From: a virus
Taxonomy: Duplodnaviria > Caudoviricetes
DNA: 33,977 bases
Direction: 5' to 3' (one strand)
IMG/VR virus record: IMGVR_UViG_3300047272_000220
Location: 1-33,977 of that record
The position numbers and the translations under genes were made by a program. Below, one piece after another: positions 1 through 33,977 of the stretch; the stretch's first letter is position 1; the number at the start of each line of letters is the position of its first letter. The notes beneath the pieces are model-generated. The model was given only the letters and a program-made list of their open reading frames with translations. It made no database searches and was not told where the DNA came from.

Positions 1-716
1 GGAGTCACCGGACGGCCTGTGGCACGCTGGACGGCTCGCTTCACAACAGGTGCTGCTGCTTGCACGGCACGCTGCACGACTTGGCCCGCACCACCAGCAG
101 CGCCAGCGGTGACAACCTCGCCAGTGTCAAAACGGCCACCAGTGCCTGCTTGGGTTGCCTCGATCACGGCCTGGGTGCCAGCGCCAGCAGCAACCGCACC
201 AGGAAGCGTTGTGGCGCGACCGGCAGGTGTGAAGGCCAGCAAGCCGCCAAGAGCACGTGGAATGTCACCAACAGAGAAGCCGGGTGGGATGGCGTACTCT
301 TTCTGGTCAACAGACGATTTCAGGATGAAGTTTCCCTTGGCGTCTTGGCGTGCCTCGATGCCTGGGAAGTTGGCCTTCAAAATCTGCACGGTCTCCTGTG
401 GGTTGGAAACCAAGGTGCCCAAGGCAGACTTCAAAGAAGCCACGCTCATCTGGTTCAGCTCTGGCATACCAGTCCACTCGGGCAGCGCCTGGGTTTCAGG
501 CGTTGCGCGTCGTGCGCCGGTGACCATCTCGCCAACGGACTCAAAGAAGCCCATCTTCTGAGGTTCAGCTTGGCCACCGAACTGCGTGGCCATGGCCGCA
601 TAGTCGACGGCTGGAGCTGCGGCAGGTGTGGGTGCAGGCGCTGCCAGAGCAGGCGCAGCTGGACTGGTGGCCGTGCCACCGAATTGTCGTGCGAGTGCTG
701 CGTAATCGGTGGCCAT
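1..716 (-). CDS. N-terminal part of a large DNA ejection/injection protein (P22 gp16 position), runs off the left edge
   Basis: Not in the ORF track. My manual translation from ATG at 716 (TGATG overlap with the upstream stop) is open to position 1: MATDYAALARQFGG...KRAVQRATGRPVT. Ala/Gly-rich, and the third gene of the ejection cluster. Confidence 0.8.
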   Translation of the reverse strand, partial: MATDYAALARQFGGTATSPAAPALAAPAPTPAAAPAVDYAAMATQFGGQAEPQKMGFFESVGEMVTGARRATPETQALPEWTGMPELNQMSVASLKSALGTLVSNPQETVQILKANFPGIEARQDAKGNFILKSSVDQKEYAIPPGFSVGDIPRALGGLLAFTPAGRATTLPGAVAAGAGTQAVIEATQAGTGGRFDTGEVVTAGAAGGAGQVVQRAVQAAAPVVKRAVQRATGRPVT

Positions 717-2083
717 CAGCGAATCCCTGCTGCTTTCTTGAAGGCGTCAGCCGCCTGCTGGTTCGGGAATGTAATCACCTGGCCATTGGGAGCCGTAACA
801 CTAACAGCAGCAGATGCAGGTGCAGGCGTACCAGGTGCGGCCGGAGCAGGAGCACCAGGCGCAGTTGGCGCTTGCTCGGTTGGCGAGTAGAAGATGTTTT
901 CAGTCTTCAAGCCATAACCCTTGGCGATGCGCTCCAAGCCGGTGCGGACGGTCTTCTCGCCTTCCAGTGCGCTGTTGTACAAGCCTTTGGCCTGTCCTTT
1001 GAACGCTTCACGCTGAGATGAACTAAGACGTTGTCCGCTTGCAACCTTGTTGTAGATGTTCATGATTCGCTCAGGAACACCAGCTGCGTTTTGCGCTGTG
1101 GCAAATTCACCTTCGCGCACCACAGAACCTGGGTCGAGCATCTTCATGTAGCCAAAGATCAAAGACAAGTCACCAACTGCAGTGTCCTCAGAGGAAAGAA
1201 CACGACCATAGGCCGACTTTACTTCCTGATATGGCTTAGTCTGATCGTTATATTCCTTGCGGAATTTTGTCTCAGTCTCTGGTCGCTTATCAGCAGGGAT
1301 GATGCCTGCACTAATTTGATTGGCTTCCGCCTCTGCACGTTTAGCCTCTGCGCCAGACTTTGCAGCTGCGGCATCAGAAGCACGGCGGGCTGCCTTAGAT
1401 GCGTCGATCTGAGCTTGCGTGAGGCCCAACTCGGCACCAAACCTATCTGGTGCAAACTTTGCCTCAGCCTCTTTGATGATGGCTTCAGATGTAGCTTTGC
1501 TGAGGGTAAACGGCTGAAGTTGCGCCTTGCGACGGTCTTCTTCCAGCTTGACAGCGCTCTCTATGACCTTGTCGCCACCAGGCATCTGCGAGATGGTGAA
1601 GCCGAAGTAGTCCTCGGCCGCCTTCGGGTTTTCCTTGGCCACGTCGCGCCAGGTCTCCAGGAACTTCGCGCCTTCCTCGTCGCCGCCGTTGCGTCGTGCA
1701 GTGATCTGTTGATCGAGCAGGTTCACAGCAATGTCAGGCTTGCCAGACTTGAAGGCCGAGAACACCTGGCCAGATCGCTGCAGGGCGTTTTGCTGCTGGT
1801 CAGCGTTGATCAGGCTGAAGCTCTCGCGAACGGCCTTAGCCTGCGTTTCGGGAAGCATCATGGCCAGATCGGCATAGTCCTTGGCCGTCGCGCCGGGCTG
1901 GCGCAGACGCTCAAAAGCCTGCATGACGGTCTTTTGCTGCTCGGCCTGGCGCTGTGCTTGCTCCTGAGCCATGCGTGTTTCAGTTATGGCTGTTCCAGTC
2001 TTGAACGCCTGCAGAAATGTCTGAGACGGGTCAGGCACATCGATGCCGTAATTGATTGGGCCCATTGGGAGTTGAAGTGCCAT
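716..2083 (-). CDS. DNA ejection/transfer protein (P22 gp20 position)
   Basis: 455 aa, helical Ala/Gln/Glu-rich; lies between the gp7-like gene and the large ejection gene. Confidence 0.7.
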   Translation of the reverse strand: MALQLPMGPINYGIDVPDPSQTFLQAFKTGTAITETRMAQEQAQRQAEQQKTVMQAFERLRQPGATAKDYADLAMMLPETQAKAVRESFSLINADQQQNALQRSGQVFSAFKSGKPDIAVNLLDQQITARRNGGDEEGAKFLETWRDVAKENPKAAEDYFGFTISQMPGGDKVIESAVKLEEDRRKAQLQPFTLSKATSEAIIKEAEAKFAPDRFGAELGLTQAQIDASKAARRASDAAAAKSGAEAKRAEAEANQISAGIIPADKRPETETKFRKEYNDQTKPYQEVKSAYGRVLSSEDTAVGDLSLIFGYMKMLDPGSVVREGEFATAQNAAGVPERIMNIYNKVASGQRLSSSQREAFKGQAKGLYNSALEGEKTVRTGLERIAKGYGLKTENIFYSPTEQAPTAPGAPAPAAPGTPAPASAAVSVTAPNGQVITFPNQQAADAFKKAAGIR

Positions 2084-2730
2084 CAGAATTTACCTCCAAG
2101 GCCAGAGAAGATGCCAAGGCCGCCAGAGATGGCAGAAGGGATCGACGCAAAGGCCTTACCTGCAGCCATCTGGCCGCCAGCCGTTGCTGCGCCCTGTGCC
2201 GCAAGAAGTGACGCAATATTGCTGCCAGTTTCCTGTGCCGCAGCGCCTGTGCCTGCAGCGGATGCTTGGCCAAATTTAGCCAAACCGCCAAGCTGGCCAT
2301 ATTGTTGCTCGATCAACTGGCTAAGAATTTGTGGCCTGAACTGAGCGAGTGCTGCCTGGACGTTGCCACCACGCAGACCGCCAGTGGCAGATGCACGTTG
2401 CAGCAGGGCGTTTTCGCCTTGCGCCGTCAATGCCTGAAAAGCCGGGCCTTGCTCAATGGCAGAAATGGCCGCACGTTGAGCTTCGGGGCCTTGCACGCCG
2501 ACCAGGGCTTGCTGCTGCTTGAACGCCTCAGTGCCTCCGGTGACGTACGGCTCAAGCAGTTTCTGAACAACGTCGAATTGGCGACGCTGCTCCTCGATGC
2601 CAGCTTGCGATGCGCCAGCCTGTGTTGAGGCCGCGTCTTTGGCAGCCTCGCCTTGCATGTAGCCAGAAACCAGCGTCGCGCCGCCAACGGCAACGCCAGC
2701 CAGTGCGGCTCCAGATAATCCAAAAGTCAT
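2083..2730 (-). CDS. DNA transfer protein, P22 gp7-like
   Basis: 215 aa Gly/Ala/Gln-rich with a hydrophobic N-terminus and the ASATGGLRGGN motif typical of gp7-like proteins. Confidence 0.8.
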   Translation of the reverse strand: MTFGLSGAALAGVAVGGATLVSGYMQGEAAKDAASTQAGASQAGIEEQRRQFDVVQKLLEPYVTGGTEAFKQQQALVGVQGPEAQRAAISAIEQGPAFQALTAQGENALLQRASATGGLRGGNVQAALAQFRPQILSQLIEQQYGQLGGLAKFGQASAAGTGAAAQETGSNIASLLAAQGAATAGGQMAAGKAFASIPSAISGGLGIFSGLGGKF

Positions 2731-3185
2731 TTTGCGCCCTCCAGATGCGTGTGTTGGACGGCCTCCAAAGCCAAAGCCGGTGCAGGGACGGTGTACATGT
2801 CCCAGATGGTCTTCGGGTCGGTCTCGTTTGTGGGGTTCGCGTGGAAGGTGGTCACTTCAACATCGGTGAGCGCAACGCCAGCACGCTTGGTATTGGGTTT
2901 AGTGACGCTCATGAAGCCGGGGCCGACCTTGGCCGAGCCGTCGTCAGTGGTGACGATCAGGTGGCCTTTGCGAACAACGAAAAAGGACTCGTCCTTGTGC
3001 ACTGCGCCGGTCAGGACTGTGCCAGCCGGGATGTGCATGGTGCGAGCGTATAGGCCATTGCAGAAGTCGTGATCGACTGGCATCTCAACCTGGGGCAACT
3101 TGAGCAGTTCGGCCTCCAGGCGATAGATCGGCAGGTGCTCTGCTGGCACTTGCTTCTCAATTTCCTGAACCGCGACATTGCTCAT
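2727..3185 (-). CDS. cupin-fold protein
   Basis: HDFCNGLYARTMHIPAGTVLTGAVHK...FVVRKG beta-barrel pattern; start reassigned to ATG 3185 because AGGAG precedes it. Confidence 0.65.
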   Translation of the reverse strand: MSNVAVQEIEKQVPAEHLPIYRLEAELLKLPQVEMPVDHDFCNGLYARTMHIPAGTVLTGAVHKDESFFVVRKGHLIVTTDDGSAKVGPGFMSVTKPNTKRAGVALTDVEVTTFHANPTNETDPKTIWDMYTVPAPALALEAVQHTHLEGAK

Positions 3186-3239
3186 TGGGCACTCCTGTGA
3201 AGGGTGAGCCACTGGCAGCTCGGACAGCTCAGTGCCGTT

Positions 3240-3267
3240 ATTGTCCCACATTCGCATGGCCTGTCAA
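3240..3267 (-). promoter_or_regulatory. putative promoter for the cupin/ejection-protein genes
   Basis: TTGACA-16-GACAAT with a TGn extension on the minus strand. Confidence 0.5.
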
Positions 3268-3662
3268 TCCATCTCAAATTCGCGCTCTTCCCAGGCTTGG
3301 CAAGAACGCAGGTCGTGACAGATGAAGTCGAATTTGGTGCAGTAGCCACGGTAACCAGCGTCTGTGTCCCATTCATTGCGCGGGATTCGCTCCATCAGCG
3401 CCTGTTTGTAGGTGCTGTTGTCGTAATACTCGCAGTTCGAGCAGCGACGACGACGGGCCTCTTTCTCGTCGACCTGCATGGCCTTGCCCAATGCAACCCA
3501 GTAGACCTTGTTGGCCGTTGGATCGTTGCTGGGGTTTTCAGGGCCAAGCATCCAGTCGTCGATGACGGTCTGGGTGTTTTTCTTGTTTTCGGCCGTGGTG
3601 ATGAACGGCTCTGATTCAGGCAGGCCGGTAAATCCTGCCATCATGATCTTCGGCATTTCCAT
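3264..3662 (-). CDS. Cys-rich protein with HiPIP-like Cys/Trp pattern
   Basis: RCSNCEYY...GYCTKFDFICHDLRSCQAW; RBS AAGGAG before ATG 3662. Confidence 0.55.
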   Translation of the reverse strand: MEMPKIMMAGFTGLPESEPFITTAENKKNTQTVIDDWMLGPENPSNDPTANKVYWVALGKAMQVDEKEARRRRCSNCEYYDNSTYKQALMERIPRNEWDTDAGYRGYCTKFDFICHDLRSCQAWEEREFEMD

Positions 3663-3672
3663 GGTGTTCTCC

Positions 3673-4008
3673 TTATGTGATCTCGCGGCCACTGGCGCGA
3701 ATGGTCAGCGATGTTGCAGCGCTGGCGATGGTGGAAATGAATGCGCCAGGTTCCAGCACTTGGCCAACCAGCTCTGGGCAAGTGTAGGTTTCATCTGGTG
3801 CGACGCTGCGCGTGTCAACGATCAGATTTGAAACACCAGCCGTGCCACCACTAGTCACCAAGTTGACGCTAATCGTCACGTTGGTCGTGTTGGTGTTGGT
3901 GATCGTGAATTTGTCGATGATGGTCTTGCAGTTGGTCGCGGTGTACTGCGTGGTCTGCGATGCCTCAGCCTGCTTTGATGGGATTAGGGTTTTTACTAGG
4001 ACGCTCAT
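3673..4008 (-). CDS. small all-beta putative virion protein (paralog 2)
   Basis: 111 aa, Thr-rich, AAGGAG RBS; resembles the neighbouring gene (TNTNTTNVTISVNLVTSGGTAG...LTIRASG). Confidence 0.7.
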   Translation of the reverse strand: MSVLVKTLIPSKQAEASQTTQYTATNCKTIIDKFTITNTNTTNVTISVNLVTSGGTAGVSNLIVDTRSVAPDETYTCPELVGQVLEPGAFISTIASAATSLTIRASGREIT

Positions 4009-4017
4009 GGTTTCTCC

Positions 4018-4353
4018 TTATGTTGCTTGCGCACCGCTGGCGATGATGGTCAGACCAGCGGATGCTGCCTGAACTTGAATTGTGTCGCCTGCATTCAGTA
4101 CCTCGATTCCGTTGTACTGCAAAGCGTTATTTGCAGGAACAGATACGTCGTACAGAAATGCATTTCCAGTGCCTGCCGATCCTGCCGATGGCACCAAGAA
4201 CACGCGCACATTGATGGACGCGCCTGTGGTGTTGGCGATGCTGAACTCTTTGAGCAGAGCGCGAGTGCTGGCTGGGACTGTGTAGAGCGTTGTCACGCCT
4301 GTGGTGATGGCCGCTTGGCCAAACTTTGTTGGTGTGATTACATCGAAAGCCAT
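4018..4353 (-). CDS. small all-beta putative virion protein (paralog 1)
   Basis: 111 aa; YTVPAS...ANTTGASINVRVFLVPSAGSAG...LTIIASG. Confidence 0.7.
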   Translation of the reverse strand: MAFDVITPTKFGQAAITTGVTTLYTVPASTRALLKEFSIANTTGASINVRVFLVPSAGSAGTGNAFLYDVSVPANNALQYNGIEVLNAGDTIQVQAASAGLTIIASGAQAT

Positions 4354-5354
4354 GTGAGCACCTGATTTGATTGAACAGAAGCCGGAAGGCTTGATGTTGG
4401 CACGGGGCCATTCTCCCAGCGCTGTTGGACGCCATCGTAAACCAGCACATCACCATTGGCAGGTGTTGGCGCATAAACGTCGGACAGCTGGCTTACTGAA
4501 GGAATGGCTGAAACTCTGACAAAAACAGATCCAGAGCCTCCAGACCCAGCATTGACAACTGAAGCAACTACCACATGTGGCGTAGGAGCTTGTGGCAAGT
4601 TCTTGGTCAGTCCACCTGCAAACAATGGGTTGAAGTACAAGATATCACCATCTGCCCAGGTCTCGCCATAAGGAGCGCCGGTCGTGTTGAACCCACGCAC
4701 AAGACCAAAGCTGGAGACCAAACCAAAGGCATTGTTTGCCATGTCTTCAGCGGCCACACCCATGATGAGCTGGCCATTTGTAATTCCAGTGGATGGCTTT
4801 CCCTTCAATACACCAGATGATCCAACAGCTCCGTCAAACATGACAAGCTGGCCTTTTGTGATGGCTGCCGATGCCTTGATGTAGTAGTACTGTGATTCTC
4901 CGATAGCCTGGTTGACGTTGGGCGTCATTTCCAGATTAAGGGTGTAGCCTCCATTCCAGTGCATCCTGCCGACTTTGATTGCTGGCGCTGGAGTCGTGGT
5001 GTTGAAATCTATGTAGTCCGTGACCACAGAGTTATTGTTCTGGATCACAGGGGCCATGGCCAGCATCTCCAGCGAGTTGGCAATCCGTCCAAGCGTGTCA
5101 AGCGCCTGCACGGCCTTCTGGTCTGCTGCTCCGCTGTTTATGGCCGCGTCTTGCGCCAATCTGACAATCTGCGCCAGCGCCTCGGTGGCCGCCGCATCTG
5201 CGTTGCCAGCCTGAATGCTGATTCCGGTGGTATCGCTTGAAGGCGAGACCTCGTCAGCAATTTGAAACAGTTGCTCGAACTGTTTGATCTGCTCGTGGTT
5301 CTTTAAGAACGTTGCGAGCTGATCGCGAGTGAGGTTGAGCTTTCTTGTGGCCAT
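4338..5354 (-). CDS. putative tail needle/fibre protein (P22 gp26 position)
   Basis: 338 aa directly downstream of the gp10-like gene; helical N-terminus, beta-rich C-terminus ending in a LSDVY...NGDVLVYD...W fibre-type repeat. Confidence 0.55.
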   Translation of the reverse strand: MATRKLNLTRDQLATFLKNHEQIKQFEQLFQIADEVSPSSDTTGISIQAGNADAAATEALAQIVRLAQDAAINSGAADQKAVQALDTLGRIANSLEMLAMAPVIQNNNSVVTDYIDFNTTTPAPAIKVGRMHWNGGYTLNLEMTPNVNQAIGESQYYYIKASAAITKGQLVMFDGAVGSSGVLKGKPSTGITNGQLIMGVAAEDMANNAFGLVSSFGLVRGFNTTGAPYGETWADGDILYFNPLFAGGLTKNLPQAPTPHVVVASVVNAGSGGSGSVFVRVSAIPSVSQLSDVYAPTPANGDVLVYDGVQQRWENGPVPTSSLPASVQSNQVLTWLSM

Positions 5355-5356
5355 GG

Positions 5357-6760
5357 TCAGTAGGCCAGCGGCTCAAGTTGCGCCTCAAGACGGGCAAAGG
5401 ACAGGTGCGCTTGGCTGTCGCCACGGAAGCGCTGGATGCGCCAGTTGCGCATGTGGCCCTGCTGAAACCATGCCAGGCGCTTGGTGGTGTTGCCTGTCGT
5501 TCCGACGCGCAGCGGTCTGTCTTGGCTCCAGGCCATGCCGTCCACCGAGTAGCTGGTCGTGATGATCGGGTCAATGCCCAAGGCCACGCGGCCGGTGAGG
5601 CTGACCAGCTCCAGCTTGTTGAAGATCGCGCCATTGCCTTCGTTGTAAACGATGATGGTGCCAAATTCCCAGCGGACGATCTGTCCCCAATGCGTACCGA
5701 TGTTGTCCACCAGGTAGCCGATGTTGCTGGACTGCGGGTCACCCACCAGCCACTTGTCGTAGGCCCAGATCAGGTTCCGCGCACGGTACTGGCTGAAGCC
5801 GACGGTCGAGGTGGTCAGGATGAACCAGACCTGTGTCTGCATTTCCTGCGATGCGGCTGCGTCATAAACCAGTGTCTTATCTGGCAGGTGCACATACAGG
5901 TGCTCGTGCGCCTTGTCGTTGCGTGCTTCCAGCTTCACCGTGGCCAGTTGCACCTCGGTGTAGCCAAGCAGCAGTTCGTCGATCTCCTGAGTGCTTATTT
6001 TTTGAGCAGTTGCGTTTGCGCCAAGGTAGATTCCTGGCGCTTCGTTGCGGCCACTGCCCAAGAAGGCAACTGTTTCCAGGTAGACGCAGCAGCCAAAGGT
6101 TCCGATCACGCCCTTCTGAATTTGCGCTCCGTCGATGCGCTGAAACGGGAAGAAGTCACCGCCAACGTTATCGAACACCTCGATGGTGTTGCGGTTCAGG
6201 GCATAGATTTCGTTGCGTAGCTTGAGCAGCGCCACCACGGGGTCTGGGTCGACTTCAGAACTGCCGTACTTCAGCGGGTTGACCTGGGTCGGGTCGGTCA
6301 GATCGGTCACGATCAGGTTGGTGCCGTCGGTGGTCATGAAGTAGCCATCTACCCAGACCACGTCCAGAACAACGCCAAGGTCGGGGTCGGTCACTTGCGT
6401 GAGTGCGCCATTCCAGTAATACAGGCGGCCACCAGACGCGATAGCCAGGCGGTCGAAGCTGTAGTCCATGGTCACCAGCGTGTTGACGGGGCCGCCAACG
6501 TCACCCAGCACGGTCACAGCGCCATTGCTGGACACGGTAACGAGCTTGGTGCCCATGACGCGGTAACAAACGCCGTTCCAGTTGATGCCGCCACGGTCAA
6601 CGCCTGGGCCTGTTCCGTTGGCAACGATGCCGTCTCCAGGACGCAGATAACCGGCGCTGATGCCGGACTGCTTTGGCACGGGCATCATGTTCACCGGGTA
6701 GCTCGTGCGCAGGTCAGGGCCGTTGTCGGTGTAGATGCCGTTGAGGATTTGAATTTGCAT
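5357..6760 (-). CDS. packaged DNA stabilization/tail hub protein, P22 gp10-like
   Basis: 467 aa; PVNMMPVPK...SAGYLRP, GVCYRVMGTKL; size and position match gp10. Confidence 0.85.
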   Translation of the reverse strand: MQIQILNGIYTDNGPDLRTSYPVNMMPVPKQSGISAGYLRPGDGIVANGTGPGVDRGGINWNGVCYRVMGTKLVTVSSNGAVTVLGDVGGPVNTLVTMDYSFDRLAIASGGRLYYWNGALTQVTDPDLGVVLDVVWVDGYFMTTDGTNLIVTDLTDPTQVNPLKYGSSEVDPDPVVALLKLRNEIYALNRNTIEVFDNVGGDFFPFQRIDGAQIQKGVIGTFGCCVYLETVAFLGSGRNEAPGIYLGANATAQKISTQEIDELLLGYTEVQLATVKLEARNDKAHEHLYVHLPDKTLVYDAAASQEMQTQVWFILTTSTVGFSQYRARNLIWAYDKWLVGDPQSSNIGYLVDNIGTHWGQIVRWEFGTIIVYNEGNGAIFNKLELVSLTGRVALGIDPIITTSYSVDGMAWSQDRPLRVGTTGNTTKRLAWFQQGHMRNWRIQRFRGDSQAHLSFARLEAQLEPLAY

Positions 6761-6763
6761 GGC

Positions 6764-7051
6764 TTACCACTTCACCTTGTTTGCCCAATACGCAGCGCTC
6801 ATTTTGCCTTTGGAGATGTTCTCTGCGTGCCTAGCTTTGAAAGATTCACGCCGCGTCTTGTCGGCCTTGCTCTCGCCTTCACGCTTTGGAGACCCAGACA
6901 CGCCTTGCTGACCAAAGCGGATCGTCTTGATCTGGTCGCCAGCCTTGGCCACCACGACGTGCGACTTGGTTGGATGCGATGGCGTGCGCTTTGGCTTGTT
7001 GAAGCCTTCAACGCCAACGCGCTCCAGTCGTGGGTCTTTCTTGGTGGCCAT
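6764..7051 (-). CDS. small basic conserved phage protein
   Basis: 95 aa; KTIRFGQQG...RRESFKARH...SAAYWANKVKW pattern that I recall from many phages; function unknown. Confidence 0.7.
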   Translation of the reverse strand: MATKKDPRLERVGVEGFNKPKRTPSHPTKSHVVVAKAGDQIKTIRFGQQGVSGSPKREGESKADKTRRESFKARHAENISKGKMSAAYWANKVKW

Positions 7052-7053
7052 GG

Positions 7054-7509
7054 TTATGCGATGCGATACCAGCTGTTTGTGGATTGCACGAAGCGCATGC
7101 GGAAGAAATCCTCGGCGGCCAGGGTGGTCGGCGCACCGTAGGCGGCTGCTGCGCCGTTCAGTGCCAGCGCGAAGGCTGTGATCTGCTGAGTGGTGGTGAT
7201 GAGCACTTCAGTGCCGTCAGGCGTCTGTGTGTTCAGCGGAAGCGTCACGGTGCCAGCAGCCAAAGTTCCAGCAGGCTGGATCAGCATCCACTGTTGCTGG
7301 GCCACGGGTGTCGGAACGGCCACGTTGAAGCCGGTGCCTGGCGTGAAAATGCTGGTGGCCAACGTTGGGCTGGCAAAGTTCTGTTGGAAGAACTGCAGCA
7401 GCGCACCGATGGGCAGACGACGGGCGTCGCCGTTGTTCGGTGTGTAGACGGGAATCTGGTCGCCAGGAGAGGCAACAGAAAGCAGCGGCAATTGGTTGAT
7501 GTAAGCCAT
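7054..7509 (-). CDS. putative structural protein
   Basis: 151 aa beta-rich ORF in the head-tail cluster with AAGGA RBS. Confidence 0.65.
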   Translation of the reverse strand: MAYINQLPLLSVASPGDQIPVYTPNNGDARRLPIGALLQFFQQNFASPTLATSIFTPGTGFNVAVPTPVAQQQWMLIQPAGTLAAGTVTLPLNTQTPDGTEVLITTTQQITAFALALNGAAAAYGAPTTLAAEDFFRMRFVQSTNSWYRIA

Positions 7510-7518
7510 GGTGAATCC

Positions 7519-8001
7519 TTAGTTGAACTGGAGTGGGCCGTCTGGGCCAGCGTCGACAGGATCGACGGGAGGACGGATGAACGGGTTGTCGTAGACGCGC
7601 CATGGCTTATTGCCAGCGCCAGCAGGCATGGTGGCCGGGAGCTGTTGCTCGGGCGGCATGGTGGCACGTTGCAGTAGGGTGTTGTAACTGTCCTTGGCCA
7701 CGGCCTTGGTATCAGGCATCACCACCTTGCCGTAGCTAGGAGCAATGCGGATGGCCAAGTTGGTCAAGATGGCCTGGTTGGCTGAATCAGGGACAAGCGT
7801 CGGCTCGTCCAGATCGCTGTCCTGTGGGCTGCCTGGCAGTGGATAGCCCAAACGGATGCCCTTGCCGTTCCAGTCTGCAATCATGGCATCAAGGCGACGC
7901 AATGCAGCTTGCAGCTGCTCAGGCGACAGGTCAAAGACATAGGACGCAAGGCCGATCTCTTCAAATGCCGCAGCGACGAATTGGCGCTTGCTGTACCCCA
8001 T
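7519..8001 (-). CDS. head-to-tail adaptor, P22 gp4-like
   Basis: ALRRLDAMIADW...LGY...NLAIRIAPSYG...MPAGAGNK motifs. Confidence 0.85.
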   Translation of the reverse strand: MGYSKRQFVAAAFEEIGLASYVFDLSPEQLQAALRRLDAMIADWNGKGIRLGYPLPGSPQDSDLDEPTLVPDSANQAILTNLAIRIAPSYGKVVMPDTKAVAKDSYNTLLQRATMPPEQQLPATMPAGAGNKPWRVYDNPFIRPPVDPVDAGPDGPLQFN

Positions 8002-8002
8002 G

Positions 8003-8305
8003 TCAGGCCTCCTGCTTGTTGAGTGCTTCGGTGATCATGGCCAGCAGCTTCTCGTCGCTGGTGCGCTTGGTGAATGTCAGGCCGAGTTCTTTGGCCTTAT
8101 CGACCAGCTCGATGCGGGTCGGCGCTTCGCTGTCGTCAGGCACTGAGGTCTCCACGACTTCGGGCGCTTGAGGTGCGGCTGCAGCTGCGGCTGCCTGCTC
8201 GCGCAACAGACGGTGATTGATGCCGTCGATTGGCCGGGATGGCTTGCGAACCTTCACGGGCTTTTTGTTCTTGCGGTACTTGGGCATGAGGATGTTGTCT
8301 TGCAT
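8003..8305 (-). CDS. hypothetical protein with C-terminal small helical (HeH/LEM-like) domain
   Basis: TRIELVDKAKELGLTFTKRTSDEKLLAMI; TGATG coupling to the upstream small ORF. Confidence 0.6.
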   Translation of the reverse strand: MQDNILMPKYRKNKKPVKVRKPSRPIDGINHRLLREQAAAAAAAPQAPEVVETSVPDDSEAPTRIELVDKAKELGLTFTKRTSDEKLLAMITEALNKQEA

Positions 8306-8475
8306 CACTTGGCCTTTTTCTTTGGTGCTTTGCTTGGCTTGCCTGCTGCCTTGGCTGCTTTCTCGGCTGTGCTGAGAGCAATAGCCACGGCTTGCTTCAT
8401 TGGCTTGCCAGCCTTCTTTTCCATCTTGATGTTCTTGCCGATGGATTTACTCGAGTAACCTTTGGTCAGTGGCAT
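8305..8475 (-). CDS. small Lys-rich phage protein (56 aa)
   Basis: Below the ORF-track cutoff; MPLTKGYSSKSIGKNIKMEKKAGKPMKQAVAIALS..., RBS GGAGAAGG. Confidence 0.7.
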   Translation of the reverse strand: MPLTKGYSSKSIGKNIKMEKKAGKPMKQAVAIALSTAEKAAKAAGKPSKAPKKKAK

Positions 8476-9209
8476 GGTGCCTTCTCCTGTTTTCGTTTCT
8501 CACGGGCCAGTTGCATGGATGCAAGGCGCTTCGCACGGACAACTGGGTCTTGCCACGAGCTTGCCGTCTTGCCTGCGATTTTCTGCTTTGTGCTGTCGTC
8601 GCGCAATGAGCGTTTACGAGCCTTGGCCGAAGCACTCATCTTGGCGCGTGTTTCGTTCGATCGTTCGTAGGCCAGTTTTTGCTTTGTCTCATCGGACATT
8701 GCATAGCCTGATGCCTTTCGATCATCCCACCAAGATTTGACTTGTTCTGATCTTTTGGCACGCCGTTCGTCATTCCAGCTGGCTTTCAGGCCGTCTGAAA
8801 CTTTCTCACGGTATTGCTCGTTTTGCCACTGCTTTGCTGTCGCTTCCGACCATGCAGAGGTGTCAGCATGCTTTCTGCCTTTTGCCTTGGCAGAGATTTT
8901 CAGTGCAACTGATGGGCTTTTTGATGGGGCAGTTTCGCCGCCTGCTGTCACGTTGTAGCCAAACGGCACAAGCGTTCCAACGGCAATGATGGCTGCTTTT
9001 TCTGCTGCATGAAGTTCATCATGCGTTGCAAACTCTCCAACAACAGTGACCACTGGCTCGCCATGCTTGCGCCATGCGCAATGCACCGGAAGCTGACTTC
9101 CTCGCTTTGCTGCTTGACGGTGTGCTGAAAGGCGAGTGTTCATTGTTCTTGTGGTTTGTCCGATGTAGGCCTTGCCTGATGCAAAAACCAGCTTGTAGAG
9201 AATGTGCAT
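8466..9209 (-). mobile_element. free-standing GIY-YIG homing endonuclease with NUMOD3-like repeats
   Basis: HILYKL...KAYIGQT...R...E...GYNVTAGG catalytic domain; C-terminal SDETKQKL, SNETRAKMS and DSTKQKIA repeats; inserted right after the coat gene. Confidence 0.85.
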
Positions 9210-9247
9210 ACCATGCTCCTGATTAGTTCAAGAGCATGGTAGCACAT
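9202..9247 (-). promoter_or_regulatory. hairpin sequestering the RBS and start codon of the GIY-YIG gene
   Basis: Perfect TACCATGCTC/GAGCATGGTA inverted repeat, extendable to about 20 bp. Confidence 0.75.
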
Positions 9248-9278
9248 CATCCAGCTAGTCTGGTATCTTGCTGTTTAA

Positions 9279-10559
9279 TTATTGATTAAACAACAAAATT
9301 CCCGACATTTCCGGGTTCTTGTTCACCACACCGAACAGCGTGTCCATACGGTACTTGATGGTCATGCTGTCAATGTCGTAGAACTTCTGCAAGACCAGCT
9401 CAATGCCCTGGTCGGTGGTGGCACGCATCACTGCGACGCCAGCGTCCGAAGGCACGGCATAACGGCCAGGCAAAATTTCCAGCGAGTCACGCTGCCAGAA
9501 CACGTTCACCGAAGCGGCGTTCACGTTCAAGAAGGTGATGGCGGCAGTGTTGGACGGCGCGGACACTTCCACGTTCTTGTACTGCAGCTGGGCGTCGGTG
9601 GCAACGCTCTGTGCGCCAATGATCGGGGGAGTGATCACCATGGTGGTGCTGTTGGTCACGCTCACGACACGGAAGGTCTTGAGTTGGCCAGTGCTTTGCT
9701 TGGTGATGTGGTGCACAGCGAACACGCCAGCGATTGTGAAGGCATCGCCTGCGGCCACGTTGGTGGTCGAGGAGACGGTCACGGTCTGGAAGCGGTTATC
9801 CACGTTGATCTGGCCGCCGACGGAAGTCGAAGTGGCCTGAGGCGTGTAGTTCGCTTGTGTGCCTGCACCGCTGGTGTCGATGGTGATCGACGCGCCACCA
9901 GCTGCAGCAGCTTGGCGGTTGGCGTAGTCCATCTTGTAGGTGTCGAAGCCTGCGACCATGCCGACGTAGCTGCGCTCGTAGGCTTTGTCGGACTTCTGGT
10001 TGCCGAAGCTGCGAGCAGTGCCAACCAGGTTGCCGGCCAAGCCGTTGTAGTCGCGGCTGGACAGAGCCATGAAGCGGTCGTAGTCAGGCACGCCTTGCTC
10101 GTTCATGATGGCGTCGCACAGGGCCACGTCGTCATAGTCACCGGCAGCGGCAGCGATTGGCACAACCAAAGAACCCAAGCCAGCGGCTGCGTTCATGATG
10201 GCGATGTTGATGTCGCTGGCCAGTTTTTGCTTGGCGGAGTCGCCCAGGCGGCCTTCTTGCAAGGCGTCGCGCAGTTCGAGGGAAGTCATTTCCCAAGGCA
10301 CGGTCTTGCTGAAGCCCAAAGTCGCAGGGACGGCCAACTGAGTCATGCCCTGGTAGCCGGGGATCGGCGTGCCAGGAGTGCTGTTGATCGACTGAGCGAT
10401 GTAGGGCTGTGGACGCCAGATGGTGTTGTTGGCGCGTTCCATCATTGTCTGGTCTGTGTTGTAGACCGAGACGTTGCGGGACAGCACGAGAGCGTCTTGG
10501 AAGCCTTCGAGGAGGTCTTCAAACGCGACGCGTTCTTCTTTCGAGAAACTATTGGACAT
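9279..10559 (-). CDS. major capsid protein, P22 gp5-like
   Basis: 426 aa; MERANNTIWRP, ELRDALQEGRLG, AKQKLASDIN; follows the scaffold gene. Confidence 0.92.
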   Translation of the reverse strand: MSNSFSKEERVAFEDLLEGFQDALVLSRNVSVYNTDQTMMERANNTIWRPQPYIAQSINSTPGTPIPGYQGMTQLAVPATLGFSKTVPWEMTSLELRDALQEGRLGDSAKQKLASDINIAIMNAAAGLGSLVVPIAAAAGDYDDVALCDAIMNEQGVPDYDRFMALSSRDYNGLAGNLVGTARSFGNQKSDKAYERSYVGMVAGFDTYKMDYANRQAAAAGGASITIDTSGAGTQANYTPQATSTSVGGQINVDNRFQTVTVSSTTNVAAGDAFTIAGVFAVHHITKQSTGQLKTFRVVSVTNSTTMVITPPIIGAQSVATDAQLQYKNVEVSAPSNTAAITFLNVNAASVNVFWQRDSLEILPGRYAVPSDAGVAVMRATTDQGIELVLQKFYDIDSMTIKYRMDTLFGVVNKNPEMSGILLFNQ

Positions 10560-10579
10560 GATTTTTCCTTAAAAAATGG

Positions 10580-11473
10580 TCATTTTGAAGCTGCACGCTT
10601 CTGCGCCTTGTACTGGATGACCTTGGTCATGTTGCCAGTACGGGCGGCTTCTTCGCGCAGCCGTTCGAGGGTTGAGTCCACCGCGCCAGACACTCGACCA
10701 GTTGAGCTGATCATGCGTTCGGGTGCAGGGGCTGCCTTTCGGTTCGTAACTTTCAATTCCTTCTCCAGTTTCGCTACCGCAAAGGCAAACTTTACGGGGT
10801 CTTCAATTTTGGCCAGCTCTGCCGCCTTCTTTGGGTTCTTGCCGAGTGCGTAAATCACCAAAGCAGGATTGTCTGCACCTTGCAGCACGACGCCTTGTTG
10901 CGTGATGTTGAAGAGTTCCTGGGCCACGGCCTCGGCATCCTCAAAATCTCGCACCTTCAGCTCAGCTTTCGCCTTGCCGTAGCCTTCGAGCTTTTCCTGC
11001 CAGGCTTGTTTTTGCGCTTGCTCGGCCTGCTGCAGCTTGTTGGCTTCAGTGTCGGCTTGGCGTTTGCGCTCGAACCAGTCTGTCAGGGCAGATTCAAACT
11101 TGTCAGCGTCATAGTCGAAATCTTCCAGCTTCGGCTTTGCCCCAAGTGCGACCGGCTTTTTCTCAGTCGTCTGGGTCAGCTTCGCTTCGAGTTCTCGAAT
11201 GCGCTTTTCCTTCTCGCGGTTTGCTTTACGCAGCTCTTTCACCCAACCAGGTGCGTGAGCTTGCTCATCGGGAGGTGGCGCGTCCTCACCAATGGAGACG
11301 ATCACTTCGTTGTCGTCGCCTTCTTGATCGTCGCCGGATTGCTGGTCGTTCTGGTCGGTGCCGGAATTTTGCTCGTCACCCACGTTCTCAGAATCGTCCT
11401 GGCTTTCCTGATCGTCGATCACCAAGGTGTCGTCGTCGAGGTTTTCATCTCCTGTTGCTGCCTTTTTAGTCAT
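10580..11473 (-). CDS. scaffolding protein
   Basis: Acidic N-terminus, coiled coil, KPKLEDFDYD motif, basic C-terminus; between portal and coat. Confidence 0.85.
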   Translation of the reverse strand: MTKKAATGDENLDDDTLVIDDQESQDDSENVGDEQNSGTDQNDQQSGDDQEGDDNEVIVSIGEDAPPPDEQAHAPGWVKELRKANREKEKRIRELEAKLTQTTEKKPVALGAKPKLEDFDYDADKFESALTDWFERKRQADTEANKLQQAEQAQKQAWQEKLEGYGKAKAELKVRDFEDAEAVAQELFNITQQGVVLQGADNPALVIYALGKNPKKAAELAKIEDPVKFAFAVAKLEKELKVTNRKAAPAPERMISSTGRVSGAVDSTLERLREEAARTGNMTKVIQYKAQKRAASK

Positions 11474-11550
11474 TCAAATACCCCATTTAACTCATCCACT
11501 TCAAACGGCTGGATGGATACCGTGTACCCACATTCTCCACCATATCGATG

Positions 11551-13617
11551 TCATCTGACAACAGGCTGCACTTGTTCTCCAATTGCTGCCTGTTCCAGTG
11601 CTTCGATTGTGGTCAATGCGATGTTCTGATCGATCTCGCTGGCCTTGGCGATGGTCTCGGCCGTCTGGGCGCGTTTAAGTTCTGCGCTTGCGATGGTCTC
11701 CACCGTGTCGGCACGTGCCTTGGCAGCCTTGGCCACGGCTTCTTCGGCTGCGGCTTGCAGGAAGATGGCGTTCGGGTCTTGCTGTTGGCCAGCGGCTTGC
11801 ATCTCGGCCATGAGCGCCTCGGCTTCTGCGTCGGTCGGCTTGACCACGCCCATGCGAATCAGGCGCTTGCGGAAATAGTCCTGCACGTCGCCAACGCCCT
11901 CGCCTTCCATGTTCATCATGGCCATAGCACCAAGCACTTGCAAGGTCTCGGGGTCTTGGGTGATCTGCATCATGCCGGTCAGGGCGCGAACGGTTGCCGC
12001 ACGCTTGGAGCTGGAGGACGGGCCGACGTCCACATCCACGTCGAACTTGGCCGCTCCCAGGTCGTTGGCCATCTTGACCTCGCCGGTCTCCTGGTCGATT
12101 GTTGGTTGCATCAAGGTGACGGAGTCGGTGTCGCCGTTGTCGGTGATCACCTTCATCTGGCGGCCTTCCTCGACATAAACGTCCTTGGCCATGCTCAGCC
12201 AGATTTCGCCGCAGCGCTTCATGGCCTTGGCGAAGTTGCTCATGTAGATGAACGTCTGCATGTCCAGGCGTTGCTGGATCATCTCCACGGCCTTGCCGGA
12301 AACGTTGCTGACGACTTTCTCGCCTGCCTGCGGGTTGCCCAGAATGTCCTGCATGTCCTGCTCGGTCACTTGCAGCAGGGCTGCCATGGCCGGAGGGATT
12401 GCCGGGCTGCGCGTGTAGGCCACCGGGCCGCTGATCGTCTGGCTGCCGTCTGCGTTGGTGATCGGGTTGATCAGCAGGTAAGGGTAATCCTTGAGGTTGT
12501 CCTCGGCCCACATGAGCTGGTGGCCAGCGATCTGCTCAGGCGTAAGGATTGGCTTCTCGACGCTGGACAGGGCGCTGATCTCGCCCAACTTGGACAGCTG
12601 CATGTTTTTGAGGCGCTGAGCGTCCTTGGCCAGGCGAACGTGGCCCATGCAGCGCTCGACGTTGTCCACAAACCAGCGCTTGCCGTAGACCGGCACGATG
12701 GGGATGCACTTGCCTGCGATGTAGCCGCAGTCTTCCAGCACTTTGCCACCGGACATGATGTACTTGTGAATCTTGCGCGACTTGATCTTGCGCTGGCGCA
12801 CCTCGACGCTGCCAATGGCGGCCAGGGTTTCTTCCAGGGCCGGGTCGTCGGTGAACTCGCTGGACTTGTAGCGATCCTCGGTGCCGTCAATGGCTCGGAA
12901 AATGCGAATGGTCTCGGTGACGTCCTCGACTTTGTAGTATTCCGCGATGTAGACCACATCGGGCGTGCACCAGTCGAACTCGTACTGATGGATGATCTTG
13001 GGCCAGTCGGTCGGGTCGTCGTTCCACTCTTCCTTGTAGGACTCGTAGGTCATCGAGTAGATGACGTAGCAGAAACGGGCGTCGGCCTTGTCCTGGCGCT
13101 TGGCGTTCAGGTCAAAGAACACGGAGCTGTCGGCATCAAAGATCGGCTCGATCTGAATGCGCTGGCGCTCGTTGTCCTCGTCCTCGTCGTCCTCGTAGGT
13201 GGTGCGCAGTCGCCAGGCACCAAAGCCACCGCCGACGGCCTCTTCAAAAGCGTTGTCGTAGGCCTCGTTGGCCACGCTGTCGTGCTCGTCGGCACGGTAC
13301 AAGCCGTCGCAAGTGTCGGCCAGCTTGTCATTCTCCGCGCCGTCCTTGGACACAAAGTCCACGGTGATGCGGTTGTTGCGGTATTCCGAGATGATGCGCA
13401 TGACCGCCAGGGCGATCTTGTTCACCTCGAACTTGGGCTTGTTCTCGTAGATGTCCCAGAGTGGGCCTTCCCATTGAGCACCGGCCAGCGAGTAGAAGCG
13501 CCGGTCTTGCAAGCACTGAAGGCGCTCGTCACGCAGCGCCGTTTGGACGTTGTCAAACTGAGAGAGCGCTTCTGAGTGAAGATTCGCCAGTCGCTGCTCT
13601 TTGGAAATGCGTGCCAT
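11551..13617 (-). CDS. portal protein, P22-like
   Basis: 688 aa; GAQW, AFEEAVGGGFGAWRL, IPIVPVYGKRWFVD, GHVRLAKDAQRL, helical C-terminal barrel. Confidence 0.93.
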   Translation of the reverse strand: MARISKEQRLANLHSEALSQFDNVQTALRDERLQCLQDRRFYSLAGAQWEGPLWDIYENKPKFEVNKIALAVMRIISEYRNNRITVDFVSKDGAENDKLADTCDGLYRADEHDSVANEAYDNAFEEAVGGGFGAWRLRTTYEDDEDEDNERQRIQIEPIFDADSSVFFDLNAKRQDKADARFCYVIYSMTYESYKEEWNDDPTDWPKIIHQYEFDWCTPDVVYIAEYYKVEDVTETIRIFRAIDGTEDRYKSSEFTDDPALEETLAAIGSVEVRQRKIKSRKIHKYIMSGGKVLEDCGYIAGKCIPIVPVYGKRWFVDNVERCMGHVRLAKDAQRLKNMQLSKLGEISALSSVEKPILTPEQIAGHQLMWAEDNLKDYPYLLINPITNADGSQTISGPVAYTRSPAIPPAMAALLQVTEQDMQDILGNPQAGEKVVSNVSGKAVEMIQQRLDMQTFIYMSNFAKAMKRCGEIWLSMAKDVYVEEGRQMKVITDNGDTDSVTLMQPTIDQETGEVKMANDLGAAKFDVDVDVGPSSSSKRAATVRALTGMMQITQDPETLQVLGAMAMMNMEGEGVGDVQDYFRKRLIRMGVVKPTDAEAEALMAEMQAAGQQQDPNAIFLQAAAEEAVAKAAKARADTVETIASAELKRAQTAETIAKASEIDQNIALTTIEALEQAAIGEQVQPVVR

Positions 13618-13644
13618 ATTTTTGCCCTCGTTTCAAGTATTTTC

Positions 13645-15117
13645 TCACCATTTCGACACGGTAGGCAATGGTTTGACCATCGCCGCCTTGTTTGCCGGTA
13701 GGCGCTGCACCAGGTTGATCGCGTCAAACATCGGGTCAAGCTGGTCGTCGTGAGCGCCTGACGGGAAGGCCGCGACCTCGGCCAGGAAGTCCGAAAGCCA
13801 TGGCGCGTCCTGCGGAAGCAGCACGTTGCCGGTCTCGATGAACGGTGCCGCGTCGTAACCTCGGCTGATCTTGTCCTTGTTGCGCTGCACGGCAATGACC
13901 GGCAGGCCTTCCCTGCGAAGGGTCTGGATCAAGCCGGTGCCCGATACCTTGTCCTCGACGTACATGCCGCGCATGGTGGCCGCGGTGGCCAGCGGTCTCG
14001 GGTCGTTGAGATGCTTGAGCCAAAAGGCACGGGCCTGCACCAGAAGCTCGGGTGCTTCCCACTTGCCGCGCACCTGGTCGAGCTTGACGGCCTTGCCAAT
14101 GGATGAGCGTGCCCAACACTGCAGCACAGACCAGTCGTTGTGGTCGGCGGTCTTTTGGGCCGTGTCCACGGTGATGAAGCGGAACTCCAGCTGCGGGACG
14201 TGCGACCAGTAGCCGAACCAGTCGGTGTTGATGATGCCGCCGCCTCGGGGTGCTGGCCGCTGCTGGAGCTGTCCGGCCGTGCCGTACGTGCCAAGGGTCT
14301 TTTCAAGTTCGGCCACCTGCGTCTCACCAAAGCGCTCGGGGAACATCAGCTCGCCTTCCTGGGTGCGCGGGTCAGTCCAGCCGATGCTGGTGGTGCACCG
14401 GAACTCAGGCTCGAAGCGCATCGGGATGCAAAGGTGCGTGTACGGAAGTCCCATTTCCTTGATGACGCCTGAAATGTCCTTCTCGTTCAGGCGCTGCATG
14501 ATGACCACGATGGCCGACTTGTCGGAGTTGACACGGGTCGGCAGGGTTTCGGTGAAGGCAATCCGTGCGGCCTCCAGCTTGGCAGCGCTGTTGGCGTTGT
14601 CGGCGCTGATCGGGTCGTCCAGGATGACGCGGTCGCCTCGCACGCCGGTCATGCTGGTGAAGGCTCGGGCCTGCCGAATGCCCTTGCGGGTATTCCCGAA
14701 CTCGCGCTTTCCGTCCAGGTCGGCCAACAGGTCAAGCGGCCAGAGCTTCTGGAACCACTCGGACTTGATCAGGTCGCGGCAGCGTCGGCTGTCTCGGATG
14801 GCCAGCTGCTCTTCGTGGGCAGTGCCAACAAAGCGCATCTCAGGCAGGCCAACTGGCCCCCACTCCCAGGCTGGCCAGATCACGCCGGTCAGCAGGGACT
14901 TCATGGAGCCGGGCGGCACGTTCATGAGCAGGCGGTTGATGTCGCCCTTGGTCACGGCCTCCAGGTGCAGGCAGATGGCATCGAGCGCCCAACCCCACTT
15001 CAATTGGGCAGCCGGTTCAAGCACGCGCCAGGCACGCTTGGCAAACTCGGCCAGGCTGCGCTTGCACAGCTCGCGCTCGATGGCCAGCAGGTCAGCCTCA
15101 GTCAGGAGCATTGGCAT
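13645..15117 (-). CDS. terL: terminase large subunit
   Basis: Walker A-like NVPPGSMKS, Walker B VILDDP, IVVIMQR, nuclease TVDTA...D and FPSGAHDDQLD. Confidence 0.93.
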   Translation of the reverse strand: MPMLLTEADLLAIERELCKRSLAEFAKRAWRVLEPAAQLKWGWALDAICLHLEAVTKGDINRLLMNVPPGSMKSLLTGVIWPAWEWGPVGLPEMRFVGTAHEEQLAIRDSRRCRDLIKSEWFQKLWPLDLLADLDGKREFGNTRKGIRQARAFTSMTGVRGDRVILDDPISADNANSAAKLEAARIAFTETLPTRVNSDKSAIVVIMQRLNEKDISGVIKEMGLPYTHLCIPMRFEPEFRCTTSIGWTDPRTQEGELMFPERFGETQVAELEKTLGTYGTAGQLQQRPAPRGGGIINTDWFGYWSHVPQLEFRFITVDTAQKTADHNDWSVLQCWARSSIGKAVKLDQVRGKWEAPELLVQARAFWLKHLNDPRPLATAATMRGMYVEDKVSGTGLIQTLRREGLPVIAVQRNKDKISRGYDAAPFIETGNVLLPQDAPWLSDFLAEVAAFPSGAHDDQLDPMFDAINLVQRLPANKAAMVKPLPTVSKW

Positions 15118-15589
15118 CCTTGGCCGCGATGATCTGCGCCAGCACGTCTGTGGATAACTTCGAGGCGTCGATGGTTTGCACTTGCAGCGGGTTTTCTTTG
15201 TCGCCTGCCAACTCCAGCCGGTCGCCGTATTTCTTCGGGGCCAGCTTGGATAAAAGCCACTTTCGGCTGTCCACTTGAAGTTTTCGCTGCTGGATGGCCT
15301 GCCAGTCGCGCTTTCCGTCTCCAGTTTCAGGGACTTCGCTGTCGGCCAGCTCTAGCACATCATTTGCCATGCGCTCGATGAGGTCTTCCCTCGCGTGCGC
15401 GTAATCTTCCGCAAGTTTAGCGTCAGCATCCACCCATCGGTTGAAGGTGCTTTGCGGAACTCCCGCTGCTTGGCAGGCTTTGAAAGCGCTCAGGCCATCT
15501 CGCATCCCTTGCAGGACAGCTTGGCAGATTGCGTCTTTGTCTCGCTCAGGTTTGGCTGTTTTTGTCTTTTCAGTGCGTTTTGTTGCCAT
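15098..15589 (-). CDS. terS: terminase small subunit (Sf6 gp1-like)
   Basis: N-terminal HTH; KLQVDSRKWLLSKLAPKKYGD motif; upstream of terL. Confidence 0.88.
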   Translation of the reverse strand: MATKRTEKTKTAKPERDKDAICQAVLQGMRDGLSAFKACQAAGVPQSTFNRWVDADAKLAEDYAHAREDLIERMANDVLELADSEVPETGDGKRDWQAIQQRKLQVDSRKWLLSKLAPKKYGDRLELAGDKENPLQVQTIDASKLSTDVLAQIIAAKDANAPD

Positions 15590-16322
15590 AGCTTTCTCCT
15601 TGCGTCAGCACTCGCATTGCTCTCGCAGCCACTGCTGGAACCCATCCATTTCCAGTGGTTTTGAGTCCGTCCATCCCTCTGGCCACATCATCAGGATTTC
15701 TTGGCATCTGGGTGTAGTCATCCGCTGATAGAGTCGCATCAATTGCTCTTGCAAATTGCCGTCTGCGTGATTCTTTCGGATCAACTTCAATGGGTTTCGG
15801 AAAGTCCAAGCCTTCCAACTCTGTGCGGTCGGTGTAAGCAACCATGTAAAACCGTGCTCTGTGATGCGCTGCTCCAATGGTTGACGCATAGAACACTCCC
15901 CATCTTGCATCAAACCCCATTCCGGCCAAGTCTCCGAGAACTCTGCCAAGCCCCCTAGAAGTGAGCATTGGCGAGTTTTCCACAAGCACAATTCTTGGTC
16001 GAACTTCACGAATGATTCTGGCCATTTCCACCCATAGTCCAGATCGTTCGCCATCCAATCCTGCCCCCCCCCCGCACTGGCTAATATCTTGGCATGGGAA
16101 TCCGCCAGTGACGACATCGACTGACCCATTCCAAGGTTTTCCATCAAAGGTTCTGACATCATCCCAGACTGGAAATTGGTCGATGACTCCATCTCGCATT
16201 CTGTCAAGCATGATCTGACGCGCTCCGGCATCAACTTCAACAGCGCAGACGGTGCGCCATCCAAGCAGCTTTCCTGCCAAGACGCTGCCACCCCCTCCTG
16301 CAAATAATGCCAGCTCATTCAT
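15570..16322 (-). CDS. C5 cytosine DNA methyltransferase, alpha-type polypeptide (motifs I-VIII and X)
   Basis: LFAGGGG (I), GGFPCQDIS (IV), VENS (VI), HHRAR (VIII), GNGWVP (X); motif IX absent; ATG 16322 after AAGGTG. Confidence 0.88.
   Translation of the reverse strand: MNELALFAGGGGSVLAGKLLGWRTVCAVEVDAGARQIMLDRMRDGVIDQFPVWDDVRTFDGKPWNGSVDVVTGGFPCQDISQCGGGAGLDGERSGLWVEMARIIREVRPRIVLVENSPMLTSRGLGRVLGDLAGMGFDARWGVFYASTIGAAHHRARFYMVAYTDRTELEGLDFPKPIEVDPKESRRRQFARAIDATLSADDYTQMPRNPDDVARGMDGLKTTGNGWVPAVAARAMRVLTQGESYGNKTH
15605..16318 (-). CDS. nested alternative-frame ORF, putative MTase beta polypeptide carrying motif IX
   Basis: 237 aa with no stop, on the same strand in a different frame; TPRCQEILMMWPEGWT matches motif IX; ATGA-coupled to the HNH stop. 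Confidence 0.72.
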   Translation of the reverse strand: MSWHYLQEGVAASWQESCLDGAPSALLKLMPERVRSCLTECEMESSTNFQSGMMSEPLMENLGMGQSMSSLADSHAKILASAGGGQDWMANDLDYGWKWPESFVKFDQELCLWKTRQCSLLGGLAEFSETWPEWGLMQDGECSMRQPLEQRITEHGFTWLLTPTAQSWKAWTFRNPLKLIRKNHADGNLQEQLMRLYQRMTTPRCQEILMMWPEGWTDSKPLEMDGFQQWLREQCEC

Positions 16323-16866
16323 TGTCACCTTTCAGCCTGTTTTTGATTACGTGATAAGCGCCACTTTTTGAGATGTTCAAGAACAATGCAACGTCAGCAA
16401 CTGAAGCGCCGCCATCGACCATTTTTGAAATCACATCTGCCATTGGGTGCTTGGTCTGTTTTGTGCCTCTTTTTTTGTGCCATGGCTTTTTGAAGTTTTT
16501 TGGCCTTGCGTAAGTTCCATGCAATTTTTTGTGCTGCTCATTCTCTGAATGACTTGCCCAAGCAAGGTTTGATGGCGCATTGTTTTGCGGGTTTCCATCA
16601 AGATGCGATGCCTCTTGCTTGCCCTCTGGTAAACCATGAAACGCCATGCACACAAGACGATGGACTGACGTTTTGACACCAGCCCCTGCTTGGCAATACT
16701 GGTATGCGTTCGCCATCCAAGGCTTGAGCTTTTTCCCCTTCAGCATGAAAGCACGTTCAACACCTTTGATCGTTTTCTTCACAGACCGATCTTTTGACCA
16801 GATTTCTCCAAGACTGTTCGCCATGTAACCCCGTGCAATCGGTATGTCTCGCCATTCAATTTCCAT
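16315..16866 (-). mobile_element. NUMOD4-HNH homing endonuclease
   Basis: EWRDIP...YMANSLGEI (NUMOD4), VHRLVCMAF...SHLDGNPQNNAPSNLAW...EN (HNH), C-terminal HTH; AT-richer than its flanks. Confidence 0.88.
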
Positions 16867-16894
16867 AAATGCTCCATTGCATTGTTTGGAAATT

Positions 16895-16923
16895 ATTGTA
16901 GGGGTTTAATCTGAAGTTGTCAA
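16895..16923 (-). promoter_or_regulatory. near-consensus sigma70 promoter for HNH/MTase
   Basis: TTGACA-17-TACAAT. Confidence 0.8.
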
Positions 16924-16970
16924 TGGAATGAGCGCATCGATCTGGATGGATTCGAGCTGGTCTGGGAGTT

Positions 16971-17318
16971 TCATTCTGTGGGCCTTTCGATGCGAACTTC
17001 TACAAATCCGCCGACCGCCTCGCCCTTGCGGATGGTCAGCGTCCAGTGTTTGTCGTCTACCTTGAGCACGTCGGCCAGGCCATCGAGACCGGCTTTCATG
17101 CGTGCCAGGGCGTTGTCCAGGTCATACTGCCTGCGGGTTGGCGGGTAGAACGTCAGGGTCAGGTGCAGGCTGGCGGCCTGGATCGGGCGTGCGCCTTCCT
17201 CCATAGCCTGCCAAAAACAGAGTTCTCGATACTGCTTTTTGAGCTTTGCGGTCTTGGCCCAGTGATTTCTGGCGTTCGGGGACAGGCCGGTGGGTGGCCA
17301 TGGCAGCTTGATGATCAT
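16971..17318 (-). CDS. RusA-like endodeoxyribonuclease
   Basis: LPWPP...LSPN...FYPPTRRQYDLDN...KAGLDGLADVLKVDD. Confidence 0.8.
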   Translation of the reverse strand: MIIKLPWPPTGLSPNARNHWAKTAKLKKQYRELCFWQAMEEGARPIQAASLHLTLTFYPPTRRQYDLDNALARMKAGLDGLADVLKVDDKHWTLTIRKGEAVGGFVEVRIERPTE

Positions 17319-17431
17319 TTCCACCTCGTCCAGATCAGCCAGGCGTACAGCGCCAGGACAGCCCACCACTGGCCAAGTGCAACAAGTGCAATGGTCAGCA
17401 GGACGGGCCACAGGGTTTCAAGCTGTCCCAT
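17315..17431 (-). CDS. small membrane protein (38 aa)
   Basis: MGQLETLWPVLLTIALVALGQWWAVLALYAWLIWTRWK; overlaps both neighbours, ATGA junction with the RusA-like gene. Confidence 0.5.
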   Translation of the reverse strand: MGQLETLWPVLLTIALVALGQWWAVLALYAWLIWTRWK

Positions 17432-17699
17432 TGTCGCCTTCCAGCCGGTCGGCCACCAGGGTGGCGTAGCCTGCGATGTCGATCCAGTTGTCGGCATAGT
17501 TCGGGTCGCCGTTGATGATCCTGGCGATCTTGTGGGCAATCATATCCAAGGCCTCAAGCTGGTCGTGGTCGAGCTCCTTGCCGCGAGCTTTGGCGGCCGA
17601 GTGAATCACCTGCTTGAGCACCTGGCTAATTTCGGCATGACCTTTGAAGCTGCCATAGCGCTTCTGGCGTCCAGCCAGCATTTCGTTGATGTCGGTCAT
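17418..17699 (-). CDS. DUF6378-like protein
   Basis: RQKRYGSF...MIAHKIARIINGDPNYADNWIDIAGYATL; start moved to the ATGA-coupled ATG 17699. Confidence 0.75.
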   Translation of the reverse strand: MTDINEMLAGRQKRYGSFKGHAEISQVLKQVIHSAAKARGKELDHDQLEALDMIAHKIARIINGDPNYADNWIDIAGYATLVADRLEGDNGTA

Positions 17700-17977
17700 T
17701 TCAGTCGCTCCAGTGTTTCGGCCAGCAGGTCGGCCTCGGTGAATCCGTAGTGCTTGGCAAAGCCCTTGGTGCCCAGGCCATGCACGCCGGTGTTGCCTCG
17801 GTGATGTTCCGGGCACAGCGGGATGACGTCCATGTGCTTGGCACGCTGGCCCATGCCGGTGCCGTGCCTCGGGTGGTGGAGCTCGGCCGGTGTCGCGCCG
17901 TAGCCAAGGCGGTGGCACACAGCGCAGCCAAGCTCGGCCACGCGGCTCATGTGCTTGCGTTCTGCAATTGTGGTCAT
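17696..17977 (-). CDS. Ref/DUF968-like HNH recombination-enhancement nuclease
   Basis: CAVC...ELHH...VIPLCPEHHRG...H. Confidence 0.75.
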   Translation of the reverse strand: MTTIAERKHMSRVAELGCAVCHRLGYGATPAELHHPRHGTGMGQRAKHMDVIPLCPEHHRGNTGVHGLGTKGFAKHYGFTEADLLAETLERLK

Positions 17978-18195
17978 TCCGCATTGCTCCTTGCTCGGAT
18001 GGCGGCAGCAACTTCACTGCGGTAGATCATCGTGTCGCTGTCGTCAAAATGTTTTGCACACGACTCGCGTTCAGTCTGAATCCCAGTTTTGTAAGCAGAA
18101 AGCAAGGCCCACGTCCACTGCATGCGGTCGGTCTCGTCCATTCCGTCGATCTCGGCAGGCAGCGGGTAGGTTCGAAACCACTCGTCAAAGGTCAT
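17974..18195 (-). CDS. hypothetical protein
   Basis: Coupled in operon; ERESCAK...AAAIRAR ending. Confidence 0.6.
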   Translation of the reverse strand: MTFDEWFRTYPLPAEIDGMDETDRMQWTWALLSAYKTGIQTERESCAKHFDDSDTMIYRSEVAAAIRARSNAE

Positions 18196-18406
18196 GATTC
18201 ATTCTCACTTCACGGTAGCCACGGAGCAGCTCTTTGGCCGCTTCGTGCAGGTTTTCCAGCGTCTCAAGCGACAAAACAATCTCGTGGCCATCCTGCTCGA
18301 TCTTGAAAAACAGCGTGTGGCCGATTTTGCTTTCAGGGTCAAGGCTGATGTCCAAAGCGATGGCGTCGCCGTTTGCGATTTCAAACATGGTCGGTCGGTA
18401 GGTCAT
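18185..18406 (-). CDS. hypothetical protein
   Basis: 73 aa, coupled start. Confidence 0.6.
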   Translation of the reverse strand: MTYRPTMFEIANGDAIALDISLDPESKIGHTLFFKIEQDGHEIVLSLETLENLHEAAKELLRGYREVRMNHDL

Positions 18407-18651
18407 GTGTTGTTCCTTGCGCGAATGGCGGATGCAACGCTGCGACCAAATGGGCTACGACCTCTTGTAAAAAAATCCTCCGCTGCCTTAGCGCACGCCT
18501 CGCGCTCTGCTGCGGCGACAAGGACGGCGAAGGCATTAATGTCGCCTTTCCACTGGTCTTGTCCGCAAAACTTGTTCGGCACACTGCAGCAGTCAATGGT
18601 TTTGACCATCCCAGCCTCCCGCGCCATGCGGACGATGTCTTCTCGGTTCAT
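18403..18651 (-). CDS. hypothetical protein
   Basis: MNREDIVRMAREAG...EREACAK...ASAIRAR; ATGA junctions. Confidence 0.65.
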   Translation of the reverse strand: MNREDIVRMAREAGMVKTIDCCSVPNKFCGQDQWKGDINAFAVLVAAAEREACAKAAEDFFTRGRSPFGRSVASAIRARNNT

Positions 18652-18773
18652 AAAAACCACCTTTTGATGTGCACCCAGACAATCGCAGCGATCGTGAACC
18701 ATGCGCCGATGCCAGCGAGTCCGAGCCAAGTCAAAGCCCAAATGCCTGCCTTGTCTGCCTCTGTAAATTTCAT
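18648..18773 (-). CDS. small membrane protein (41 aa)
   Basis: MKFTEADKAGIWALTWLGLAGIGAWFTIAAIVWVHIKRWFL; ATGA overlaps on both sides. Confidence 0.55.
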   Translation of the reverse strand: MKFTEADKAGIWALTWLGLAGIGAWFTIAAIVWVHIKRWFL

Positions 18774-19207
18774 GTGATCTCTCCGGTCTCTGGGTCAACG
18801 TACTCGGGCGCGGTGAAGCGCACGCCCTGCTGCGCACCGAAGGCCTCGATCAAGTCCTGCAGCTCGCTCATCTCGGGCTTGGTCATCTTGCTGGTGGACT
18901 TGCCGAGCACCACAAAGCCACCATCGATGCCTGGCACGACGTCCTGCTTGGTCATCGAGGCGGTCATCACGTGCTTCCATTCCTCAGCGCTCAGCTTGCG
19001 ACCGTACCAGTCGACCTGCTTGGCCACATCGGTCAACATCGCCCACAAACGCGCATTTTGTGCGAGCGTGCGGGTTTCAGGCTTGATCTCCACCACCATG
19101 CGGTGGCCAGCCATCAGCAGGGACTTGAGCAGCGGCCAGATCTGCTGCGTCAGGACTTTGTGGGCCTGCACCGGCTCCCAAAGGGTGAATCGTTGGCGTT
19201 AGGTCAT
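18770..19207 (-). CDS. ninB: NinB-family recombination protein; in-frame TAA at codon 3 from the coupled ATG
   Basis: RTLAQNARLWAML...WK...VPGIDGGFVVLG.STSKM...IEAFGA; ATG ACC TAA CGC at 19207-19196; alternative GTG at 19171. Confidence 0.8.
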
Positions 19208-19653
19208 AAAAGTCCAAGCATTTGGTTGGTCACTGCCTTGTTGCCATATTCAGAAACAACAGCAACGTCGTATGCTTTTGCAGCATCCTGTTCAGAACGG
19301 AAAAGACCAATATATTTTTTATTGACGCAAACCTGCCATCCGTTTTTATGCTTTGCAACGCCTTTGTATTTGCTTGAACTACCTCTGGCACCTCTATTTA
19401 AGGCATTCAAACTGGCATCAACAATTCGCAAATTTTCAAGCCGATTATCGAGCCTGTCTCGGTTGATGTGATCAACTATTTGCCCAGGTTTTGCGCCAAT
19501 AATTAGTCGATGCATTGCAAAAATCTTGCCGCCGCTTTTTGCGATTGCATAGCCATCAGGACATTTTTTCCATGATCTTCCAAGTATTGCTTGAATCGAT
19601 GCTGAATCAATTAAAGCAATCTCTCCGTGCTTCAAAACCACTTTAGTGATCAT
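19204..19653 (-). mobile_element. HNH-AP2 homing endonuclease
   Basis: MHRLI...VDHINRDRLDNRLENLR (HNH); SSKYKGV...YIGLF...AAKAYD (AP2); AT-rich. Confidence 0.88.
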
Positions 19654-19909
19654 TTGATTCCCTCCCGGACTGCGATCCAGCACTCGTCGAGGCTGAGGGG
19701 TGTTTCGTCAATGCCTGGCGGACGGATTCTAAGATGCGCTCCCGGCCAGGGTTCTGCGGGAACCTGTCGATGGCCGCCAGCATCCCGGCTGCCGCCTGTT
19801 TGTTCGGACGGGCGCTCAGCACCAGCCGGGTGCAGCACGACAGGCATCCAAAGTGATACTGGCCGGACAGCGGGTTCGTTGCGTGGGCTTGGCAGGCTGT
19901 GCATGTCAT
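19643..19909 (-). CDS. hypothetical Cys-rich protein
   Basis: MTCTAC...GCLSCC; ATGA-coupled to the upstream stop at 19906. Confidence 0.55.
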   Translation of the reverse strand: MTCTACQAHATNPLSGQYHFGCLSCCTRLVLSARPNKQAAAGMLAAIDRFPQNPGRERILESVRQALTKHPSASTSAGSQSGRESNDH

Positions 19910-20436
19910 TCGCCCTCCTGGATTCTGAGCGCCTTTTTTGCGCACTCAAGGCTGCCGATGTTCACTCGTTCGCCAGCGGCCTGTCTGGCCAGCAGCTTGC
20001 GTGCCCAGTCGCGCCCGTCGTTCATGGCCACAAACTCCACCGGGCCGATGGGCTTGGCTTCTGGCGGTGGCAGTCTGCGCGGCTGGTCGTCGCTGAAAGT
20101 CTTGCGCGGCATCACAGCCTTGCAGATCGCCTCGAACTGCGGCAGGTTTGGCGGGAAGTCCGGGCACTCGTCGGCCAGGCGCTTGGCGGCCGTCTCGATC
20201 GTGTCCGGTGAATACTTTGCCAGGGCAGATTCCCAGACCAGCATGGCAGCCCGGATGCCCTTATCCTTGCCGTTGGCGTCGCGCTCGCCTGTGGAAAACT
20301 TGGTGGTGAACAGGCTGCCGTAAGACCCGTGCAAGATCAGAAACAGCTTGCGGATCGTCGGGTTGTCGCCTTTGGGTGCGGGTTGTTGGCCAGCGTGCTG
20401 GATGGCCTGCTGTGCAAGGGTGGCGAGGTTATTCAT
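19906..20436 (-). CDS. replication protein P-like (putative helicase loader)
   Basis: Follows the initiator; YGSLF...W...L...FPPNLPQFEAIC motif. Confidence 0.6.
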   Translation of the reverse strand: MNNLATLAQQAIQHAGQQPAPKGDNPTIRKLFLILHGSYGSLFTTKFSTGERDANGKDKGIRAAMLVWESALAKYSPDTIETAAKRLADECPDFPPNLPQFEAICKAVMPRKTFSDDQPRRLPPPEAKPIGPVEFVAMNDGRDWARKLLARQAAGERVNIGSLECAKKALRIQEGE

Positions 20437-21115
20437 TGTCGAACACCCCATCAAAGATCGCCCGAGCTGCTGCAGCGTGCTTGTGCTCAGTGCGGCCAGC
20501 CGTCCGGGCTTGGTTCTGCCTTCTCACCCAGTTGCGCCAGGTTGCGTCCCAGTCGGTCTTGACGCCCTTCTGGCCAGGCTGTGCGATCCAGTAGTCCCTG
20601 AACTCGTCGAACACCTGTCTGGGAACAAGGTCTGGCCGTTCCTGTTTGCAAAACTCAAACCAGTCTGGCGGAAGAAGACAGTCTGCTGGCAAGCGCGTGC
20701 CGCGCTGCTTTGTCTTCTTGTGTTCTGGGTCTTGTGTTATGTGTATTGTGTCTTGTGTAGCATTGCTTTCGCTATGCGTTCGCATTGCGTTCGCATCTCT
20801 TTGCTTGCTCCACCGGGCCTTGGCGCTCTCGCTGGCCTTGCTGGACTTCTCACCAGCCCTGGCGATTTCCTGATCTGCCCGGTGGTTTGCCCATCCGGTC
20901 TCAGTGCGAATGAAGAACTCCTGCAAAACGACCGCAATGCAGTCGGTATGCGTTCGCATCCGAATCAGGCGTGCGATCTCGCTGGTTTCCAAAGGCAAAG
21001 GGGTCTCGTGAAGGTAGTACCAATCGAGCATGCGTCGATAGGCCAGGTCTTCAAGATCGGAAAGGTGCTCAGTGTGGCTTTTGTAGTCGCCAATATTGAA
21101 CTGGTAGTAGTGCAT
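20429..21115 (-). CDS. replication initiator, YdaU/DUF1376 family
   Basis: MHYYQFNIGDY...HLSDLEDLAYRRMLDWYY; C-terminal FRDYW...KTDWDATWRNWVR. Confidence 0.88.
   Translation of the reverse strand: MHYYQFNIGDYKSHTEHLSDLEDLAYRRMLDWYYLHETPLPLETSEIARLIRMRTHTDCIAVVLQEFFIRTETGWANHRADQEIARAGEKSSKASESAKARWSKQRDANAMRTHSESNATQDTIHITQDPEHKKTKQRGTRLPADCLLPPDWFEFCKQERPDLVPRQVFDEFRDYWIAQPGQKGVKTDWDATWRNWVRRQNQARTAGRTEHKHAAAARAIFDGVFDNE
20717..20796. repeat. putative replication origin: 6 tandem 7-mers plus 3 tandem 11-mers
   Basis: CTTGTGT-like x6 (20717-20758); TGCGTTCGCAT at 20775 and 20786, a degenerate copy at 20764 and another copy at 20949. Confidence 0.6.
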
Positions 21116-21205
21116 CGTTACCTCACATCATCGGTAGTCATCACGAAAGAATCAGCGGCAGGACGGTGATGAGACGTCTTTTCGGGAGCTACCCTAGCCG
21201 TGATT
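21116..21205 (-). ncRNA. candidate structured cis-regulatory leader (multi-stem plus pseudoknot)
   Basis: AAUCA/UGAUU, CGGC/GCCG and GACG/CGUC stems; loop UCAUCAC complementary to downstream GUGAUGA. Confidence 0.55.
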
Positions 21206-21212
21206 GCCACTC

Positions 21213-21241
21213 AATTTACCTCAGACCAAAAGGCCATTCAA
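21213..21241 (-). promoter_or_regulatory. sigma70-like promoter for the replication operon
   Basis: TTGAAT-17-TAAATT overlapping the 3' end of the HTH gene. Confidence 0.6.
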
Positions 21242-21433
21242 GGATTTTCTGAAGCCTGGGCCGAACTTTTTGTCCAGCACCGGCCGCCATTTGTGCGCCA
21301 CGCCATTGCGCGTCCAAGCCTCTACAGCCTGGCCACTGGTGGCTCCCAAGGCCTGCGCCACTGCCTTGTAGGAGCCGAGGCTCTCACGGGCAAAGGCCAG
21401 CACCTGTGCGAAATATTGGTCGTCTTTCTTCAT
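21221..21433 (-). CDS. Cro-like HTH regulator
   Basis: 70 aa; SYKAVAQALGATSGQAVEAW HTH; first gene at the divergence point. Confidence 0.7.
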   Translation of the reverse strand: MKKDDQYFAQVLAFARESLGSYKAVAQALGATSGQAVEAWTRNGVAHKWRPVLDKKFGPGFRKSLNGLLV

Positions 21434-21556
21434 GCCTCAAACTTTACCACGATTTTGCATGATTCGTGCAAAAATATTTTTTGCCACTTACGCAAAATCC
21501 TCTTGCACTATGCTATGATTCGTTTCACCAACAACCAACCACGAAAGGTGAACTCG
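21434..21556. promoter_or_regulatory. divergent promoter/operator region
   Basis: AT-rich; leftward TTGCAC-19-(TGg)TAAAGT, rightward TGcTATGAT (21511-21519); palindromes TTTTGCA-N7-TGCAAAA (21453-21473) and TTTTGC-N7-GCAAAA (21479-21497). Confidence 0.65.
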
Positions 21557-21742
21557 ATGCAAGACGACTTTTACATCACGGTGAACGACGGCAATGCCGT
21601 CATCATCAGCCCCAACGAGGAATACATCTCGATGGGCGTGTACATCCGAGGCGGCAGCGTTCGGATCGACATGACACCACAGCAGGCCCAGGAACTGATC
21701 GAGGCCATCGCAAACAGCATGAAAACCAAGGAGACAGCATGA
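21557..21742 (+). CDS. hypothetical protein
   Basis: MQDDFYITVND...; RBS AAGGTG. Confidence 0.65.
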   Translation: MQDDFYITVNDGNAVIISPNEEYISMGVYIRGGSVRIDMTPQQAQELIEAIANSMKTKETA

Positions 21743-22314
21743 AAGAGATCGCAGCAGCATTGGTCAAGGCCCAGCGAGCATTCGGGCCTGCACTCAAGAC
21801 CAGCTCAAACCCCCACTTCAAAAGCCGCTACGCCGACCTGGCCGCCTGCGTCGAGGCTGTCATGGATGGCCTGAACGCCAACGGCATCGCCCTGGTGCAG
21901 CAAACCCACGAATGCGAATCAGGCGTAATCGTCGAGACGGTCTTTGTCCACGAATCCGGTGAAACCTTCTCGGCAGGCAAGCTGCACGTGCCAGCGGTCA
22001 AGCACGACGCCCAGGGGTACGGCAGCGCCCTGACCTATGCACGCCGCTACAGCCTGATGGCCGCCTGCGGTATCGCGCCAGAGGATGACGACGGCAATGC
22101 CGCCAGCAAGCGCACGCCAGCGCCTGTGCCGGGTTATGGCGAGTACGAGGCCGAGACCCTGCCAGCTATGCGCGACGCCGCCATGCAAGGCAGCGAGGCA
22201 CTGGCCGCAGCCTTTCAAGCATTGCCCAAGTCAGCGCACAAGGCCGCGTTCTGGCAAGCCCAAGGCCCAGCCCTCAAGAAGGCCGCCAAGACCGCAGACG
22301 AGGGGGCAGCATGA
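21739..22314 (+). CDS. erf: ERF-family ssDNA annealing protein
   Basis: NPHFKSRYADL...QGYGSALTYARRYSL...EDDDGN. Confidence 0.9.
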   Translation: MKEIAAALVKAQRAFGPALKTSSNPHFKSRYADLAACVEAVMDGLNANGIALVQQTHECESGVIVETVFVHESGETFSAGKLHVPAVKHDAQGYGSALTYARRYSLMAACGIAPEDDDGNAASKRTPAPVPGYGEYEAETLPAMRDAAMQGSEALAAAFQALPKSAHKAAFWQAQGPALKKAAKTADEGAA

Positions 22315-22688
22315 GCAAAGTCAACCACTACCGGGTCGAAGTCACTGATCCACTGAACGCAGGAGTCTTCGGAAGCGACAAGAAGTTTGAGGTGCAGGAG
22401 TTCAACGTCATCGGCGAGAACGACAAGTACATCGCCATCGACGATTTCCGCTTCACATCCATTCGCAAGGAGAAATCCGACTGGGACACCTGCCTCGACA
22501 AGCCCAGCATTTGCCTCTACGCCAACGATGGCGTGTACGGCACCCGTGCCAGCTATACGCTGTACACCACAAAGACCAAACGCGCCGCCACCATCAAGAA
22601 AGAGATCGAGGCAGCAATTGAGAAGAAGTACGGCTTCTTTGCCAGGGGATTCGATCTGTCATTCCTGACTGACAAGGAGGCCGCATGA
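22311..22688 (+). CDS. hypothetical protein
   Basis: 125 aa, ATGA-coupled on both sides. Confidence 0.7.
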   Translation: MSKVNHYRVEVTDPLNAGVFGSDKKFEVQEFNVIGENDKYIAIDDFRFTSIRKEKSDWDTCLDKPSICLYANDGVYGTRASYTLYTTKTKRAATIKKEIEAAIEKKYGFFARGFDLSFLTDKEAA

Positions 22689-23305
22689 TCGAGCAAGGCA
22701 CACCTGAATGGTTCGCCCAGCGCCTTGGCAAGGTCACCGCCAGCCGGGTGGCGGACATCATCGCCAAGACCCAAAGCGGAGCAGCAGCCAGCCGCAAAAA
22801 CTACCTCGCCCAGCTGGTGGCCGAGCGCCTGACTGGCCAGGCTGCCGATAGCTTCAAAAGCGGAGCCATGCAGCATGGCACCGAGACGGAGCCCATGGCA
22901 CGGATGGCCTACGAGACCGAGACTGGCCAGATGGTGACCGAGGTGGCCATGATTCAGCATCCCAAGATCGAGATGGCCGGGGCATCGCCTGATGGCTTCG
23001 TCGGGGAGGATGGCCTTGTCGAGATCAAGTGCCCGAACACCAGCACGCACATTGCCACGCTGATGGCCGACAAAGCGCCCAGCGGGTACATGGCCCAGAT
23101 GCAGTGGCAGATGGCCTGCACGGGCCGGGCCTGGGTGGACTTCGTGAGCTTTGACCCACGGATGCCGGAGGATATGCAGCTGTTCATCAAGCGGGTGCCA
23201 CGCGACGAATCCTTGATCGCTGAGTACGAGGCCGAGGTGATCAAGTTCTTGGCCGAGGTGCAGGAGACTGTCGACAAGCTGATCGAGCTGCGGAGGGGCG
23301 TATGA
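22685..23305 (+). CDS. YqaJ/lambda-exonuclease family protein
   Basis: QGTPEWFAQRLGKVTAS, GASPDG, EIKCP, QMQWQM. Confidence 0.92.
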   Translation: MIEQGTPEWFAQRLGKVTASRVADIIAKTQSGAAASRKNYLAQLVAERLTGQAADSFKSGAMQHGTETEPMARMAYETETGQMVTEVAMIQHPKIEMAGASPDGFVGEDGLVEIKCPNTSTHIATLMADKAPSGYMAQMQWQMACTGRAWVDFVSFDPRMPEDMQLFIKRVPRDESLIAEYEAEVIKFLAEVQETVDKLIELRRGV

Positions 23306-23589
23306 ACGGCCGCGACCTTCGAGACGCAGGCATCGCTCGCGTGTCCATTGGCCGCGAGGAATGGATCGCCAAGGCACGCGGCATAGCAATTTTGATTGCA
23401 AAGAGCGCAGGCCAAGTGACCATCAACGACGTTCGGAATTTGGTTGACATGCCGGACGATTTTCACCCATCGACATGGGGGGCAGTGCTTCGCGGTGATG
23501 CCTTCCAAGCAATCGGCTTTTGTCAGGCCACACACGCATCGGCTCATGCTCGGGTCGTTCGCATTTACAAACTCAAGGAGCAATCATGA
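23302..23589 (+). CDS. hypothetical protein
   Basis: 95 aa, coupled; GRDLRDAGI...WGAV. Confidence 0.65.
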   Translation: MNGRDLRDAGIARVSIGREEWIAKARGIAILIAKSAGQVTINDVRNLVDMPDDFHPSTWGAVLRGDAFQAIGFCQATHASAHARVVRIYKLKEQS

Positions 23590-24002
23590 AGGCACACGGT
23601 ATTTGTCGCGTCGGAAAAGACGCAGAGGTTCGTTTTACACCAGGCGGTGCAGCGGTGGCCAACGTCTCGCTGGCGTTCACTTATGGCAAGAAAGGCGACG
23701 ACGGCAAACGGCCAACGCAGTGGGTCGACGCCTCGCTGTGGGGCCAACGCGCAGAGTCGCTGGCACCGTACATCAAGAAGGGTGGCCAGATCGTGGCTTA
23801 CCTTGAGGATGTGAGCATCCAGACATTCACCAAAGGCGACGGCACGCAGGCCACCAAGATGGTGGCACGCCTGGTCGACTTGGAGTTTGTGTCTGGTGGA
23901 GAGCAGGCAAGCAGCCAGCCAAAGCCACAGCCAAGGCCACAGGCAGCACCGCAGTCGCAAGGCTCAGGCTTTGACGATTTTGATTCCGACATTCCTTTCT
24001 AG
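23586..24002 (+). CDS. ssb: single-stranded DNA-binding protein
   Basis: OB-fold pattern RVGKDAEVRFTPGG; acidic tail DDFDSDIPF. Confidence 0.92.
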   Translation: MKAHGICRVGKDAEVRFTPGGAAVANVSLAFTYGKKGDDGKRPTQWVDASLWGQRAESLAPYIKKGGQIVAYLEDVSIQTFTKGDGTQATKMVARLVDLEFVSGGEQASSQPKPQPRPQAAPQSQGSGFDDFDSDIPF

Positions 24003-24018
24003 TTAAAACGGAGCAAAA

Positions 24019-24246
24019 ATGAGCACACGCATCTACCTGGTCACCGACGTGGAGACCAACAAGCACCGCCTGATTCGCGCAGGCAACCAGGCCCAGGCCA
24101 TCCGGCACGCAGCGCAGACGCGCTTCGACATCGAGGTGGCTGGCCAGGATGATCTGGTGAGCCTGCTGACCAGTGGCATTCCGGTCGAGCTGGCTGGTGG
24201 GCCTGCAACAGCAGATATGTTTGAAGACGCAAAGGAGACAGCATGA
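24019..24246 (+). CDS. hypothetical protein
   Basis: RIYLV...RLIRA.NQAQAIRH; GGAG RBS. Confidence 0.7.
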   Translation: MSTRIYLVTDVETNKHRLIRAGNQAQAIRHAAQTRFDIEVAGQDDLVSLLTSGIPVELAGGPATADMFEDAKETA

Positions 24247-24746
24247 AACGCTACATCGGAACCAAACTGATCAATGCCAAGCCAATGACACGGCAGGCCT
24301 ACAACGACTTCCGAGGCTGGACTTTGCCAGCCGACGAAAACGGGGCAGACGAAGGCTACCTTGTCGAATACGTGGATGGCGGAAAAGGAAACACCGACCA
24401 TTACGCCGGTTACGTTAGCTGGTCTCCTTCTGATGTTTTTGACCGCGCATACCGTCCTTGTGATGGCATGACGTTTGGCCACGCAATTGAATCGCTCAAG
24501 GCTGGCCAGAAAGTCGCACGCCAAGGTTGGAACGGAAAAGGCATGTGGCTGGTGCTTGTACCTGGCACTCCTATGATTCATCCAAAGCCAGACACACCGT
24601 ATGGAAAGGCTGGAATCGCTGAGTGCGAAATCCTGCCGCACATCGACATGTGGACAACAAACTCGCAAGGCCGTCGCGCAATGCTGCCTGGCTGGTTGGC
24701 CAGCCAAACCGACATGCTTTCCGAAGATTGGGAGATTGTGGAATGA
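24243..24746 (+). CDS. DUF2829/Tad2-like protein with an extra N-terminal domain
   Basis: MTFGHAIESLKAGQKVARQGWNGKGMW...WLASQTDMLSEDWEIV. Confidence 0.8.
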   Translation: MKRYIGTKLINAKPMTRQAYNDFRGWTLPADENGADEGYLVEYVDGGKGNTDHYAGYVSWSPSDVFDRAYRPCDGMTFGHAIESLKAGQKVARQGWNGKGMWLVLVPGTPMIHPKPDTPYGKAGIAECEILPHIDMWTTNSQGRRAMLPGWLASQTDMLSEDWEIVE

Positions 24747-24895
24747 CCACTAAGAACAAAACCCAATATGTGACCGTCCGCCTGTCGGACGAGATCATGG
24801 CCAAACTGAAGGCAGAGGCCGAGCGTAATACGCGCAGCCTGAGCGCCCAGGTGCTGCACTACATCCGGCTTGAGCTGGACAAGGTTAAAGCATGA
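24743..24895 (+). CDS. Arc-like ribbon-helix-helix regulator
   Basis: YVTVRLSDEIMAKLKAEAERNTRSLSAQVLHYI. Confidence 0.8.
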   Translation: MTTKNKTQYVTVRLSDEIMAKLKAEAERNTRSLSAQVLHYIRLELDKVKA

Positions 24896-25020
24896 AGCGC
24901 GGCTGGCAGTTTGATGTGGAGTGGTTCAAGCGTCGCTGGCCACTGTTCGCCGTCGGTATCGAGGACAATGAATTCATCCTGCGTTTGTGGGTGGTCGAGA
25001 TCACTGTCTGGAGATACTGA
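24892..25020 (+). CDS. small hypothetical protein (42 aa)
   Basis: ATGA and TGATG coupling on the two sides. Confidence 0.5.
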   Translation: MKRGWQFDVEWFKRRWPLFAVGIEDNEFILRLWVVEITVWRY

Positions 25021-25175
25021 TGGACAAAAACAGGCACATGCTCATGGCGTACCTCAAGCCATCGAAAATGCACCTGGCCGTCTGCAAGGCCGCTGGCTGC
25101 GGATGCCGTCCCGCGCTGGCGGTCTTTTTCGACCGAGTGGAAAAAACCTTCAGCATTTTGGAGTTCAAGCCATGA
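25020..25175 (+). CDS. small hypothetical protein
   Basis: Coupled junctions. Confidence 0.5.
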   Translation: MDKNRHMLMAYLKPSKMHLAVCKAAGCGCRPALAVFFDRVEKTFSILEFKP

Positions 25176-25723
25176 ATGAAAACGAAGCCAAGCTGGACAT
25201 GCTGGTGGCCGAGCTGGACTACGAGAATCGGCTCCTACGCGCCAGAAACGACCGCCTGATGCGTGAGGCCGAGGCGACCAACTTCGACCGCACAGCGGCC
25301 TGGCTGAAGGCCTGCGGCAAGGAGCAGCTGAACCCTGCGCACCTGTCCGTACAGATCGGTGTGCACTTTGAGGAAATCGTCGAGCTGCTGGAGTGCATCG
25401 AAACCGACTGCGTGGAGGACAATCACTCGCTGGAGTGCCTGGCCGATGACCTGCGCCTGATCGCCAGTAGCCTCAAGAAGAACATCACCCAGGCCTTCAT
25501 CAAGACTGGCAAGGAAGTGGATGCGCTGGACGCCTTGTGCGACACCGAGGTGACCGGCAATGGCATCGCCTACCTGGCAGACTTCGACAAGAACGGAGCC
25601 GACAAGGAGGTGCTGGCCAGCAACGATTCAAAGCTGGTCGACGGCAAGCCGGTGCTGCTGCCAGGCGGCAAGATCGGCAAGGGGCCAAGCTACAAAGCGC
25701 CAGAGCTGGAGAAGTTCGTGTGA
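25172..25723 (+). CDS. MazG-like/PRA-PH NTP pyrophosphohydrolase
   Basis: EEIVE...LDALCD...EVLASNDSK...GKIGKGPSY..P.L. Confidence 0.75.
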   Translation: MNENEAKLDMLVAELDYENRLLRARNDRLMREAEATNFDRTAAWLKACGKEQLNPAHLSVQIGVHFEEIVELLECIETDCVEDNHSLECLADDLRLIASSLKKNITQAFIKTGKEVDALDALCDTEVTGNGIAYLADFDKNGADKEVLASNDSKLVDGKPVLLPGGKIGKGPSYKAPELEKFV

Positions 25724-26196
25724 AGCGCAAGTGTACAAAGCGTTACACCATGATGGATGAGCTGCTGGCCAGTCCGACCGAGCCTTTGCCACAGGCTTGG
25801 CGGACGCACCAGCTCACCAAGATGTACGAAGGCCTGCACCAGCTCGAGCAAGGCGAAAGCCCGACTCCTGATGATTGGAGGATCTGTTCGGACGCCGTGA
25901 ACCTGGTCGAGACGCTGGTGGTCGAGATGAAGGTCTGCGAGGACGCCAACGGCCTTTTGATGGACGCCATTACGGCCTTGGCCAAGGCAGGCAAGCGCAG
26001 CAAGGCCGGACAAGGCCTGCGCCTGGATGGTGAAGGCATCGTGGCCGTGCGCTCGATCCTGCGCGACTACGCCGAGCTGATCGACGTGCTGCCAGCCAGG
26101 ATGATGGTGCGATGCCATCGGCTGACCGAGAAACGCATCCAGGACATGCTGGACGGAAAGCGCAGGCCGCATGATGTGGAAATCTGCGACTTATAG
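25720..26196 (+). CDS. hypothetical protein
   Basis: GTGA-coupled start; 158 aa helical. Confidence 0.65.
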   Translation: MKRKCTKRYTMMDELLASPTEPLPQAWRTHQLTKMYEGLHQLEQGESPTPDDWRICSDAVNLVETLVVEMKVCEDANGLLMDAITALAKAGKRSKAGQGLRLDGEGIVAVRSILRDYAELIDVLPARMMVRCHRLTEKRIQDMLDGKRRPHDVEICDL

Positions 26197-26249
26197 GGAT
26201 AACCCCTACAAAATAATCTTGCATTACTTGTGGGTGTTCGTGGTACTAT
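26194..26249 (+). promoter_or_regulatory. second early promoter with upstream palindrome
   Basis: TAGGG-N5-CCCTA (26194-26208); TTGCAT-19-(TGg)TACTAT. Confidence 0.6.
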
Positions 26250-26274
26250 CAAGGCATCAACACAGGAGAACTCG

Positions 26275-26439
26275 ATGAAGCACTGGAAACACACTCAACA
26301 CCCCTACAGCGACGAGATCAAGCGCCGTTTGTTTGTCACCAAAACACAGCGCCGCTGCGAGGCTGCTGCAGACTACCTGCTGGCCTTGGCCATCGGATGC
26401 GGCCTTGCTGCCCTGCTGGTTGCCTGGTGGAGCTCATGA
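26275..26439 (+). CDS. small protein with C-terminal TM helix
   Basis: AGGAG RBS; DYLLALAIGCGLAALLVAWWS. Confidence 0.65.
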   Translation: MKHWKHTQHPYSDEIKRRLFVTKTQRRCEAAADYLLALAIGCGLAALLVAWWSS

Positions 26440-26687
26440 TGGAAATCGAAAGCCGCATCTCAGGAATCCCATGCCTGATCCGTGTGACCCACTTCGAAAG
26501 CGTGCGCGGGTCGTACAGCTACAACGCGCCCAGCGACATGGACTATTACGGCTACAGCGAGTGCGAGTGGGAAGTGCTCGACCGCAATGGCCGCCCGGCT
26601 GCCTGGCTGGAGCGCAAGCTCACGGATGCCGACCGCAGCCGCATCGATCAGGAGATCGAGGAAGCCATGACCGAGGATGCGTACTGA
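26436..26687 (+). CDS. hypothetical protein
   Basis: GIPCLI...DYYGY...WEVLDRNGRPAAWLERK. Confidence 0.7.
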   Translation: MMEIESRISGIPCLIRVTHFESVRGSYSYNAPSDMDYYGYSECEWEVLDRNGRPAAWLERKLTDADRSRIDQEIEEAMTEDAY

Positions 26688-26911
26688 TGGACGCGCTCGA
26701 ACACTATGACCAGCTTTATGGTGACCTGGGTCTGTCACCAAACGACGCAGCCAAGTGGGTGTTCATCTCAGGCTGGAACAGCGCCATGCAGGAAGCTATG
26801 AAGCGTGTGCAGGCCATGCCGTTTGGCAACGACACCAAGGCCAGCTTTTCCATTTATTTTCAGCAAATGATGAAGGTCGATGCTGACGAGATCAAGGCAG
26901 GCATGCAATGA
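26687..26911 (+). CDS. hypothetical protein
   Basis: TGATG-coupled start. Confidence 0.65.
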   Translation: MDALEHYDQLYGDLGLSPNDAAKWVFISGWNSAMQEAMKRVQAMPFGNDTKASFSIYFQQMMKVDADEIKAGMQ

Positions 26912-27363
26912 CCAAAGACGAAGCACTCGACTTGGCGCTGGAGGCGCTGGAGGAAAATGGCAGGCTTTCTGCGATGGCAATCCTCCGCACCGCCATCGCA
27001 GAGGCTGAGACGCAGGAGCCGGTGGCGTGGGTTGCTGATGGCGTTCTGATGAAGATTGGAATCCCCGAGAAATATACCGGATACCTCTACACCACCCCAC
27101 CCGCAGCCCCTGTGCAGGAGCCTGTGGCGTGGGCCACGATGCTTGGCAGTTATGCCCATGTGTCGTGGGGTAAAGATCGGCCTGACTATCCGATTCGCTA
27201 CGAAGTGCCCCTCTACACCACCCCACAACCAAAGCGGCAATGGGTTGGGCTTTCAGAGGAAGAAATCGACAAACTCAAACACCTGATCGACTGGACAGCA
27301 ACTTGGTCACATGGCCGGTTTGCTTACGAGATTGAGCAACTTTTAAAGGAGAAAAACGCATGA
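26908..27363 (+). CDS. modular hypothetical protein with two QEPVAW...LYTTP units
   Basis: Internal peptide and nucleotide repeats. Confidence 0.7.
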   Translation: MTKDEALDLALEALEENGRLSAMAILRTAIAEAETQEPVAWVADGVLMKIGIPEKYTGYLYTTPPAAPVQEPVAWATMLGSYAHVSWGKDRPDYPIRYEVPLYTTPQPKRQWVGLSEEEIDKLKHLIDWTATWSHGRFAYEIEQLLKEKNA

Positions 27364-27716
27364 ACTTCACACTTGAGCAAGCAATGGAAAAATTTCCACA
27401 AATCAAACATTGGCATGAGCAATATATGAAATCAAACTCAACATTTGTTGATTTGTACACAAGCGAGGCTGATACCGCAGAACTGCTGCGCCTAGGCCAA
27501 ATGCCAAAACCTTTGCGCCTTGCCGCTGGACTGGAAAAGACCATGCAGTGGCCATTGCATGGCAAAGCTGCCGACTGCTTGCGCGAGATGTATGACTTGC
27601 TGATAGGCTGCGAAAACGAGATGCGTTACGCAGGATGGGATAAGCGTGAGGCCGACAATCCTGCAAGGAATGATGTGTACGAGGAAGTCAAAAGCCTTCT
27701 TGGAAAAAACACATGA
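27360..27716 (+). CDS. hypothetical protein
   Basis: AAGGAG RBS, ATGA coupling. Confidence 0.65.
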   Translation: MNFTLEQAMEKFPQIKHWHEQYMKSNSTFVDLYTSEADTAELLRLGQMPKPLRLAAGLEKTMQWPLHGKAADCLREMYDLLIGCENEMRYAGWDKREADNPARNDVYEEVKSLLGKNT

Positions 27717-27928
27717 GCAACGTTATCCCATTCAACGGCATCACCAAGCTCGACCTCAATGCGGACATCGTGCTGGAAAACACCAAGGGCAAGCTGGAAG
27801 GCTTTTTCATCTGCGGGTACGACAAAGACGGACAGGAGTATTTCGCCAGCACCTATGCTGACGGTGGCGATGTGCTTTGGCTGCTGGAGCGCATGAAGCT
27901 AAGACTGCTGACAGTAGAGGTGGATTAA
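27713..27928 (+). CDS. hypothetical protein
   Basis: 71 aa, last plus-strand gene, convergent with the late operon. Confidence 0.65.
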   Translation: MSNVIPFNGITKLDLNADIVLENTKGKLEGFFICGYDKDGQEYFASTYADGGDVLWLLERMKLRLLTVEVD

Positions 27929-28140
27929 CGCTTTCCAGCCCTCTGCCTAGCGTTGGTATCAGCCTGCCACTGATCTCGGCACTCAGGGCCGCAGAAGCGC
28001 CTGTCAGCGGCCACAGGCTCTTCGCAGTAGTGGCACAGGCCAGTCGGCTCAAGTCGCTGGTGTGGCTGCCTGGCGGATGTCAGGCAGGCCTCGCGCTCTT
28101 GTTCTTCTCGGATGGTGGCTTGGTCGGAAATGTCGGTCAT
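27925..28140 (-). CDS. TraR/DksA-like C4 zinc-finger protein
   Basis: MTDISDQA...CHYCEE...RRFCGPECRD. Confidence 0.65.
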   Translation of the reverse strand: MTDISDQATIREEQEREACLTSARQPHQRLEPTGLCHYCEEPVAADRRFCGPECRDQWQADTNARQRAGKR

Positions 28141-28167
28141 AAAAAAGACCCGGCACAGAGGCCGGGT
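28141..28167 (-). terminator. rho-independent terminator after the lysis cassette
   Basis: ACCCGGC/GCCGGGT stem followed by CTTTTTT on the minus strand. Confidence 0.75.
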
Positions 28168-28197
28168 AAGGCTGCCGAAGCAGCAGGAGACAACCTG

Positions 28198-28587
28198 CTA
28201 TCGCTTCATGGCTGCTGCAATGGATGGGGCCACCTTCTCGACGCTACGGCCTACGACATACCCACCAAGGCCAAACTCGACAATGCTCCAGAGCTTGAGG
28301 TATTCAGCCTCTTGCAGCCCAGGAGCAGCCCAGCCAAACCACCTGGCCACGATCAGGCCGACAAACACCAGCATGGTAAGTGGTCGCCAGTTGGCCGCCA
28401 GCCAGTGCGTGCTGGCTGCCTCGGTGTTGATAATCTTGGCCGCAGCCGATTCGATCTCAGCCTGGTGGTTCAGCAGCTGGCGCATGGCCTCTGCCTCTGC
28501 CTTGGCCTTTTCTGTCGGGTCAGGAAACAGGCTGCCAACGATCTGGCCTATGATCGGGGCCAGAGCCGGGACAAGTGCTTGGATCAT
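28198..28587 (-). CDS. holin (GTA 3TM-like)
   Basis: FPDP...AANWRP...TM...GLGGYVVGRSVEK; adjacent to the endolysin. Confidence 0.75.
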   Translation of the reverse strand: MIQALVPALAPIIGQIVGSLFPDPTEKAKAEAEAMRQLLNHQAEIESAAAKIINTEAASTHWLAANWRPLTMLVFVGLIVARWFGWAAPGLQEAEYLKLWSIVEFGLGGYVVGRSVEKVAPSIAAAMKR

Positions 28588-28955
28588 TGGTACTCCCAGA
28601 TCACGTTGGACGGAAGGCCATGGCCACCAAGGCCAAGGTGCACGAAGTTCTTGGCAATGCCGATGCGGTGAAATCCGTGCTTGAGCGCCAGGCGGATCAG
28701 GTCGAATCTGTCGCTCCCAGATGTGCACGCAATGTCGCAGCACATGCCACGGGTATGCTCGCCATCAGATCGGCCTTTCCTGGCCTCCACGGGGTGCGTT
28801 GGGTGCCTGTAGCCGCTGGTGATGGTCATGGGCCGACTGTACTCGGTGCGCAAGGCCTGAAGGCGCTCCATGAAGTCAGGGAGCATGCCATTCAGGCCGG
28901 TGTGCTTGCAGTCGAACTCGGCCTTGGTGAAGTTGGGGTAGTCCGACCAATCCAT
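28584..28955 (-). CDS. endolysin, peptidase M15 family
   Basis: NFTKAEFDC...ITSGYR...H...CCDI...RIGIAKNFVHL. Confidence 0.85.
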   Translation of the reverse strand: MDWSDYPNFTKAEFDCKHTGLNGMLPDFMERLQALRTEYSRPMTITSGYRHPTHPVEARKGRSDGEHTRGMCCDIACTSGSDRFDLIRLALKHGFHRIGIAKNFVHLGLGGHGLPSNVIWEYQ

Positions 28956-28956
28956 T

Positions 28957-29178
28957 TTAGTTGCCTTTCCAATGGCTTGTCAGGAATCCAATGAATCCAG
29001 ACACGCCAGAAGCGACAGCCATGCCGAACCACAAGCCACCCTTGCCTTTGTTGGCCAGGGCCAGCAGCTCTTCGATCTGGCGCTCCATCTTGTCAACTTT
29101 GCGATCCATGTCCTGCACGCGCTGCCACAGAACTCCATACTTCACGAGGTCAATGCCGCCATCCTTCTCTTCCGCCAT
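28957..29178 (-). CDS. small coiled-coil plus TM protein (holin-associated)
   Basis: Coiled coil then KGKGGLW and a TM segment; GGAG RBS before ATG 29178. Confidence 0.6.
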   Translation of the reverse strand: MAEEKDGGIDLVKYGVLWQRVQDMDRKVDKMERQIEELLALANKGKGGLWFGMAVASGVSGFIGFLTSHWKGN

Positions 29179-29196
29179 GTCAGGACACTCCATCGA

Positions 29197-29550
29197 TTAC
29201 AAGCCCTGGCCGGGCGTGACGTAGACGGTGGTCGCGCCAGAAGCGAGGCCGCTGAAGTAGGTGTCCTTGTTGAAGCGGATGATTTCAACTGCACCAGGCA
29301 CCAGGACGATGGCGTCTGAAGGCGTACCAGCGACAGGAGCAACCGAAGCGGCCTGGGCCAGTGCAGCAGTCGGGCCAGTGCCCAAGAAAACGGTGTTCGT
29401 TCCTGCGTTCACAAAGCGATATTGGCCTGCGTTCTGAGGGTTGAACTTCTCATAGACCGGAGCCTGCACGCCTGTGGGTGCAGTGCCAGATGCGGCCACG
29501 ACTACAGTCTTACCAAGGGGGGTGAATGCAATTTGCGAATTTGTAGACAT
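29197..29550 (-). CDS. putative structural protein
   Basis: MSTNSQIAFTPLG...VYVTPGQG; AGGA RBS. Confidence 0.65.
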   Translation of the reverse strand: MSTNSQIAFTPLGKTVVVAASGTAPTGVQAPVYEKFNPQNAGQYRFVNAGTNTVFLGTGPTAALAQAASVAPVAGTPSDAIVLVPGAVEIIRFNKDTYFSGLASGATTVYVTPGQGL

Positions 29551-29564
29551 GATTTTTCCTATCG

Positions 29565-29990
29565 TTAAGCGGTACGGGTTACAACCCAGTCCCAAGTGGT
29601 TGAACCGAAGCCAGCTCCAATGGCTAACTGAATATTTAGTCCGCTGGACACAATATTCATGTCCAGAACAGGATTGGTGTTGTCTTGCGCAATACGCAGG
29701 CACTTGGAGCCAGAACCAAACGCAAAAACATAACCAACCACATGATTGTTAGTTCCACCGGACTGGCGAACGGATAGCAAGTATGTTTGATTTACTGCTG
29801 TGTTTGCCAGCGTAAACATTGTGGTGGTAGATCCACCAGCGGCTGTAATTTGTCCTTTGAAATTATTAACAGCACTAACCCCGTTAAGGGTTCCACCTGT
29901 AATGGCCACTGCATTGGCGTTTTGCGTCGCCATCGTGCCGAGGCCGACGACGTTTGCAACTGGTATTTGATTGTTTACCGTTTTTAACAT
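29565..29990 (-). CDS. short tail-fibre-like protein sharing the tailspike C-terminal domain
   Basis: GLGTMATQNANAVAITGG fibre motif; C-terminus aligns with the tailspike C-terminus. Confidence 0.7.
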   Translation of the reverse strand: MLKTVNNQIPVANVVGLGTMATQNANAVAITGGTLNGVSAVNNFKGQITAAGGSTTTMFTLANTAVNQTYLLSVRQSGGTNNHVVGYVFAFGSGSKCLRIAQDNTNPVLDMNIVSSGLNIQLAIGAGFGSTTWDWVVTRTA

Positions 29991-30000
29991 TTGTCGCTCC

Positions 30001-30333
30001 TTACGCTGTCATCCAAGGCAAAGAGACTTCAACGGTTTTTGGCTGTGCTTTTTCTTGCAGCAGTGCGTCAAGTTGCTCTTTGATGGACGATTGAACAGCA
30101 TCACCCATCGCGCCTTGCACCCAGCCGACAACTGTGGCCAAGTCCAACTGATCGGCAGGTGTAAAGTGACCGTCCGGTGTGAATGGGATCATTTGAGTTC
30201 CGCTTGTGGACACGGTGTTATTGCCATCCTCAGCAGAACAGGCCCAATCAACGCTGTAAACAACGTCCTTGAGTCCTTGTTCCTCGGTGTGCGCGACCAT
30301 TTTCTTGATTGACCATGTGTACTTGTTTGCCAT
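30001..30333 (-). CDS. conserved tail-associated hypothetical protein
   Basis: YTWSI...DVVYSVDW...FTP.DQL....VVGWV...LPW. Confidence 0.7.
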   Translation of the reverse strand: MANKYTWSIKKMVAHTEEQGLKDVVYSVDWACSAEDGNNTVSTSGTQMIPFTPDGHFTPADQLDLATVVGWVQGAMGDAVQSSIKEQLDALLQEKAQPKTVEVSLPWMTA

Positions 30334-30348
30334 TTTGATTCTCCTGAA

Positions 30349-32307
30349 TTAAACGAGACGAGTGATTGCCCAGCGCCATGTGACAACGCCAAACCCTGAG
30401 CCTACAACCAACTGAAGTTGCAAGCCTGTGAACTGGAAGTCCAAAGCAGTTGCGCCGGGGGATGCTGTATCTCCAGCAACACGCACGGCCTTTGCACTTG
30501 CGCCATACACGTTCAACATGTAAATCACTGTGTTGCTGCTGCCACCTTGTTGGGAGGCCGTTGCGATGTAGACCTGCTGCTGTGCCGTATTTGCCAATGT
30601 TGTCAGGTTGAGCGTTTCAGCAACACCAGAACCAGCACTCGCAATTTGACCAGTCTGCAAGTAATTGCGTCCAGCATTGTTGATTGTGCTGTTTCCAATG
30701 AGGCTGTCATATATTTCAACATTCCTGCCAGAATAAGCACCGCCGCTTGAGTAACGATTAAAACCAGAAACTGTGCCAGTGCCTGCCACCAAAGTCGCAG
30801 TTGGCAGTGCCATGTAGTTATTGTCGAACACGAGCATGTTTGCGTTGTTGACATCCACCACATACGGCTGGGTTTGACCTCCGCCAATGAAGAAATTGTT
30901 GCCAGTGGCAGAAACGCGACCAGATGAAATGCGAATGGCCGCAGCTTCACCAGCCACAGCGTTCTGGTCAATATCCCAATCTTGGAATGAGCATCCTGTG
31001 ATGTTGACAGACCCAATGTTGCTGTTGAGATAAATCGGGTTGCGGTTGATGTCTCGGAAAGTGCAAGCACTGATGGTCAAGCCATCAACATTGTCACCAG
31101 CGTAGACGCCAAACGGTGTGTAACTGGTTGGGGTGTACCCGCTGCCAACTCCACGAAACTGCACGTTGTTGATGGATACGTCTTTGACGTATTCCATGTA
31201 CACGCACCCGTCAATTTTGTTTGGGCTGGCAACTGCCGTCACGATGAACGAGTTGGAAATGTGGACTTGCTGCACACGGTTGGCACCCGTTCCAACAATG
31301 TCAACCACTGGTCGATTGATGCCATATGTTTCACCGGCATACAAGTTCACGATGCTGGTGTTGATGTGGTTGGTGCTGTTGTCAAACGGACGCAGAGACA
31401 CACAGGCGCTGGTGCCGCCGTTTGCCCAAATGTTTGCAATTCGGTTGCCGCCAGCGGCCATCAACAAACAGATGGCCCCACCAGTAAATTCCGAATCAGA
31501 AGCTGCGCTGTCTGACCACATATGGCATTGAATGTTGCTACCAGCCATGAAGCAACGGTCAATGCGCATCAGCCCTTGCTTTGAATAAACACCGTAGCTG
31601 ACGCCGTTGTAAACACCGCACTCAACAAACGTCAAAAACGCACCAAAAGTAGCATCGACGCACTTGTCTGCCTTGTTTTCTCCTTCGATTCGCATCAAAG
31701 AAAAAGTGATGTTGTCCGCACCATTGCCAATCGAAAACACGCTGTTTTGGCCAAGCGTTCTAGCCATCACAACAGTCTTTTGATTGTTGTTGTAATGATA
31801 GAAACCGTCGCCGTGATATGTAGAGCCTCGAGCAGCTGTCGGAATGATGATTTCATCAACAAGGTAAACACCCTGCGGGAAATACACGGACTTGTTGGTA
31901 TTGATGGCAGCTTGAACTGCTGCTGTGTCGTCGGTCACGCCATCACCAACAGCGCCAAAATCCTTGACGTTTGTGATTCCGAGAGAGGTCAGCGTGATGA
32001 TGTTTCCATACCGCTCAGTTGCAGCTGGTGCGCTGTAGACCAGGCTGCCTTTGGAGTTCATCACGCGGATGCTGTAGTCGCTGTTGACGTACAAGCGTGC
32101 AGGCGTTCCGTTGCGCGATGGGTATCCGTTGATGGTGCGGATAGGCTGAGGTGCCGAAATTGTCAGTGCGGCATCCCAGTAGACGTTGATGGGGTTGACC
32201 TGAGGGTCTAGGTTGGCTTCTCCGAGCCAGATGTAGCCGTTTTCCAGCGGCTGCCCATCCGTCTCCGTGAAGATCGGGAAGGTGGGCTGAATGCTGAGTG
32301 CGGACAT
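30349..32307 (-). CDS. tailspike/receptor-binding protein (head-binding domain plus pectate-lyase-like beta-helix)
   Basis: DGQPLENGYIWLG...QPIRT.NGY head-binding-like domain; NVKDFGAVGDGVTDDTAAVQAA; Asn/Gly-rich beta-helix. Confidence 0.88.
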   Translation of the reverse strand: MSALSIQPTFPIFTETDGQPLENGYIWLGEANLDPQVNPINVYWDAALTISAPQPIRTINGYPSRNGTPARLYVNSDYSIRVMNSKGSLVYSAPAATERYGNIITLTSLGITNVKDFGAVGDGVTDDTAAVQAAINTNKSVYFPQGVYLVDEIIIPTAARGSTYHGDGFYHYNNNQKTVVMARTLGQNSVFSIGNGADNITFSLMRIEGENKADKCVDATFGAFLTFVECGVYNGVSYGVYSKQGLMRIDRCFMAGSNIQCHMWSDSAASDSEFTGGAICLLMAAGGNRIANIWANGGTSACVSLRPFDNSTNHINTSIVNLYAGETYGINRPVVDIVGTGANRVQQVHISNSFIVTAVASPNKIDGCVYMEYVKDVSINNVQFRGVGSGYTPTSYTPFGVYAGDNVDGLTISACTFRDINRNPIYLNSNIGSVNITGCSFQDWDIDQNAVAGEAAAIRISSGRVSATGNNFFIGGGQTQPYVVDVNNANMLVFDNNYMALPTATLVAGTGTVSGFNRYSSGGAYSGRNVEIYDSLIGNSTINNAGRNYLQTGQIASAGSGVAETLNLTTLANTAQQQVYIATASQQGGSSNTVIYMLNVYGASAKAVRVAGDTASPGATALDFQFTGLQLQLVVGSGFGVVTWRWAITRLV

Positions 32308-33977
32308 TTACTGGTTCTCCTGGTCAAATTGGCGTCCTGTCTGGACAGCGGATTGCAGCCACTGCACTCTCGCGTCCAGGGATTGTGGCAGCTTTGCTGC
32401 GTTTGCGAAATCGGAAAATGCCTTGCTCGCTGCAGTGCGACGGAGCACAGCCTGGCTTGGCTCGGTCTTTGTTGCGGCCTCGATGGCCAGCTTCTGGAAG
32501 TCGTCGCTGGCAAATAGCTTACCTGCAGCTTTCACCGCATCTGCGTTGTTCTTGGACATGAACTGAACGATGTCAGGTGCAACAAAGCCGCCGCCAGGGA
32601 TTGCACTTGCTGCACCTGTGACGACGCGTTGGGCTGTCGTGCTTTGCATTACCTTTCCGATCAAGCCTTCAGCCTTCATGGCCTCCACCAGCGCCTGGTT
32701 GGCCTTTCCGGTGGTGAGCACCTGGGCGCGTGCGTCGGTGATCCTGCGCGAGATTTCGAACAGGTCGCGCAGCACCGGGTCTGCATCCTTGCCTAGCACC
32801 TCGATCACCTGCTTGTAGACAGGTGGATTGGCACGCAGGCCGCGATAGGTCTTGGCGAACTCAGCAAAACCGAACGCGCCTTCTTGGGCTGCCCGGCCAG
32901 AGCTGGCGACGGATGCCAACGCTGTGGCGATGGTCTCCTTGCGCAACTCAGGCGGCACGACCTTGATCAGTTTGTTGAATTGAGCCGCATCACCCTTGGC
33001 CGCCGACTTGATGGCCGACTGCATGAGGGTTGCCACGCTGCCGTCGCTCTCTTTGCCAAATGCACCGACGATGCGGTTTTCCAGTGCTTTGCGCTTGGCG
33101 GTCAGCAGGTTGGCCGCACGCAGTTCTTGGCGCAGTGCATCGCCTCCGATCTGGCCAACGTTGGTCAGCTGGTCTTCGGCCAAGGCACCATAAAGGCGCT
33201 TGAGATCGCCTGCGGCCATGTTGCCGTAAGGAGACTCCTTGCCAGCCATTGCCTGGCCGATCAAGTTCTTCTCGCGCAGCAGGCGGCCGTATGTCACAGC
33301 AGGGTCGGTGGCCAGCTCGTAGAGCTTCTTTTCCTGTGAGGACAAGCCTTTTTCACCGACCTCGGCCAGCACGTCGTCGAGCGTTTGCGTCAGGCGAGGG
33401 AATTGGACGGTCGCGGTTTTTGGGATCGTGGCATCCACACGCTTGTAGATCACGTCGGCATCATTGAACAGCTGCGTGCGTGTCGTGTTCAGGCTGTCCA
33501 GGATGCGTTGCGAAGTTGCGCCAGGAGCGGGACGACCTTCGATGAAGGCCGCGTCGAACTGCTGCACCACATCGTCGGCCTTGCCGATGGCAGTGCGGAC
33601 GGTGTTCACCCAGGCTGCCTCAGCTTCACCACCGGCCACAGACCGGGTCAAGCCAACGGCCGCACGCACCTGTGGGTTGTCGCTGAACACGTCGAACGGC
33701 AAGTCCATGCCAAGGCGCTCGGCTGCGGAACGGGCCTCAGGGTTTACCTGAGCAACGTCGGCCAGCTTGGCTTTGGCTGCGGCAGAGCCTGGGCCGCTGC
33801 CGGATGCCTTGCGAACCAGGTCGCCAACTTCCTCGAAGGCCTCGGTGGCCACCTGAGCAACAGGAGCGGCTTCGGGTGCCATCGCGGTACCCATTGGTGC
33901 GCCAGCAGGGGCCGCTGGTGCCGTTGGAGCAGCTGGCGCAGGCATTGGCTCAAGCGTTGGCTCAATTCGCGCAGCAG
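32308..33977 (-). CDS. C-terminal part of the large DNA ejection protein (continuation of 1..716)
   Basis: The frame of the 545-aa ORF stays open to the right edge (AARIEPTLEPM...); helical and Ala-rich; directly precedes the tailspike as in P22. Confidence 0.8.
   Translation of the reverse strand, partial: AARIEPTLEPMPAPAAPTAPAAPAGAPMGTAMAPEAAPVAQVATEAFEEVGDLVRKASGSGPGSAAAKAKLADVAQVNPEARSAAERLGMDLPFDVFSDNPQVRAAVGLTRSVAGGEAEAAWVNTVRTAIGKADDVVQQFDAAFIEGRPAPGATSQRILDSLNTTRTQLFNDADVIYKRVDATIPKTATVQFPRLTQTLDDVLAEVGEKGLSSQEKKLYELATDPAVTYGRLLREKNLIGQAMAGKESPYGNMAAGDLKRLYGALAEDQLTNVGQIGGDALRQELRAANLLTAKRKALENRIVGAFGKESDGSVATLMQSAIKSAAKGDAAQFNKLIKVVPPELRKETIATALASVASSGRAAQEGAFGFAEFAKTYRGLRANPPVYKQVIEVLGKDADPVLRDLFEISRRITDARAQVLTTGKANQALVEAMKAEGLIGKVMQSTTAQRVVTGAASAIPGGGFVAPDIVQFMSKNNADAVKAAGKLFASDDFQKLAIEAATKTEPSQAVLRRTAASKAFSDFANAAKLPQSLDARVQWLQSAVQTGRQFDQENQ

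Follow-up and report, generated by a model that had tools for sequence, protein, structure and literature searches.

The window, i.e., the whole 33,977-nucleotide (nt) stretch of DNA analysed here, belongs to a virus record that is 98% complete and carries on its minus strand a leader that is flanked by a cro-like open reading frame (ORF) of 70 amino acids (aa; 21433-21221, minus strand) and by a DUF1376 gene (21115-20429, minus strand). The DUF1376 gene under the leader encodes a 228-aa protein of the phage primosomal or replication-initiator type (Pfam PF07120, E = 6e-23), which in PHROGs matches a primosomal protein (E = 2e-36) as well as a replication initiation protein (E = 5e-11). The 70-aa ORF 5' of the leader is termed cro/YdaS-like from its position and from a weak YdaS match (E = 0.042, below the cut-off), and a comparison with PHROGs gave no match for it. 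The ERF and YqaJ recombination genes and an SSB gene run in the opposite direction to the leader and initiator; where the cro-like ORF and the recombination genes diverge, the control region contains a perfect inverted repeat with U runs (21453-21473), which may represent either an operator or a bidirectional terminator, and no CI-like repressor ORF was evident in this region from the ORF list of the window. Elsewhere in the window, two long ORFs of 252 and 237 aa (15570-16328 and 15605-16318, both on the minus strand) overlap in different frames, and the former looks, by eye, like a cytosine DNA methyltransferase.

All parts of the leader described here are on the minus strand. The predicted promoter consists of a -35 element, TTGAAT (21236-21241), located within the last codons of the upstream cro-like ORF, and, 17 nt away, a -10 element, TAAATT (21213-21218), with a predicted transcription start at about 21205-21206. 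Closing stem P1 is formed by the 5' strand AAUCACGGC (21197-21205), assigned by covariance-model alignment, motif placement, and stem covariation, and the 3' strand GCCG-C-UGAUU (21150-21159), which pairs with 21205-21197 and in which C21155 is bulged; the pyrimidine linker CUUUC (21145-21149) follows directly. Hairpin P2, GGG-UAGCU-CCC (21184-21194), has the loop UAGCU (21191-21187), and the palindrome AGCU in this loop (21187-21190) is a predicted site of kissing from copy to copy. The conserved strand GAAAA (21179-21183) makes up a three-way junction together with UA (21196-21195) and CU (21161-21160), and hairpin P3, GACG/CGUC (21162-21178), carries the guide loop UCUCAUCAC (21174-21166). 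Target T1, GUGAUGA (21138-21144), is a 7-bp partner of the P3 loop (-8.7 kcal/mol) and a predicted decoy or pseudoknot; target T2, GAUGAUGUGAG (G-a-UGAUG-u-GAG; 21122-21132), is a bulged partner of the same loop (-6.5 kcal/mol). The ribosome binding site (RBS) GAGGU (21120-21124) precedes the initiator start codon ATG, which motif placement puts at 21115.

A previous sequence-only reading had named a number of these motifs, including TTGAAT-17-TAAATT, the hairpins, and GUGAUGA, and all of them lie on the minus strand where it had placed them. The pairing of its closing stem is likewise present, except that G21194 is part of the first hairpin; the P3 loop that it gave as UCAUCAC does pair with GUGAUGA over 7 nt, within a loop that is actually 9 nt long; and its second target is present and covaries among relatives, but overlaps the RBS, with which it shares GAG, rather than abutting it. 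The palindromic P2 loop had been missed.

Taken alone, the sequence of the window makes a weak case for structure, and the evidence beyond chance comes from relatives. While the 57-nt core is predicted to fold as drawn (-14.9 kcal/mol), a 171-nt region folded no better than its shuffles (z = +1.63; 195 of 200 shuffles were as good), and longer windows give other folds because pseudoknots lie outside the folding model. The self-duplex of the P2 loop UAGCU amounts to only -2.9 kcal/mol. A scan of the window did not call P1 and the following U-rich run as a terminator. With regard to transcription, contigs from 4 of 23 listed RNA runs were considered; contigs of relatives span the leader (X8, 20877-21304; X7, 20957-21253) and extend upstream of the predicted start, but carry no strand, start, or end information, possibly derive from DNA, and are given no weight here.

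The int-alpA family and its occurrence before unrelated genes

The sequence-only reading had been unable to assign the leader to a named family, which proved wrong: an Rfam scan identified int-alpA (RF02996) at 21138-21204 on the minus strand with 35.9 bits, marginally above the gathering cut-off of 35.8, in a match that covers the full model (positions 1-71; E = 1.2e-5 on 801 nt). Close relatives of the leader score up to 43.4 bits, and above-cut-off matches were found at the leader itself in 6 of 20 related loci scanned with Rfam, with three more matches elsewhere; members with a long P2 mostly fall below the cut-off. No other Rfam family was credible at the leader at E values up to 10, and there was no ribozyme, C4-type, or PK-repZ match. 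In the RF02996 alignment, all three stems of the three-way junction pair without any non-standard pair being marked, and the leader shares with int-alpA the junction bases of its core (CUAG, GAAAAG, and CCUG). The window copy differs from its namesake in position, as it heads a DUF1376 initiator and follows a cro-like ORF rather than lying in the interval from integrase to alpA, and, while Rfam types RF02996 as Gene; sRNA, the element behaves as a leader, with relatives lying at a fixed distance from a start codon. In the RF02996 consensus itself, the loop CCUU matches the tail AAGG and the P2 loop contains ACGU; the model ends at T1, which leaves T2 and the RBS outside. The int-alpA motif is attributed to Weinberg et al. 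2017. We found no functional study of the motif in the open-access literature. In the main-text passages of PMC5737381, the motif is not named and palindromes are not mentioned, and the excerpts of PMC12370729 and PMC13612085 contain nothing on its function. The leader in the window is a real conserved leader RNA and a member of the catalogued orphan family int-alpA, here in an initiator context.

Relatives were collected from two directions. Among 80 DUF1376 loci fetched, 78 had enough upstream DNA, and the int-alpA motif preceded the initiator in 70 of these; by eye, the remaining 8 comprise 3 variants, 1 truncated locus, and 4 loci with other leaders. Pattern scans added at least 120, at least 118, and at least 122 viral loci as well as at least 120 genome loci, so that 561 sources gave 448 raw matches, which filtering by the pairing of P1 and P3, by lengths, and by the junction strand reduced to 263 unique sequences among the matches listed; counts given below refer to distinct sequences, not to independent events on a tree. 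The junction bases, including GAAAA, served as search anchors, and independent evidence for their conservation thus comes only from the Rfam alignment and from the unbiased DUF1376 set, in which they are invariant. The distance from the core to the start codon is mostly 36-45 nt among the matches listed.

The sequence-only reading had proposed covariation upstream of DUF1376 genes as a check, and in these regions and further relatives both the stems and the loop/tail pairing do covary. In a structure-free alignment of 36 short-P2 sequences, 85.5% of stem cells are paired, compared to 61.2% in shuffles (0 of 500 reached the observed value), two-sided changes occur at 11 of 13 stem pairs, and slid structures give only 32-54% paired cells. 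A comparison of G-U with A-C combinations gave mixed results (7 vs. 1 for P1, 11 vs. 6 for long P2, and 10 vs. 23 for the T1 flanks).

In some relatives, int-alpA is replaced by a different leader (L059, L061, and L062, roughly 110 nt upstream of the ATG at 3001, and L589-L610). It combines a long hairpin with a terminator hairpin that has a U run, and the loops of the two hairpins covary and are complementary to each other over 7 nt. This replacement leader was seen in 22 viral stretches, of which 18 are distinct; the 7-bp match was found in 16 of the 18 by script and in the other 2 by eye, and 8 different loop codes occur (self mean 6.6 vs. cross 4.1). Neither L059 nor L061 had an Rfam match, and the element has the appearance of a kissing-loop attenuator that is yet to be described. 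In L049 (2855-3003), a DUF1376 initiator is preceded by a third leader type, also without an Rfam match, which has a long closing stem that ends in a U run and contains inner hairpins; one of its inner segments is complementary to a segment lying upstream.

The promoter claimed by the sequence-only reading has its hexamers as described, scores 8 of 12, and was not called by a promoter scan of the window, but its position is shared by relatives: among 190 distinct upstream sequences, 122 have a -10-like hexamer in the interval 8-17 nt upstream of the core, compared to 5-25 in other 10-nt bins. All 12 close relatives selected by eye keep the -35 sequence TTGA at the 17-nt spacing, to which coding constraint of the upstream ORF may contribute. 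We thus regard this as a putative promoter that is weak alone and positionally conserved; the leader could also be transcribed by read-through from the promoter of the cro-like ORF. On the opposite strand, a consensus scan showed no positional peak of -10 elements within 120 nt downstream (at most 26 of 197 per 10-nt bin), and the promoter scan called no antisense promoter in the window.

A survey of downstream proteins covered 100 of 101 N-terminal types, in a sample biased to DUF1376 by seeding, and identified 12 DUF1376 proteins, 2 HTH_36 proteins, 1 helicase, 28 nuclease-associated proteins (HNH, GIY-YIG, LAGLIDADG, T5orf172, and NUMOD, with two of the matches being weak), 2 others, and 55 without a family; 6 of 12 family-less proteins tested matched replication PHROGs. 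Since the downstream proteins are unrelated, a shared protein product is unlikely to be the signal. Within the window, no int-alpA leader precedes any of the free-standing nuclease-like ORFs (8466-9209, 16315-16866, and 19204-19683 on the minus strand; the last is HNH_3, the others were recognised by eye), the window's own HNH gene included, and no second int-alpA copy exists anywhere in the window. The P3 loop/tail type of the window, UCAUCAC / GUGAUG, heads HNH nuclease genes in related phages (second copies in L023, L012, L066, and L068), a pattern that suggests that leaders may be swapped between nuclease and initiator genes.

An estimated 2100 viral stretches hold one strict int-alpA pattern, and members occur, among the matches listed, in prophage-like loci of several phyla. 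A scan of genome contigs was noisy, with 59 of 120 listed loci passing the structure filter and 37 of 120 having T1; by title, these loci include Alpha-, Beta-, and Gammaproteobacteria, Desulfobacterota-type genera, Acidobacteriota, and Planctomycetota. A related copy was matched by 217 of 5426 Escherichia coli genomes; three inspected copies lie after an integrase gene and two genes before an antirepressor gene, and in E. coli members flanked by an integrase gene and an HTH regulator gene, a context like that of the namesake, both targets recur together with a GACG loop. Among cultured phages, D6E, GF-2, and YPHTV-1 carry the element. The copies of D6E, a deep-sea thermophilic phage in which the element precedes an HNH gene (L564:1495-1580), and of Halomonas phage YPHTV-1 (L566:1493-1585) are nearly identical; if the host of D6E is Geobacillus, this near-identity would mean transfer across phyla.

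Loop pairings within leaders and proposed pairing between them

Pairing of the P3 loop with T1 is maintained by sequences that differ widely. Among the matches listed, a Watson-Crick run of at least 5 pairs with the first tail window was found for 112 of 158 distinct loops, compared to a mean of 9% (maximum 15% in 200 trials) for swapped loop/tail pairs and 5% for an upstream window, and the pairing segments comprise 94 distinct sequences, of which 27 share no 4-mer. A second run of at least 4 pairs, T2, is present for 121 of 158 distinct loops in the matches listed (swapped, 46%, maximum 56%); allowing one bulge, at least 6 pairs were found in 46 of 123 of the listed matches, compared to 9.9 (maximum 16) after swapping. 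Since swapping preserves the Shine-Dalgarno character of the tails, the T2 match is specific. Among the matches listed, T1 ends at a median of 18 nt and T2 at a median of 6 nt from the ATG, T2 overlaps the -14 to -5 window in 60 of 76, and pairing with T1 exceeds pairing with T2 in strength in 71 of 91; the reverse holds in some members (e.g., G001 and G003). Each of 21 distinct loops on 10 contigs with several copies prefers its own tail (the copies in G006 are two identical ones), which is also expected for a structure formed in cis. As a test of the reach of T1 in cis, linker length was compared with helix length and did not rise with it. In the window, pairing with T1 would probably require that the outer part of P1 open.

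As one loop has two mutually exclusive targets, one of which lies on the RBS, translational control is likely.

The P2 loop shows a different kind of constraint. In the 203 of 263 sequences that have a T1 of at least 5 pairs (60 were dropped), 32 of the 55 distinct P2 loops among the matches listed contain a palindrome of at least 4 nt (14.9 in shuffles, maximum 28), and nine different tetramers occupy its centre. When loops of at most 4 nt, in which a palindrome may arise by construction, were left out, 28 of 38 distinct loops of at least 5 nt in the matches listed were palindromic, compared to 11.6 in shuffles (maximum 24; 0 of 5000), and a shuffle-and-refold control gave a proportion of 0.34 vs. 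0.74 observed. By comparison, only 14 of 113 P3 loops among the matches listed are palindromic. Of the 28 palindrome-bearing loops, 23 have a larger number of free bases on the 5' side of the palindrome than on its 3' side, and 107 initiator leaders with a long P2 combine one P3 type with up to 6 different P2 loop cores. The 77 of 203 members without a 4-nt palindrome mostly have GACG, UUAGC, or UUGCUA loops with a 2-bp core; GACG is the commonest non-palindromic loop (26 of 203 among the matches listed), and 5 members have GNRA-type loops. According to excerpts of PMC7357161, GACG loops dimerise through 2 bp in MoMuSV. Since a 4-nt palindrome is unable to pair inside its own loop, we infer that its partner is a second molecule. 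P2 has a self-complementary loop kept through compensatory change, as in a kissing-loop homodimer, and the palindromic loop points to RNA-RNA dimerisation.

Candidate mechanisms of control

We propose, with a probability of roughly 45%, that an int-alpA leader represses its own translation when two RNA copies pair. On a lone transcript, the P3 loop would be held by T1, the site that is transcribed earlier and mostly pairs more strongly, leaving the RBS open. As transcripts accumulate, two leaders would kiss through their P2 loops, and the P3 loop of the partner could then pair with T2 and block the ribosome. A short transcript ending at the U-rich run after P1 would make the best partner, as it would lack T1 and have its P3 loop free; a U-rich run (at least 5 U in 8 nt) follows P1 in only 53 of 91 of the matches listed, which fits this step poorly. 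The members that lack a 4-nt palindrome and the weak self-duplex of UAGCU in the window also speak against the model. The P2 palindrome and the P3 loop would form a two-part private address, and the outcome would be a protein-free negative dose feedback on dose-sensitive genes (i.e., initiators and homing-type nucleases). More tentatively, int-alpA leaders may allow phages and islands to sense RNA concentration without a protein, with palindromic kissing followed by silencing of the partner RBS through an address-coded loop. One promoter would then suffice for copy-number feedback and, possibly, for exclusion of co-infecting phages that have the same two-part code, and an antisense gene of its own would not be required.

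A single transcript might also suffice, with the P3 loop moving between T1 (RBS open) and T2 (RBS closed) under the influence of folding kinetics or of a host protein or small ligand at the conserved junction, and with the P2 palindrome being a protein-binding or structural feature. Covariation of T1 and T2 requires no second molecule, and both the invariant junction in the DUF1376 set and the members lacking a 4-nt palindrome favour such a purely intramolecular switch; it leaves the mutual replacement of nine palindromic tetramers in P2 unexplained, however, and the downstream genes have no common pathway to suggest a ligand; we consider it less probable than dimerisation but a serious rival. 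A role of P1 and the U-rich run as a terminator, with loop/tail pairing or ribosome loading tuning read-through or polarity, is improbable: the run is missing in 38 of the 91 sequences, T1 and T2 would be transcribed only beyond the putative stop and thus could not take effect earlier in cis, and the site in the window was not called as a terminator, even though the run is present in the other 53 and other relatives have a clear terminator hairpin at the same position. The likeness to plasmid rep pseudoknots that the sequence-only reading had drawn holds in part, in that a loop/tail pseudoknot lies just upstream of the initiator RBS, as in ColIb-P9 (PMC4705826, in excerpt). An activating pseudoknot of the repZ type under a separate antisense RNA nevertheless appears very unlikely, given that -10 elements peak on the sense strand (122 of 190) and not on the antisense strand (at most 26 of 197), that the window has no leader peptide between the transcription start and the ATG, and that T1 and T2 are direct repeats, so that T1 does not mask the RBS; the element also stands before nuclease and island genes and is therefore not specific to initiators.

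The sequence-only reading had further suggested either a cis-acting switch or a processing element. Covariation strongly supports the former insofar as it concerns the leader, the pseudoknot, and the RBS target, whereas self-cleavage or processing found no support. A small junction with a pseudoknot and an invariant core that is present in several phyla could in principle be self-cleaving or be cut by a nuclease to release a short RNA, similar to the maturation of the P4 CI and P1 C4 RNAs, which are processed by RNase P (PMC5499578, in excerpt); against this stand a pseudoknot sequence that varies freely and the lack of any ribozyme or C4 family match at E values up to 10, and we give such a maturation little credence. 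The slightest probability attaches to an element acting as DNA, in which the palindrome of P2 would serve as an operator or a methylation site and the stems would be DNA hairpins. Palindromes are typical of dimeric DNA-binding sites and the G-U comparison is not clean, yet covariation of loop and targets is linked to the RBS and hence to one strand, phages whose hosts are unrelated share the same P2, which also precedes free-standing nucleases, and nine different tetramers suit no single enzyme.

Comparison with known systems

Control of repZ by Inc RNA in ColIb-P9 (PK-repZ) resembles the proposed mechanism in that a hairpin loop pairs near an initiator RBS and copy control operates at the RNA level (PMC4705826, in excerpt). 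The ColIb-P9 pseudoknot activates translation, depends on translation of a leader peptide, and is prevented by an antisense RNA encoded separately (PMC4705826, in excerpt). In contrast, the leader in the window has one loop with two targets, shows no antisense promoter, and has no PK-repZ match in Rfam. The C4 RNA of P1/P7 and the CI RNA of P4 are short and structured; each is released from a transcript that also contains, just downstream, the target it represses. The leader in the window has no C4 match, and both of its targets lie downstream; C4 and CI are not known to include a palindromic docking loop. HIV-1 DIS represents another type of system, the retroviral kissing-loop dimerisation signal. 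The kissing loops of retroviruses (e.g., the GACG loop of MoMuSV, which is also one of the int-alpA P2 variants) resemble P2 in having a self-complementary loop with more free bases on the 5' side; they share no homology with int-alpA and serve genome packaging (PMC7357161, in excerpt), whereas the loop in the window belongs to a bacterial translation leader.

This comparison turns an orphan motif into a sharp test, with a leader of about 95 nt and three mutable pairings. If driven by dimers, int-alpA leaders would add to the few natural examples of bacterial regulation through RNA homodimers, would represent a new route to the control of phage replication, and would supply a ready set of orthogonal RNA feedback parts. 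They would also explain how homing nucleases, which are toxic, can move from host to host together with a brake of their own.
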